A stretch of DNA of 64,000 nucleotides. Source: Eledone cirrhosa. Taxonomy: Eukaryota. Below, in pieces: positions 1-64,000 of this stretch. A program made the translations under genes and the position numbers. Under the pieces are notes generated by a model. That model searched no databases. It was not told the DNA's origin and saw nothing but the letters and a program-made list of their open reading frames with translations. The stretch lies in assembly GCA_964016885.1 (NCBI GenBank), contig OZ024743.1, positions 278,008,001-278,072,000 on the forward strand, given 5' to 3'. Positions within the stretch are counted from its first letter, which is position 1, and each line of letters begins with the position of its first letter.

Positions 1-107
1 ATATATATACATATATATATATAAGTATATATGTATATAAATATATATATATAAGTATATATGTATATATATATGTATATATATATATATATATATATGT
101 ACATATA

Positions 108-139
<32 letters not shown>

Positions 140-379
140 AGTATATATGTATATAAATATATATATATAAGTATATATATATGTACATATATATATACTT
201 ATATATATATATTTATATACATATATATATAAATAAATACATTTTCTTGGTTCACCACTGTATAGAACTGGTCATTCCGTATGGTCAACCTCCGTGTAAT
301 ATTATGGAGAAACTCAACGTAATGCAACTCCCCTTTCTTCGTTTGTGTAGTTGGTGGTGTGAGTACGGAGTTAATTATT

Positions 380-536
380 ATAAAATAACAGAAGGCTAGA
401 CTGGTGTAATTTCTTAAAAAGTTTATTATACTATGAAAATATCACTGACCGGGTTCATTGAACCCGGTCAGTGAAATGATCATACTACAATAAAACTTTT
501 AAGGAACTATACCTGTCCAACCTCCTGTTATTTTAT
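380..536. repeat. Imperfect palindrome (fold-back element)
   Basis: Arms ataaaataacagaagg.../...cctcctgttattttat around a perfect core cactgaccgggttca-t-tgaacccggtcagtg. Confidence 0.85.
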
Positions 537-684
537 TATATATAAATATATTATATGCATACATGTATATATATTTATATATATATATATTTATACACAT
601 ATATATATACATATATACTTATACATATATATGCATATATGTGTATATGTATGTGTGTACACACACACACACACACACAGACAT

Positions 685-762
<78 letters not shown>

Positions 763-937
763 GTTTGTCTGATATTTGAGTGCGTGTTAGGGTTAATATT
801 TATGTAATACCTTCAACACGCAGAGACTTTTTATTATCAACAAACGACCTTGTGTATTATATACTAATCGATATGTTTTACAATATATATATATATAATA
901 AGGAGTTGACGGACCCAGCATATTTATCAGGACCGGT

Positions 938-1055
<118 letters not shown>

Positions 1056-1133
1056 TATGTGTATAGTGTCCAAGCGTATATATATCCATATGTATATATT
1101 ATACTCATGTTGGCCATGGGTATATATATATAT

Positions 1134-1220
<87 letters not shown>

Positions 1221-1430
1221 TGTGCATATATATACAAATATATATATTGAAGTTAAAATATAATTCTATATGTGCAGATAAATTCAGTGCCTTAAGAAAA
1301 ATATTGGAATGTATGTAAAAGCTTTCTGTCAGGACCAATGAATTCTCTTACATAAATAGAAATATTATGTCTGAATTTTGTGACATTGCATTTAGGATTA
1401 AGAAACAATTGAAAATACAATAGCGTGGTG

Positions 1431-1494
<64 letters not shown>

Positions 1495-1522
1495 TATAAG
1501 TGTATATATATATAAGTGTATA

Positions 1523-1573
<51 letters not shown>

Positions 1574-1635
1574 GTGTGTGTGTATATATATATGTGTGTT
1601 GGTATATATATATATATGTATATATATATATGTAT

Positions 1636-1757
<122 letters not shown>

Positions 1758-1900
1758 TACAATTGTAAAATTATAAAATTAAATTGTTTAGACCCACAAG
1801 GGAAATCCTTTTTCCTTTTTTTCCACTATGCATATACATATGCAAACATATTTATTATGTATATAAGTTATATATGTATATATTTACATCTATGAATCTT

Positions 1901-1953
<53 letters not shown>

Positions 1954-1958
1954 AAATG

Positions 1959-2093
<135 letters not shown>

Positions 2094-2117
2094 TATATAT
2101 ATATATATATATATATA

Positions 2118-2181
<64 letters not shown>

Positions 2182-2270
2182 TATACCTTTATACTTATAC
2201 AAATAAACACAGACCTATATTTATATTTATACCTTTACATGAGTATATATATATAACTTTTATATGTATG

Positions 2271-2302
<32 letters not shown>

Positions 2303-2382
2303 CGTGTGTGTGTATGTGTATATATATGTATACATATATATATATATACATCGATATATATGTATTTATATATATATAAGGG

Positions 2383-2453
<71 letters not shown>

Positions 2454-2588
2454 TTATTTATATATATATATATATATAATATACCTTTATACTTATATAT
2501 ATATATACCTTTATACTTATACAAATAAACACAGACCTACATTTAAATTTATACCTGTACATGAGTATATATATATAACTTTTATATG

Positions 2589-2631
<43 letters not shown>

Positions 2632-2758
2632 ATGTATGTGTGTGTGCGTGCGCGTATGTGTATATATATATATGTATACATATATATAAATATATGCATA
2701 TATATATATATATGTGTATATATATATATATATGTGTGTATATGTGTGTGTGTGTTTA

Positions 2759-2789
<31 letters not shown>

Positions 2790-3201
2790 TTATTTGTGTG
2801 TGTGTGTGTGTGTGTGTGTGTTTATTTGTGTGTGTGTGTGTGTGTGTTTATTTATACACGCAGATGACAACGCGTAAGGTGACCGGTTTTAATTCTGTAT
2901 TATATTTCTAACACTGGTTTATAAATTACAGATTTCGGGTTTTAAAACGAGTATAAATTATCTGTTAATGAAATACTTAAAGAGGATTTCTTTGTGGTAT
3001 TTTTTTGCCGAATGACTTCTACAACACAATACCACTACGTTCGTCCAGTCAAATATGAAATGCTTACACTCTGAAACACACACACACACACACACATACG
3101 TATATGTTATTAACCCTATGCCTGAGCTAGGTCCAGTTTTCATATATATACATACACACACACCTATATATATATATATATATAATTGTATTAATATATA
3201 C

Positions 3202-3261
<60 letters not shown>

Positions 3262-3384
3262 GTATGTATAAAAATTTCGTATCTCTAAGGAAATACGGTT
3301 TTAGGAAGCCGTAGCTATGCAAACACCAGTAGTAGGGGAGGGGCTAACGCCCTCTGGTGACGTCCAGCAGAAGCAAGGGGGACA

Positions 3385-3428
3385 ACCGTCTATGCATTTC
3401 AGGCTTAACTGGCCTTCGTCAGGACGGT
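3385..3428 (-). ncRNA. Minimal type-I hammerhead ribozyme (family E)
   Basis: Minus strand: accgtc CTGACGA aggc-cagttaa-gcct GAAA tgca TA gacggt. Stem I 6 bp, palindromic stem III (atgcat). Confidence 0.9.
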
Positions 3429-3628
3429 CCATCCCACCGCTTGCGAATGGTGGACTAGAAGACAGGCGAGAAAATATACTTTTCTCGTCTGTGTAAATGA
3501 GGTGATTAATCTCATTTGCATATGAAGCTGCATAAGTTGGCTCAACTTATAATAAAAAAGAAATAGGATTTCGCTTCAAGCATAGCTTTATACAATATGT
3601 ATAAATATTCCCTTAGAGATACATATAC

Positions 3629-3712
<84 letters not shown>

Positions 3713-3895
3713 ATATATATATATAAGCAGAAGGGATATTCAATTTGTTGGTAATTCAAAAAATATAAATGTTTATAACTGATTCAGAGCAGTCTACATA
3801 TTTTCTGGATTATCCAAGGATAACTTGAACAATTAAGGTATATTCTCCTTGGTTATGTCAAAATTTATAAAACACACTTTTAAATATATTTTATA

Positions 3896-3956
3896 TATTT
3901 TATCTGATGATAGCGTACCAAAATTTTGGTACCCTGGAAATATATATAATAGAATA
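3896..3956 (+). ncRNA. Hammerhead ribozyme (family C)
   Basis: tattttat CTGATGA tagcgtacca-aaatt-ttggtaccctg GAAA tatata TA atagaata. Confidence 0.8.
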
Positions 3957-4003
3957 AATATAGTTTTATAAATATAGTTTCCATTTATTTAATATCATTG
4001 TAA

Positions 4004-4313
<310 letters not shown>

Positions 4314-4330
4314 ATATATATACTTTTATA

Positions 4331-4391
<61 letters not shown>

Positions 4392-4424
4392 GTGCATATA
4401 TATATTAATACAATTATATATATT

Positions 4425-4561
<137 letters not shown>

Positions 4562-4758
4562 GTATTAATATATATACACACACGCACATATAAATATATA
4601 TATATAATGTGTGGGTAATGTTAAAGATTATCCGATTACAAGTATATATATATATATATATACACATATATATATGTGTATATACGCACACACATTTACC
4701 TGTATTTAGATATATTATATGATATAAATATGTATATATATATACACACGCGTATATA

Positions 4759-4815
<57 letters not shown>

Positions 4816-4823
4816 TGATTGTT

Positions 4824-4889
<66 letters not shown>

Positions 4890-4932
4890 TAGATAGATCG
4901 ATATGTGTGTGTGTGTATACATATATATATAA

Positions 4933-5000
4933 GTTATTCCGGGTTGAGTGGAAGGTAACCACACTAAGTAAGGTCCTCAATACATAGCAGTGTATACAAG

Positions 5001-5005
<5 letters not shown>
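4933..5005. mobile_element. Family F short (TA)n-embedded repeat
   Basis: ttattccgggttga...ctcaatacatagcag...aagtttta, repeated at 5790-5862. Confidence 0.7.
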
Positions 5006-5098
<93 letters not shown>

Positions 5099-5628
5099 TA
5101 TGTATACACACACACACATATATATATAAAGGCATTAACATAAAATAATATTAATATTAACACTAATAATGATATGTTTCATGATGGTGAATGAGAGGCA
5201 GAGAGAAACATAAGTGGGACCCTATGCAATGGTATAAACGTCAGCTGATTTTTATATGTGTATGTAAGAACCCACGTCGCTCTAGATATTGTATACATCA
5301 TGTAACTGTAATAGGTTTTCCCTATGAGGGTTTACTATGGATTTATTTCCTGCCTTCACAAACGTCCTGGTGGGCGTCTATGTTTCATATATAACTATCT
5401 ACCTCTAAATTTAATATATAGCCCTCAACCTCCCGTAAACATCTGTTTCTCGTTTAAGTGAATTTAGATTTTAAAAGTCTTTTGAATCGTAAGGAACAAA
5501 GTCGAAGGTTCCGCCTTAAATTTTAACTATGGTTTAAGCGGAAAAATATTTTTCTCATAATGGTACAAATATACATACATCTATGCATAAAGTTTTTACG
5601 TAGATCTCATCATATATATAAACATGAG

Positions 5629-5685
<57 letters not shown>

Positions 5686-5707
5686 TACACATATATATAC
5701 ATATACA

Positions 5708-5789
<82 letters not shown>

Positions 5790-5856
5790 TTATTCCGGGT
5801 TGAATCGGAGGTAACTACAGTAAGTAAGGTACTCAATACATAGCAGAGTATAAAAG

Positions 5857-5862
<6 letters not shown>
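5790..5862. mobile_element. Family F short (TA)n-embedded repeat
   Basis: Homologue of 4933-5005. Confidence 0.7.
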
Positions 5863-5931
<69 letters not shown>

Positions 5932-6072
5932 ATCTATCTATATATATATATATATATACATATATATGTGTGTGAGTGTGTGTATGTGTGTTTGCATATA
6001 GATATGTTTATATATATAATCATATATATATCCATGCATACACACAAACATATATATATATATACACACACA

Positions 6073-6167
<95 letters not shown>

Positions 6168-7246
6168 GTGAGGTTTTTTTACAAAATGAAAAAAAAAAAC
6201 GAGGTGTTCTACACAAATGAAAGTATAAGGAAAAAAGTTGAAATCGAAAAAATATATATTTATTTGGTTCCTTTACCGGTTTCGCAATTCTTCTGCTTTT
6301 AAAAAGTAGAGTTGAGATGGAGGGTTTGTGGTTTTTCTCACATCTATATATGGTATCTTACCACACCTTCTTTGTGATATATACACATATATATATATTA
6401 TATATATTTATATGTTATATATATATATATTATATATATGTGTGTGCGTATGATGAAAGATCAAGGGAAGCAATGCTCAAGCTGTTGCAAGAGGGCTTAT
6501 TTAGTATTACACAAAGTTTCATACACATAACATGTATGGGTCCAGTTATGATCACCACTGGATATTGGAGGGGGCGCTTTTAAATAGGCCCATCATCGGG
6601 TTCGGGGACAAATATATATTAAACAAATCTGTAGAACTGGGACCGAGGAGACAAGTATGCCCTCGTAATGGCTTGCTGAACACGTAAGCCCAAACCGTTT
6701 GGAGTAGCAGTTGGGATTTCATATAACTTTGTATCTGTATAATAATAGAGTGGGTGTCCGAGACTGTGCTAATGTGTATATAAATATACACACACTTAAT
6801 ATGGAGGCATATGAACTGGCCAGAAAATATGAATCTCCTTTTAATTGAAATATATATATATATACATATATACATATATAAATGGAATAGGATGAAACGA
6901 AATTTCATTTCTCACTCTTAGTAGGGCAGTTACTTAAATGTATGTATGTATACGTACATACATATATGTATACAGACGTACAGTAGTATGTATATATATA
7001 CATACATGCACACATATATATATATATGCACGTATCGGTTTACCGAACATTTATTATAATGCTCGGTTTGTTTGTTTGTAAACAAACAAACAGCCCAAAT
7101 TACGCCGTACAGTGTTTAGGCAACCACGTCACATTTTGTTCAACACTGATACAGGAACGATGTACTAGTTTCAAGCTTATTAGCTATCGTTTCATTCTAT
7201 TCCATTTATCGTTTTCGATGTGCCCGTCCGACTGAACTCACTCGAT

Positions 7247-7294
7247 ATGCAAATTAGGCTGCTCAGCCGTTAATATGCATAAGGAAAGTATATA
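7247..7294 (+). promoter_or_regulatory. Candidate octamer (ATGCAAAT) + TATA internal promoter
   Basis: ATGCAAAT at 7247-7254 and TATATA at 7289-7294, upstream of the HHR; same layout in family E. Confidence 0.45.
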
Positions 7295-7328
7295 CTTTCA
7301 GACGTTCAACCATCTGGCAGGAAGGTAT

Positions 7329-7371
7329 ACGATGCTGACGATAGCTAATATGCTTGAAACTAGTACATCGT
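7329..7371 (+). ncRNA. Minimal hammerhead ribozyme (family B)
   Basis: acgatg CTGACGA tagc-taatat-gctt GAAA ctag TA catcgt. Confidence 0.9.
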
Positions 7372-7582
7372 TCCTGTGTCAGTGTTGAACAAAAATGTGA
7401 CGTGGTTGCCTAAACACTGTACGGCGTAATTCGGGCTGTTTGTTTGTTTACAAACAAACAAACCGAGCATTATAATAAATGTTCGGTAAACCGATACGTG
7501 CATATATATATGTGTGCATGTATGTATATATATATATATATACATACTACTGTACGTCTGTATACATATATATATGTACGTG

Positions 7583-7652
<70 letters not shown>

Positions 7653-7740
7653 TATATATATATATGTACAGATATATATATATATATTTATATATATATA
7701 TATAGAGAGAGAGATGGATTTTAACATTTTATGCTAGTAA

Positions 7741-7900
7741 GACCATTATTCAGCAGAGTAAGCGATACCTGGGTAGTAGAGTTTAATTATATTAGAGTGA
7801 GTCGGGGCCTGATGGTTGAGCTGTTGCCGTTTGGACAGCTAATTCCAGAATCAGCTGTCGGAACAGCAACAACTGAGCTGTGAAGCCCCGACTCTCTCTA
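7741..7900. mobile_element. Old divergent family A copy
   Basis: gaccatta...gggtagtagagt...gagtcggggc...gccccgactc decayed hairpin. Confidence 0.65.
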
Positions 7901-7918
7901 ATATATATATATATATAA

Positions 7919-8205
7919 GTATGGCTTAGTGGGAGCGTTGGGCTTGCAATTGAAAGGTTGTGAGTTCGTTTTTCGGACCGGGTGAGGCGTTGTGTCCTTG
8001 AGCAAGACACTTTATTCACTTTACTCAGCAGTAGAGAGGAGTTGCAATGTCACTAGTGCCAAGCTGTATCAGTGACTGCCTTTTCCTTGGACAATCTCGG
8101 TGGCATGAAGAGAGGAGATTGGTCTTCCACAAACAAAACTTGTCCAGGATTGTGCCTCGGCGAAAAACATTCTAGGTGGGAAACCATGGACATTAATGAC
8201 AGTTG
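7919..8205 (+). mobile_element. tRNA-derived CORE-type SINE
   Basis: A box tggcttagtgg, B box gagttcg, core gtgtccttgagcaagacacttt; reverse copy at 31358-31682. Confidence 0.8.
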
Positions 8206-8228
8206 GGGGCTTTATATATATATATATA

Positions 8229-8294
<66 letters not shown>

Positions 8295-8517
8295 ATGCGT
8301 GTGTGTATGTGTGTATGCGTGTGTGTATGTGTGTATGTGTGTATGTGTGTTGTGTGAGTGTGTGTGCGTGTGTTTACTCATAACTCTCTCTATATATGTG
8401 TATCTATCTATATATATATATATACACACATGCACACACACACACACTCTCTCTCTCTCTCACACACACACACGCACACGCACGCACGCACACACACGCA
8501 CACACACACACACACAC

Positions 8518-8626
<109 letters not shown>

Positions 8627-9061
8627 ATATATATATTTCCAGGGTGCTTGATTCGCATTAGCAGACAATGACTGCTACATAACTTGATTAGTCCATTTGA
8701 GTCGGGTTTGTATATCTGTTATATATTTATTGGTATTTTACCCTGAGTATCTTATAAATCTCATAATAGCTCCTATGGTAAGTAGCGCAGAGTATTGATA
8801 GGTTTTAAAGCCGTGATTTGATTTGATAGACGGGTACTTCAAAACATTTACACCCAATAACGTCGCTAACGTAAATAGAATTGAAAGTGGTCTGAGGCAG
8901 ACATATAAGAAAAGGTTAAACGAACAAAATAATAGATCAATAAACTAGACTTTTAAACTTCCTTTTAGTACGGGTATGAATATTGATAATTTTATGGATC
9001 TGTCTTTCAACCTTTCCTACTTATTTGTCTCACTGTCTCTCAGTCTCTCTATCTCCACCAG

Positions 9062-9122
<61 letters not shown>

Positions 9123-9183
9123 GACACACTTATACGCACATATACATACACACCGAGAAATGTCAATGCCTGTGTATTTATAT

Positions 9184-9303
<120 letters not shown>

Positions 9304-9452
9304 TTATTTATTTATTTATATATATATATATGTATGTATGTATATATGTATGTATGTATATATATATGTATGTACACACATATATATATATATATATATA
9401 TATGTGTATATATATGTATATGTATGTATGTATATATATATATATATATATG

Positions 9453-9516
<64 letters not shown>

Positions 9517-9730
9517 GTACTTCTGTGTGTGTGCGTATTTTGTTATTTCACTGCTCGCATACACGTACGCACATATATATGTGTTTATACATGTTTGTGT
9601 TCATAGATATATACGCAAATGTTTGTATAGTTAATCATATAATATAATATAATATAATATAATATAATATAATATAATATAATATACTATAATAATGAAC
9701 ATTTTAATATATTTATATGTATGCATACAT

Positions 9731-9803
<73 letters not shown>

Positions 9804-10537
9804 GTCATAAATTAAGAAGATCCTGATAAAAGCCAATCTCATAGCATAGCAAAATAACAAAAATAGACGTTGGTGATTTACTTTTATCAGAATGAAAACT
9901 ACACATTCGCACCTTTTGAAGTACAAAGAATTTAATGTAAATTCAAACTTCCGCGGCAATGCCTACATTTTGGCTCTGTCTACATTAATGTGGCTACAAC
10001 AAATACTAACGGTAGTTCATCCAGAATTTGAGACAAGAAATATAGGCAATGAATTAGCAATTTTATTGCTTTTGCTTGAAAGTGCACTCCAGACAAAGAG
10101 ATTCTACTTATCCCTCATTCCGTTCAGGCTATCAATAGAACTGATACCTGTAGTACTGAGGAAACAACGATAACAGCAACAGTATCAACCATGATGTTCA
10201 CCTCAGGTGCATGTTTTCTTACAGTTTATCATTCCACAAAATCGGAGCCCATCTGCCCGAACAATATATCTATATATATATATTCATTTTGTTCCGTAGA
10301 TTCATTAGTTCTCTTTAAGCTATTCGAAATATGGCAAATCTCATGTAATCCCAAGGGGAGATAGGATCCTTCTCGTCCGTTTTACTTTCAGTTTAAATCG
10401 CATTTTCTATTGCATTTTCTTTTATTTTATTCATCCTCTAACAGTTTGGTAGTCCTGCCCATTCATCGTTAACCTTCATCGGCTCTCTGGTTGTTGAATC
10501 GCATCTATGGTCATAACGGTCTCGCATTTTATTAATT

Positions 10538-10565
10538 ACTAACAGTGGTACCCGGCGTTGCACGG
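10538..10565 (-). mobile_element. Helitron 3' terminus
   Basis: Reverse complement ccgtgcaacgccgggtaccactgttagt matches the hairpin+CTAG ends at 35574 and 37786. Confidence 0.6.
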
Positions 10566-10654
10566 AATAAGGTTTTTTTGAACGTGGGCCGCCAACAGAC
10601 CTAATCGTGGAAAAACTGCATGCACAAGGCCAGCAGTTTTTGTTGGGGTTAGGG

Positions 10655-10990
10655 GACGGATCGACTAAATCGACCCCAGTGCGTTATGGTAGTTTATTTC
10701 ATCGACCTCGTAATGATAAAAGGCAAAACTAACCTCGGCGGTATTTGAACTCAGAACGTAAAGGGTCGTACCTCTATGGTGCAAAGCATGTTGTCCGACG
10801 CTGTTAATGGTCACCGATCTGTGGATGAGTTACTCAATTATATCGACTCCAGTGCTTGAGTAGTTCTTTATTTCATCCAGCATAAAAGGATGAAATTTTA
10901 TTTGGCCACAACGGATTCGATCTCAGAATATGAATTGCTGGAACTAATACCACAAGACGTTTATCCAAGACTCTTGCCAGACACCGATTC
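10655..10990 (-). mobile_element. Two tandem decayed tRNA-derived SINEs (tcatcc...ggggtcgataaa core family)
   Basis: atcgaccccagtgc, aaaggcaaa, tttgaactcagaacgt are the reverse of the core/B box seen at 47165. Confidence 0.7.
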
Positions 10991-11048
10991 GACTTCAATA
11001 ATCTGAGACATGATAGACAATTATAACTATGGGATGAATTTGAACTCT

Positions 11049-11352
<304 letters not shown>

Positions 11353-11561
11353 GTTACATCGAAAAAAAAAAATCTCTGTTCTCTTGAAGAATTTACTACG
11401 GAAATCTTTTAATTTCAGTGGAATTGAATTCCTTATTTTTCCCGATAATATACCTTTTCGAGTCTATATTTCTCAGACCCGAGCGGGGAAAATCACATTG
11501 ATATGATATTCAAGCATGGCGTTAGGCATTTTGTCTGTCTGTACCACGCGGCACGACTCAC

Positions 11562-11705
11562 ATCTGTCACGTGTTTGAATATCTTTCAATTTGGTGCTTG
11601 TACCATATCGGGTAGAATATATGACAGCTAACCAGATGCAACAATATATGCCCTGGAAGATGTCGAGAAACTGTACACTTACAATGATGTGACAAAGGAA
11701 CCAAC
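11562..11705 (-). other. Candidate 144-bp internal exon
   Basis: cctatatgcag|gttgg...acagat|gtgagt; length divisible by 3; open in phase 1; unique sequence. Confidence 0.3.
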
Positions 11706-11759
11706 CTGCATATAGGTATGAAAGTATGAGCATCATCGAGGTACTAGTTATTAATATGA

Positions 11760-14700
11760 TTAATATTATTTATTTATGTATTGCCACAAAAGTGACCAAT
11801 TGCGGACATTACAAAGAAGAAACCCTCACAGTAATTTTCACAATTATAAGATCAACAACAACAAAAAGGGACAGCAGTGGACAAAGATTATCTGTTTGAA
11901 ATGTCGCAAATAAAGTTTTTGCAGTGAACTTTTTGATATGTTTGGTTGATAACGTCGGTGACTTTCCTAGCCAGTTTACCATAAAGCTCCCTCCTGGCAG
12001 CGACCGTTTTTAGTTGGCAGACTTTTGATGTTGGAATTCCAAAGAATGCTTTCTACTTTATCATTTCCACAACAACGTTTTCACATTACTTTGATGGCAT
12101 ATTGGTATGGTTGTATGGGTGCATAGTAGTATTTTTGTATATATCAAGTGAGTGAGTGAGAGAGAAAGACGGGTGGGTGGGTACGAGAGTGAGTGGAGTA
12201 TATGTGAAAGAATGAGGGTGAAAGTGATGAGAGAACGAGTGAAAGATTGAGTGAGAGGTGGGTAATAGAGAAAGATACTAATGATAAATAGAGAAAATAT
12301 GTGATTTTCTAAGAGATAAAGTGAATATGTGTATATGTGTAAAAGAAAGAAAATGGGAGAGAAGAGTCGATAGAGTACGAGAAAAGGAGAGAAGGGGGAG
12401 AAGGTGGTATATGTGAGAAAGATCCAAAGTGAGAAAATCAAAGAAAGAGATTGTGAGAAAAATAGAATGAGTGAGAGAGGGGGGGGGGTGAGCGAAGAAA
12501 TAAATGTATATGTATATATATATATTGAGAGAGAGAGAGAGAGAGAGAGGGGGTGGGGGGTGATTCTGATTGTTCTGTAGTAGTCTTTTCAATTTCTTTC
12601 CTTTATTTCTGAGCACTTCTGTTCCAATTCTCTGATTTCTGTGTGTGCATCTAATTTAACATCCTTAGTTTTGATGTTCTCAATTTGCCCCTTCTTTGGC
12701 ATATTTGCCTGGCTAATCCCATTTAGCTGAATTCATGAATTTCTTGTAGGTTTTTCAACTATATATTATATAGTCGAAACATATTATGCATCTGTAAATT
12801 TTACCTCATAAATATCATAAGTAATTTATATATAATGTTTTATAGTTTACCCGTAGCTTCAATAACAAGTGTTGGTTTCACTCAAGAGATTTGATAATAG
12901 AGTCAGAGTTAGGTAAATAAGTAGAAGAGATAATGATGATCCCTGAAAGATTCCTCTGCCTATAGCATAGGGATGGCTTTAATTATTTCTCTTTGGCTTT
13001 TCGTGTTATGATTCTTTTCCAGTTAACCTGATTGATGCATTATGTGACATTTGTGGCTAAATTTATTCATGTAGAGTGTATCGGAAAGTGTAGTATACTA
13101 CCAAATAATGTTCAAATGTTCCTGTAATAGCTCAATTCATCACTAGCTTTTCTTCATGACCATACAACCGTTATGGTTTCTCTTGTAAGATGTTATTGCT
13201 CTACGTCTGAGTATCTAGCTTGCTTTTGAGTATAGATATATGGACTTCGTATGTTATTGGTATTGTTTGCTTTTGGTTAATTCAGATAAATTTCCCTTCC
13301 AGTTGCCATCCAAGTATTGATCCCGGTGTTAATTCTGGTATGCTTGCCATATATCTAAGCGTTCAGTGTAAGTGCTTAAACTAGATATGGATAACTTTGT
13401 CAATTCTAGGGGCTCTCCAGCTGCTTCTAGTTCTTGATGTGTTGGAAAGTACGTTGCTAGCTATGGCAAGCTGTGCTAGAGGTGCTACTGCATTCCCCCT
13501 CTTTCCTTCTGATATATTTTCTGTTTCATATTTCCTCCCAAAATTCTGGAATTTCCATTTATGTTGGTGCGTGGTCCAGCGTTATGATTTTGTTTTGTAA
13601 ATATCTCCCTAAGTTCTTTCGATATTCGTAAATACATTGTTTTCCTAGAAGCGATCACCTTCCTCAAAGCGTCTTATTCGGCATGTTTTTTCTGATTTGA
13701 ATTGCTTACACTTTCAGAGTGACTTCTTTTATATTGACACCAAACCTTTAAATTCTTTGGATTATGTTTCTATTTCAATTTATATCATTTCTATTTCACA
13801 ACATAAAGGTACGTTTTCTGTTATATTTTAATTGTAGAGTTGTTACACTAAAGATCGTCTGATTCTACTAGAATCAAGATTAATTTCCCTCGATGCGGTA
13901 GCAATTACTAAATAGATCCGATAATTCAGTTGGGCGATTATTCGGGTAGTTTGAATTTATTGAGAGCCCTATTACATTGATTTATTCTATTGTGGATCTG
14001 CTTGCTCGTATACTTTGGAAAGTTATTTACAATGATTCACGTATTCGATTTTGCTACGTTCTCTACTATTTCCTTAATGTCTTTAATAAATTCATCTCAA
14101 TGTTAAATATATTCGATATTTTATAATACCTATTTTATTCTGTTTGTTGTAAAGTGAAGTGTTTAACATATAGGTTTGTTGTGACTATTATATCGGAATG
14201 TTTTTTTAAAAATAATTTTAGTTCTTTTTCCTGTGTGTCTTGTTTGTAATTTGTGTGGTATGTCCTGTAGAATTTTCACTTTGAAGACGCATATATTTTA
14301 TGTGTAGGGGTATCTGTTGTATCGCTTTGCCTCTTTTATAGATGCTTATGTTTTCTGTATGGTGTCTATGTTACCTTATGTTGTCTGTTGTGAAGATTTC
14401 ATTGGTAGATGGTAAGTAACTCCTTTTCCTTAATATGTAGTTTATTGTGTTTTATTTTCAGCAAGTCTTCTTTCAGTGCGTCTTATTTCAATATTTGGGA
14501 TTTTGTGAAATTGTATAAAATTTCTTTAACTTCATGAGGATACACGCAATTTTCCTGATTTCTTTAACTTCATGAGGATACAGGAATGTTTCTGATTTCT
14601 CTTTGTCTACACGTGCCTTTTATAGTGCCTCAAAATATTAGTTATAATGTTGATATTTAATACAAATTTAACACTTCTTTTTAATATTCATATTATTTGT
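11760..14700 (-). pseudogene. Highly decayed L1/Tx1-like LINE remnant
   Basis: A-rich minus strand with a KERGG-like motif near 13490; no intact ORF; family assignment tentative. Confidence 0.35.
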
Positions 14701-15114
14701 ATTTTGGATGCTAGCAAAAAGGCACGATTCCTTTTTTTTTTTTTTTTTTTTTTTTCGAGATGATTGTTTAAGACTACACCACTTCTGAACCCTGAGTAAC
14801 TTTACTTCCCAATCGAACTTGCATGCTGGTTACTGCTTGATTCATTCATAGACATAATTGATCTGTATTTAAATTGCGTTGCGTTTTATATCAACTTCCT
14901 TTTCCATTGCTTTGCTTTGTTCCTGTTGGAACATTTGATTCCCATTCTTTTAGTTGTATTCACAAATTAATTTCGTATTGTTCTGATAAATCGAATGTTT
15001 ACTTATCCCTTATTTTCGTATACATGTATAATAAGCAATATATTTAGTGTGTAATAATCAAGTAATAAAATATGTGCCAGATGAACTTACTGGGGTACTT
15101 ATAACACTATAACT

Positions 15115-15259
15115 TGTAGTAGTTGTAGTGATGATAATAGTAGTAGCAGCAGCAGTAATGGTAGTAATAGTAGTAGTGGTAGTGGTAATAGTGTTAGTAG
15201 TGGTGGTTGTGGTGGTGGTGGTGGTGGTGGTAGTAGTAGTAGTAGCAGCAGCGGTGATG

Positions 15260-15294
<35 letters not shown>

Positions 15295-15317
15295 CGTGAT
15301 GGTAGTAGTAGTAGTAA

Positions 15318-15354
<37 letters not shown>

Positions 15355-15355
15355 C
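15115..15355. repeat. (GTA)n/(GTG)n microsatellite
   Basis: Direct reading. Confidence 0.95.
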
Positions 15356-15885
15356 TAGTGTCAACTAAGACTGAGTCTTTGGATTCCCTCGTGCCATATT
15401 TTAGACATATAATATATGTTACAGACCATCTAAAGCCCCTACAACATCGCCCAAACTGCTAGATAGTGTAGCTAAATCCTCCTGAAATCACAATCTACTT
15501 TAAAAACGGAAGGGGCACTTTGGATAATGTACTTTTAGATAAAGAACCTTAAAATAGCACAGGATGTTTAGGGTTGTAACATCTTTCAATACAACTCTGT
15601 ATAAGCAGGACTGCTCAGAAATTAAATAACAAATCAACAGCAATAACCACAACAACAGCAAGAACAACAACAACATCTGTGTTCTAATGTTTTTAATATA
15701 ATCAACGTATTTGAAAAAAATAAATTACTAATGCTGGTATATGATAAAAAACACATTGCAAGTTTTCGAATCCACATACTCATTACCCCCCTCCGCCTTC
15801 TCCTCATTCTCCTCTCTCTCATCATTATCATCATCATCATCAATTGCTATTGCTGCAACTACCACATGAAAAATAAATCTAAATA

Positions 15886-15996
15886 TTCTTCTTCTTCTTC
15901 TTCTTCTTCTTCTTCTTCTTCTTCTTCTTCTTCTTCTTCTTCTTCTTCTTCTTCTTCTTCTTCTTCTTCTTCTTCTTCTTCTTCTTCTTCTTCTTC
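15886..15996. repeat. (TTC)n microsatellite
   Basis: Direct reading. Confidence 0.95.
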
Positions 15997-16230
15997 ACAA
16001 TCTTGATCGACCTCGTCATCATCAACATCGTCATCATCATAATCTATTCCTTTTTTTACACTTCATCATCACCAATGATACCTTCTTCGTCACCGGCGTA
16101 GTAGCAGCAGCAGCAGCAGCAATAACAATAGTAGTGTCATCATCATCACCATCACCATCATCATCCTCATCATCATCCTCATCATCATGATCAGCATCAT
16201 CGTCGTCGTCATCGTTTTATACTTTATTAC

Positions 16231-16511
16231 ATTTAATGATATTTTCCTCATCTCGTCATTCTCCCTTTTCCGGTTCAAACTGGACTGGCTGCCTACATAG
16301 AAATAGGCAAACCAGAAGATCAAAGAACCAGAGAAAGAGAGAAATAAATAAGGAAAGAAAGAAAGAGAGACAGAGAAAGAGGTGGAGGGAGGGAGATGTG
16401 GAGAGAAAGAAGAAAAAAGAGGAAAAAAGCCGAAAGATCCTCACCAAAGGATAAGTCTGGCAGCAAAACAAGACGCAAGAATACCATCCACAGAGTATTC
16501 GGCCGAAACAT
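16231..16511 (-). CDS. Candidate first two coding exons (16445-16511, 16231-16292) of a secreted or membrane protein
   Basis: MFRPNTLWMVFLRLVLLPDLSF, then G|gtgagg donor and ctatttctatgtag|G acceptor, joins in frame to GSQSSLNRKRENDEMRKISLN; signal-peptide-like. Confidence 0.35.
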
Positions 16512-16692
16512 GTCCGAACGGAACTTTCATATCTATCACGTGACTATCTGTCTGTGTAGTGTAGATCTCTTTTTTCTCTTGATGTTTCAAAGATTTTTAT
16601 TGCCAAACAGCCATCGATGTCCACTATGTGTGTGTGTGTGTGTGTATTTATATATATATATATATATATATACATACACACACACACATACA

Positions 16693-16724
<32 letters not shown>

Positions 16725-16921
16725 CGTATACACCCACACATACACACATATATATATATATATATATATATTTATGTCCACGTACATATATCACCTTACG
16801 TGTAAGTCTCTGTATCTCTGTGTGTTGTGCGTACGAATGAATATAGAAAGATCTTCTGAAGAACGATGGAGGCAAAATGAACTAGATCGGTGAGTACAAA
16901 GTTATCAGGCAACTATGTGTT

Positions 16922-16999
<78 letters not shown>

Positions 17000-17083
17000 A
17001 TAAATATATATATGTATATACGTCTCTATATATATTTATATATATATATTTATATATATATACATATATACATATATACACAC

Positions 17084-17209
<126 letters not shown>

Positions 17210-18135
17210 TTGCATACATACACACGCACACACACGCATACACACACACATATATATATATATGAAGTAAGATAGAAAGAAAGATATAGAGAGATGGAGT
17301 TGAGAGTAGTTGGGAAAAGTGTCAATGAAAGATAAAAGAATGAAAGGAAGAAGAAAACAAAGAGTACACTAAGAAAGTATACAAGGCAAAAGGGGAAAAG
17401 AAAGAAAAAAATCAAAAAAATACATAAAGAAGAAAAGAAGTAGTAGAGAAATCTCGGTGAGATCAAAGGTTTGTGACTTACATGATTACTCTTAGTTTTC
17501 GAAATATGAAGAATTTTATAATCCTTCGAGCGGAGAAAGGTTCATCCACAAATGGTTATCGTTCTATATATTTTTGTTATCAGAAAGAAATAAAGAAGAG
17601 ATAGCCGATATAGCAATATTTCGATTCATGCAGCATTACATGAGACTGTTCTTGGTTCGAATTGTGTTTGAGTTGATGTCGCATTTTATCGAATCGAATA
17701 AATTGCGTACAAGACGTATTGGAATAATCGAATGTTTAAATGCGCATATAGAACCTAATAAGGTAGCGAATATCTCGAGTCAATCAGGGCCGAATTTAAT
17801 GAGGTGTAAAAGTGGAAATTACCCCGAGCTCCCTGCAGTTGCACCACCGACGGTCATAGCAATTTATTTGTGCCCACAGCTGGAGTTTTTAGTTTTAGGA
17901 TGGTTACAATTTTAGAATCTAATACCTGTATGTATAACATTTCAATTCCAATTACTTGCACAAAGCTATCTTAGATATGTAGAATTGGGTGGAGGAGTGC
18001 TGAATATACTATTTTTTCTGTATGAGGGGCCCGCCCATATCTGAAGTGCCTCAGATCCCCCAAGGTCTAAATCCAAACCTGGAATCTATAGGGCCTCAAA
18101 TTATACAAGCCTCGTTATTTCTCCAGCACACTGCA

Positions 18136-18360
18136 CTCTGAGTTCAAATCCACCGAGGTCAAATATGCCTGTCATCATTTTGAGGGCGATAATTAATGTA
18201 TCTGCCCAGGAATGGATTGACATTTTTTTACCTTTTTATACGATCTAAGGCGGTGGCTTGACAACACTGTTAGAACATTCGATAACATTCTTTGCAACAT
18301 TCGTTCCGGCTTTGAGTTCTAATTCCGCTGAAGGCAACTTTGCCCTTCATCCATTCTGGG
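18136..18360 (+). mobile_element. Two tRNA-SINE fragments
   Basis: gagttcaaatcc B box and tttgcccttcatcc core. Confidence 0.65.
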
Positions 18361-18809
18361 TATATATATATGACGAACGAATACATACACACTCTCTCTC
18401 ACTTTCATACTTTCTGTCTCTCACACTTTCTCTCTCTTTCTCCCTTTGATTTTCTCACTGGAAGAAATAGGCGTTTTGTGCTGGAAAAGATTGGGCTTTG
18501 ACCTATGAAATAAAAACTGAGGCCATATGGATGGATATAACTGCAGTGTTACCGCAACTAGGCATAGTCATTCTGAATCTAAAGTGGTATATACTGTTTT
18601 TACATAGTGTTACACGGAAATCACTTGGAAAGACTGTTTCATAAATTCCCGTGAGCAGATTGTATTTGTTAAACAGGTAACATAGTCCAACATTTCGAAT
18701 ATTATATTTTTCGAACTGAATCTAAAAAAGAATGCATAGATTCGCTTTTCATAGCTCCTAGTAGCAACAACTTTATATTTTGTAGGTTCGAATGCCTACT
18801 TAACGTATG

Positions 18810-18920
18810 GTAAGTTGGCAGAGCCGTTAGAACGTCACATACAATGCTTTGTGTTATTTTCTTCGACTCTTTGCGATCTGAATTTTATTCTTGTCGAGTT
18901 CAATTTTACCTTTTACCTTT
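18810..18920 (+). mobile_element. tRNA-SINE fragment
   Basis: tggcagagccgttagaacgtc head matches 47165. Confidence 0.55.
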
Positions 18921-18942
18921 CTTTTTTTTTATGGCAGCGATA

Positions 18943-18994
<52 letters not shown>

Positions 18995-19069
18995 ACGTCC
19001 AGTTACTGCAGGTTCATCAGGGTGATCACTCGATGCATAGTATAAAGGTTAAGAAGTGTGTAATACTAA

Positions 19070-19145
19070 TAATAAAAAAGACGATTTGTTAGGTCTTCAT
19101 TATATTTATTGAGTAGTGACGCGCGTTTCGCTATTGTGCAGCTCA
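19070..19145 (-). mobile_element. Family D 3' fragment with half hammerhead
   Basis: Reverse complement: gct-gcacaat-agc GAAA cgcgcg TC actactc AATAAA; homologues at 59745-59868 and 61835-61890. Confidence 0.65.
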
Positions 19146-19198
19146 AAGTTCAACTGTATCGATCTGGCCCGACTCTGGAATCATAGGCTCGTCGGACT

Positions 19199-19230
<32 letters not shown>

Positions 19231-19248
19231 TATATATATATACAGAGA

Positions 19249-19308
<60 letters not shown>

Positions 19309-20181
19309 AAACCCTTTGTTTTGACGGAATTAATCCGGAATTAATTAGTAGGCCAGCAGAGCAGGCATTAAACTCAGGACGGAAAGATCTGGAATAACTA
19401 CTACCACTACACCGGCTTTTTATCGATTCTGGAGGTATAAAAGGCAAAGTTGGTCCCAGCAGAACACATATTCTCTAAATCTTGTACACTGTAGGACCAT
19501 AAAAGGGTACGTATGGAAAATTCCAGCATGCTACAACATTTCATAGATCTTTATTATTTTTTAAAATTCTATCGAAACTCATTGGTGATCAATGCGTTTA
19601 TGTTATTAATCTGTATAAAAATAGGAGGTAAGTTTAACGTAAGAATATATATATGTATAAGATAAGAAAATTACCTCTTGCTTGTTAATGTTAATAGTAA
19701 TTTTATCACTAATATTCAGAACTTAAAATTAATTAAAGAATAATAATTAAAATCCAAGACATTATCATTAAAACTTACTTTTCTTCTTTCTTAGCCAAAA
19801 CAGTAGTTTAAGTTCTGTAAAAGGGAGATTGAAGCAGAACGTGGGAAACGATGAATTTAAAAGTATATAGTTCGCTATACATTCGATAAAAAATATAATC
19901 GTAATTATGAAGTCATTATAGATAAAAAATAGTATTCATAAATATCCATTTATTACTAATTAATATATATTAATATGAAAGCGTTTAGGACTTTTATACT
20001 ATAATTAATTAGATCTACATTTCATTACGGCTACAGATCTAATTCTGATAACCCTCATGTTATCTAGTTATACGGTAAATTAAAAAGGTGCTTAATTTTC
20101 CATCCATTAAGTTGTTGGCTGAGAGAAATAAATTATATATATATATACACGCACGCACACACACACACACACGCACGCACG

Positions 20182-20253
<72 letters not shown>

Positions 20254-20479
20254 TACCAATATATACATGTGTGAGTGTGGGTATATGTATGTTTAGGAAA
20301 CTTTTGAAATTTCGTAAGTATTTCAGAGCGAATTGGAGAACCAACACAAGTTTCTCTGCACTCTTCTGATTTAGCTCTCCAGATAAAGGAATAACTATTT
20401 CCAACTGCTTCTAACTGACCACCAGGTTCCAGTGGAGTCTCTCAGAGAGCTACATTATATCGACCCAGTCCATTTGAAA

Positions 20480-21290
20480 CAAATGCAGTACGTTATTCAG
20501 GATCACATTCCCTCTTGTAATTCAGGAATGTTTGCACATTCCAACAGGAAATATTCATGTTCCAACCAGAGATTTTGTAATTTTCCTTTATTTTTCAAAC
20601 GCAAACTAGGCCTCCATCGTTTGCATTAAACTGACCAATACAGAACAAGTTTTGTTCCCCTATTATAGAAGCTCCTCGGTTTCCTTCTTTCCATAATAGG
20701 GCTTCCCAGACACCCAGGTAACATCTGGATGTCATTACCGTCTTAGACGATATGGAAACGATACTGTTTATAATATAGACTTCCTATATTAATGACAACA
20801 TGATTCTCACCCTTCTTGTCTACTCGTACAACCACATTCCCCATCGTCATAGGACTTTCAATATAATAAAATAAATGTCAGGTTCAATAACGTAATGTTT
20901 GTAATGTTTGTGCAGAAATATTTGATATGATGGAGAGACACGTCGAAGAAAGATGTCTGGTGCACAATGTTATAGGAGAGTCAGGATGTTTAGCACAAAG
21001 CAGAGATGCCCAAAACAGCAAATATTATTCTCTGCACAACGCGGTTTAGATAAGAGTTAACTTTTACTATAGATGGGCCTTTAAAAATGTGATGGGGTGT
21101 CCCACTTCCATTTGTCGTACAGCACACCAAACACTTATCCGGAATTTCAAAGGCCCCGTGCTATTGCTAGATAGTTGCTGGGTTTCTAGCAACCTCATGA
21201 TCATGCTAATTAGAATATAACCGTGAACGGTAAAGTAAATCCCAGTTCCCGATGACAAGCCAAAGTCCATATACAGAAAACAGTAATAAA
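20480..21290 (-). pseudogene. Decayed IS630-Tc1-mariner transposase
   Basis: Minus ORF with F.VHG...ISVWCAV...HPITF resembles the FSDEA.F.L.G...VWCA...GPYFF motif; broken frames. Confidence 0.5.
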
Positions 21291-21545
21291 CAAAAATTGA
21301 AGCAAACACATTAATTTGCATATATTTGTTTATATAAAAATATATATATATGTATATATGTAGATAAATCTACCAAAATATACAGTAGTGTCCAATCCGA
21401 AGAACTCAATGTAATCCCACTGTAGAAGATATCATAAAAAGAGAAGATGCATTCAAAAATTTACGATAAAAGTCATAGGAAAACAGAGTCGAGATAAATT
21501 AATAAAAACAATGAAATAAAAACAAAGAACTTATATCAAAAAATT

Positions 21546-21680
21546 CATCATTTTACGATTATTTCTGGGATGTATATGTGTGTTGGTATGTATATCATGT
21601 TTAAGATCTATGTAAACATTACAAATTATCAGAGAAAATATACATACCTTCACATATACATGCTGTCCTCAGAAGTGATG
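21546..21680 (-). ncRNA. Hammerhead with very long stem II (family H), canonical C3-G8 core
   Basis: catcactt CTGAGGA cagcatgtatatgtg...cacatatacatccca GAAA taatcg TA aaatgatg. Confidence 0.75.
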
Positions 21681-21842
21681 AGATTTGTTTAGTGAAAAAA
21701 AACAAAGAATTGATATAAAGAAACTGTTTAATAACATCAAATTTTCGTGTACACTTCAGTATCTTCTTGACTTGACCTCATTTTCTCGACCCCATTGTAT
21801 TCTTTTCATTCAAAGCATTAATCTGCACTCCTCCACTCCTAG

Positions 21843-22546
21843 ATTTAATTTCTACTACTGTTATTCTATCAACTTGACCTCTAAATCATTTCTATTGGTC
21901 AATTCAAAACCTGTTCCCAAACAGACTCTTTATATCAATTCTTTGTTTTTTTCAATAAACACATCTCATCATTTCCGAGGACGGCATGTATATGTGAAGG
22001 TATGTATATTTTCTCTGATAATTTGTAATATGTTTACATAGATCTTAAACATGATATACATACCAACACACATATACATCCCAGAAACCATCGTAAAATG
22101 ATGAATTTTTTTGATATAAGGAACTTATTCTTTGCTTTTATTTCATTGTTTTTATTAATTTAATTTAGACGTATATATGTATATATACTTGTGTGTGTGT
22201 GTGTGTGAGCAAGTATATATATAAATTAAATTAATAAAAACAATGAAATAAAAGCAAAGAACAAGTTCCTTATATCAAAAAAATTCATCATTTTACGATG
22301 GTTTCTGGGATGTATATTTGTGTTGGTATGTATATCATGTTTAAGATCTATGTAAAAATATTACAAATTATCAGAGAAAATATACATACCTTCACATATA
22401 CATGCCGTCCTCGGAAATGATGAGATGTGTTTATTGAAAAAAACAAAGAATTGATATAAAGAGTCTGTTTGGGAACAGGTTTTGAATTGACCAATAGAAA
22501 TGATTTAGAGGTCAAGTTGATAGAATAACAGTAGTAGAAATTAAAT
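21843..22546. repeat. ~325-bp-arm inverted repeat of family H with microsatellite spacer
   Basis: 21843-22167 is the near-perfect reverse complement of 22222-22546. Confidence 0.92.
21967..22103 (+). ncRNA. Family H hammerhead (CCGAGGA core variant)
   Basis: catcattt CCGAGGA ...long stem II... GAAA ccatcg TA aaatgatg; 8-bp stem I; mirror copy at 22286-22422 (-). Confidence 0.7.
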
Positions 22547-22750
22547 ATATATAGTATAAATAAAGATCCACACACTTCTAACCTAGCCCCTCATAGGACA
22601 CAGAAAAAATACGAAAAAGGAAATTGAACTTCGAAACTAATGGTCACACATACATGTTAAGTGTATGAAACCTTATTTAACATTAATAAGCTTTCTTGCA
22701 ATAGATTGGGCATTGCTTTCCTTGTCCTATTATCTACGGATATCCTACAT

Positions 22751-22923
22751 AACAAAGGGGGTCTGGTAACATTCCAGATGGACCATAACGCTCCAGAATA
22801 CTCAATACTTAGGGTAGTAGAGTGGGTAATAGCGAAAGAGTCAGGACTCCGACGGCTGAGCTCCGGCCGTTTCGACATCTAGATCCGAACTGTTCAGATC
22901 TAGCCGTCGGGGTCCTGACTCTC
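22751..22923. mobile_element. Family A copy
   Basis: Matches 4120-4313; hairpin partly deleted. Confidence 0.85.
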
Positions 22924-23278
22924 TCCCCCCCTCTCTCTGTATATATATATATTTATATATCATGGAGTTATCATTTAAACTGAAGAATCTCATTTTAATG
23001 GTATAACTATATAATTTTGTTTTCAGTTACGATATTTATGTGATATTTGGAGGTGTTGTTGTTCTTGCGGAAATTAATTACTCCTACATATTTGTAAAAG
23101 CTGAGGATACCAATTAATGTTATATTAAGATGTTATATTAAGTGTTAAAAGTAAATTTTTCGAATTAATGTCCAGATCATAATTTAGAGACATATCTTAA
23201 TCGAATTTCATGCCAGATTCTATTTTGAGACATCTCCTGTTGAAACCTGTGAAAGACAAATAAATTGTCTTAAATTTC

Positions 23279-23334
<56 letters not shown>

Positions 23335-23376
23335 TAAATATATGTATGTATGTGTATATATATATGTATGTATATG

Positions 23377-25122
23377 TTCTTCTGGTTTTATAATTTAACA
23401 AATTTTTACCAATAGAGAGAGAGTCGGTTTCTAACATAGACACAAGACTTTCTCATTGGAATTTACACATCAACTAGGTAGATAGGTATGCATGTGTAGA
23501 TATGGATGTTATTGTATGTGTGGATGTGGATGTTTTGAGTTGTATGTGTGAATGTGTATATACTTTGTATCTGTACATATGTATATGCAGTTATTAGATG
23601 CAACATTTTTGGAATGTTTTACATATTTTTAAGTTCCATTAATGGATTGTACTTGTAATTTCCTAACTAGTTGTGTTCTTTCTGTTCCTGTGAAGCCTAG
23701 CTTCTCAAGATTTGTATTGAGGCAGTTACTAACATATCCCAGTGCCCCTATAATCACAGGCATAAATCTGAAGGTGTAATAAGGGTGGAGTATCTGCAGA
23801 TTTCTCATCAGTTCTGCATAAATATTCTCCTTTTCGCTAATCTTTGATATTATATTGGCATCTGCTGAGCAGCTAATTTCCACTACTGTGCATGCTTTCT
23901 TCTCCCTGTCCCATATCATAAGATCTGGTCTGTTATGCCTGCATTTTATTGGGGTTTTTACTGGAACATTCCCCCAGTACTCTTTCATATTATGTACATG
24001 GATGTCTTCCACATTGCTGTAGCTTTTAATGTGTTTATTATCGGGGTTATCATTTTTAAGAACTGCATTGTACAGTGTTTTGGCCACTACATCAGTCCTC
24101 ATTGGTAGATAGTATCGTGATGACATCTTTGGACAGCTGCTGATGACATGGGTGATATTCGCGATGTTAGTTCTGCAGAGTCTGCACTTGTTATCACATC
24201 TAGGCGTTTTGCCTGCATCCATATCTCGTTTGTGAATCAGGTATTTCGTGTTAATCTCCTGTTCTTGGATTGCAAAAGCGTATCCTTCCCAACTCTCATG
24301 ATCTTATCTGTTTCATGCAGATAGACTTGTTCGAGAGACGGGCTCCTACACTTTGAGGTTCGTAGATGTTGTGGGAGAGATATGATGCGACGTGCAAATT
24401 CTGTCTGGATTGATGTTAGGCCTCTGCCTCCATGCTTACGTTTCAAGTAAAGGCGGTCTATGTCTGTTGATGTGGAATTTTCCGGTGTTGTTTAGTATTT
24501 TTCGTGTTCCAACATCAACTACTCGGATTTCGTCTATCGTCCAATTGAGTATTCCAAACGTTGGTGTTAGGACAGGCACAGCAAACACATTGGGAGCCAC
24601 TGATTTGTTTTGCGCAGAGAGTTCCGATGACCAAATCTTTCTTAATCGGGTGTAGTATTCCCTGGTTACGCGGTCCTTATTACAGATACCATTATAGGAT
24701 ATGTTCTCATCTATCCCCAGGTATCTGTAGCAGTCCTCATCTGATATCGGTGAAACGGTTAGGCCATTGATGACAATGTTGCTAGATGTGGTTGTTTTTT
24801 TCCCCCGCTTTACAGTCATGTATGAGCATTTATCTTGGCCAAACTCCATTCCTATATACTTTGAGAAAGTTGTAACCAGGTCAACATTTTTCTTCATCCC
24901 ATCCGTGTTCTTGGCATAAAGTTTCAGATCATCCACAAATAAATTATGGGTTAAGTTCGTATTTCCGTCCTCCTGTGAGCCAATGATCTATCCATCACAT
25001 TTCTTGAGCAGAAAGGACAAGGGGTTTAATGACAAGATGAATAATATCCAAGGGAGACTGTCCCCCTGAAATATACCCCTGCGATAATTTATTATATCAG
25101 TGAATATAGAGTCCTCCCTCTT
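23377..25122 (-). mobile_element. 5'-truncated R4/Dong-clade non-LTR retrotransposon (RT + CCHC + restriction-like endonuclease), frameshifted
   Basis: RGIFQGDS and DDLKLY RT motifs; CRLC..H....C knuckle; RPDL..E..EK endonuclease motif. Confidence 0.9.
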
Positions 25123-25317
25123 TATGTATGAATGTATGTATTATATATAGGTATGTATGTGTATGTGCCTGGGATCGACGCAGATTCCGACGAAGAGTGT
25201 TTCGGTCTTTCGAGCAATGGAACAATCTGCTCCTGAAATTAACTTGCAATGCCTGAGAATTCCACAGATATGTAATGTTAGTTTAGTTCTCAAAGATATA
25301 AAGTCTGATACAGTGTG

Positions 25318-25455
25318 TGAAAGGTTGGCAATTTGTCTTACCGGTACAGCTTATTTTTGCCAACTCAACGGACGGGAACAACCCGAAATGAAGTGTCTTA
25401 CTTGAGGTCACAATATTTCATCTGGAATTGAACTAATGACCTCATGATAGGGAAC
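25318..25455 (-). mobile_element. CORE-type SINE fragment
   Basis: aagtgtcttacttgaggtcacaa...ggaattgaact is the reverse of the core and B box. Confidence 0.6.
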
Positions 25456-25470
25456 TAAGGACTGTACCTT

Positions 25471-25531
25471 GTAAATAAGGCATACCTCCTTCTCATACAC
25501 AGACTCGCATCCAGTCACTCACACACACATG

Positions 25532-25571
<40 letters not shown>

Positions 25572-25634
25572 CACATGTGTGTGTGAGTGACTGGATGCGA
25601 GTCTGTGTATGAGAAGGAGGTATGCCTTATTTAC
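25471..25634. repeat. Inverted repeat with (TA)n spacer
   Basis: gtaaataaggcatacctcc.../...ggaggtatgccttatttac; partial third copy follows. Confidence 0.9.
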
Positions 25635-25658
25635 TACACAGACACGCATCCAGTCACT

Positions 25659-25712
<54 letters not shown>

Positions 25713-25834
25713 TTCTATTTAAATTGTTGGGATACAACAAGCAAATATTTTATAACTGATATAAAGCACTCAACAAATATTGGGAGTAAAAATACGGTAT
25801 TAACAAATGGAAACTATATTTATAAAACCATATT

Positions 25835-25899
25835 TATTTCATTATACATATTTCAAGGACACCAAGTTAACTTATGGTGTGCTTTCATCAGATAAAATA
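25835..25899 (-). ncRNA. Hammerhead ribozyme (family C)
   Basis: tattttat CTGATGA aagcacacca-taagttaact-tggtgtcctt GAAA tatgta TA atgaaata. Confidence 0.8.
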
Positions 25900-25933
25900 T
25901 AATATAGATCAGTTTTATAAATAAATATTGACA

Positions 25934-26089
25934 TAGTACAGCGTTCCTTTGTTAGTGTTGTAAAAATGAGAAACGATGGTTGCTAGACATTGTACGGCTT
26001 AATTCGTGATGTTTGTTTACAAACAGACCGTGCATTATAATAAATGGTCGCTGAATCCATATGTACATATATATATATGTGTGTGTATG

Positions 26090-26151
<62 letters not shown>

Positions 26152-26258
26152 CTACTGTACGTCTGTATACATATATGTATATACGTATATATACTTATAT
26201 TTAAGTAACAGCCTTACTAAGAGTGAGAAATGAAATTTCGTTTCATTTTTTCCGTTTA
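25934..26258 (+). mobile_element. Family B copy starting at HHR stem III
   Basis: tagta-cagcgttcc...gagtgagaaatgaaatttcgtttc then (TA)n. Confidence 0.8.
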
Positions 26259-26374
26259 TATATATATATATATACTTATCAGCTTCTAGAATAACAATTG
26301 TTCCGTTAGTTATTCCTGTTCATTATAAATACCAATATGGCAAAAACAACAACAAAACAAAAAACGATGGTGCC

Positions 26375-26564
26375 TTCAATATGGTGCCTTCCGTTCTTGG
26401 TCAAGACTTTAAGGTGTGATTCGAAAGAAATTTTGCTGTCATTTCTAGCAGGTTGAAAGACCATTATACGAGGGCGGCTGAAAAGTTCATATGTTGAAAA
26501 GTTGATATGCTGACCAAGTTACTCTCAGGGAATGACCAAATGAAGCTTATTTTTCAACATATTC
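26375..26564. repeat. 190-bp direct duplication of 26843-27032
   Basis: Same sequence, including the MITE left end. Confidence 0.9.
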
Positions 26565-26934
26565 AGATAATAACGTTTATTTAAATATCGTATGGTGCTT
26601 GGCTTTGCTTAGGCCTAATACCAGCTGCGATACAGTAGACATTTCATCATAAAAAATATTTCGGATGTGAAAATCTTGTTTTTCAATCAGACAGTGTATA
26701 AAGAACTACATTATTCACTATGTTCTGTCGACTTATTTCTGTCAGTAGAGTGCGATTTCAAAGAAATCTAGCAACGGGTAAATTCTGATTCAACAGACAT
26801 TTGATTAAAGACTTTTGTTTTAGACACAATGTATCGGTTCCATTCAATATGGTGCCTTCCGTTCTTGGTCAAGACTTTAAGGTGTGATTCGAAAGAAATT
26901 TTGCTGTCATTTCTAGCAGGTTGAAAGACCATTA

Positions 26935-27153
26935 TACGAGGGCGGCTGAAAAGTTCATATGTTGAAAAGTTGATATGCTGACCAAGTTACTCTCAGGGAA
27001 TGACCAAATGAAGCTTATTTTTCAACATATTCCCTGGAAAAGAACAATGCAGTTATTAATAAGAAGCATTGAAATTAATACATGCAACATTTCACAGCTC
27101 TAGCATCTCTCTCTCTCATAGTCAGCTTATGAACTTTTCAGATGACCTTCATA
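26935..27153. mobile_element. Mariner-type MITE
   Basis: TIRs tacgagggcggctgaaaagttcata / tatgaacttttcagatgaccttcata with TA ends. Confidence 0.8.
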
Positions 27154-27531
27154 GCTCAACACAAAATACATCGTTTCTTGTTAAGAAAAACTGAAACCAT
27201 AGCCGAAGCACGAAAAGTAATGAGTTATATTTTCTCAGATACGCAACATATTCGTGAACAATGGGCCGACATAAAAGATGACCATTTCTGATATTAACTC
27301 TGCATATACATTTCTGATATTAACTCTGCATGTACATTTCTGATATTAACTCTGTATGTATGGACGTGTAACACCAGAGGGTGTCGCACGGGTACCTTAT
27401 TAACATGTGGCGTTTCTAGGGCATTTTAAAATCTGGCGGAGCCCTCCTCTGGTCTAATTACAGTAGATTTCTTTCAGGGAAGTATAGAGTGGGGGAGAAA
27501 TAAAGTGAGACAGAGATATATAGGAAGAATA

Positions 27532-27690
27532 GACCCTAGTACTAGATTGGTACTTTTTTTATCGACCTTAAATGGATGAAAGACAAAGTTGACCTCGGCG
27601 GGATTTGAATTCGGAGAGCAGAAAGTCTCGGAACGAATACTGCAAAGCATTCTATCCGACGTTCTAACGACTCTGCTAATTCGCTGCCTG
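27532..27690 (-). mobile_element. tRNA-derived SINE
   Basis: atcgacc..ggatgaaagacaaagttgacctcggcgggatttgaa. Confidence 0.75.
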
Positions 27691-28359
27691 ACATAACTAT
27701 AACTTTTGTTTAATACTTTGAGTGCAATTTAAAAGACATTTAGCTGCTATTTCAAGCGAACCTGTATCAGCTCTCTAGGTTTTGCCATGTAAAATATGTT
27801 TACCCTCCATATAATATCACATATTTTCTCATTTATACAGAGGAATTATTAAGTCTCGAAGAACACACACCATCATTTTTAAATTCGTAGCATAATCTAC
27901 GATTTCTATGGTTGTTTTGATGGCATGTGATTGTTGTTGCTATTATTATTTCAGATGGTGTAATGCTTGTTGCTGCCGCTGTTGGGGTTGCGGTTATTTT
28001 TGGAGATGTTGTTGTTGTTATTTTTGTTACTATTGTGTATCAGGAATATGACATAGTGATAACAAATCCCGTGCCAATGAGATGGGAGAGGGGAAAAATG
28101 ACGTGGATGTTTCTCTGTAACCCCCCACGCTTTTAGTAAGCTATATCTATAATAGCCTCTTAATATGTCACCTTTGAGGCATGTAATAATAATAATAATA
28201 ATAATAATAATATTATGATGATGATGGTGAAGATGATGATTATCGTCATCGTCATCATTATTATTATTAATGATAATATTATTTTTTTGTTCTTGTTGTT
28301 GTTGCTGTTTTTTTAGTACTATTAACAATAATACGATTATGAGAGTTATTATGGTGGCG

Positions 28360-28474
28360 TTGTTGTTGATGATGATGATGGTAATGATGCGGATGATGAT
28401 GATGGTAATGATGCGGATGATGATGATGATGACGACGACGTTGGTGATGATGAGGATGGTAATGATGATGATGG

Positions 28475-28524
<50 letters not shown>

Positions 28525-28760
28525 ATGACGATGATGATGATGACGATGTTGGTGATGATGATAGTAATGATGATGGTGACAACGATGTTGATGATGATGA
28601 TGATGGTAATGATGATGATGACGAAGACAACGATGACGGCGACGACGATGATGATGACGATGATGATGATGACGATGATGATGATGACGATGATGACGAT
28701 GGCGATGATGATGATGATGATGATGACAATAAAGTGGATGACAGTGATGATGGTGATGAC
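28360..28760. repeat. Degenerate (GAT)n microsatellite
   Basis: Direct reading; explains the poly-M/H/S ORFs. Confidence 0.95.
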
Positions 28761-28833
28761 ATTGACATCTGAACTTTTTGTTCAGCTGACATATGGAGAT
28801 GTATAAACATTCCTGGCAGTCTGCAACACTTAC

Positions 28834-28917
28834 CATCAACAAACGACTGGCAATGAAGACACAAACCAGGTGGAACCGAATTTCACATGGACAGATGATG
28901 GTGGTCTCACAAGTATG
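28834..28917 (-). other. Candidate 84-bp exon
   Basis: ttttgtgttatag|cat...ttgatg|gtaagt; open in phase 0 (HTCETTIICPCEIRFHLVCVFIASRLLM). Confidence 0.3.
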
Positions 28918-28973
28918 CTATAACACAAAAGCGTGCACACACACGCACACACATACACACACACACGCACACG

Positions 28974-29033
<60 letters not shown>

Positions 29034-29704
29034 AACACAAACACAAACACACATACACACATATACACACACACATACACACACACACATACACATACAC
29101 ACACATACACACACATACACACACATACACACACATATACACACACACACACATACACACACATACACACACATACACACATACACACACACTTACACAC
29201 ACATACACACATACACACTTACACACTTACACACATACACAAACACACACGCATACACACAGACACAGACATACACACACATACACATACACCTACACAC
29301 ACATACACACACACACACATACACACACACATACATACACACACATACACATACATACACACATACCCACTTACACACATACACGCAGACTTATACACAC
29401 ACATACACACATACACACATGCACACACATACACACACATACACGCAAACATACACACATATATACACGCATAGACATACACACAAACACATACACACAC
29501 AAACATACACACACATACACGCGCACAAACACAAACTCATACGACTCACACATGTATTTACATATATAGACACAAGCATATCCACATAGAGATAACACAC
29601 ATGTATATCTGTCAGACTACCTTTCTATTTATCAAAAAAAAAAAAATAAAGGCGCTCTGTGCCAGCTTTATTGTGATTTGTAGATTCATTTGATATGTAT
29701 AGAT

Positions 29705-29847
<143 letters not shown>

Positions 29848-29974
29848 AAAGTTCTATTTAAATTGTTGGGATACAACAAGCAAATATTTTTATAACTGAT
29901 ATAAAGCACTCGACAAGTATTTGGAGTAGATATACGATATTAACAAATGGAAACTATATTTATAAAACCATATT

Positions 29975-30039
29975 TATTTCATTATACATATTTCAAGGAT
30001 ACCAAGTTAAATTATGGTATGCCTTCATCAGACAAAATA
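29975..30039 (-). ncRNA. Hammerhead ribozyme (family C)
   Basis: Mirror of 30203-30267. Confidence 0.82.
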
Positions 30040-30202
30040 CAATATATACCAGTTTTATAAATGAACATTGTCGTACCCTTTCAAAATGCAACCGTTACTT
30101 TTTGAAGACATCAGGATAGTATTTATCCTGAGGTCTTCAAAAAGTAACGGTTGCATTTTGAAAGGGTACGACAATGTTCATTTATAAAACTGGTATATAT
30201 TG

Positions 30203-30267
30203 TATTTTGTCTGATGAAGGCATACCATAATTTAACTTGGTATCCTTGAAATATGTATAATGAAATA
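30203..30267 (+). ncRNA. Hammerhead ribozyme (family C)
   Basis: tattttgt CTGATGA aggcatacca-taatttaact-tggtatcctt GAAA tatgta TA atgaaata. Confidence 0.82.
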
Positions 30268-30306
30268 AATATGGTTTTATAAATATAGTTTCCATTTGTT
30301 AATATC

Positions 30307-30375
<69 letters not shown>

Positions 30376-30582
30376 AGTATGTATACGTACATACATATAT
30401 GTATACAGACGTACAGTAGTATGTATATACATACATGCACACACATATATATATATGTATGTAAGTATGTGTTTACCGAACATTTATTATAATGCTCGGT
30501 TTGTTTGTAAACAAACAGCCCGAATTAAGCCGTACAGTGTTCGGCAACAGTCGTTGCCCTTTTGTTCAACACTGACAAAGGA

Positions 30583-30625
30583 ACGATGAACTAGTTTCTA
30601 GCTTATTAGCTGTCATCAGCACCGT
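30583..30625 (-). ncRNA. Hammerhead (family B copy 30372-30696)
   Basis: acggtg CTGATGA cagc-taataa-gcta GAAA ctag TT catcgt. Confidence 0.85.
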
Positions 30626-30935
30626 ATACCTTCCTGTCAGTCTATTGAAGGTTTGAACGTTTGAAAGTATATACTTTCCTTATGCATATTAACGGCATAT
30701 TAAAGACCAGATACCTCCGGCGAGCGCGAAACAATAACTAAAAAAAAGTCATTGGGATTCCTATAACTTTCTTTAGTTACTGTTCGCGCTCGCCAGAGGT
30801 ATCTGGTCTTTAATGCGAAGAAACACCTATGATGGCGAGTAGCTCACTGATGACGGATAGTCCTGGCTTCTATTTCTAATTCTTCATTTAATTTGTATAT
30901 CATATTTGCAACCACACATCACGCCATTTTTCATT

Positions 30936-31142
<207 letters not shown>

Positions 31143-31207
31143 ATGTTTGTTTGTACATTCATGCATGCGTATATTTATTTATTATATTCAATTATATATA
31201 TATACAC

Positions 31208-31292
<85 letters not shown>

Positions 31293-31319
31293 CATATATA
31301 TATATTTATATATATACAT

Positions 31320-31357
<38 letters not shown>

Positions 31358-31682
31358 AAGGGTAAAGACGCCGTTCGGTCACGAATGACCATGGGATTTG
31401 CACCTAGAAAGTTTTCCTCCGAGGCACAAGTCCAAGCAAGGTTGTTTGGTGAAGACCAATAGTCGCCCATGCATACCAGTCTCCCCTCTCCACGCCACCG
31501 ATGAGGTCGAAGGGAAAGGCAACGGCCGATACAGCTTGGCACCAGTGACGTCGCGACTTATTTCTACAGCTGAGTAAACTGGAGCAATGTGAAATAAAGT
31601 GTCTTGCTCAAGGAAACAACACATCACCCGGTCCGAGAATTGAACTCACAACATTTCGATTGCAAGCCCAATGATTTTCACT
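31358..31682 (-). mobile_element. tRNA-derived CORE-type SINE
   Basis: Reverse homologue of 7919-8205. Confidence 0.82.
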
Positions 31683-31876
31683 ATATATATATATAAATAT
31701 AAATTCAGCTAGAATCGAATCAGAGTTATGCTGGCAAGAGCTCCATAGTTAAAAAACCAGAGCTAAACATATATGTAAAAACGCCATACAAACTGAAAAA
31801 GTGGTCAAGAAGACATTAACCACCTAAGCTAAAAAAACATGTCAAGCTAAACAAGTCAAACAAAATAAATGATAAA

Positions 31877-31922
<46 letters not shown>

Positions 31923-32071
31923 TATGTATAAATAGTATGTGAATTTAATTTCGTATATTTAAAGATATACAGTATATTTAATAAACGAACATTTAGAAAG
32001 CCCAGCTATGAATATTGAAAGGGTGACGGGTAGCGCAGTCTAGCGAATTCCGACAGAAGCAACGGGAGGCA

Positions 32072-32114
32072 ACTGTCTATGCGTATCTCAAGCTCTTGCT
32101 ATCATCAGAACAGT
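32072..32114 (-). ncRNA. Decayed hammerhead (family E-related; GAGA instead of GAAA)
   Basis: actgtt CTGATGA tagc-aaga-gctt GAGA tacgca TA gacagt. Confidence 0.65.
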
Positions 32115-32135
32115 GCTACCTCTGCTCTCTGTTGG

Positions 32136-32171
<36 letters not shown>

Positions 32172-32173
<2 letters not shown>

Positions 32174-32344
32174 CGAAGGAAATGTGGTAAGGAACCAGGT
32201 GGACCATAACGCACCAAAGTACTCAATACTTAGGGTAGTAGAGTGGGTAATAGGAACGAGTGGGACCCCGACGGCTGAGCTCAAGCCGTTTCGAATTAGC
32301 CGTCGAAACGGCTTGAGCTCAGCCGTCGGGGTCCCACTCGTTCC

Positions 32345-32347
<3 letters not shown>
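32172..32347. mobile_element. Family A copy
   Basis: Matches 4120-4313. Confidence 0.9.
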
Positions 32348-32409
<62 letters not shown>

Positions 32410-32424
32410 ATGTGTGTGTGTGAC

Positions 32425-32589
32425 TATGTAATAAACAACACAATATAATTATTCCATTACCCAAGGTTTCACGAAGTCAGTCGATTCTAACAGAGGCGAA
32501 TGAATCCGTTCATCAGACGCCTGTTAGAATCGACTGACTTCGTGAAACCTTGGGTAATGGAATAATTATATTGTGTTGTTTATTACATA
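32425..32589. mobile_element. Family G palindrome containing a minus-strand HHR (32455-32519)
   Basis: Reverse complement: cgt CTGATGA acgga...ttcgt GAAA ccttggg TA atg; 3' part recurs at 36441-36491. Confidence 0.8.
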
Positions 32590-32622
32590 ATTAAATATCT
32601 CTGTACTATATATATATATACA

Positions 32623-32669
<47 letters not shown>

Positions 32670-32925
32670 TCGATTACACACTCTGTATTTATACAGATAT
32701 ACCTATATCAAACACTTCCGATGCTAACGCACATTTTACTAAATATGTATATAAGTGTAAATATATATATAATATTACTAAAATGAATAAAGATGTCGAG
32801 TCCGAGAAACTACAGACTTTAAACTGCCTATATTGCTCAATTGTAATTAACATGTTCTTGCATTCTTTGCAAATTATCTCTTATTTATTGTTTGATATAT
32901 TTCTATATATGTCATTGGCTCTCGA

Positions 32926-33088
<163 letters not shown>

Positions 33089-33809
33089 GTGTGTGTGTGT
33101 GTGTGTGTGTGTAAACATGTAAGTGTTTATATAAAGCAGATGACCGGATCTTATGGTGAGGTATGATGTGTTTTTCTAGAAAATTGTGATTGTGTTCATT
33201 CTATTTCTGGTATACATACAGATCAATTTCCACTTTATTCATTTGAAGACACTTTACAAAATATCGTGTCATATATGTAAGCAGATTCACATGACATGCC
33301 CGAGAGAAAAAACATCTAAACGCTTGCTATAATATCAATATTTACTAAAACAAAAATGTGCAACAGAATTATATTATAGTAAAAATTCTTTTTACGAAAT
33401 GACTACATTTGAGATGGATTCTGCCCAGTTCATATTTACGAAAGTAAAAGAATAGATCAAATAAAATTAAGCTTATACAAATATATGATTCCACAATTTT
33501 AAGATTTAGCGTGAATTATGTATTTATGTAATAAACACATTAAATATGTACTCACTGAAGGAGACACATATACAGTATTTATATAATACTCGTCATGAAT
33601 AGGGAATATTTACTTCGACGTTTCATCGAAGATACCAACTTTTTTATGAGTTGGTTACTTCGAAGAAACTTCGAATTGAACAGTCGACATTGATAACAAA
33701 AATCGTTCCATAGTGTTAATAATGAGGGACGATGGTGATGATGTATAGAATCGAAGCGATATCCAGAAGAAAAGTGCAATGAACCGAAAATGTACATCGC
33801 TGTCCTTAA

Positions 33810-34661
33810 TCTATATATCTAAAACATAGAATGTCTGTCTGTCTGACTCCCTAAAACTCGAGAACCACCCAACCGATAGTATTACATGTGTAAATTTTGA
33901 AAAAAATCGGTTGGGTGGTTCTCGAGTTTTAGGGAGTCAGGCAGACAGACAGACAGACAGACATTCTCTGTTTTAGATATAGAGATATTCGTGTACAGAT
34001 ATTATTACATACACAAAAACAAAATATAAACAAACAAGACCAGCGATTACATAGTCAACGGTTCGGAAATCACATGCATCAATGACGAGTTTACTCCTTA
34101 CTCTACCAGTTAGTCTTAGTGTACTTCATCCTGCTTTTAGGAGGTGCTACCATCATTTTTTAGGTAGACGAGCCGGAAGGGGGTATACATGAATGGCTAA
34201 AGAAGGACGAGGCTGTGTTAGTAGTACGACCAACGGCTGCTATCACACCAACAGTCGCAAAACAACAACAAAGAGAGGGAACGCAATTACATTATTTGAA
34301 AAATCTTAATGGGAAATTATTTGCCTATTCACCCAAGGCGACTTCACTTTTTATTAGGACTTCTGCATCAATTGGTGAACATACGACAAAATATTGCAAG
34401 GAGTAAGACCCCACCACTCTCCACCACTGCAGTCTCACATGCTTACTGCTCTGTAACTATTGCTATCATTGTACCATAGCACAACAAATACATGTTCGGT
34501 TTGTTGAATGCCATTTTCATTGAATTTTTTTCATAAGCACAAAATGTAGACACCATCCCCAGGCCGAGGTATCCCGTACTTCTCTGTACTGTTTCAGAAA
34601 GGAGGGATAAACATGCCAATCTATGTTCAGAATACCGAGCAACGCCGGGCCATTCTGCCAG
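33810..34661 (+). mobile_element. Non-autonomous Helitron copy 1 (5' end folded into an inverted repeat)
   Basis: A|TCtatatat...(gtct)n...aactcgagaacc; ends ccgagcaacgccggg...CCAG. Confidence 0.75.
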
Positions 34662-35056
34662 TCTATATATGTAAAACAGAGAATGTCTGTCTGTCTGATT
34701 CCATAAAACTCGAGAACCACCAAATCGATTTTTTTCAAACTTTACACATGTAATACTTATAGTCGTGTGAGTGTTTTGAGCAAAGAGAATTTCAAATTAT
34801 CAATGCCCTAGGGACCGCATTAGGTGCCGAACGTCGTATGTCTGGTGTCTGCATTACGACATTATGACACTATCTGTGTGTCTGTGTATATATGTATATA
34901 TATAGTGTGTGTATATATATATATATATATATAGTATGTAAGTATGTAACGTTTTTCGAAATATTTACTTCTGCTTTCACAGATTGATTTTTTTAGTTTC
35001 AGAAGATTCCGTTAAGGATGAAAGCAGCGATTCTTCGCTTAAACTTTCATCTGTTA

Positions 35057-35148
<92 letters not shown>

Positions 35149-35574
35149 TATATTCGTGTACAGATGTTTTTGCATACACAATAACAAAATATAAGCAAAC
35201 GTATTTATTTGACGAGGCTCGATAAGGATAAATATATATCAAATATATAAGAACCCTAAAGCAAATATTATTCTCATTGCTGACGAGGAAGAAGGGGATA
35301 TTTGAAGAAGAACGAGACTGTGTTAGTAGTACGACCAACGGCTGCTATCACACCAACAGCAGCAAAAATAACAACAAAAAAGAGAGGGAACACAATTACA
35401 TGCTTTTGAAAAATCATAATGGAAAATGATTTACCTATTCACCCACCGCGACTTCACTTTTTATTAGGACTTCTGTATCAATTAGTGAACATACGACGAA
35501 ACTGTTTCAGAAAGGAGGGATAAACATGCCAATCTATGTTTAGAATCCCGAGCAACGCCGGGCCATTGTGCTAG
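34662..35574 (+). mobile_element. Non-autonomous Helitron copy 2
   Basis: TC start; cccg-agcaacgc-cggg hairpin, CTAG|T end. Confidence 0.8.
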
Positions 35575-35995
35575 TGTATGGCTATAAGCATAAGAAAGAA
35601 AAGATGTCTTGGACAGAGAAATATTTTCCGTAAGAATTAGAAGACGTGAATTCCAAAAAGGGTAGTGTTGCTTCCATTGTATTATACAGATACGAAAGAT
35701 TACACAGCTATATACATTGGAGGAGAACAATTCAGTAGATTTTGTGGTTTTTATACTATTAATATGTGCTGCTATACCCTATATAGTTGGAAAATTGGGA
35801 AGGAACACACACAGAAAATAGTCAGATCGACTATTGTTTTCTGGTCACAGTCAGCAACTTATAAGTTTAAATATAGAAAAAGTTTTACAGCAAGGATATA
35901 AAGATCGAAGATATAAAGTTCGTGTTTCAAAGACAAACACACACATATCACGAACACAATCTCAAGCACACACACACACACACACACGCGCACGT

Positions 35996-36146
<151 letters not shown>

Positions 36147-36258
36147 CACATCCACACACACATACACACACACATATATATATATATGTATGGATGTATA
36201 ATTAAATATACTAAGTCCTGAGTAAAATTGGAGGGTAACACAGTTAATAACAGGTATT

Positions 36259-36364
<106 letters not shown>

Positions 36365-36514
36365 GTATTTCCGTAGAAAAGGTAAAGGAAAGAAAAGTGC
36401 TCAATGTATAGTACGGACACCTTTGTTGAGGTCGCCTGTTTTCGTGAAACCTTTGGTAATTGGAATAATTGTATTGTTTTTTTATTACATAATATATATA
36501 TGGCAGTAAGTTAT

Positions 36515-36557
36515 ACGGTGCTGACGATAGTTAATAAGCTTGAAACTTGTACATCGT
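36515..36557 (+). ncRNA. Hammerhead (family B copy 36511-36815)
   Basis: acggtg CTGACGA tagttaataagctt GAAA cttg TA catcgt. Confidence 0.8.
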
Positions 36558-36834
36558 TCCATTGCCAGTGTTGAACAAAAGGGCAACGATGGTTGCTAAA
36601 CACTGTACGGCTTAATTCGGGATGTTTGTTTACAAACAAACCGATCATTATAATAAATGTTCGGTGAATCCATGCGTACATATATATATGTGTGCATGTA
36701 TGTATATATATGCATAGTGCTGTACGTCTGTATACATATATGTATGTACGTATACATACTTATATTTAAGTAACAGCCGTACTAAAAATGGGAAATTTCG
36801 TTTCATTTTTTCCATATATATATATATATCATAA

Positions 36835-37786
36835 TCTATAAAGCTCAGTGTGTGGTCATGCTCCTTTCTTATAGAAATCTACGATATAGAATTTCTTCAA
36901 TTAAAATTTACAATTCAGTATTCGAAATAGCTTCGATTGCGTCTTGGCACAGATAATTTTTTTCAATTTCACCCACAATTACGCAAAAAATAGATAAAAC
37001 TCAATATTTTACGATTTTTCTCTGTCATTTAAACTGCTAAACTCTTTCCACTACCATTCAAAATCTATACAACTTCATACTTTCTGCTACTTTCTCTTTC
37101 CAAGCTTGATGGTGATACTGTCCGTTTTACTCTCTCATATCTTCTGCCTACCTGTAACTACAACCCACACATTTTGCTACTTTATCTTTTATACAGATAC
37201 ATTTATACAACAACAAGCGATAATTAAAACCTCTTTTCCAAACGTATACAAACACAGACACACTTCAACAACAACAACAACAATCTGCCTTTTATAGATA
37301 ATGATAAACAATAATATCCTCTATGAGGTCACCAAACCTGCTAGAAACAGCAGCTAACTCTCCCCCATACCACACCCCTCCCTACTGTCTTAAATTTAGA
37401 AAACACATATCCTCTATGAGGTCACTAAACCTACTAGAAACAACAGCTAACTCTCCCTCATATCACAACCCTTTCTACTGTCTTAAATTTAGAAAACACA
37501 CAGACAACCATGCAGAACAACTCCATCGCAGCTCTGTTGTTCGGCTGGCATCGTCTACGCGCGCGTTGCGCAAGTACTGTGAAACAATAAATTTCAACAC
37601 TTTTTTGCACAGAGATAATATCCATAGGCGAAACTACAATTGTCACTGCTGGCGCAGCTCCTGCTTCCAGGTCTGCAATTCATTCACCCAGTGCCTGGCA
37701 GACAAAAAAGTGCTGCCATAAAATGGGTGGTGCAACCTAACTTAGGTAACTTAATGACCCCGAGCAACGCCGGGCTTTAATGCTAG
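36835..37786 (+). mobile_element. Non-autonomous Helitron, second family
   Basis: A|TCtataaa start; cccgagcaacgccggg hairpin + CTAG|T end. Confidence 0.65.
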
Positions 37787-37787
37787 T

Positions 37788-37864
<77 letters not shown>

Positions 37865-37914
37865 CATATATATATACACACACATATATATATGTATATA
37901 TATATACATATAAG

Positions 37915-37992
<78 letters not shown>

Positions 37993-38002
37993 TACTATAC
38001 AC

Positions 38003-38040
<38 letters not shown>

Positions 38041-38041
<1 letters not shown>

Positions 38042-38234
38042 ACAAAGGAAATGTGGTAAGGAACCAGATGGACCATAACGCACCAGTGTACTCCATACTT
38101 AGGGTAGGAGAGTGGGAAATAGGAAAAAGTATGACCCCGACGGCAGAGTTTAAGCCGTTTCGACGGCTATTTCTGGACTATCCAGAAATAGCCGTCGAAA
38201 CGGCTTGAGCTCTGCCATCGGAGTCATACTTTTT

Positions 38235-38239
<5 letters not shown>
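38041..38239. mobile_element. Family A copy
   Basis: Matches 4120-4313, with private variants in both arms. Confidence 0.9.
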
Positions 38240-38290
<51 letters not shown>

Positions 38291-38775
38291 CATAGGTAGA
38301 TACGTAGACAGAGAGTTAGTCAGATAAAGAGGTAAAGGAAAAGAACGAAATGGAGAAAGTTTAAGAATGAGGTGGAGGGAGATTTGTGAAATATTTATGC
38401 CGCCATTGGAGGTGTAGCTGTGTGTTTATGAATGAGTGTATATACATTATATGACTGAGTATATGAATGTTCGCATATTCGTGTGAGGGAGTTAGAGTAT
38501 TTATGAGGAAAGCAACTATTTAATTCATCCCAATTAATTCTTTAGTCGGCGTTTGGAACGACATCAAAGGACATACTTCGATATTTAATGAATGTGCCAT
38601 CACTGCTGTGTTTGAAAGGTAAAATACTAATTAGTTTCAGATAATATACATATAGACATATACGTATGTATGTATGTATGTATGTATGTATGTATGTATG
38701 TATGTATGTATGTATGTATGTATGTATGTATGTATGTATGTATGTACGTACGTATGTATGTATATACACACACAT

Positions 38776-38855
<80 letters not shown>

Positions 38856-39025
38856 AGTTGGTTTATGTATATGTATGAATATATGTGTATTTATAAATAT
38901 ATATACACACATACAATACATATTTATATATAAGTGTATATATATATATATATATATATGTATATGTATATATACATATATATATATATGTAAATATATA
39001 TATGTATATATATGTGTATATATAA

Positions 39026-39092
<67 letters not shown>

Positions 39093-39098
39093 TACGTG

Positions 39099-39132
<34 letters not shown>

Positions 39133-39503
39133 AACATATACATTCAAGTGTACATACGTACATGTATGGGTATATTGTTATGCATCTATATTGCTTCACA
39201 AGTCGACACATATCATGAGCACAATTGCATATGTGCGTATGCTCTCGCCTACAAATACACATGTGCGCGCATGATAAAAGAAGGGAATATATAAACTCTA
39301 ACACAAACGCAGCCATACCCACAGACATACACATATACATACATGCCTACGTTCAGCCCCCCCCCTATAATAATATATAGATAGATAGATAGATGTATAT
39401 ATATATATGCACATATATATGCATCTGCATGCATATCTATCTATCTATCTATACATATATATATAATATAATATAAATATGTATATGTATATATATACAT
39501 ATA

Positions 39504-39550
<47 letters not shown>

Positions 39551-39560
39551 TTTTATATAT

Positions 39561-39611
<51 letters not shown>

Positions 39612-39671
39612 ATATAAATACATCTATATAAGTACATATATATGCATATATATGTATATATATAAATATAT

Positions 39672-40987
<1,316 letters not shown>

Positions 40988-41003
40988 TATATATATATGT
41001 ATG

Positions 41004-41073
<70 letters not shown>

Positions 41074-41095
41074 TATATATATATATATATACATA

Positions 41096-41133
<38 letters not shown>

Positions 41134-41311
41134 GATAGAGACTTCACCTGAGTGCAAGAGTTAAGGCACGTCATTTTCGATGTTCTTCGTATATTATATT
41201 AGAGGCCGTCACACTGTATCATCAAATACGTGTCATATACTCCCAGAATACTACTTCAAACCTGCATGTCTATATATATATATGCATACATTCATACATA
41301 TATGGATACAG

Positions 41312-41353
<42 letters not shown>

Positions 41354-41531
41354 ATGTGGGTGTGTCTGTGGTTTGTGTATGGCGATCAGGAACATTCACG
41401 GGTGGGTTCATTTAGTGTTTAATTAGATTTTGTTTTATCGTGACGAATGTCAAATTTCTGTCACAAATCCCCACTCATGAATGATATGCATTCATTCGTG
41501 CTTATATGCATACATACATAATTACATACTT

Positions 41532-41841
<310 letters not shown>

Positions 41842-42147
41842 ATATATGTATATACATATACACACACATATATATATATATATATATGCATACATACATA
41901 TGTATATATATATAATATATAAATATACATATTTATATATATTTAATATATATCAATATATATATATATATAAATATATGTATATATGAAATATCTAAAT
42001 AATTATATACGTGGATGTGTATCTGTGTGTGGGGGTTCGTGTACGTATGTATATACTAAGAGTAAAAGCGGGGCTGGAGCATTAGTGTGCTGCAAAGACT
42101 GAAACATTAAAATATTATTCAATCACGCATGCACGAACACATTCACT

Positions 42148-42195
<48 letters not shown>

Positions 42196-42215
42196 TATAG
42201 ATATATATACATATA

Positions 42216-42267
<52 letters not shown>

Positions 42268-42268
<1 letters not shown>

Positions 42269-42585
42269 ATTAAGTATACGGGGAACGGAATTAAGAGTAT
42301 TCCGCAGTTCACAGTAATAATAATAATATTAGCTCAAAGAGGAATAGAGAATTTTCTTCTGAGCTCAAATACAAATATAAATATATTACACAAAGAGAAG
42401 TGTGTTACACAGTGAGATGTGTGTAAAGAATTATTACAAGTGAGTTTTGCCGTTAATGTATAGAGAACAATATCTAGCAATTAAATAGAAAAAAAACTAA
42501 GTCAGAATCAAATCTCTGAAGTAGAGTTTTAAATTAGCAATCTTATAACTATAAGTTTGCTGATACGAATCTATAACATATATTG

Positions 42586-42640
<55 letters not shown>

Positions 42641-43322
42641 TATATATAGTTTTTTTTCTATTTAATTGCTAGATATTGTTCTCTATACAGTAACGGTAAA
42701 ACTCACTTGTAATAATTCTTTACACACATCTCACTGTGTAACACACTTCTCTTTGTGTAATATGTTTATATTTGTATTTGAGCTCAGAAGAAAATTCTCT
42801 ATTCCTCTTTGAGCTAATATTATTATTATTACTGTGAACTGCGGAATACTCTTAATTCCGATCCTCGTATACTTAATAGCTCCAAATTGTTGAGCTAATA
42901 AATTCGAATGGTTGGGCTGCCCTCTCTAGCATTTCCCCCCAATCAATGAGAGCCGTTATTTGATGCAGATAACACGTGATTTCGCCCTACTCTGGGCAGC
43001 GTGTATTAGCTTTCTCTCTATCCATGAGGTTAGATGTGTCGTGAACAGCATCCACATTTGCTGACTGAGGATCCTGTGGGCTGTTGTACTGCACATTTCT
43101 GTGGTGAAACGAACTAGATTCGTATCAGCAAAACTTATAGTTATAAGGTTGGTAATTTAAAACTCTACTTCAGAGATTTGATTCTGACTTAGTTTTTTTC
43201 TATTTAATTGCTAAACCTGTAGCTATTGTTCTCTATACAGTAACAGTAAAATTCACTTAAAATGATTATTTACACACATCTCACTGTGTAACACACTTCT
43301 CTTTGTGTAATATATTTATATT

Positions 43323-43325
<3 letters not shown>
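42268..43325. mobile_element. Penelope pLTR-like composite (inverted + tandem partial copies)
   Basis: 42268-42575 is reverse-complementary to 42647-42880 and 43115-43325. Confidence 0.8.
43057..43132 (+). ncRNA. Hammerhead with full stem III
   Basis: tttgctga CTGAGGA ... GAAA cgaa-ctaga-ttcg TA tcagcaaa; 8-bp stem I; weak stem II. Confidence 0.78.
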
Positions 43326-43365
<40 letters not shown>

Positions 43366-43367
43366 GA

Positions 43368-43399
<32 letters not shown>

Positions 43400-43471
43400 G
43401 AATAAATATATATATATATATAAGTATATATAGAATTCACAAGAATCAAAGCTATGTTCAAAGCATTTATT

Positions 43472-43518
43472 CACTTACAATTGTTTCATCCAAACCTAGG
43501 CTTGGAGTCTTCGGACCA
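43472..43518 (-). ncRNA. Decayed or truncated hammerhead
   Basis: CCGAAGA ctccaagc-ctag-gtttggat GAAA caattg TA agtg AATAAA; stem I lost. Confidence 0.6.
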
Positions 43519-43898
43519 TTTTTCAATGTTTGTACATATAATTGACCCCCTATCCAACGCAAGAGACATACAGATACATATATATATATATTGATGTACA
43601 GTGGAGTGACATATATTATACTATACTATCTTTGTACAGCAATTCAAATTCAAAATCAAAATTAAAATACATTCGGCAGATAACACAGATAATGTAAGAG
43701 GATAGTTTGATAGTCAGATCTAGTAGGTAGTGTATGCGTTAGTTACACATGGAGCATGCAAGTGTGTCTCATTTTTATACGATTATTGTGTGACAAGGTG
43801 TTACATGTAATGCAAGCACTATAAGCGGGTAAGCAAGAGTATTATGGTGGTTGTAGTGGTAGGGTATTTTTTGTATAGATAAAAAAAGTATGTGTGCA

Positions 43899-43986
43899 GA
43901 AAAAGAAAAAGAAAAAGAAAAAGAAAAAGAAAAAGAAAAAGAAAAAGAAAAAGAAAAAGAAAAAGAAAAAGAAAAAGAAAAAGAAA
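43899..43986. repeat. (AAAAAG)n microsatellite
   Basis: Direct reading. Confidence 0.95.
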
Positions 43987-44082
43987 GTTATAGTTTTCGT
44001 ATCCACCACCATTTTCACATTCAGAAAAAGTAAGAAATAGTTTTTACATCCATCACATAAGTTACGATGATTCCCTATTGAA

Positions 44083-44233
44083 TGTTTGATGCATTAAATT
44101 ATTGTAGCGTATTGAGGCTCAGTGTTATTTAATCCACATTTGTAGATTCTCGCAGCAGAAAGAACCTATACTATAAATGTGGATTAAATAACACTGAGCC
44201 TCAATACGCTACAATAATTTAATGCATCAAACA
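44083..44233. repeat. ~60-bp-arm inverted repeat
   Basis: tgtttgatgcattaaatt.../...aatttaatgcatcaaaca. Confidence 0.9.
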
Positions 44234-44434
44234 GCCTCTTTTTAAGCAATGTCAGGAAAATGACCCCGCCATTCTTGCCCTTGTATTGGCATACTTTTCT
44301 TATATATATATATACATGTGTGTGTGTGTGTGTGCATGTGTGATTGAATAATGCATATTTATATGTTTGTGTGTGTGTGTGTAAAAGAAACTAAAATAAA
44401 TAAGTCAAATATTTAAAATTTGGCTTCGTTTATT

Positions 44435-44489
44435 ACTGCTATATATATTTCGGTGACAGCCATCTTTGGCTGTGACCTCTTCAGGCAGT
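44435..44489 (-). ncRNA. Minimal hammerhead ribozyme
   Basis: actgc CTGAAGA ggtcacagcc-aaagat-ggctgtcacc GAAA tatata TA gcagt AATAAA. Confidence 0.9.
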
Positions 44490-44605
44490 TCGAATTAGTG
44501 TGGTACAGACTAGTATAGATGTTGTTGAGGTGTTTAACTTTGTCAATACTCTGATATGGCCAGTTCCTGGTTGGGTTGTTATTTCACTGAGGAACTGGAA
44601 TCATA

Positions 44606-44657
<52 letters not shown>

Positions 44658-44803
44658 GTATTCCAATGTTACTAAGTAGTTGCATTGGATGGAGTCAACT
44701 GACGTCAGAGATTGCTCAACGTATAATAAAGTGTGTTTTAAAATCCGGAGAAAATATGGAGAAAAAATTTACGAAATGGAAATGCGGGTATATAGAATTT
44801 ATT

Positions 44804-44920
44804 AGGTAACAATTGTTTCTATAGTGTATGAGTTACCTATACCTCGCTATTTGAATAATACACAAATATTATCAAAAACCGAAAGTACACTGTAAGCCAA
44901 CACACCATGTCATCAGACCT
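44804..44920 (-). ncRNA. Hammerhead with long stem II in the 3' pLTR of a Penelope-like element
   Basis: aggt CTGATGA catggtgtgt...atacactata GAAA caattg TT acct AATAAA. Confidence 0.8.
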
Positions 44921-45329
44921 TTGTATTAGAATGATATGAAAATATTTTATACACTAGATAAAAGATAAAGAAGGAGGTAGGAAGAGAAGGGGAAGAGGGA
45001 AGTGAGTAAGGTGGAGGGAGTCTTAGGGTTTAAGACTGTCAGACTAGTATAGATTGTGAAGAGAGAATGTTTTGGCAGCAGTTAGCTTAATGAGGCGTGC
45101 TAAGGTTGGCTGGGAATTAGATACTTCTAGTGGTGTTGTTCGGACAAAATTTAGTTAGAGGGGTCAAAGTGGTACAATGTCACAGACATGTTATTAGGGC
45201 TATTATAGTACAGGTTATTTCTAAAGGGGTCCAGAAAAACAGTGTTTAGTACTATTATTATAGAAAGTCATATCTAGTGTATAAACATATAAGACAGAAA
45301 TTTGCAAACGTTGGTGTAAAAAGGTAACA

Positions 45330-45650
45330 TTATATGCATTTAAAAAAAGAAAAAGTCGTTTTCAAACGATGGTTACAGTATAGAGAACGTTCAATTTTGC
45401 TGTTCAAAAGTTTGTTTACCGACGTTAAAATGCAGTATATCTCTAAATTGCATAACTTGCAGAATCGATGATTTTGCTGATATGCAGGCGCAGCTGTAAT
45501 AATTTGCCAATCAAGGGAGAACGCTTGATTGTTCCTCCGAAGCTGCCAGGCTTTATCGGCGAGGGTTGTTACGGAGCGCATTTTCTCGTGCCTGATCGAA
45601 GATCGATGTTGGTATAGGCGAGCCTTGAAAGAAGTTGCGGTACAATATAT
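45330..45650 (-). pseudogene. C-terminal GIY-YIG endonuclease of a Penelope-like retroelement (5'-truncated)
   Basis: FKARLYQH..S...T.L...W.L....W.II....Y....CKLCNLE..I....LN..E...CNH pattern. Confidence 0.8.
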
Positions 45651-46118
45651 ATATATTGTAAGGTTTTTGATATGAAATCTTGTGTCGAAACAAATATTGT
45701 TATACTTAGGGAACACACACCAAATATTATACACACACGCAAACGCATGCGCAGTTACAGAGACAAGAAGAAATATATTAATTAATTAAAATAAAAATGG
45801 CGTAGACATTACAATACAATAGGAGGAAACATAATAGTACCAATGATGATGTTGCAGATGTGCAACAAGAAAACTTTGATAGACTATATATATATATATA
45901 TATATTTATATCTGTATTTTTAACCGGTGGTCAATCAATGGCAAACATTTATTGCAAAATAAATTAACTATGGAGATATAAAAGATACAGAAGCGAAAAC
46001 CAACCAAATAGTGAGTGTGTTCTGTTGTTATTTCTGGCAATTTTATAACAATATGACCCTCCCCTAGTATAACAATATATATATATATATAACAATATAT
46101 ATATATGTATATATATAT

Positions 46119-46826
46119 ATAAATGGAATAGAATGAAACGAAATTTCATTTCTCACTCTTAGTACGGCACTTACTTAAATGTAAGTATGTATGTATACGT
46201 ACATACATATATGTATACAGACGTACAGTAGCATGTATATATATACATACATGCACACATACATATATGCACGTATCAGTTTACCGAACATTTATTATAA
46301 TGCTCGGTTTGTTCGTTTGTAAACAAACAAACAGCCTGAATTACGCCGTACAGTGTTTAGGCAACCACGTCACCTTTTTGTTCAACACTGACACAGGAAC
46401 GATGTACTAGTTTCAAGCTTATTAGCTATCGTCAGCACCGTATACCTTTCTGCCAGATAGTTGAACGTCCGAAAGTATATACTTTCCTTATGAAAATTAA
46501 CGGCTGAGCAGCCTAATTTGCATACCGAGTGAGTTCAGTCGGCCAGGCGCACCGAAAACGATAAATGGAATAGAATGAAACGAAATTTCATTTCTCACTC
46601 TTAGTACGGCACTTACTTAAATGTAAGTATGTATGTATACGTACATACATATATGTACACAGACGTAATTCAGGCTGTTTGTTTGCTGCAAACGAACAAA
46701 CCGATAATTATATTAAATGTTCGGTGAACTGATACGTGCATATATATATATATGTGTGCCTCTATGTATATATATACATGCTACACTACGTCTGTATACA
46801 TATATGTATGTACGTATACATACATA

Positions 46827-46830
<4 letters not shown>
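46119..46830 (-). mobile_element. Family B head-to-tail ~1.2-mer (442-nt unit) followed by an inverted segment
   Basis: ataaatggaatagaatgaaacg at 46119 and again at 46561; strand flips at ~46666. Confidence 0.88.
46399..46441 (-). ncRNA. Minimal hammerhead (family B)
   Basis: acggtg CTGACGA tagc-taataa-gctt GAAA ctag TA catcgt. Confidence 0.9.
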
Positions 46831-46903
<73 letters not shown>

Positions 46904-46904
46904 T

Positions 46905-47028
<124 letters not shown>

Positions 47029-47071
47029 TATGTATGTATACGTACATACATATATGTATACAGACGTAGTG

Positions 47072-47148
<77 letters not shown>

Positions 47149-47164
47149 AATTAATAATAATAAT

Positions 47165-47345
47165 TGGCAGTATCGGTAGAGGGTCGGACGCCATGCTTTC
47201 CAGCATAGTTACGTCCCTTTACAATCTGAGTTCAAATCCCTCCGAGGTTGACTTTGCCTTTCATCCTTACGGGGTCGATAAATTAAAGTACCAGTAATGC
47301 ACTGGGTAATTGCTGGCCTTGTGCCTAAATTAGAAACAATTATTA
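47165..47345 (+). mobile_element. tRNA-derived SINE
   Basis: A box tggcagtatcgg, B box gagttcaaatcc, core gcctttcatccttacggggtcgataaa. Confidence 0.82.
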
Positions 47346-47997
47346 CTAATATTTGTAAAACTCAGATTACATTTATTATATATATATATATATAATCTGT
47401 TATTTTACTATATATATATATAGTAAAATAACAGATTATAGTTTAAGCAAAGAATCGCTGCTTTCACTGTTAACGGGATCTTCTGAAACTAAAAGAAAAA
47501 TGAATCTGTGGACGCAGAAGTAAATATTTTGAAAAATGTTGTAACCGAAGGAAAACAGGAAGACGACACTTTGGTTCATGAAGACGTTCCCTGGCAATGA
47601 ACGTTAAAAAAAGGGAGGATAATTACATCGTCATGTGGTGCGTTGAGAACAATTTCACGCAACGACAAAAAAGACCCCAAAACAAAACCACGTTTATGGT
47701 ATAAAAGGAGTCATTAGACTAACATACTATTTAGGAAACCGAATAATTCTCAGCTCAGGAGTTTAAGAATAATTGTTTCTACTTTTTGGCACAAGTAGTT
47801 GCATTACTGGTACTTTATTTTATCGACCCCGTAAGGATGAAAGGCAAAGTTAACCTCGGCGGGATTTGAACTCAAGAATAATGTAAATAAATTTGTTGAA
47901 CGAAAATGACAGAAGGATATATATATATATATATTGGAGAATGTGTGAAATTCTTGGTACAATTAGGTATATTAAAAAAAAAAAGGAAACTAACGAC

Positions 47998-48203
47998 TTC
48001 ACTTGTAGTTCTAAACAATTTAATTTTATAATATTATCATTTTACAATTTGGTTTTGTAGATCTAGGTGGGGTGGTAAGTTAACCAGGAATCTTTAAAAA
48101 TCTCTCCACCTAAGTTAACAAAGAACTTACTAGATCTACAAAACCAAATTGTAAAATTATAATATTATAAAATTAAATTAAATTTTTTAGAACTAAAAGT
48201 GAA
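47998..48203. repeat. Imperfect inverted repeat
   Basis: ttttacaatttggttttgtagatctag / ctagatctacaaaaccaaattgtaaaa. Confidence 0.85.
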
Positions 48204-48223
48204 CCCATTATTTTACTTCTTTA

Positions 48224-48333
<110 letters not shown>

Positions 48334-48392
48334 AAAGAATAGAGGTGTAACACACAAGTTATTATATATTGGTAAACGGAATAGAAAATGCT

Positions 48393-48951
48393 GACAAATT
48401 GTTCACAGTTGAAAAATGGTTTAATTAGGAATAAAAGAGTATTAGTGATTGTATGGGTTAGTATTCAGTTGTGGTTTTAAGTTTTTAAGTTTTTACCGGT
48501 TGCGCATTTCTAAATGCTTTTCAAAAATAATTTTGAGATAGAGTGTCCGTGTTGTTTGCTCTGATCTGATTAGTTTTGGGAATTCTACCTGTTTTTATGT
48601 TAAAAAAGTGGCTCCAGCGTTACTTTGGTGTTGCAAAAATTCTTGTGGTCAAAACAATTTTGATTGGTCGGTAGAGGTCATCTGAATGTAAAAAATTGAT
48701 TTTGCGCCAAGACTGTTTTTATGTTAAAAAAGTGGCTCCAGCGTTATTTGGTGTTTGCAAAAATTCTTGTGGTCAAAACAATTTTGATTGGTCGGTAGAG
48801 GTTATGTGAATAAAAAATTGGTTTTGCGCCAAGATTGAGAAATGACTCTTTCACAACAAATATGTGTGTGTGTGTGTGTGTGTGTGTGTAGTAAGGTGTT
48901 CGATGTTGTGATAATGGTTAGCAGGGATGTGTGTCAAATGGCTATTAAGAT

Positions 48952-48986
<35 letters not shown>

Positions 48987-49096
48987 GCAGAGTAATTCGT
49001 GGTAGCAGGGATGGTCAGTAAGAATGTGTCTGAAAGCAATGGGGGGTATTTTAGCATGTCAAAAGATATTTTTCAGCTTTTGTCTTGTACGGAGAA

Positions 49097-49135
<39 letters not shown>

Positions 49136-49437
49136 AGTCTCTTTGTATGTTAATGTACGCGTGTGTATGTGTGTGTGTATATATGTGTGTGTGTGTGTGT
49201 GTGTGGGTGGACCAGTATTTTTTTCCGCTGGTAAAATGGTGTACATTATTCGATTTTTTCAGTAAAATCGGTTCTCTTAATAGAACATCAAAAATCTTAA
49301 CAATAAAAGGTGTGAAATGTATATATATGTAGTGAATACCGGTAAAAACTTAAAACCACAACTGAATACTAACCCATACAATCACTAATACTCTTTTATT
49401 CCTAATTAAACCATTTTTCAACTGTGAACAATTTGTC
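48393..49437. mobile_element. Element bounded by ~100-bp inverted arms, with a decayed U3-A8 HHR at 48490-48528 (-)
   Basis: 48393-48500 is the reverse complement of 49338-49437; reverse strand ttt TTGAAAA gcattt..aatgc GCAA ccgg TA aaa; internal ~120-bp tandem duplication. Confidence 0.7.
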
Positions 49438-49661
49438 GCTACTCGTATTGCGTTTCCTCCCATGGTTATGCGTACGCGTCCCCCTCGCCAATGTGGTGGT
49501 GTCGGGACCATGGTGTTTGATGCGTTATGTCCTTGAGCAAGACACTTTATTTCACGTTGCTCCTTCTACCTGGAGTTGCGACCGATAGAGAGTACTAGCA
49601 ATTGGAAAGACCAACGGAAACATTGTTTCCTCGGTTCGATTTGACGAAAGTCGATCGACTG

Positions 49662-49723
<62 letters not shown>

Positions 49724-49967
49724 ATATAGTTGTATAAATTACTCTATCCACAACGGGCATGACTTATGGTACCCATTTAAATCAGACATATGCAATAGTT
49801 CTAATTCGTTATAGTAACGAGATAAAAATTATTTCTCTTCTTCTGTGCTTGATATATGTATATAAGTATGCAAAACAAAACACAAAACCTGACAACGGGC
49901 GGAAGAACTCATGAGTCAACGACCATCCATAAATGTATAAATATGTATATTTATGTATGCATGTGTT

Positions 49968-50011
<44 letters not shown>

Positions 50012-50082
50012 AACACATGCATACATAAATAAACATACACATCCATATATATATATATATATATATGGATGTGTATGTTTAT

Positions 50083-50433
50083 GCACTGGGACATAGAAAT
50101 AATCGGGATGGATACCCGATCACGTGGTTAAACCATTGGGAGTGAAGGACCCCTAGACTTCGTCAGGCCATTCTTCGGGGAGAAGGGAACTCAGGAAACT
50201 GGGATAACTCCGACATAAAACCTGCGGCTCAGTAATTACCGATGATGTTGATCTTTTCTTCCTTTCGGGTTATAGCTACTGTCGCTCGGAGAGTGGGATT
50301 GGTTCAGTGCACAGTCTTTCCTCACTTTTAAAAAAATCTTCACGCACAGACATTGCACAATAGCATTAATTTATACTTATTAATGATGTTATATCGTGCA
50401 ATGGCCGTACTCGAAAGCGAGGTGGCAGCCATC
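50083..50433 (+). mobile_element. Family K repeat ending in a stem-loop + (TGTA)n
   Basis: Body homologous to 57981-58180; 3' end gcagccatca recurs at 51696. Confidence 0.6.
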
Positions 50434-50444
50434 ATGTATGTATG

Positions 50445-51620
50445 CCTGCATTTATATTTTGTGTTTTTCTCTTAATTTCGAGCTTATCTTTGACCAGCTA
50501 CCTCCCCGACTGCAAGATTGAAAAGAGATTTTCACTGACACTTGTTCAATCGTTCATCCTTTACAGAATTTCAATGTTCCAGACATTACATTCATTTTTA
50601 GCTCATGAATTCAGCAGCTGCGTTCTTTCTCCAAGACACCGAATTCAATCATAATTATCTCTTTGTTTTGCACAGTCTACAACGATGTAAGCTGCTGTTT
50701 ATCATCTTTGGTGTAGTAGAAACAATATTTCTCGCTCCTGGGATGTATGAAGGAATCTTCCAAGGTGGGATGTTATGGATTCGTTGAAACACCATTTCAG
50801 GCTTTTGGTGTGGCTTATCACTTCCATGGCCTGCATTCTCCGTTCAAATACCCACGTACACCTTTTTCAGTCAACTTGTCTATTATTTTGTCGTGAGAGA
50901 TCTTTGTTAGCCTCTCCTCTAGTTCAATGACTGTCCTAACAATTTTGTTGTTATTCATGTGCGTAAACATGGGTGAAATTGTTGCTGACCTTTTTCTACA
51001 TTTGAAGATTTTTGCCTACATCCACATTGATAAAGAAATTTCCAATAAAGCAGAGTAACTTGCTAGTTTACATTTCTTTCGGGTTTTATTTGATTAATTC
51101 AGCAGGCAAAAGATTGACTACTTTGTTTATCTATATTACTCACACTTTGGAACCAACATATTTTCGCATTAGTCTTTGCAGATAACCATGCAGCTTTTCA
51201 TCCATGGATTCACCGCAGTATTTCTGAGCAATGTCCCTGGGTGTGAGGTTTTGATTATCATGCAGGGAGTATTTCTCACGTAGCTCCTTCCCAACTCTCA
51301 TGATCTTACTGTCACATGTAGAGAGACTTACTCAATAGATGGGCAGCTACACTTGGTGGTTCGTAGATGTTGTCGGAGGGATATGATGCGACATTCAAAT
51401 GCTGTCAGGACTGATGTTAGACCTCTGCCGCCTTCTTTACGTCTCAGGTAGAGGCGGTTTATGCCTCTCTTGATGTGGCAATTTCCGACGTTGTTTAAGA
51501 TTTTTCGGGTTTTGACATTGATAACTCGGATTCATCTATCGTCCAATCGAGTATTCTAAATATTGGCGTTAGTGCAGTCACAGCAAACACATTGTGAGCT
51601 TCTGTTTTGTTGTACGCAGA
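50445..51620 (-). pseudogene. Decayed R4/Dong LINE fragment
   Basis: Aligns by eye to 24210-24620 (gatatgatgcgac, ctgatgttag, ctctgcc). Confidence 0.75.
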
Positions 51621-51798
51621 GAGCAAAAAACCACGTCTGTTGCTCATGCTTAATTATCAAGCGATGGCATTATTCGAAATCGAGTTGCAGCCATCATGTA
51701 TGTATGTATGTATGTATGTATGTATGTATGTATGTATGTATGTATGTATGTATGTATGTATGTATGTATGTATGTATGTATGTATGTGTGTATGTATG

Positions 51799-52074
51799 TT
51801 CTTCTGGTTTTATAATTTAATACATTTTTACCAATAGAAAGGGAGAGTCGGTTTCTAACATAGTTACAAGACTCTTTCATTGGAATTTAAACAACATCAA
51901 CTAGGTAGATATGCCTGCATGTCTGCATGCATGCATACATGTGTGTGCAGGTATGGATGTTAATATATGTGTGGATACGTATGTTTTGAGTTATATGTCT
52001 GCATGTGTATATGCAGTTATTAGATGCAGAATCTTTTGAATGTTTTACATATTTTTACTGTTCCATTAATGGAT
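51799..52074 (-). mobile_element. R4/Dong LINE 3' end
   Basis: Same terminus ttcttctggttttataatttaa as 23377; (TATG)n on both sides. Confidence 0.85.
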
Positions 52075-52520
52075 AGTATGTATGTATGTATGTGTGTATG
52101 TATGTGTGTGTATATGTATGTATGCATGTACATGTTTATGTATACATGAATGCATGCATGCACATACATGTGTATGTATCCCTGTGTGAATGTATGTATG
52201 CATGTATTATATGCAAGTTCGTAAGTATGTATGCATATATGTATGCATTATTTGTGCTTGTATGTAAGTGTATATGTTAATTGTCTCGTGTTGTATAGAT
52301 TTACTACAAGTTTCTGATTTAACTTTATAATATTTATTGTCTCGTGTTCTTTGCATTTACTTTAATCGGTGTCTTTAGTTTCAACTCGTCTTTAATTTCA
52401 ATGTGAATTTTTTTCTATAGTGTTGGGGTGGACATTTTTTTCTATTGTTTAGTGTAATATTTTATTTACTTTAAATTTGATTAAATAATCGTTGTAGCTA
52501 ATTTTTATTTCGTTCCGATT

Positions 52521-52719
52521 TACGAAGGTCTGCTGAAAAGTTCATAGGCTCTCTATGAAAGAGTGATGTTAAAGCAGTGAAATCTTGCATTTATAAATTT
52601 CAACTCTTATGAATAAATACATGGTGTCTTTCAAGGGGCTTTGTCGAAATATAAACCTTATTTGAACATTACATGAGGGTATGTTGGTCAGCCAATGTAC
52701 TTTTCAGCCAACCCTCGTA
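52521..52719. mobile_element. Mariner-type MITE
   Basis: TIRs tacgaaggtctgctgaaaagt / acttttcagccaaccctcgta. Confidence 0.78.
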
Positions 52720-53327
52720 GTGTTAATTGTGGTAAAGTGTAGGTTTAGAGAAAATTTTATTTTAAAGGTTGACCCGAATCGTGGTTCGATGTTACTTAAT
52801 TTATTCTATTCAGGATTATTCGTTCGTTTGTACGCTTTGGGTTTTTTCACTCTGGTTTTAGCCGTTGAGCGTTTGGTTTATTTCAGCGTGTTACTTTGCG
52901 TCGGTTTATGTTCGTATATACATGGAGATTACTTTGGTTCTTGTTATGCCGAGAGTGTTTGGTGTTTAGGTATAGTTTTGAAGGTCATGATTGCTTTATT
53001 TTGGGGGGGGCGGGGTGTCATAGCAGAATTTCAACCTGATATATGACAGAATATTATTCCAGACACAACAGAGTTCAGAACATCTAAATCAAAAAAAAAT
53101 TTTCATTGACAAAAATATATTTTTTTTTTTTTAGTTAGCTTCAAAATCTACAAAATCCCTCATCTGTTACATATAGTTGATTCATTTTGTTTTTTTTTAT
53201 GAATTTATAATGTAGGATATGTTTGGTGGGTGGCTTCAGTGTAGGGGTATGGACTGATTTCGGGGATACCATTAGATTTGCGTAGATTTTTCTGCATTCA
53301 CGTTAAGACAAATGCCGGTCATAGTCT

Positions 53328-53390
<63 letters not shown>

Positions 53391-53467
53391 CTATATATAT
53401 ATATATATATATAAATATATAAGTTAAAACAATGAAATAAAAAATCAAGTCATTAGAAATATACTTC

Positions 53468-53607
53468 ACTGCTTTACGATCGTTTCTAGGTGATGATAAT
53501 ACATCGTAACTATACGTCGTTATCGATCTATTTAAGGTTAGTTACAAAATATCAGATAAGGAAAATATTTACTTACATGCATATCACCAGCTGTTGTCAA
53601 AAGCAAT
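53468..53607 (-). ncRNA. Family H-related hammerhead with U3-A8 core
   Basis: attgctt TTGACAA cagctggtgat...atcaccta GAAA cgatcg TA aagcagt. Confidence 0.7.
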
Positions 53608-53919
53608 AAACGTATATGTATATATATGTATATACACACACATGTACATGTATCAGCACATGCACATGTAAACCTATATATATATATATATGCATATAAA
53701 TATGTATTCATACAAATGTATATTTGTAAGGAATAGTTGTGTTGGTACAAATATCTATGAGCATAGTCACAGACATGCACGCGCACACGAGTTTATAGGG
53801 AATGTTTCTTTGAACTGACAAAAGAATATTTGACAAAAATATATTTCAGCACTAATACACACAGACGGGCATGCATCAGACACACATGCGTTAGACACAC
53901 ATGATATATATATATATAT

Positions 53920-53993
<74 letters not shown>

Positions 53994-54039
53994 ATACATG
54001 GCCGCTGCCTAATGATTAAAACCAGTTAAAGAATAAAAG

Positions 54040-54106
<67 letters not shown>

Positions 54107-54942
54107 TGTTATGAGGAGCAATAATTACTGATTTGTTAGTCAATGATATAGTATATGGAACTTTCATGAAAAGTTTATCTTGTCGCTTGACTTGATGTTG
54201 TGTTTAATAATAAATGCTTTGAACCTAGAAATTAACAGATAGAGAGATAGATAGAGCAGAGATCAATCAGCGTGACTGAAGTTCTTGTCCAGTGAAAACC
54301 AGCTTGGGAGATTGAAGTATACTTAGTATGAGCGAGAGATTGAGAGAAAGAAGAGGTAGATAATGACGAAGGAAAAGAGAATGAAAGAGATAATGATATG
54401 TATATTTATGTGTGTATAAATATATATATATGTGTGTGTATGTGTGTGTGTAGTTGTGTGTGTGTGTGTGTGCGTATGTGCGCGTGCGTGCATGTGTGTA
54501 TGTAAACGAAGAGAGTGTGGGTGGGGCGGGGGTAGACATGGAAGTGTATAGCAACAAGTAGAAATCTATCAGGATATATTTAACGCGTGCATTTATATAT
54601 TGATGTTAGTGTATTTGTCTGTGTGTATCTATATATGTGTGTTTGTGTAAGTGTGTGTGCGCGAGTATGTGCTTAGAATTATTGTCAATTATGTAGGCAA
54701 CGCTTTAATTTTAGATAGAAATTAGAAATGAGGCGGGGACAAGCATTAAGTCGGCTATTATACACAGATAGGATGGGTTGAGATCAATTACTTAACGAGA
54801 GAAATATTAGGCGTGGGAAATTGCAATATATATTGACAGACAGCTACATAGATTCATAGATAAATGGACAGATAGATGGATAGATAGGGCTATTAGAATG
54901 TCATGTATATATACACACACATATACATAAATACCTACATAC

Positions 54943-54992
<50 letters not shown>

Positions 54993-55358
54993 GTAAATAG
55001 CGGTCTAAACGAGTTCATTATTGAAGTTTCCCATTTCTGATCAACGCCTTCCCAACAACCATTAGCCAATAAGATGGTGAGATTTCAAAAATTTTGTTTC
55101 GTTGAACTACTTCAGAAAGAAATTCAGCAAACAATGATGAAGTCAATATAAATGAAAGGAAATGGGATGGACACTAGTGATTGACTACATTACATTATAT
55201 ACTCATCAGATCTTCTATTTGACGTCCCTATCTGAATATCCCAGGTCAAAAAGTGCTGATACTGTGGCTTTTCCAGTTGAATCGTTCCACCCAATGAACG
55301 GGTGTATGCGTTTGAAATATATATTTTCGAGATAAGGTCGAAATTAAATATATTTGTC

Positions 55359-55394
<36 letters not shown>

Positions 55395-55398
55395 GGTG

Positions 55399-55439
<41 letters not shown>

Positions 55440-55959
55440 CGTGGGGGGGGGGTATGAATATAAATCATGTTTTATGCTTCACTTTCACTCGGTTTTAATA
55501 TCCTTTTATGGTAACAAAACAAACCATAATGAAACATAATACATGAAGGCACGTAATATCTATTAGGTTCTGTCTCGATCAACTACATATAGCAGCCAAA
55601 AGATTTTCAAATCATTCTTTAATGTCATAGAAAAAGGACACATTTGATAATGGAGTTCAAGATGTAGTTCAGATCTCTGAAACGCAGAAACAACCAATCG
55701 TACAAATGATTATTCAAATAGATAATCAATAAAGAAAAGCTTTGTAGGTGTTGACTATTGATGTATTTCTCACGGATTTGACTAGTTTCCTATGTATGCA
55801 TGCTATATATTTTTCAGACTCCTTTTAAATTTCTTTCAAATACAGAAAGATCCGGTTTCCTGCCCAGAAATAAATACTCTCTATTGTAAATTAGACAATA
55901 AAGTTATGTCTGGCTGTTGCCAGCCTTTAGCTATGTATGTATGTATGTATGTATGTATG

Positions 55960-57780
55960 TCTAACTTTGTTTGCCAATATATGTTGATATGTATCTGCTT
56001 CTGGAATGTTTTACATATTTTCCCAGTCATTTCATCACACAAAATTGTAATTTCTTATTTTACTGTAGTATTTCTGGTTTTATGTTGCCCATCTTTATGA
56101 GACTGCACACGGGAAACTTTATGACATAAACATCTACCTCGATATATTTCTAAATTTATATTTCGGTGGGAGAATGTACTGATTTTTCATTAGATTGGCA
56201 GATATGTTGATTACCTATTAGCTTTAACTTTATATTCATGTCATTTTTAATAATGTGTACATTATTTTTAATAATGTGTACTGATTGTTAATAATGTGAA
56301 CATTTTCGTTTTTATGTCCGGTCTGTTATGCCTACATTCCATAGAGGTTTTGAATGGAATATTCCGCTATTATTCATTCATATTCTGACTGAGCATGCCC
56401 TGAACATCACTCTAATAGCTTATATTTTGATCTTCAGAACTGTCCTTCTATATCTAGCGTTTTGAGGTCGACATCAAACCCCATAGGCAAATAGTATCGT
56501 AATGGCATTTTCGGGCAGTTGCTTATGATGTGGTTTATATATTCAGTTTTAATTCCATAGAGTCTGCCTCATTTGTCTCATTTAAGTGTTTTACCTGCAT
56601 TCCTATCACTTTTATTACATGAAGTAATTTGATGTTTCCTATTCTTTGATTGCAAAAGCATATCATGCAAAGTCGATTTTAATATGCTGATATATATTAA
56701 TTTTTGGTAGAAGATAGTCTGTATTGCTTATCTATTTCACTGTCACATTGAAGCTTTCTGACAGCAAACCATGTATAACCTTTTGCTGATAAGTAGAAAA
56801 CCGTTCACCCGAGTTTCTGTTATAGTAGAGGTAGAACTGTGCAACTTCCCTGGTCATGAGTCATGGAATAGTTTCCGAAGAATGTTTTTCAACTATCATG
56901 ATGCTATTTGTTTCATTTATCCGACTAAATTCTTTGATATAATTCGATAATTGGTGGCTAGTAGGTTTTGTTGAAGGTGTATAATGCGGTTTTCAAAAAG
57001 TGTTTGCATCAATGTTACGACTCAGTATCTAGTGTTTGGAGTAGGTAGAGGTGCTAATTATTATTATTGATATGATAATTTATAGTGTGGTTTTTTTCCG
57101 CTTTTTAACACCAATACCCCGCAGCAAGTCTAGACTTCAGCCGAGTGATGTTAGCACGAGTACCGGAGGATCAAACTCATTAGAAACAATTTCAATATTT
57201 AAGTATATTTCTAAGGAACAACATTTTCATGCGGCTGTTAAATTTCTTAATTGCGCGATATTTATTAAAGTTTTATCATCGGATATATTATCATCCATCC
57301 GTTACAATTCTAAGTCAAGTATCGGAGAAAAGGTCAGACGTATGATATAGAGATTGCTAAACTGGCATAAAGTTTTCCTTCGATTTGTAATTAGATAGGA
57401 ATATTTATCTTCACCGAACTCCATATCTGTATCCTTTGTGTATGTCATAATCGGACAATCGGACAATGGCTATTCTTCATGCAATTCATATATGTTTTAT
57501 ATGCTTTCAAGTCCAGTACACGGAGCTATCTGAGAAGCTTTTTTCTAACCGTTACTCAAATATATACGCTTCCTATTTCTCCAACAAAAAACGATAAAAG
57601 ATTCACTAAAAGTATGAACACCATCACAGAGTGACTGTTTTTTAACCCTACCTCTGTCATACATTATTCTAGTAGTGATAATACAATATTTTTCTTTGCA
57701 TCTAAATTTAATACAGGTTCACAGAATGAAGATATCTATGGAATTGATCATGGGCTCTGATATATTAATAATTCGAGAAA
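55960..57780 (-). pseudogene. Older R4/Dong LINE copy
   Basis: ggtctgttatgcct, atagtatcgt, gattgcaaaagc and aactccat blocks shared with 23377-25122. Confidence 0.75.
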
Positions 57781-58511
57781 CGCAATTGAAAACACGCATT
57801 AGTTAATGAAGGATTTGATTTAGCTTAGAAGTGTTCAATTAAAAAAAATGTATATATACTTATGTGTGCAAGTAAGTAAGTGTGTGTGTGTATGTATGTA
57901 TGTATGTATGTATGTATGTATGTATGTATGTATGTATGTATGTATGTATGTTTGTATGTATTTAAAAAAAATGTTTTTGCCTGGGAGTGAAAGGACCTCA
58001 ATTGTTGTCACAACACCTTTCTAAGAGGGTAACCCTGATAAAAAAAATTATGCGCCTTCGAAACCATCCGATGATGTTGACCAGTTCTCCTTTTAGGGTT
58101 GTGTTTTCGAAGCTCAGAGTGGGAGTAGTCGAGTGCAAGGCCTTTCTCCCACTTAAAGTACCTTCAAAGCACTCTTGTTCAAGATCTGTTACAGGTTCGT
58201 GTGGCTGGCTGCAGCCTAAACGTGCATCATTTTCCATAATCTGACATGCGATTGCAATACTCTTAGTAGGGTATGCGCTTTTATTGTCACAGCAACCCTC
58301 TTTGAGAACACCATCATCATTGTCATCATCGTCACCAGTGCCTTCATTACCGTCATTACATTCCATCAATTATTGTCGTCATCATCATCAGCGTCGTCGT
58401 TGTCGCCATCGTTCTTTTCGGATTTTTAATTATAATATAAGGACAAAACATATCTTGTATATGTATATATATATACGCGCACACACACACGCGCGCGCAC
58501 GCACACACACA

Positions 58512-58597
<86 letters not shown>

Positions 58598-58619
58598 GTA
58601 TATATATATATATAGTATG

Positions 58620-58659
<40 letters not shown>

Positions 58660-58803
58660 TATATATATATAAATATATATAGTATATATATATATATATA
58701 TATAGTATATATATATATATATATAGTCTATATATATATATATAGTATATATATATATATATAGTATATATATATATATATAGTATATATATATATATAT
58801 ATA

Positions 58804-58851
<48 letters not shown>

Positions 58852-58876
58852 TATATAGTATATATATATATATATA

Positions 58877-58996
<120 letters not shown>

Positions 58997-59253
58997 TATT
59001 TAAAATGGTGGACAGAACAACAAAGATTTACGAATACATCTATATATGTAATGTTCTCTCCAGCATTTTAAATATGATTTCTTGCTCTGCTTAATATACG
59101 ATTGTTAAACTACCCCTCTTTCCATCTAATCGCATGGCTCACTAGTCTAACAATCTATATGCATTGACCACACTAACCTTATCTTTACTGGCTAGTAATC
59201 TACATAACTAATCACTTTTCTCTCCTCTTGATTAGCCTATTTGCCTTTTACCT

Positions 59254-59296
<43 letters not shown>

Positions 59297-59744
59297 AGTA
59301 TATGTTGGTTGTTTACCGACACCTCAGTATGCAGAATGGAGCAGTCGACGAAGTACACATGTTGTTAAAGTGTATTTTACTCCGTCAATACATCGATATG
59401 TCCAGCTCCTGGTTGTGTTGTTAGTGGTAGTGGTGTTAAGGGGTCAGCTGGCAAGTCAGCTTTCGTGTGTTGCTGCTATGTTCAGAAGAATTTGTGTGTA
59501 GGTTGGTATCTATCCTGCCACCATTTCATGTGGTGGGGGGGTGCCAAAAAAAAATAAAATAAAAAAATAAATAAATAAAAAAAAATAAATAAAATAAAAT
59601 AAAAAAATATATATATATAAATTAAAAAAAAAAAAAAAAATATATATATATAGGGTGCGTAACCGCTATTACTGTAGGTTCATCCAAGTGAGCACTCGAT
59701 ACGTAGTTCCCGTCTGTAACGACGTGTAGAGCCAAACAGTGTAA

Positions 59745-59868
59745 ATATAATAGTAAAAGAACGAATTGTTATACCTTCATTAAGTTTATTGAGTTAATGA
59801 GTAGTGACCTGAGTCACTACTCAATAAACGTAATAAAGGCATAACAATTTATCCTTTTACTATTATGT
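59745..59868. repeat. Family D palindrome centred on the HHR cleavage site
   Basis: gagtagtgac-ctga-gtcactactc AATAAA. Confidence 0.8.
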
Positions 59869-60211
59869 ATAAATATATATATATGGTGGTGCTGGTGGCG
59901 CCGGTGATGATTATGATGATGATGATGATGATGATGATGATGGTGGTAATGATAATAAAATAATGGAAAGATATCGGTGAAGAACATAATGATGTAAACT
60001 ATGAGAAGGGGAATGCAAGAAATTTCATTAATCTTTCTTTTATCTAAACAAAGATTAACAGCATATATTTACTGTGAAAGCTTGGGGAGAAGGAAGCTGG
60101 AGATGGAAAGAGAAAAATAGGCGAAAGAAAAGGTGATAGAGAGAGTGTGTATAACACGTAATAGGGTTGGGGGTGAGGAAAGAAAAATATGTAGGAGAGA
60201 AGGAAACTGTG

Positions 60212-60307
<96 letters not shown>

Positions 60308-60776
60308 TCAACTTGCAATTGATTGACATATATATATCTAAAATAAACATATGAAACAATCACAGGGAATAATTTGTAAAAGTGTGTAAGCACACATAGC
60401 TGGTATGTAACTAATTAAAGTTTAACTACAACTTTAAATATAGATACCTTGTAAATTGATTAATCTTCCTTATATATATTCCATTAAAGAAATATATTTC
60501 ACCATCAATCGATCGGTAAACCACAGTAATCAAAACGGATTTTCAACAAGGGAGAAGATTTAACTATCTGTGTTTACACAGCAAATTCAAATCTGCGAAT
60601 GACTACCAGCTTCATCCCAGTGACGTGAATAGGGTTATCGATCAATTTATAGTTAAACTTTAATTAGTTACCTACCTAGCTATGTGTGCTTACACACCTT
60701 TACAATTATTTCCTGTGATTGTTTCATGTGCTTGTTTTATATATATATATATATATGTCAATCAATTTCTAGTTGA
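60308..60776. repeat. Inverted repeat, ~120-bp arms
   Basis: gtgtgtaagcacacatagct / agctatgtgtgcttacacac. Confidence 0.85.
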
Positions 60777-60934
60777 TATAAAATGCTCGGATCTATTCAT
60801 TGGAATCTTGGAGCATATTCTACAATGGATATGGCGTATGTCTCTCTGACATGACACCCTTAATTTAATTTTGGATATATATATATATGAAAATGTTCAA
60901 GACCCCGACGGCAGAGCTCAAGCCGTTTCAAAGC

Positions 60935-61530
60935 AGTTGCTCATAAATGATTAAAGAATAAACTTGATCTCTGTATAGTATATGTGTCTGATTTCTTCCT
61001 ATCAACTATTCCAAGTCTGTTGTATTTGCATTTGTCAGAAATTATGTTGATGCAGAAATTTCCGGTGCTGGTTAGAATATTTCGGTTCTTAACATGATGG
61101 CTCGGATCTCAGCTAGCGTCCAATCAAGTAGTTCAAATGTTGGTGTCAGCACAGGTACAATAAACATATTATACGCCTATACGCCACTGAATTTATTATA
61201 TTTAGAGAGTTTCGAAGACCATATTTCACTTATTCCGTTGTTATATGTTCCTTGCTACACATAGCATCATATGAAATATTTTCATCTATACTTAAGTATT
61301 TGTAGCAGTCCGCATGAGATACTGGTGAAACAGTCAGAACATTAATAGAGATGTTTCTAGATTGGCTTGTAGATTTTCCTAGTTTTACAATCATATAGAA
61401 ACAGTTATCCTGGCCAATTTCCATCCCTCTATCTTTCCCTATATCTTTCGTAACCACTTCATGACATTTCCTTTATACCAATTATATTGTTGGTAAAATG
61501 TTTCAGGTCATCCACAAAGAAGCTATGTTT
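60935..61530 (-). pseudogene. R4/Dong LINE RT fragment
   Basis: FVDDLK, GMEIGQDNC, YKYLSIDEN. Confidence 0.8.
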
Positions 61531-61672
61531 TAGGTTATATGTATGTATTAGTGTGTGTGTGTATGTGTGTGTGTGTGAGTGTGTGTGTGTTTGCGGGTGT
61601 GTGTGCATGTATATACTTATATACGTTTGTATGCCAGGCCCCTTCATATATATAATATGTGGCATACACACA

Positions 61673-61727
<55 letters not shown>

Positions 61728-61757
61728 GAAGAGGTCTGGTTTATAAAAGTATACACG

Positions 61758-61797
<40 letters not shown>

Positions 61798-62593
61798 GTG
61801 ACAGACTCACATATATATGTATATGTGTATATACTAATAAGAAAAAGGACGATTTGTTAGATATTCATTACGTTTATTGAGTAGTGACATGCTTTTATAT
61901 GTATATATGTATGTATCTGTACATGTACATACATATATCTACATAGAGATACATAATGTAACAAACACTGCGCAATGAAAAATAAAAGAGAATTTCAAAA
62001 TAAAAATTAAAAACGTTTGTTAAACCAAAAATGAAACCCCTGTAGGTTTTTAGATATTTTCGACTGCAAATGATACATGGACGTTGATACTTATCTCTAA
62101 CATTCGACATTTACGAGCGCTGATACAATAACGTACCAGCTGGTAGAAAAAATATCAAAGATATAAGGAGAAAAATATATAGAAAATTACATAAAATAGA
62201 TATCTGCCTGATATTGAAAACACTCATATATATTTAATGCTTGGTAATTTTATATGCATTTTATGTTGGTGATAATGATTGATAAATACTGAATGATAAC
62301 TTATCACTATATCTTGCCGTGGATATAGGTATTTTAATCAGAAAGATAGTTGCAGTAGGTACGAATCTGTGTATTGACTATTATTAATATGGATATGTAT
62401 ATGTATTTGTGAATGTGTGTCTATAAGTATGTGTGGGATGGCGTTAGTGCATATTAAAAATATTTATGGAAATGCCATAATAGAAGTGGAATGATATGCA
62501 TGAAGAGACAATGCACGTGTGTAATATTTGAGTGTGCATAATATATGTGTGTATGTATGAAGATATATCCATCTATATATATGTATATATGTA

Positions 62594-62634
<41 letters not shown>

Positions 62635-62721
62635 ATGTGTGTGTTTAATGGTAGCTATGATGCTTCGATATGCGGTATGCCAGTTGAGCACACGATGTTC
62701 TTACAGAGCAGAGTGTGATAT

Positions 62722-63053
62722 AATATAAAACGAAAAATCAGTGATGCATCTGGAGTCAATTTATTGTGTGTTACAATTGTTTCGCCGGCAGTATGACAGC
62801 AAATATTGGCCAGAATGTATGATGACGTAGAAAAAACAACAGCCAACAACAGGACAGGCGAGGAAGATGATTTTTGAAGCTAAAACACCAGTGAGAAAAT
62901 TTATTCGGAAATTATTGCAAGTATTCGACGAACCTGCAGTTCTAGAATCAGATAGATCCATACAATGATCGTGTCTCGAGCTGTCTGCCGGCGAAACAAT
63001 TGTAACACACAATAAATTGAGTCCAGATGCATCACTGATTTTTCGTTTTATAT
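62722..63053. mobile_element. Inverted-arm element with a decayed HHR at 62971-63008 (+)
   Basis: gtgt CT--CGA gctg-tctgc-cggc GAAA caattg TA acac; arms 62722-62791 / 62984-63053. Confidence 0.7.
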
Positions 63054-63150
<97 letters not shown>

Positions 63151-63228
63151 TATATATATATGGCCTCAGCCGGATGGCTGAAACAGGTAAAAGAGTATAA
63201 GAGTATATATATGTATATATATATATAT

Positions 63229-63412
63229 AACGAAGGAAATGTGGTAAGGAACCAGGTGGACCATAACGCACCAAAGTACTCAATACTTAGGGTAGTAGAG
63301 TGGGTAATAGGAACAAGTAAGACCCCGACGGCTGAGCTCAAGCCGTTTCGACGGCTAATTGGTCCAGATTTAGCCGTCGAAACGGCTTGAGCTCAGCCGT
63401 CGGGGTCTTGTT

Positions 63413-63417
<5 letters not shown>
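63229..63417. mobile_element. Family A copy
   Basis: Matches 4120-4313. Confidence 0.9.
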
Positions 63418-63448
<31 letters not shown>

Positions 63449-63476
63449 CATATATATATATATATATATAAATACA

Positions 63477-63528
<52 letters not shown>

Positions 63529-63725
63529 TGTGTATATATATATATGTATATATACATATATTTGTATATACATATTGTTATACTTTGGGAGGGTCATGTT
63601 GCCAATAAGAAACACACGCACCACATGCTTTCACTTCAATTTATTAGAATAAATTTATAAATTTAGGAATTTATAAATTTCCGGTTGGCTGGTTGGTTCC
63701 ACAACCAGATGGTTGTTTATATATT

Positions 63726-63768
63726 GTCAAAGTTCTTTCGTCACATATTCTGTGACCTCTTCAGTAAC
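63726..63768 (-). ncRNA. Probable decayed hammerhead
   Basis: gtta CTGAAGA ggtcaca-gaata-tgtgac GAAA gaac TT tgac. Confidence 0.55.
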
Positions 63769-64000
63769 TGGGGATTCTTTTCTTTGTTTGTGTGCCTCTC
63801 CTTTGTTCTGTCCTACGCTATTTTGTTTCTGTGTGTGTGTTGTCTGCGCATGCGCCACATCCGGGTGCCTCTGTGTCTAAACATTGTCTAAACATTGCGT
63901 CTTTTCTAAGAAATGTATAACCTGTAAATTAAGCCCCCATATTAACTGTAAAACTAGAAATGTAGTATATAGCATAAGATGTACTGAATGACAATGTAGA

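What the first reader, a model, noticed from the sequence alone, without database searches (positions are those of the whole stretch)
53468..53607. Catalytic-core covariation C3-G8 to U3-A8 within one long-stem-II hammerhead family
Seen in sequence: this locus shares flanks and stem-II blocks with family H (aaaacaatgaaataaaa, ttacaaa.tatcaga). Its core is TTGACAA where 21546-21680 has CTGAGGA, and stem I changes in a compensated way (attgctt/aagcagt versus catcattt/aaatgatg). Stem II spans ~100 nt. Established: positions 3 and 8 form a tertiary Watson-Crick pair, and U3-A8 is a rare functional variant. Inference: the double change reflects selection for cleavage, and standard CTGANGA searches would miss these ribozymes.
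Basis: partly seen in the sequence, partly recalled or inferred. Interest (0 to 1): 0.75.

Follow-up and report, generated by a model that had tools for sequence, protein, structure and literature searches.

The report
Penelope hammerhead with swapped core pair
This is one of about 900 copies of the end of a Penelope-type jumping gene whose hammerhead (predicted self-cutting) RNA motif carries a rare but already published swap of one core base pair, and whose very long arm holds a conserved splice-donor-like sequence that may let the element choose between being spliced and being cut.

Summary
A type I hammerhead lies on the minus strand at 53468-53607, with core UUGACAA, a 107-nt stem II and a palindromic stem III. 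U3-A8 is the family state, not decay: 878 of 893 exact genomic matches have it, 15 have one change and none is C3-G8. The copy is a 188-bp stump of a Hydra-clade Penelope-like element. It is not the same family as 21546 but a sister family, about 0.38 substitutions per site away in the ORF, so the covariation is one event. An unrelated repeat family in this window is also U3-A8 (6,020 matches). U3-A8 is published, including in Schistosoma Penelope elements (PMC4209133, PMC3088659). This scan had already noted U3-A8 and long-armed Hydra hammerheads on other DNA of this genome. The new lead is a donor-like GUAWGU/GUAGGU kept at +32 to +34 in all ten subfamily profiles and buried in stem II. A splice from it to an AG 34-41 nt before the ORF start would remove half the ribozyme and most upstream AUGs. 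No RNA run was listed and no spliced DNA copy was found, so splicing is untested.

The parts
53422..53609 (-). Solo pseudo-LTR stump (about 188 bp) of a Hydra-clade Penelope-like element, family 'U'; begins at stem I and ends at the family's usual 3' end in (TA)n
   Evidence: 97-98% identity to the top genomic copies; ends compared; linked to an RT/GIY-YIG ORF in longer copies
53601..53607 (-). Hammerhead stem I, 5' strand; its first A is the likely transcription start (many copies stop here)
   Evidence: start site inferred
53594..53600 (-). Catalytic core, positions 3-9, UUGACAA; U3 at 53600, C7 at 53596, A8 at 53595
   Evidence: 878 of 893 family matches are U3-A8
53487..53593 (-). Stem II, 107 nt, predicted unbranched rod; C-A mismatch at 10.1/11.1 and C-C mismatch at the fourth position
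   Evidence: folds (window copy -20.1 kcal/mol, z -1.5; sister-family copies down to z -8.0)
53570..53576 (-). Splice-donor-like GTAAGTA at +32, inside the 5' arm of stem II (predicted)
   Evidence: G+1, T+2, A+3, G+5, T+6 and A+7 are invariant in 10 of 10 subfamily profiles while the partner strand varies
53528..53554 (-). Conserved apical module: TGATA (53554-53550), hairpin, and TAG (53530-53528); either branch point and near acceptor, or an RNA docking motif
   Evidence: function not shown
53483..53486 (-). Core GAAA (G12-A15.1)
53475..53483 (-). Palindromic stem III (ACGATCGT) and A17; predicted cut after 53475; predicted to form only between two copies
   Evidence: two copies of the 12-nt segment pair at -12.0 kcal/mol, one copy alone at 0.0
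53468..53474 (-). Stem I, 3' strand
   Evidence: columns 13-15 of alignment A1 change on both sides between families
53332..53421 (.). (CA)n/(TA)n tract flanking the 3' end: the insertion target
   Evidence: (TA)n preference of the Hydra clade
21546..21680 (-). Comparison copy: sister family H with the canonical C3-G8 core; this copy is slightly decayed in stems I and III

Best explanation
The locus is a truncated end of a Hydra-clade Penelope-like retrotransposon whose type I hammerhead motif has U3-A8 in place of C3-G8 as a fixed family trait, a swap that likely keeps the core pair intact so that the RNA would still cut itself, probably as a dimer. Shown: the motif, its family-wide U3-A8 state, its position after the ORF end and about 290 nt (GAAA to ATG) before the ORF start in copies with a 5' pseudo-LTR, the Hydra-clade protein motifs, and a single C-G/U-A change between sister families. 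Inferred: (1) Transcription starts at the first base of stem I. (2) The element's RT starts inside the 5' leader and runs back to that start, leaving stumps like this one in (TA)n. (3) Two hammerheads pair through the ACGAUCGU palindrome and cut at GUA to release unit-length RNA. (4) The double change arose once in a master element, perhaps via C7pG8 decay to A8 followed by C3-to-U repair, and was then amplified. This lone copy has no partner hammerhead of its own family in the window and is probably an inactive passenger.
For: Core counts 878/893. Position 7 is free while 3 and 8 are fixed. Sister families are C3-G8 (93 of the first 100 of 11,750 superfamily matches are C3-G8 and 7 are U3-A8, with no mismatches). 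One change on the ORF tree, support 100/100. A second U3-A8 family is unrelated. Hydra motifs RWR, DKT, CxCx5C, CxxC and CxH are present and no CCHH is seen (against the definition). 13 of 26 genome-order copies stop within about 4 nt of the stem I start, read by eye. Published: U3-A8 is active in vitro and natural (PMC3088659 section 8); it occurs in Schistosoma PLEs; PLE hammerheads cut weakly as dimers; RT of a PLE starts internally (PMC11167929).
Against: No cleavage was measured. The window copy's whole-motif minimum-energy fold forms stem I but not the hammerhead stem II or III. Position 10.1-11.1 is a C-A mismatch rather than the usual G-C. PLE hammerheads have low in vitro activity. 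In one C3-G8 family 14 of the first 100 copies are C3-A8, and an earlier unchecked note reports a mismatch subfamily that spread (e1-10308940), so an intact pair may not be needed for spread. The tree alone does not fix the direction of change: the root is unresolved with either outgroup. Direction rests on C3-G8 being general (all Hydra rows in File S2).
Confidence: 0.78

Rival explanations
1. Splice-or-cut switch (an addition to the best explanation, not a replacement). The donor-like sequence in the 5' arm of stem II is a real 5' splice site. If U1 captures it, splicing to the AG 34-41 nt before the ORF start would remove the 3' half of the hammerhead and most upstream AUGs, giving a capped mRNA. 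If stem II folds first, the donor is buried and the RNA stays unspliced as the template that is copied into DNA.
For: Donor letters +1, +2, +3, +5, +6 and +7 are invariant in 10 of 10 subfamily profiles at +32 to +34. The partner strand drifts to G-U, and G+5 is unpaired in two profiles, while the basal helix changes freely. In 28 of 31 leaders (26 distinct loci; 3 skipped for a lost donor or acceptor) upstream ATGs fall from 5-12 to 0-1 with a 333-434 nt intron (one composite copy gives 575 nt). In H/J types a TRAY about 25 nt before the distal AG varies as TGAT, TGAC, TAAT or TAAC (one copy TGAA). Precedent: a 5'-UTR intron just after the start in D. virilis Penelope is needed for expression, and most transcripts are spliced while genomic copies keep it (PMC2377424). 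Chlamys-3 has a 398-bp intron across the pLTR-body boundary.
Against: No spliced genomic copy was found: 0 precise losses among the 31 short copies, against 11,750 full ones; the 3 hits for the long junction are unrelated sequences; no such joint appeared in 4 contig runs. PLEs normally keep introns, so this is weak. A donor-like hexamer occurs in 17% of shuffles of one stem II. The motif after the distal AG is conserved in more distant Hydra families, some of which lack the AG at that place, and it looks like one of two hairpin motifs, so its conservation has another explanation. All subfamilies share one ancestor.
Confidence: 0.3
2. The extra length of stem II is a 42-54 nt spliceosomal intron (donor to the near TACATAG) wholly inside the arm; splicing shortens the arm but leaves the ribozyme.
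For: Donor, TGATA and TAG occur in the right order in all profiles, with 21-35 nt from branch A to AG. The basal helix survives removal in most of the copies folded. D. virilis Penelope has a 75-nt intron.
Against: The donor-to-branch distance is only 18-24 nt in the cluster representatives. Introns this short are unusual for molluscs (10th percentile 113 and 198 nt in the two molluscs listed in the PMC13644364 supplement; no octopus row). It would remove only 0-2 upstream ATGs. TGATA and TAG-ATC are explained equally well as the two sides of a conserved helix and internal loop.
Confidence: 0.12
3. The long arm is a protein-docking or promoter module and its likeness to splice signals is chance; it has nothing to do with the 3-8 swap.
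For: A GAT/ATC helix, a 4x3 internal loop and a TGTA/TACA hairpin keep their sequence on both strands in the subfamily profiles. The fixed distance from the start would also suit a DNA promoter element. Earlier unchecked notes read other long arms this way (e1-10323020, e1-9903353).
Against: It does not explain why the one-sided invariant letters match the 5' splice-site pattern, with +4 free and G+5 kept even where unpaired (the pattern itself is recalled knowledge).
Confidence: 0.45
4. The hammerhead in these elements no longer needs to cut; U3-A8 drifted in and was amplified by a successful master.
For: Stumps read straight through the cut site and often stop at the inferred start. A mismatch at 10.1-11.1 is present. 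Naiads spread without canonical hammerheads. C3-A8 copies reach 14 of 100 in one family.
Against: The rest of the core, the stem III palindrome and stem I pairing are kept across about 0.38 substitutions per site. Two unrelated families reached the same Watson-Crick alternative. No family with a majority mismatch turned up among 93 sampled hits.
Confidence: 0.15
5. U3 and A8 are private decay mutations of this copy.
For: None found.
Against: 878 of 893 genomic matches are U3-A8 and none is C3-G8.
Confidence: 0.01

Closest known systems
Hydra clade of C-terminal EN+ Penelope-like elements (Craig et al. 2021, PMC8557442; includes Hydra-1_Obim)
   Same: Single RT plus C-terminal GIY-YIG ORF with the clade's motifs, (TA)n target, sense-strand type I hammerhead in the pseudo-LTR, inverted 5'-truncated partners and a tail.
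   Different: All Hydra-clade hammerhead rows in File S2 are C3-G8 with loop 2 of at most 10 nt. Here the core is U3-A8 and stem II spans about 99-116 nt. Hydra-1_Obim's listed hammerhead is a different sequence.
U3-A8 hammerheads of Schistosoma mansoni Cercyon PLEs (Cervera and de la Pena 2014, PMC4209133)
   Same: The same core covariation in a PLE pseudo-LTR, missed by the first descriptor and numerous (about 1,300 hits); type I and predicted to act as dimers.
   Different: Those are minimal motifs with a 7-8 bp helix II and little helix III. This one has a 107-nt stem II, an 8-nt palindrome and a C-A mismatch at 10.1-11.1; different PLE clade and host.
Natural U3-A8 core variants (Perreault et al. 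2011, PMC3088659)
   Same: The same compensatory pair, stated there to be active in vitro.
   Different: Reported there as several scattered examples; here it is the fixed state of two high-copy repeat families (893 and 6,020 exact matches).
5'-UTR intron of D. virilis Penelope (PMC2377424; PMC4209133) and of Chlamys-3_cRei (PMC8557442)
   Same: A splice donor shortly after an internal start in the pseudo-LTR, retained in genomic copies.
   Different: In D. virilis the intron ends at the 5' end of helix I, before the ribozyme. Here the predicted donor lies inside stem II, so splicing could delete the ribozyme. Splicing here is not shown.

Membership tests
Type I hammerhead ribozyme | Core (C/U)UGAN(G/A)A...GAAA...UH with a Watson-Crick 3-8 pair | tested here: met
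   UUGACAA, GAAA and UA at 53600-53594, 53486-53483, 53476-53475
Type I hammerhead ribozyme | Stem I open-ended and paired, with covariation | tested here: met
   7 pairs; three columns change on both sides across 11 sequences
Type I hammerhead ribozyme | Stem II closing the core, usually with G10.1-C11.1 | tested here: inconclusive
   A long helix is predicted, but 10.1-11.1 is C-A in all ten profiles. A C-A at this place is also seen in PLE-X1_cBra, and U-U in many Hydra rows
Type I hammerhead ribozyme | Stem III: stable, or short and palindromic for dimer cleavage | tested here: met
   8-nt palindrome; duplex -12.0 versus monomer 0.0 kcal/mol
Type I hammerhead ribozyme | Match to an Rfam hammerhead model | tested here: not met
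   No hammerhead match at E<=10 over 53400-53640, and no family at gathering score in the window; the window's canonical short hammerheads are missed too, so the test is insensitive
Type I hammerhead ribozyme | Site-specific self-cleavage | not testable with these tools
   Needs in vitro transcription
Hydra-clade Penelope-like element | Single ORF with RT followed by a C-terminal GIY-YIG endonuclease | tested here: met
   Fragments collinear and sense to the hammerhead in L061, L063, L064 (U) and L068-L070 (H); copies are broken, no intact ORF was read
Hydra-clade Penelope-like element | RWK motif, and DKG changed to DKT | tested here: met
   RWR (R for K) and DKT in the translations
Hydra-clade Penelope-like element | CxCX5C linker, no CCHH, CxxC and CxH around the conserved E and N | tested here: met
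   Seen in the L061 and L062 translations, against the definition
Hydra-clade Penelope-like element | Insertion in (TA)n, hammerhead in the pseudo-LTR | tested here: met
Hydra-clade Penelope-like element | Placement inside the Hydra clade on an RT tree with published elements | not tested
   Trees here used only this genome's copies
Naiad clade of PLEs | N-terminal endonuclease, CCHH, no canonical hammerhead | tested here: not met
   The endonuclease is C-terminal and has no CCHH
Non-LTR retrozyme | Non-coding 150-400 nt tandem unit with a type I hammerhead (size range recalled) | tested here: not met
   Family U continues into a coding PLE; the window copy is solitary
U2-type spliceosomal intron | GT donor consensus, conserved | tested here: met
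   10 of 10 subfamily profiles; a donor-like hexamer is kept in 134 of 150 copies
U2-type spliceosomal intron | Branch point and YAG acceptor at a workable distance | tested here: inconclusive
   Two candidates, each with another possible explanation
U2-type spliceosomal intron | Exon-exon junction in RNA | not testable with these tools
   No RNA holder listed

The most novel reading that the evidence does not exclude
These Hydra-clade elements have built a 5' splice site into stem II of their own hammerhead, so that one transcript becomes either a spliced, capped mRNA without a ribozyme or an unspliced, ribozyme-folded template. That would give a concrete, testable reason why Penelope-like elements keep their introns in every genomic copy and how a 5'-terminal self-cleaving RNA is compatible with translation.
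Probability: 0.3. Interest if true: 0.72.

Novelty: new variant of a known kind. Interest (0 to 1): 0.4.

Why it matters
The U3-A8 swap is published, so by itself it adds a clean natural test set rather than a new principle: two sister elements of the same architecture differ by C3-G8 versus U3-A8, and a second, unrelated U3-A8 family exists. About one in ten hammerhead hits in an even genome sample were U3-A8 (9 of 93), and 11,750 copies have a stem II near 100 nt, so standard descriptors undercount ribozymes in this genome. If the buried donor is used, it would link two open questions about Penelope-like elements, intron retention and hammerhead function (both called unclear in PMC8557442), through one structural switch that a single RNA-seq look-up could test.

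Tried and rejected
Rfam scans gave only low-complexity miRNA-like matches and no hammerhead. The repeat finder was swamped by microsatellites. My first descriptor missed the locus because it demanded a paired 10.1-11.1. Pfam found no family for the window's endonuclease fragment. I first suspected the Naiad or Nematis clade and rejected both on domain order and motifs. The look-up of sequencing runs: no RNA holder listed; this is no evidence on expression. Laying four contig runs of unrecorded kind on the locus and on a full leader showed no joint at either predicted splice. One contig of run X4 matched only 35 nt ending at the distal AG, which I treat as chance. A DNA search of the genome with the second U3-A8 family returned nothing, not even the window itself; a pattern search then found it. 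Three of the 31 short copies join CAT to AG 2 nt off the predicted splice and are read as microhomology deletions, not splicing. The one C3-A8 hit in the random sample belongs to a C3-G8-majority family. RNAalifold on the MAFFT alignment did not recover stem II because the arms are too diverged to align, so stem II was folded per subfamily instead. Rooting with two distant outgroups did not resolve the direction of change. Lunse et al. on dimeric PLE hammerheads (PMC5785218) is not held; it may describe 10.1-11.1 mismatches or U3-A8 cases that I could not see. Searches for a published intron or donor inside helix II of a PLE hammerhead listed none by title or abstract. Supplementary figures of PMC4209133 were not read.

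Full report
Observation. On the minus strand the locus reads stem I (53607-53601), core TTGACAA (53600-53594), a 107-nt stem II (53593-53487), GAAA, CGATCG, TA and stem I' (53474-53468). The comparison locus at 21546-21680 has CTGAGGA with a slightly decayed stem I and stem III. Rfam has no hammerhead match here. A relaxed type I descriptor on 790 kb sampled evenly from the four largest contigs gave 93 hits (78 C3-G8, 9 U3-A8, 6 other), and three shuffled controls gave no C3-G8 or U3-A8 hit. The motif class is therefore far above chance in this genome.

Is U3-A8 the family state? A 20-letter pattern with positions 3, 7 and 8 left open matches 893 times. Five matches are not U3, all C3-A8. Ten are not A8: 2 U3-G8, 5 U3-U8 and 3 U3-C8. 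So 878 of 893 are U3-A8 and none is C3-G8. This pattern does not count the U2 subfamily, which is also U3-A8 in the copies seen. Position 7 is A in 69, C in 28 and T in 3 of the first 100 listed. Family H gives 268 matches, of which 94 of the first 100 are C3-G8, 4 C3-A8, 1 U3-G8 and 1 C3-U8. A pattern for the whole long-stem superfamily matches 11,750 times, with 93 C3-G8 and 7 U3-A8 among the first 100. A second family in this window (39958-40037 and 40553-40632), unrelated in stems I-III, matches 6,020 times with 99 of the first 100 U3-A8. An older C3-G8 family shows decay as single changes (14 C3-A8, 3 U3-G8, 4 other, 0 U3-A8 of the first 100). Lists of 'first 100' were counted by eye. Copies are neutral after insertion, so these counts show the state of the masters and not selection on each copy.

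What carries it. The top genomic relatives are 97-98% identical to the locus. [quoted passage not shown] RWR and DKT lie near the N-terminus. These are the features given for the Hydra clade in PMC8557442 (section 11), as is insertion in (TA)n. In copies with a 5' pseudo-LTR the same hammerhead stands 263-301 nt (GAAA to ATG) before the ORF start in family U. U and H/J are sister groups: on 1,101 ORF columns from 27 rows the 10 U3-A8 rows and 15 C3-G8 rows are separated by branches of 0.18 and 0.20 substitutions per site, one change of state. The root is not resolved. C3-G8 is taken as ancestral because it is general in this genome and in all Hydra rows of File S2. The window copy is a 188-bp stump from stem I to the family's usual 3' end. 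In a genome-order sample 13 of 26 copies stop within about 4 nt of the first base of stem I, and 17 of 53 U copies lack the upstream element sequence. I read that base as the transcription start, an inference shared with earlier unchecked notes.

How it most likely works. The transcript starts at stem I, so every RNA begins with a hammerhead and meets a second one in the 3' repeat. Stem III is an 8-nt palindrome with no monomer fold but a -12.0 kcal/mol duplex, which fits the dimer model for PLE hammerheads (PMC4209133; review passages in PMC6765202). U3-A8 keeps the 3-8 Watson-Crick pair, and PMC3088659 (section 8) states that such ribozymes are active in vitro. I therefore put cleavage-compatible compensation at about 0.78. 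The caveats are the C-A mismatch at 10.1-11.1, the weak activity reported for PLE hammerheads, and the fact that this copy's own minimum-energy fold is not the hammerhead. A route through CpG decay at C7-G8 is plausible because C7 occurs in two U subfamilies, but it is not shown.

The long arm. I grouped 150 copies into ten subfamily profiles by simple rules. Each folds as one rod: basal helix, a second helix, then a GAT/ATC helix, a 4x3 internal loop and an apical TGTA/TACA hairpin. The basal helix differs in sequence between U, H/J and K. The 5' strand of the second helix is GTA(T/A/G)GTA in all ten, at +32 to +34 from the inferred start. Its partner drifts to G-U pairs, and G+5 is unpaired in two profiles. 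That one-sided pattern is what a 5' splice site would give (consensus recalled). There are two candidate acceptors. The near TAG gives 42-54 nt, short for a mollusc and explained equally well by the RNA module. A distal TAG 34-41 nt before the ATG gives 333-434 nt, removes the 3' half of the ribozyme and cuts upstream ATGs from 5-12 to 0-1 in 28 of 31 leaders. Against this: the motif following the distal AG persists in distant families, some without the AG; a donor-like hexamer arises in 17% of shuffles of one stem II; no spliced DNA copy exists among those searched; and no RNA run was listed. PLE 5'-UTR introns that are retained in DNA are known (PMC2377424 passages; PMC8557442 passages), but in D. 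virilis the intron ends before helix I. I give the splice-or-cut switch 0.3.

Comparison with what is known. Hydra-clade hammerheads are published, but only as short C3-G8 motifs. This scan has noted U3-A8 and long-armed Hydra hammerheads elsewhere in this genome; the short summaries I saw do not mention a splice donor. The genome is called octopus-like in those notes; I did not test the species. Papers seen: PMC4209133, parts 1-2 of 4; PMC8557442, passages, section 11 and supplement parts 1-2; PMC3088659, passages and section 8; PMC2377424, PMC6765202 and PMC7151607, passages; PMC11167929, part 1 of 4; PMC13644364, part 1 of 3 and two supplement rows; bioRxiv 10.64898/2026.07.22.740005, part 1 of 5. 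PMC5785218 is not held.

Verdict. The feature is real and correctly read, and it is a family-level trait. It is a known core variant in a known element clade, combined with an unusually long stem II. It is a new variant of a known kind, interest 0.4. The part worth following up is the conserved, buried donor-like site.

Noticed in passing
window 39958-40037 and 40553-40632 (+): Two copies, 595 nt apart, of an unrelated U3-A8 hammerhead (UUGAUAA, 59-nt stem II, GUC site). The family has 6,020 exact matches, often in about 591-nt tandem arrays, so it looks like a retrozyme.
   Followed up: partly
window 21840-22549: 336-nt, 98% inverted repeat made of two family-H pseudo-LTRs; both arms carry the same U4-to-C core change (CCGAGGA).
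   Followed up: partly
window 45330-45785 (-) and 44484-44440 (-): C-terminal endonuclease fragment of another Hydra-like element, followed about 850 nt later by a C3-G8 hammerhead with a 26-nt stem II.
   Followed up: partly
window 3904-3948 (+), 3422-3391 (-), 25891-25843 (-), 30031-29983 (-), 30211-30259 (+): Further short C3-G8 type I hammerheads of other families; none reaches an Rfam gathering score.
   Followed up: no
window 23629-24987 (-): Fragments of a non-LTR reverse transcriptase (Pfam RVT_1, E 1.5e-5, below the curated cut-off).
   Followed up: no
stem II base in all ten subfamily profiles (window 53593/53487 and 53590/53490): A C-A mismatch at 10.1-11.1 and a C-C mismatch at the fourth position are kept while neighbouring pairs change.
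   Followed up: partly
   Followed up: partly
G000 C1:126844247-126857651, C1:183737167-183757216, C1:420382466-420396306: Head-to-tail runs of 3-4 ORF starts at 6.5-6.9 kb spacing, which suggests young tandem arrays of a sister family.
   Followed up: no
L064 1-3085, L065 5065-6390, L068 3033-3830: Long ORFs that look like Helitron, hAT-type and mariner transposase fragments (labels recalled, not tested) next to the PLE copies.
   Followed up: no
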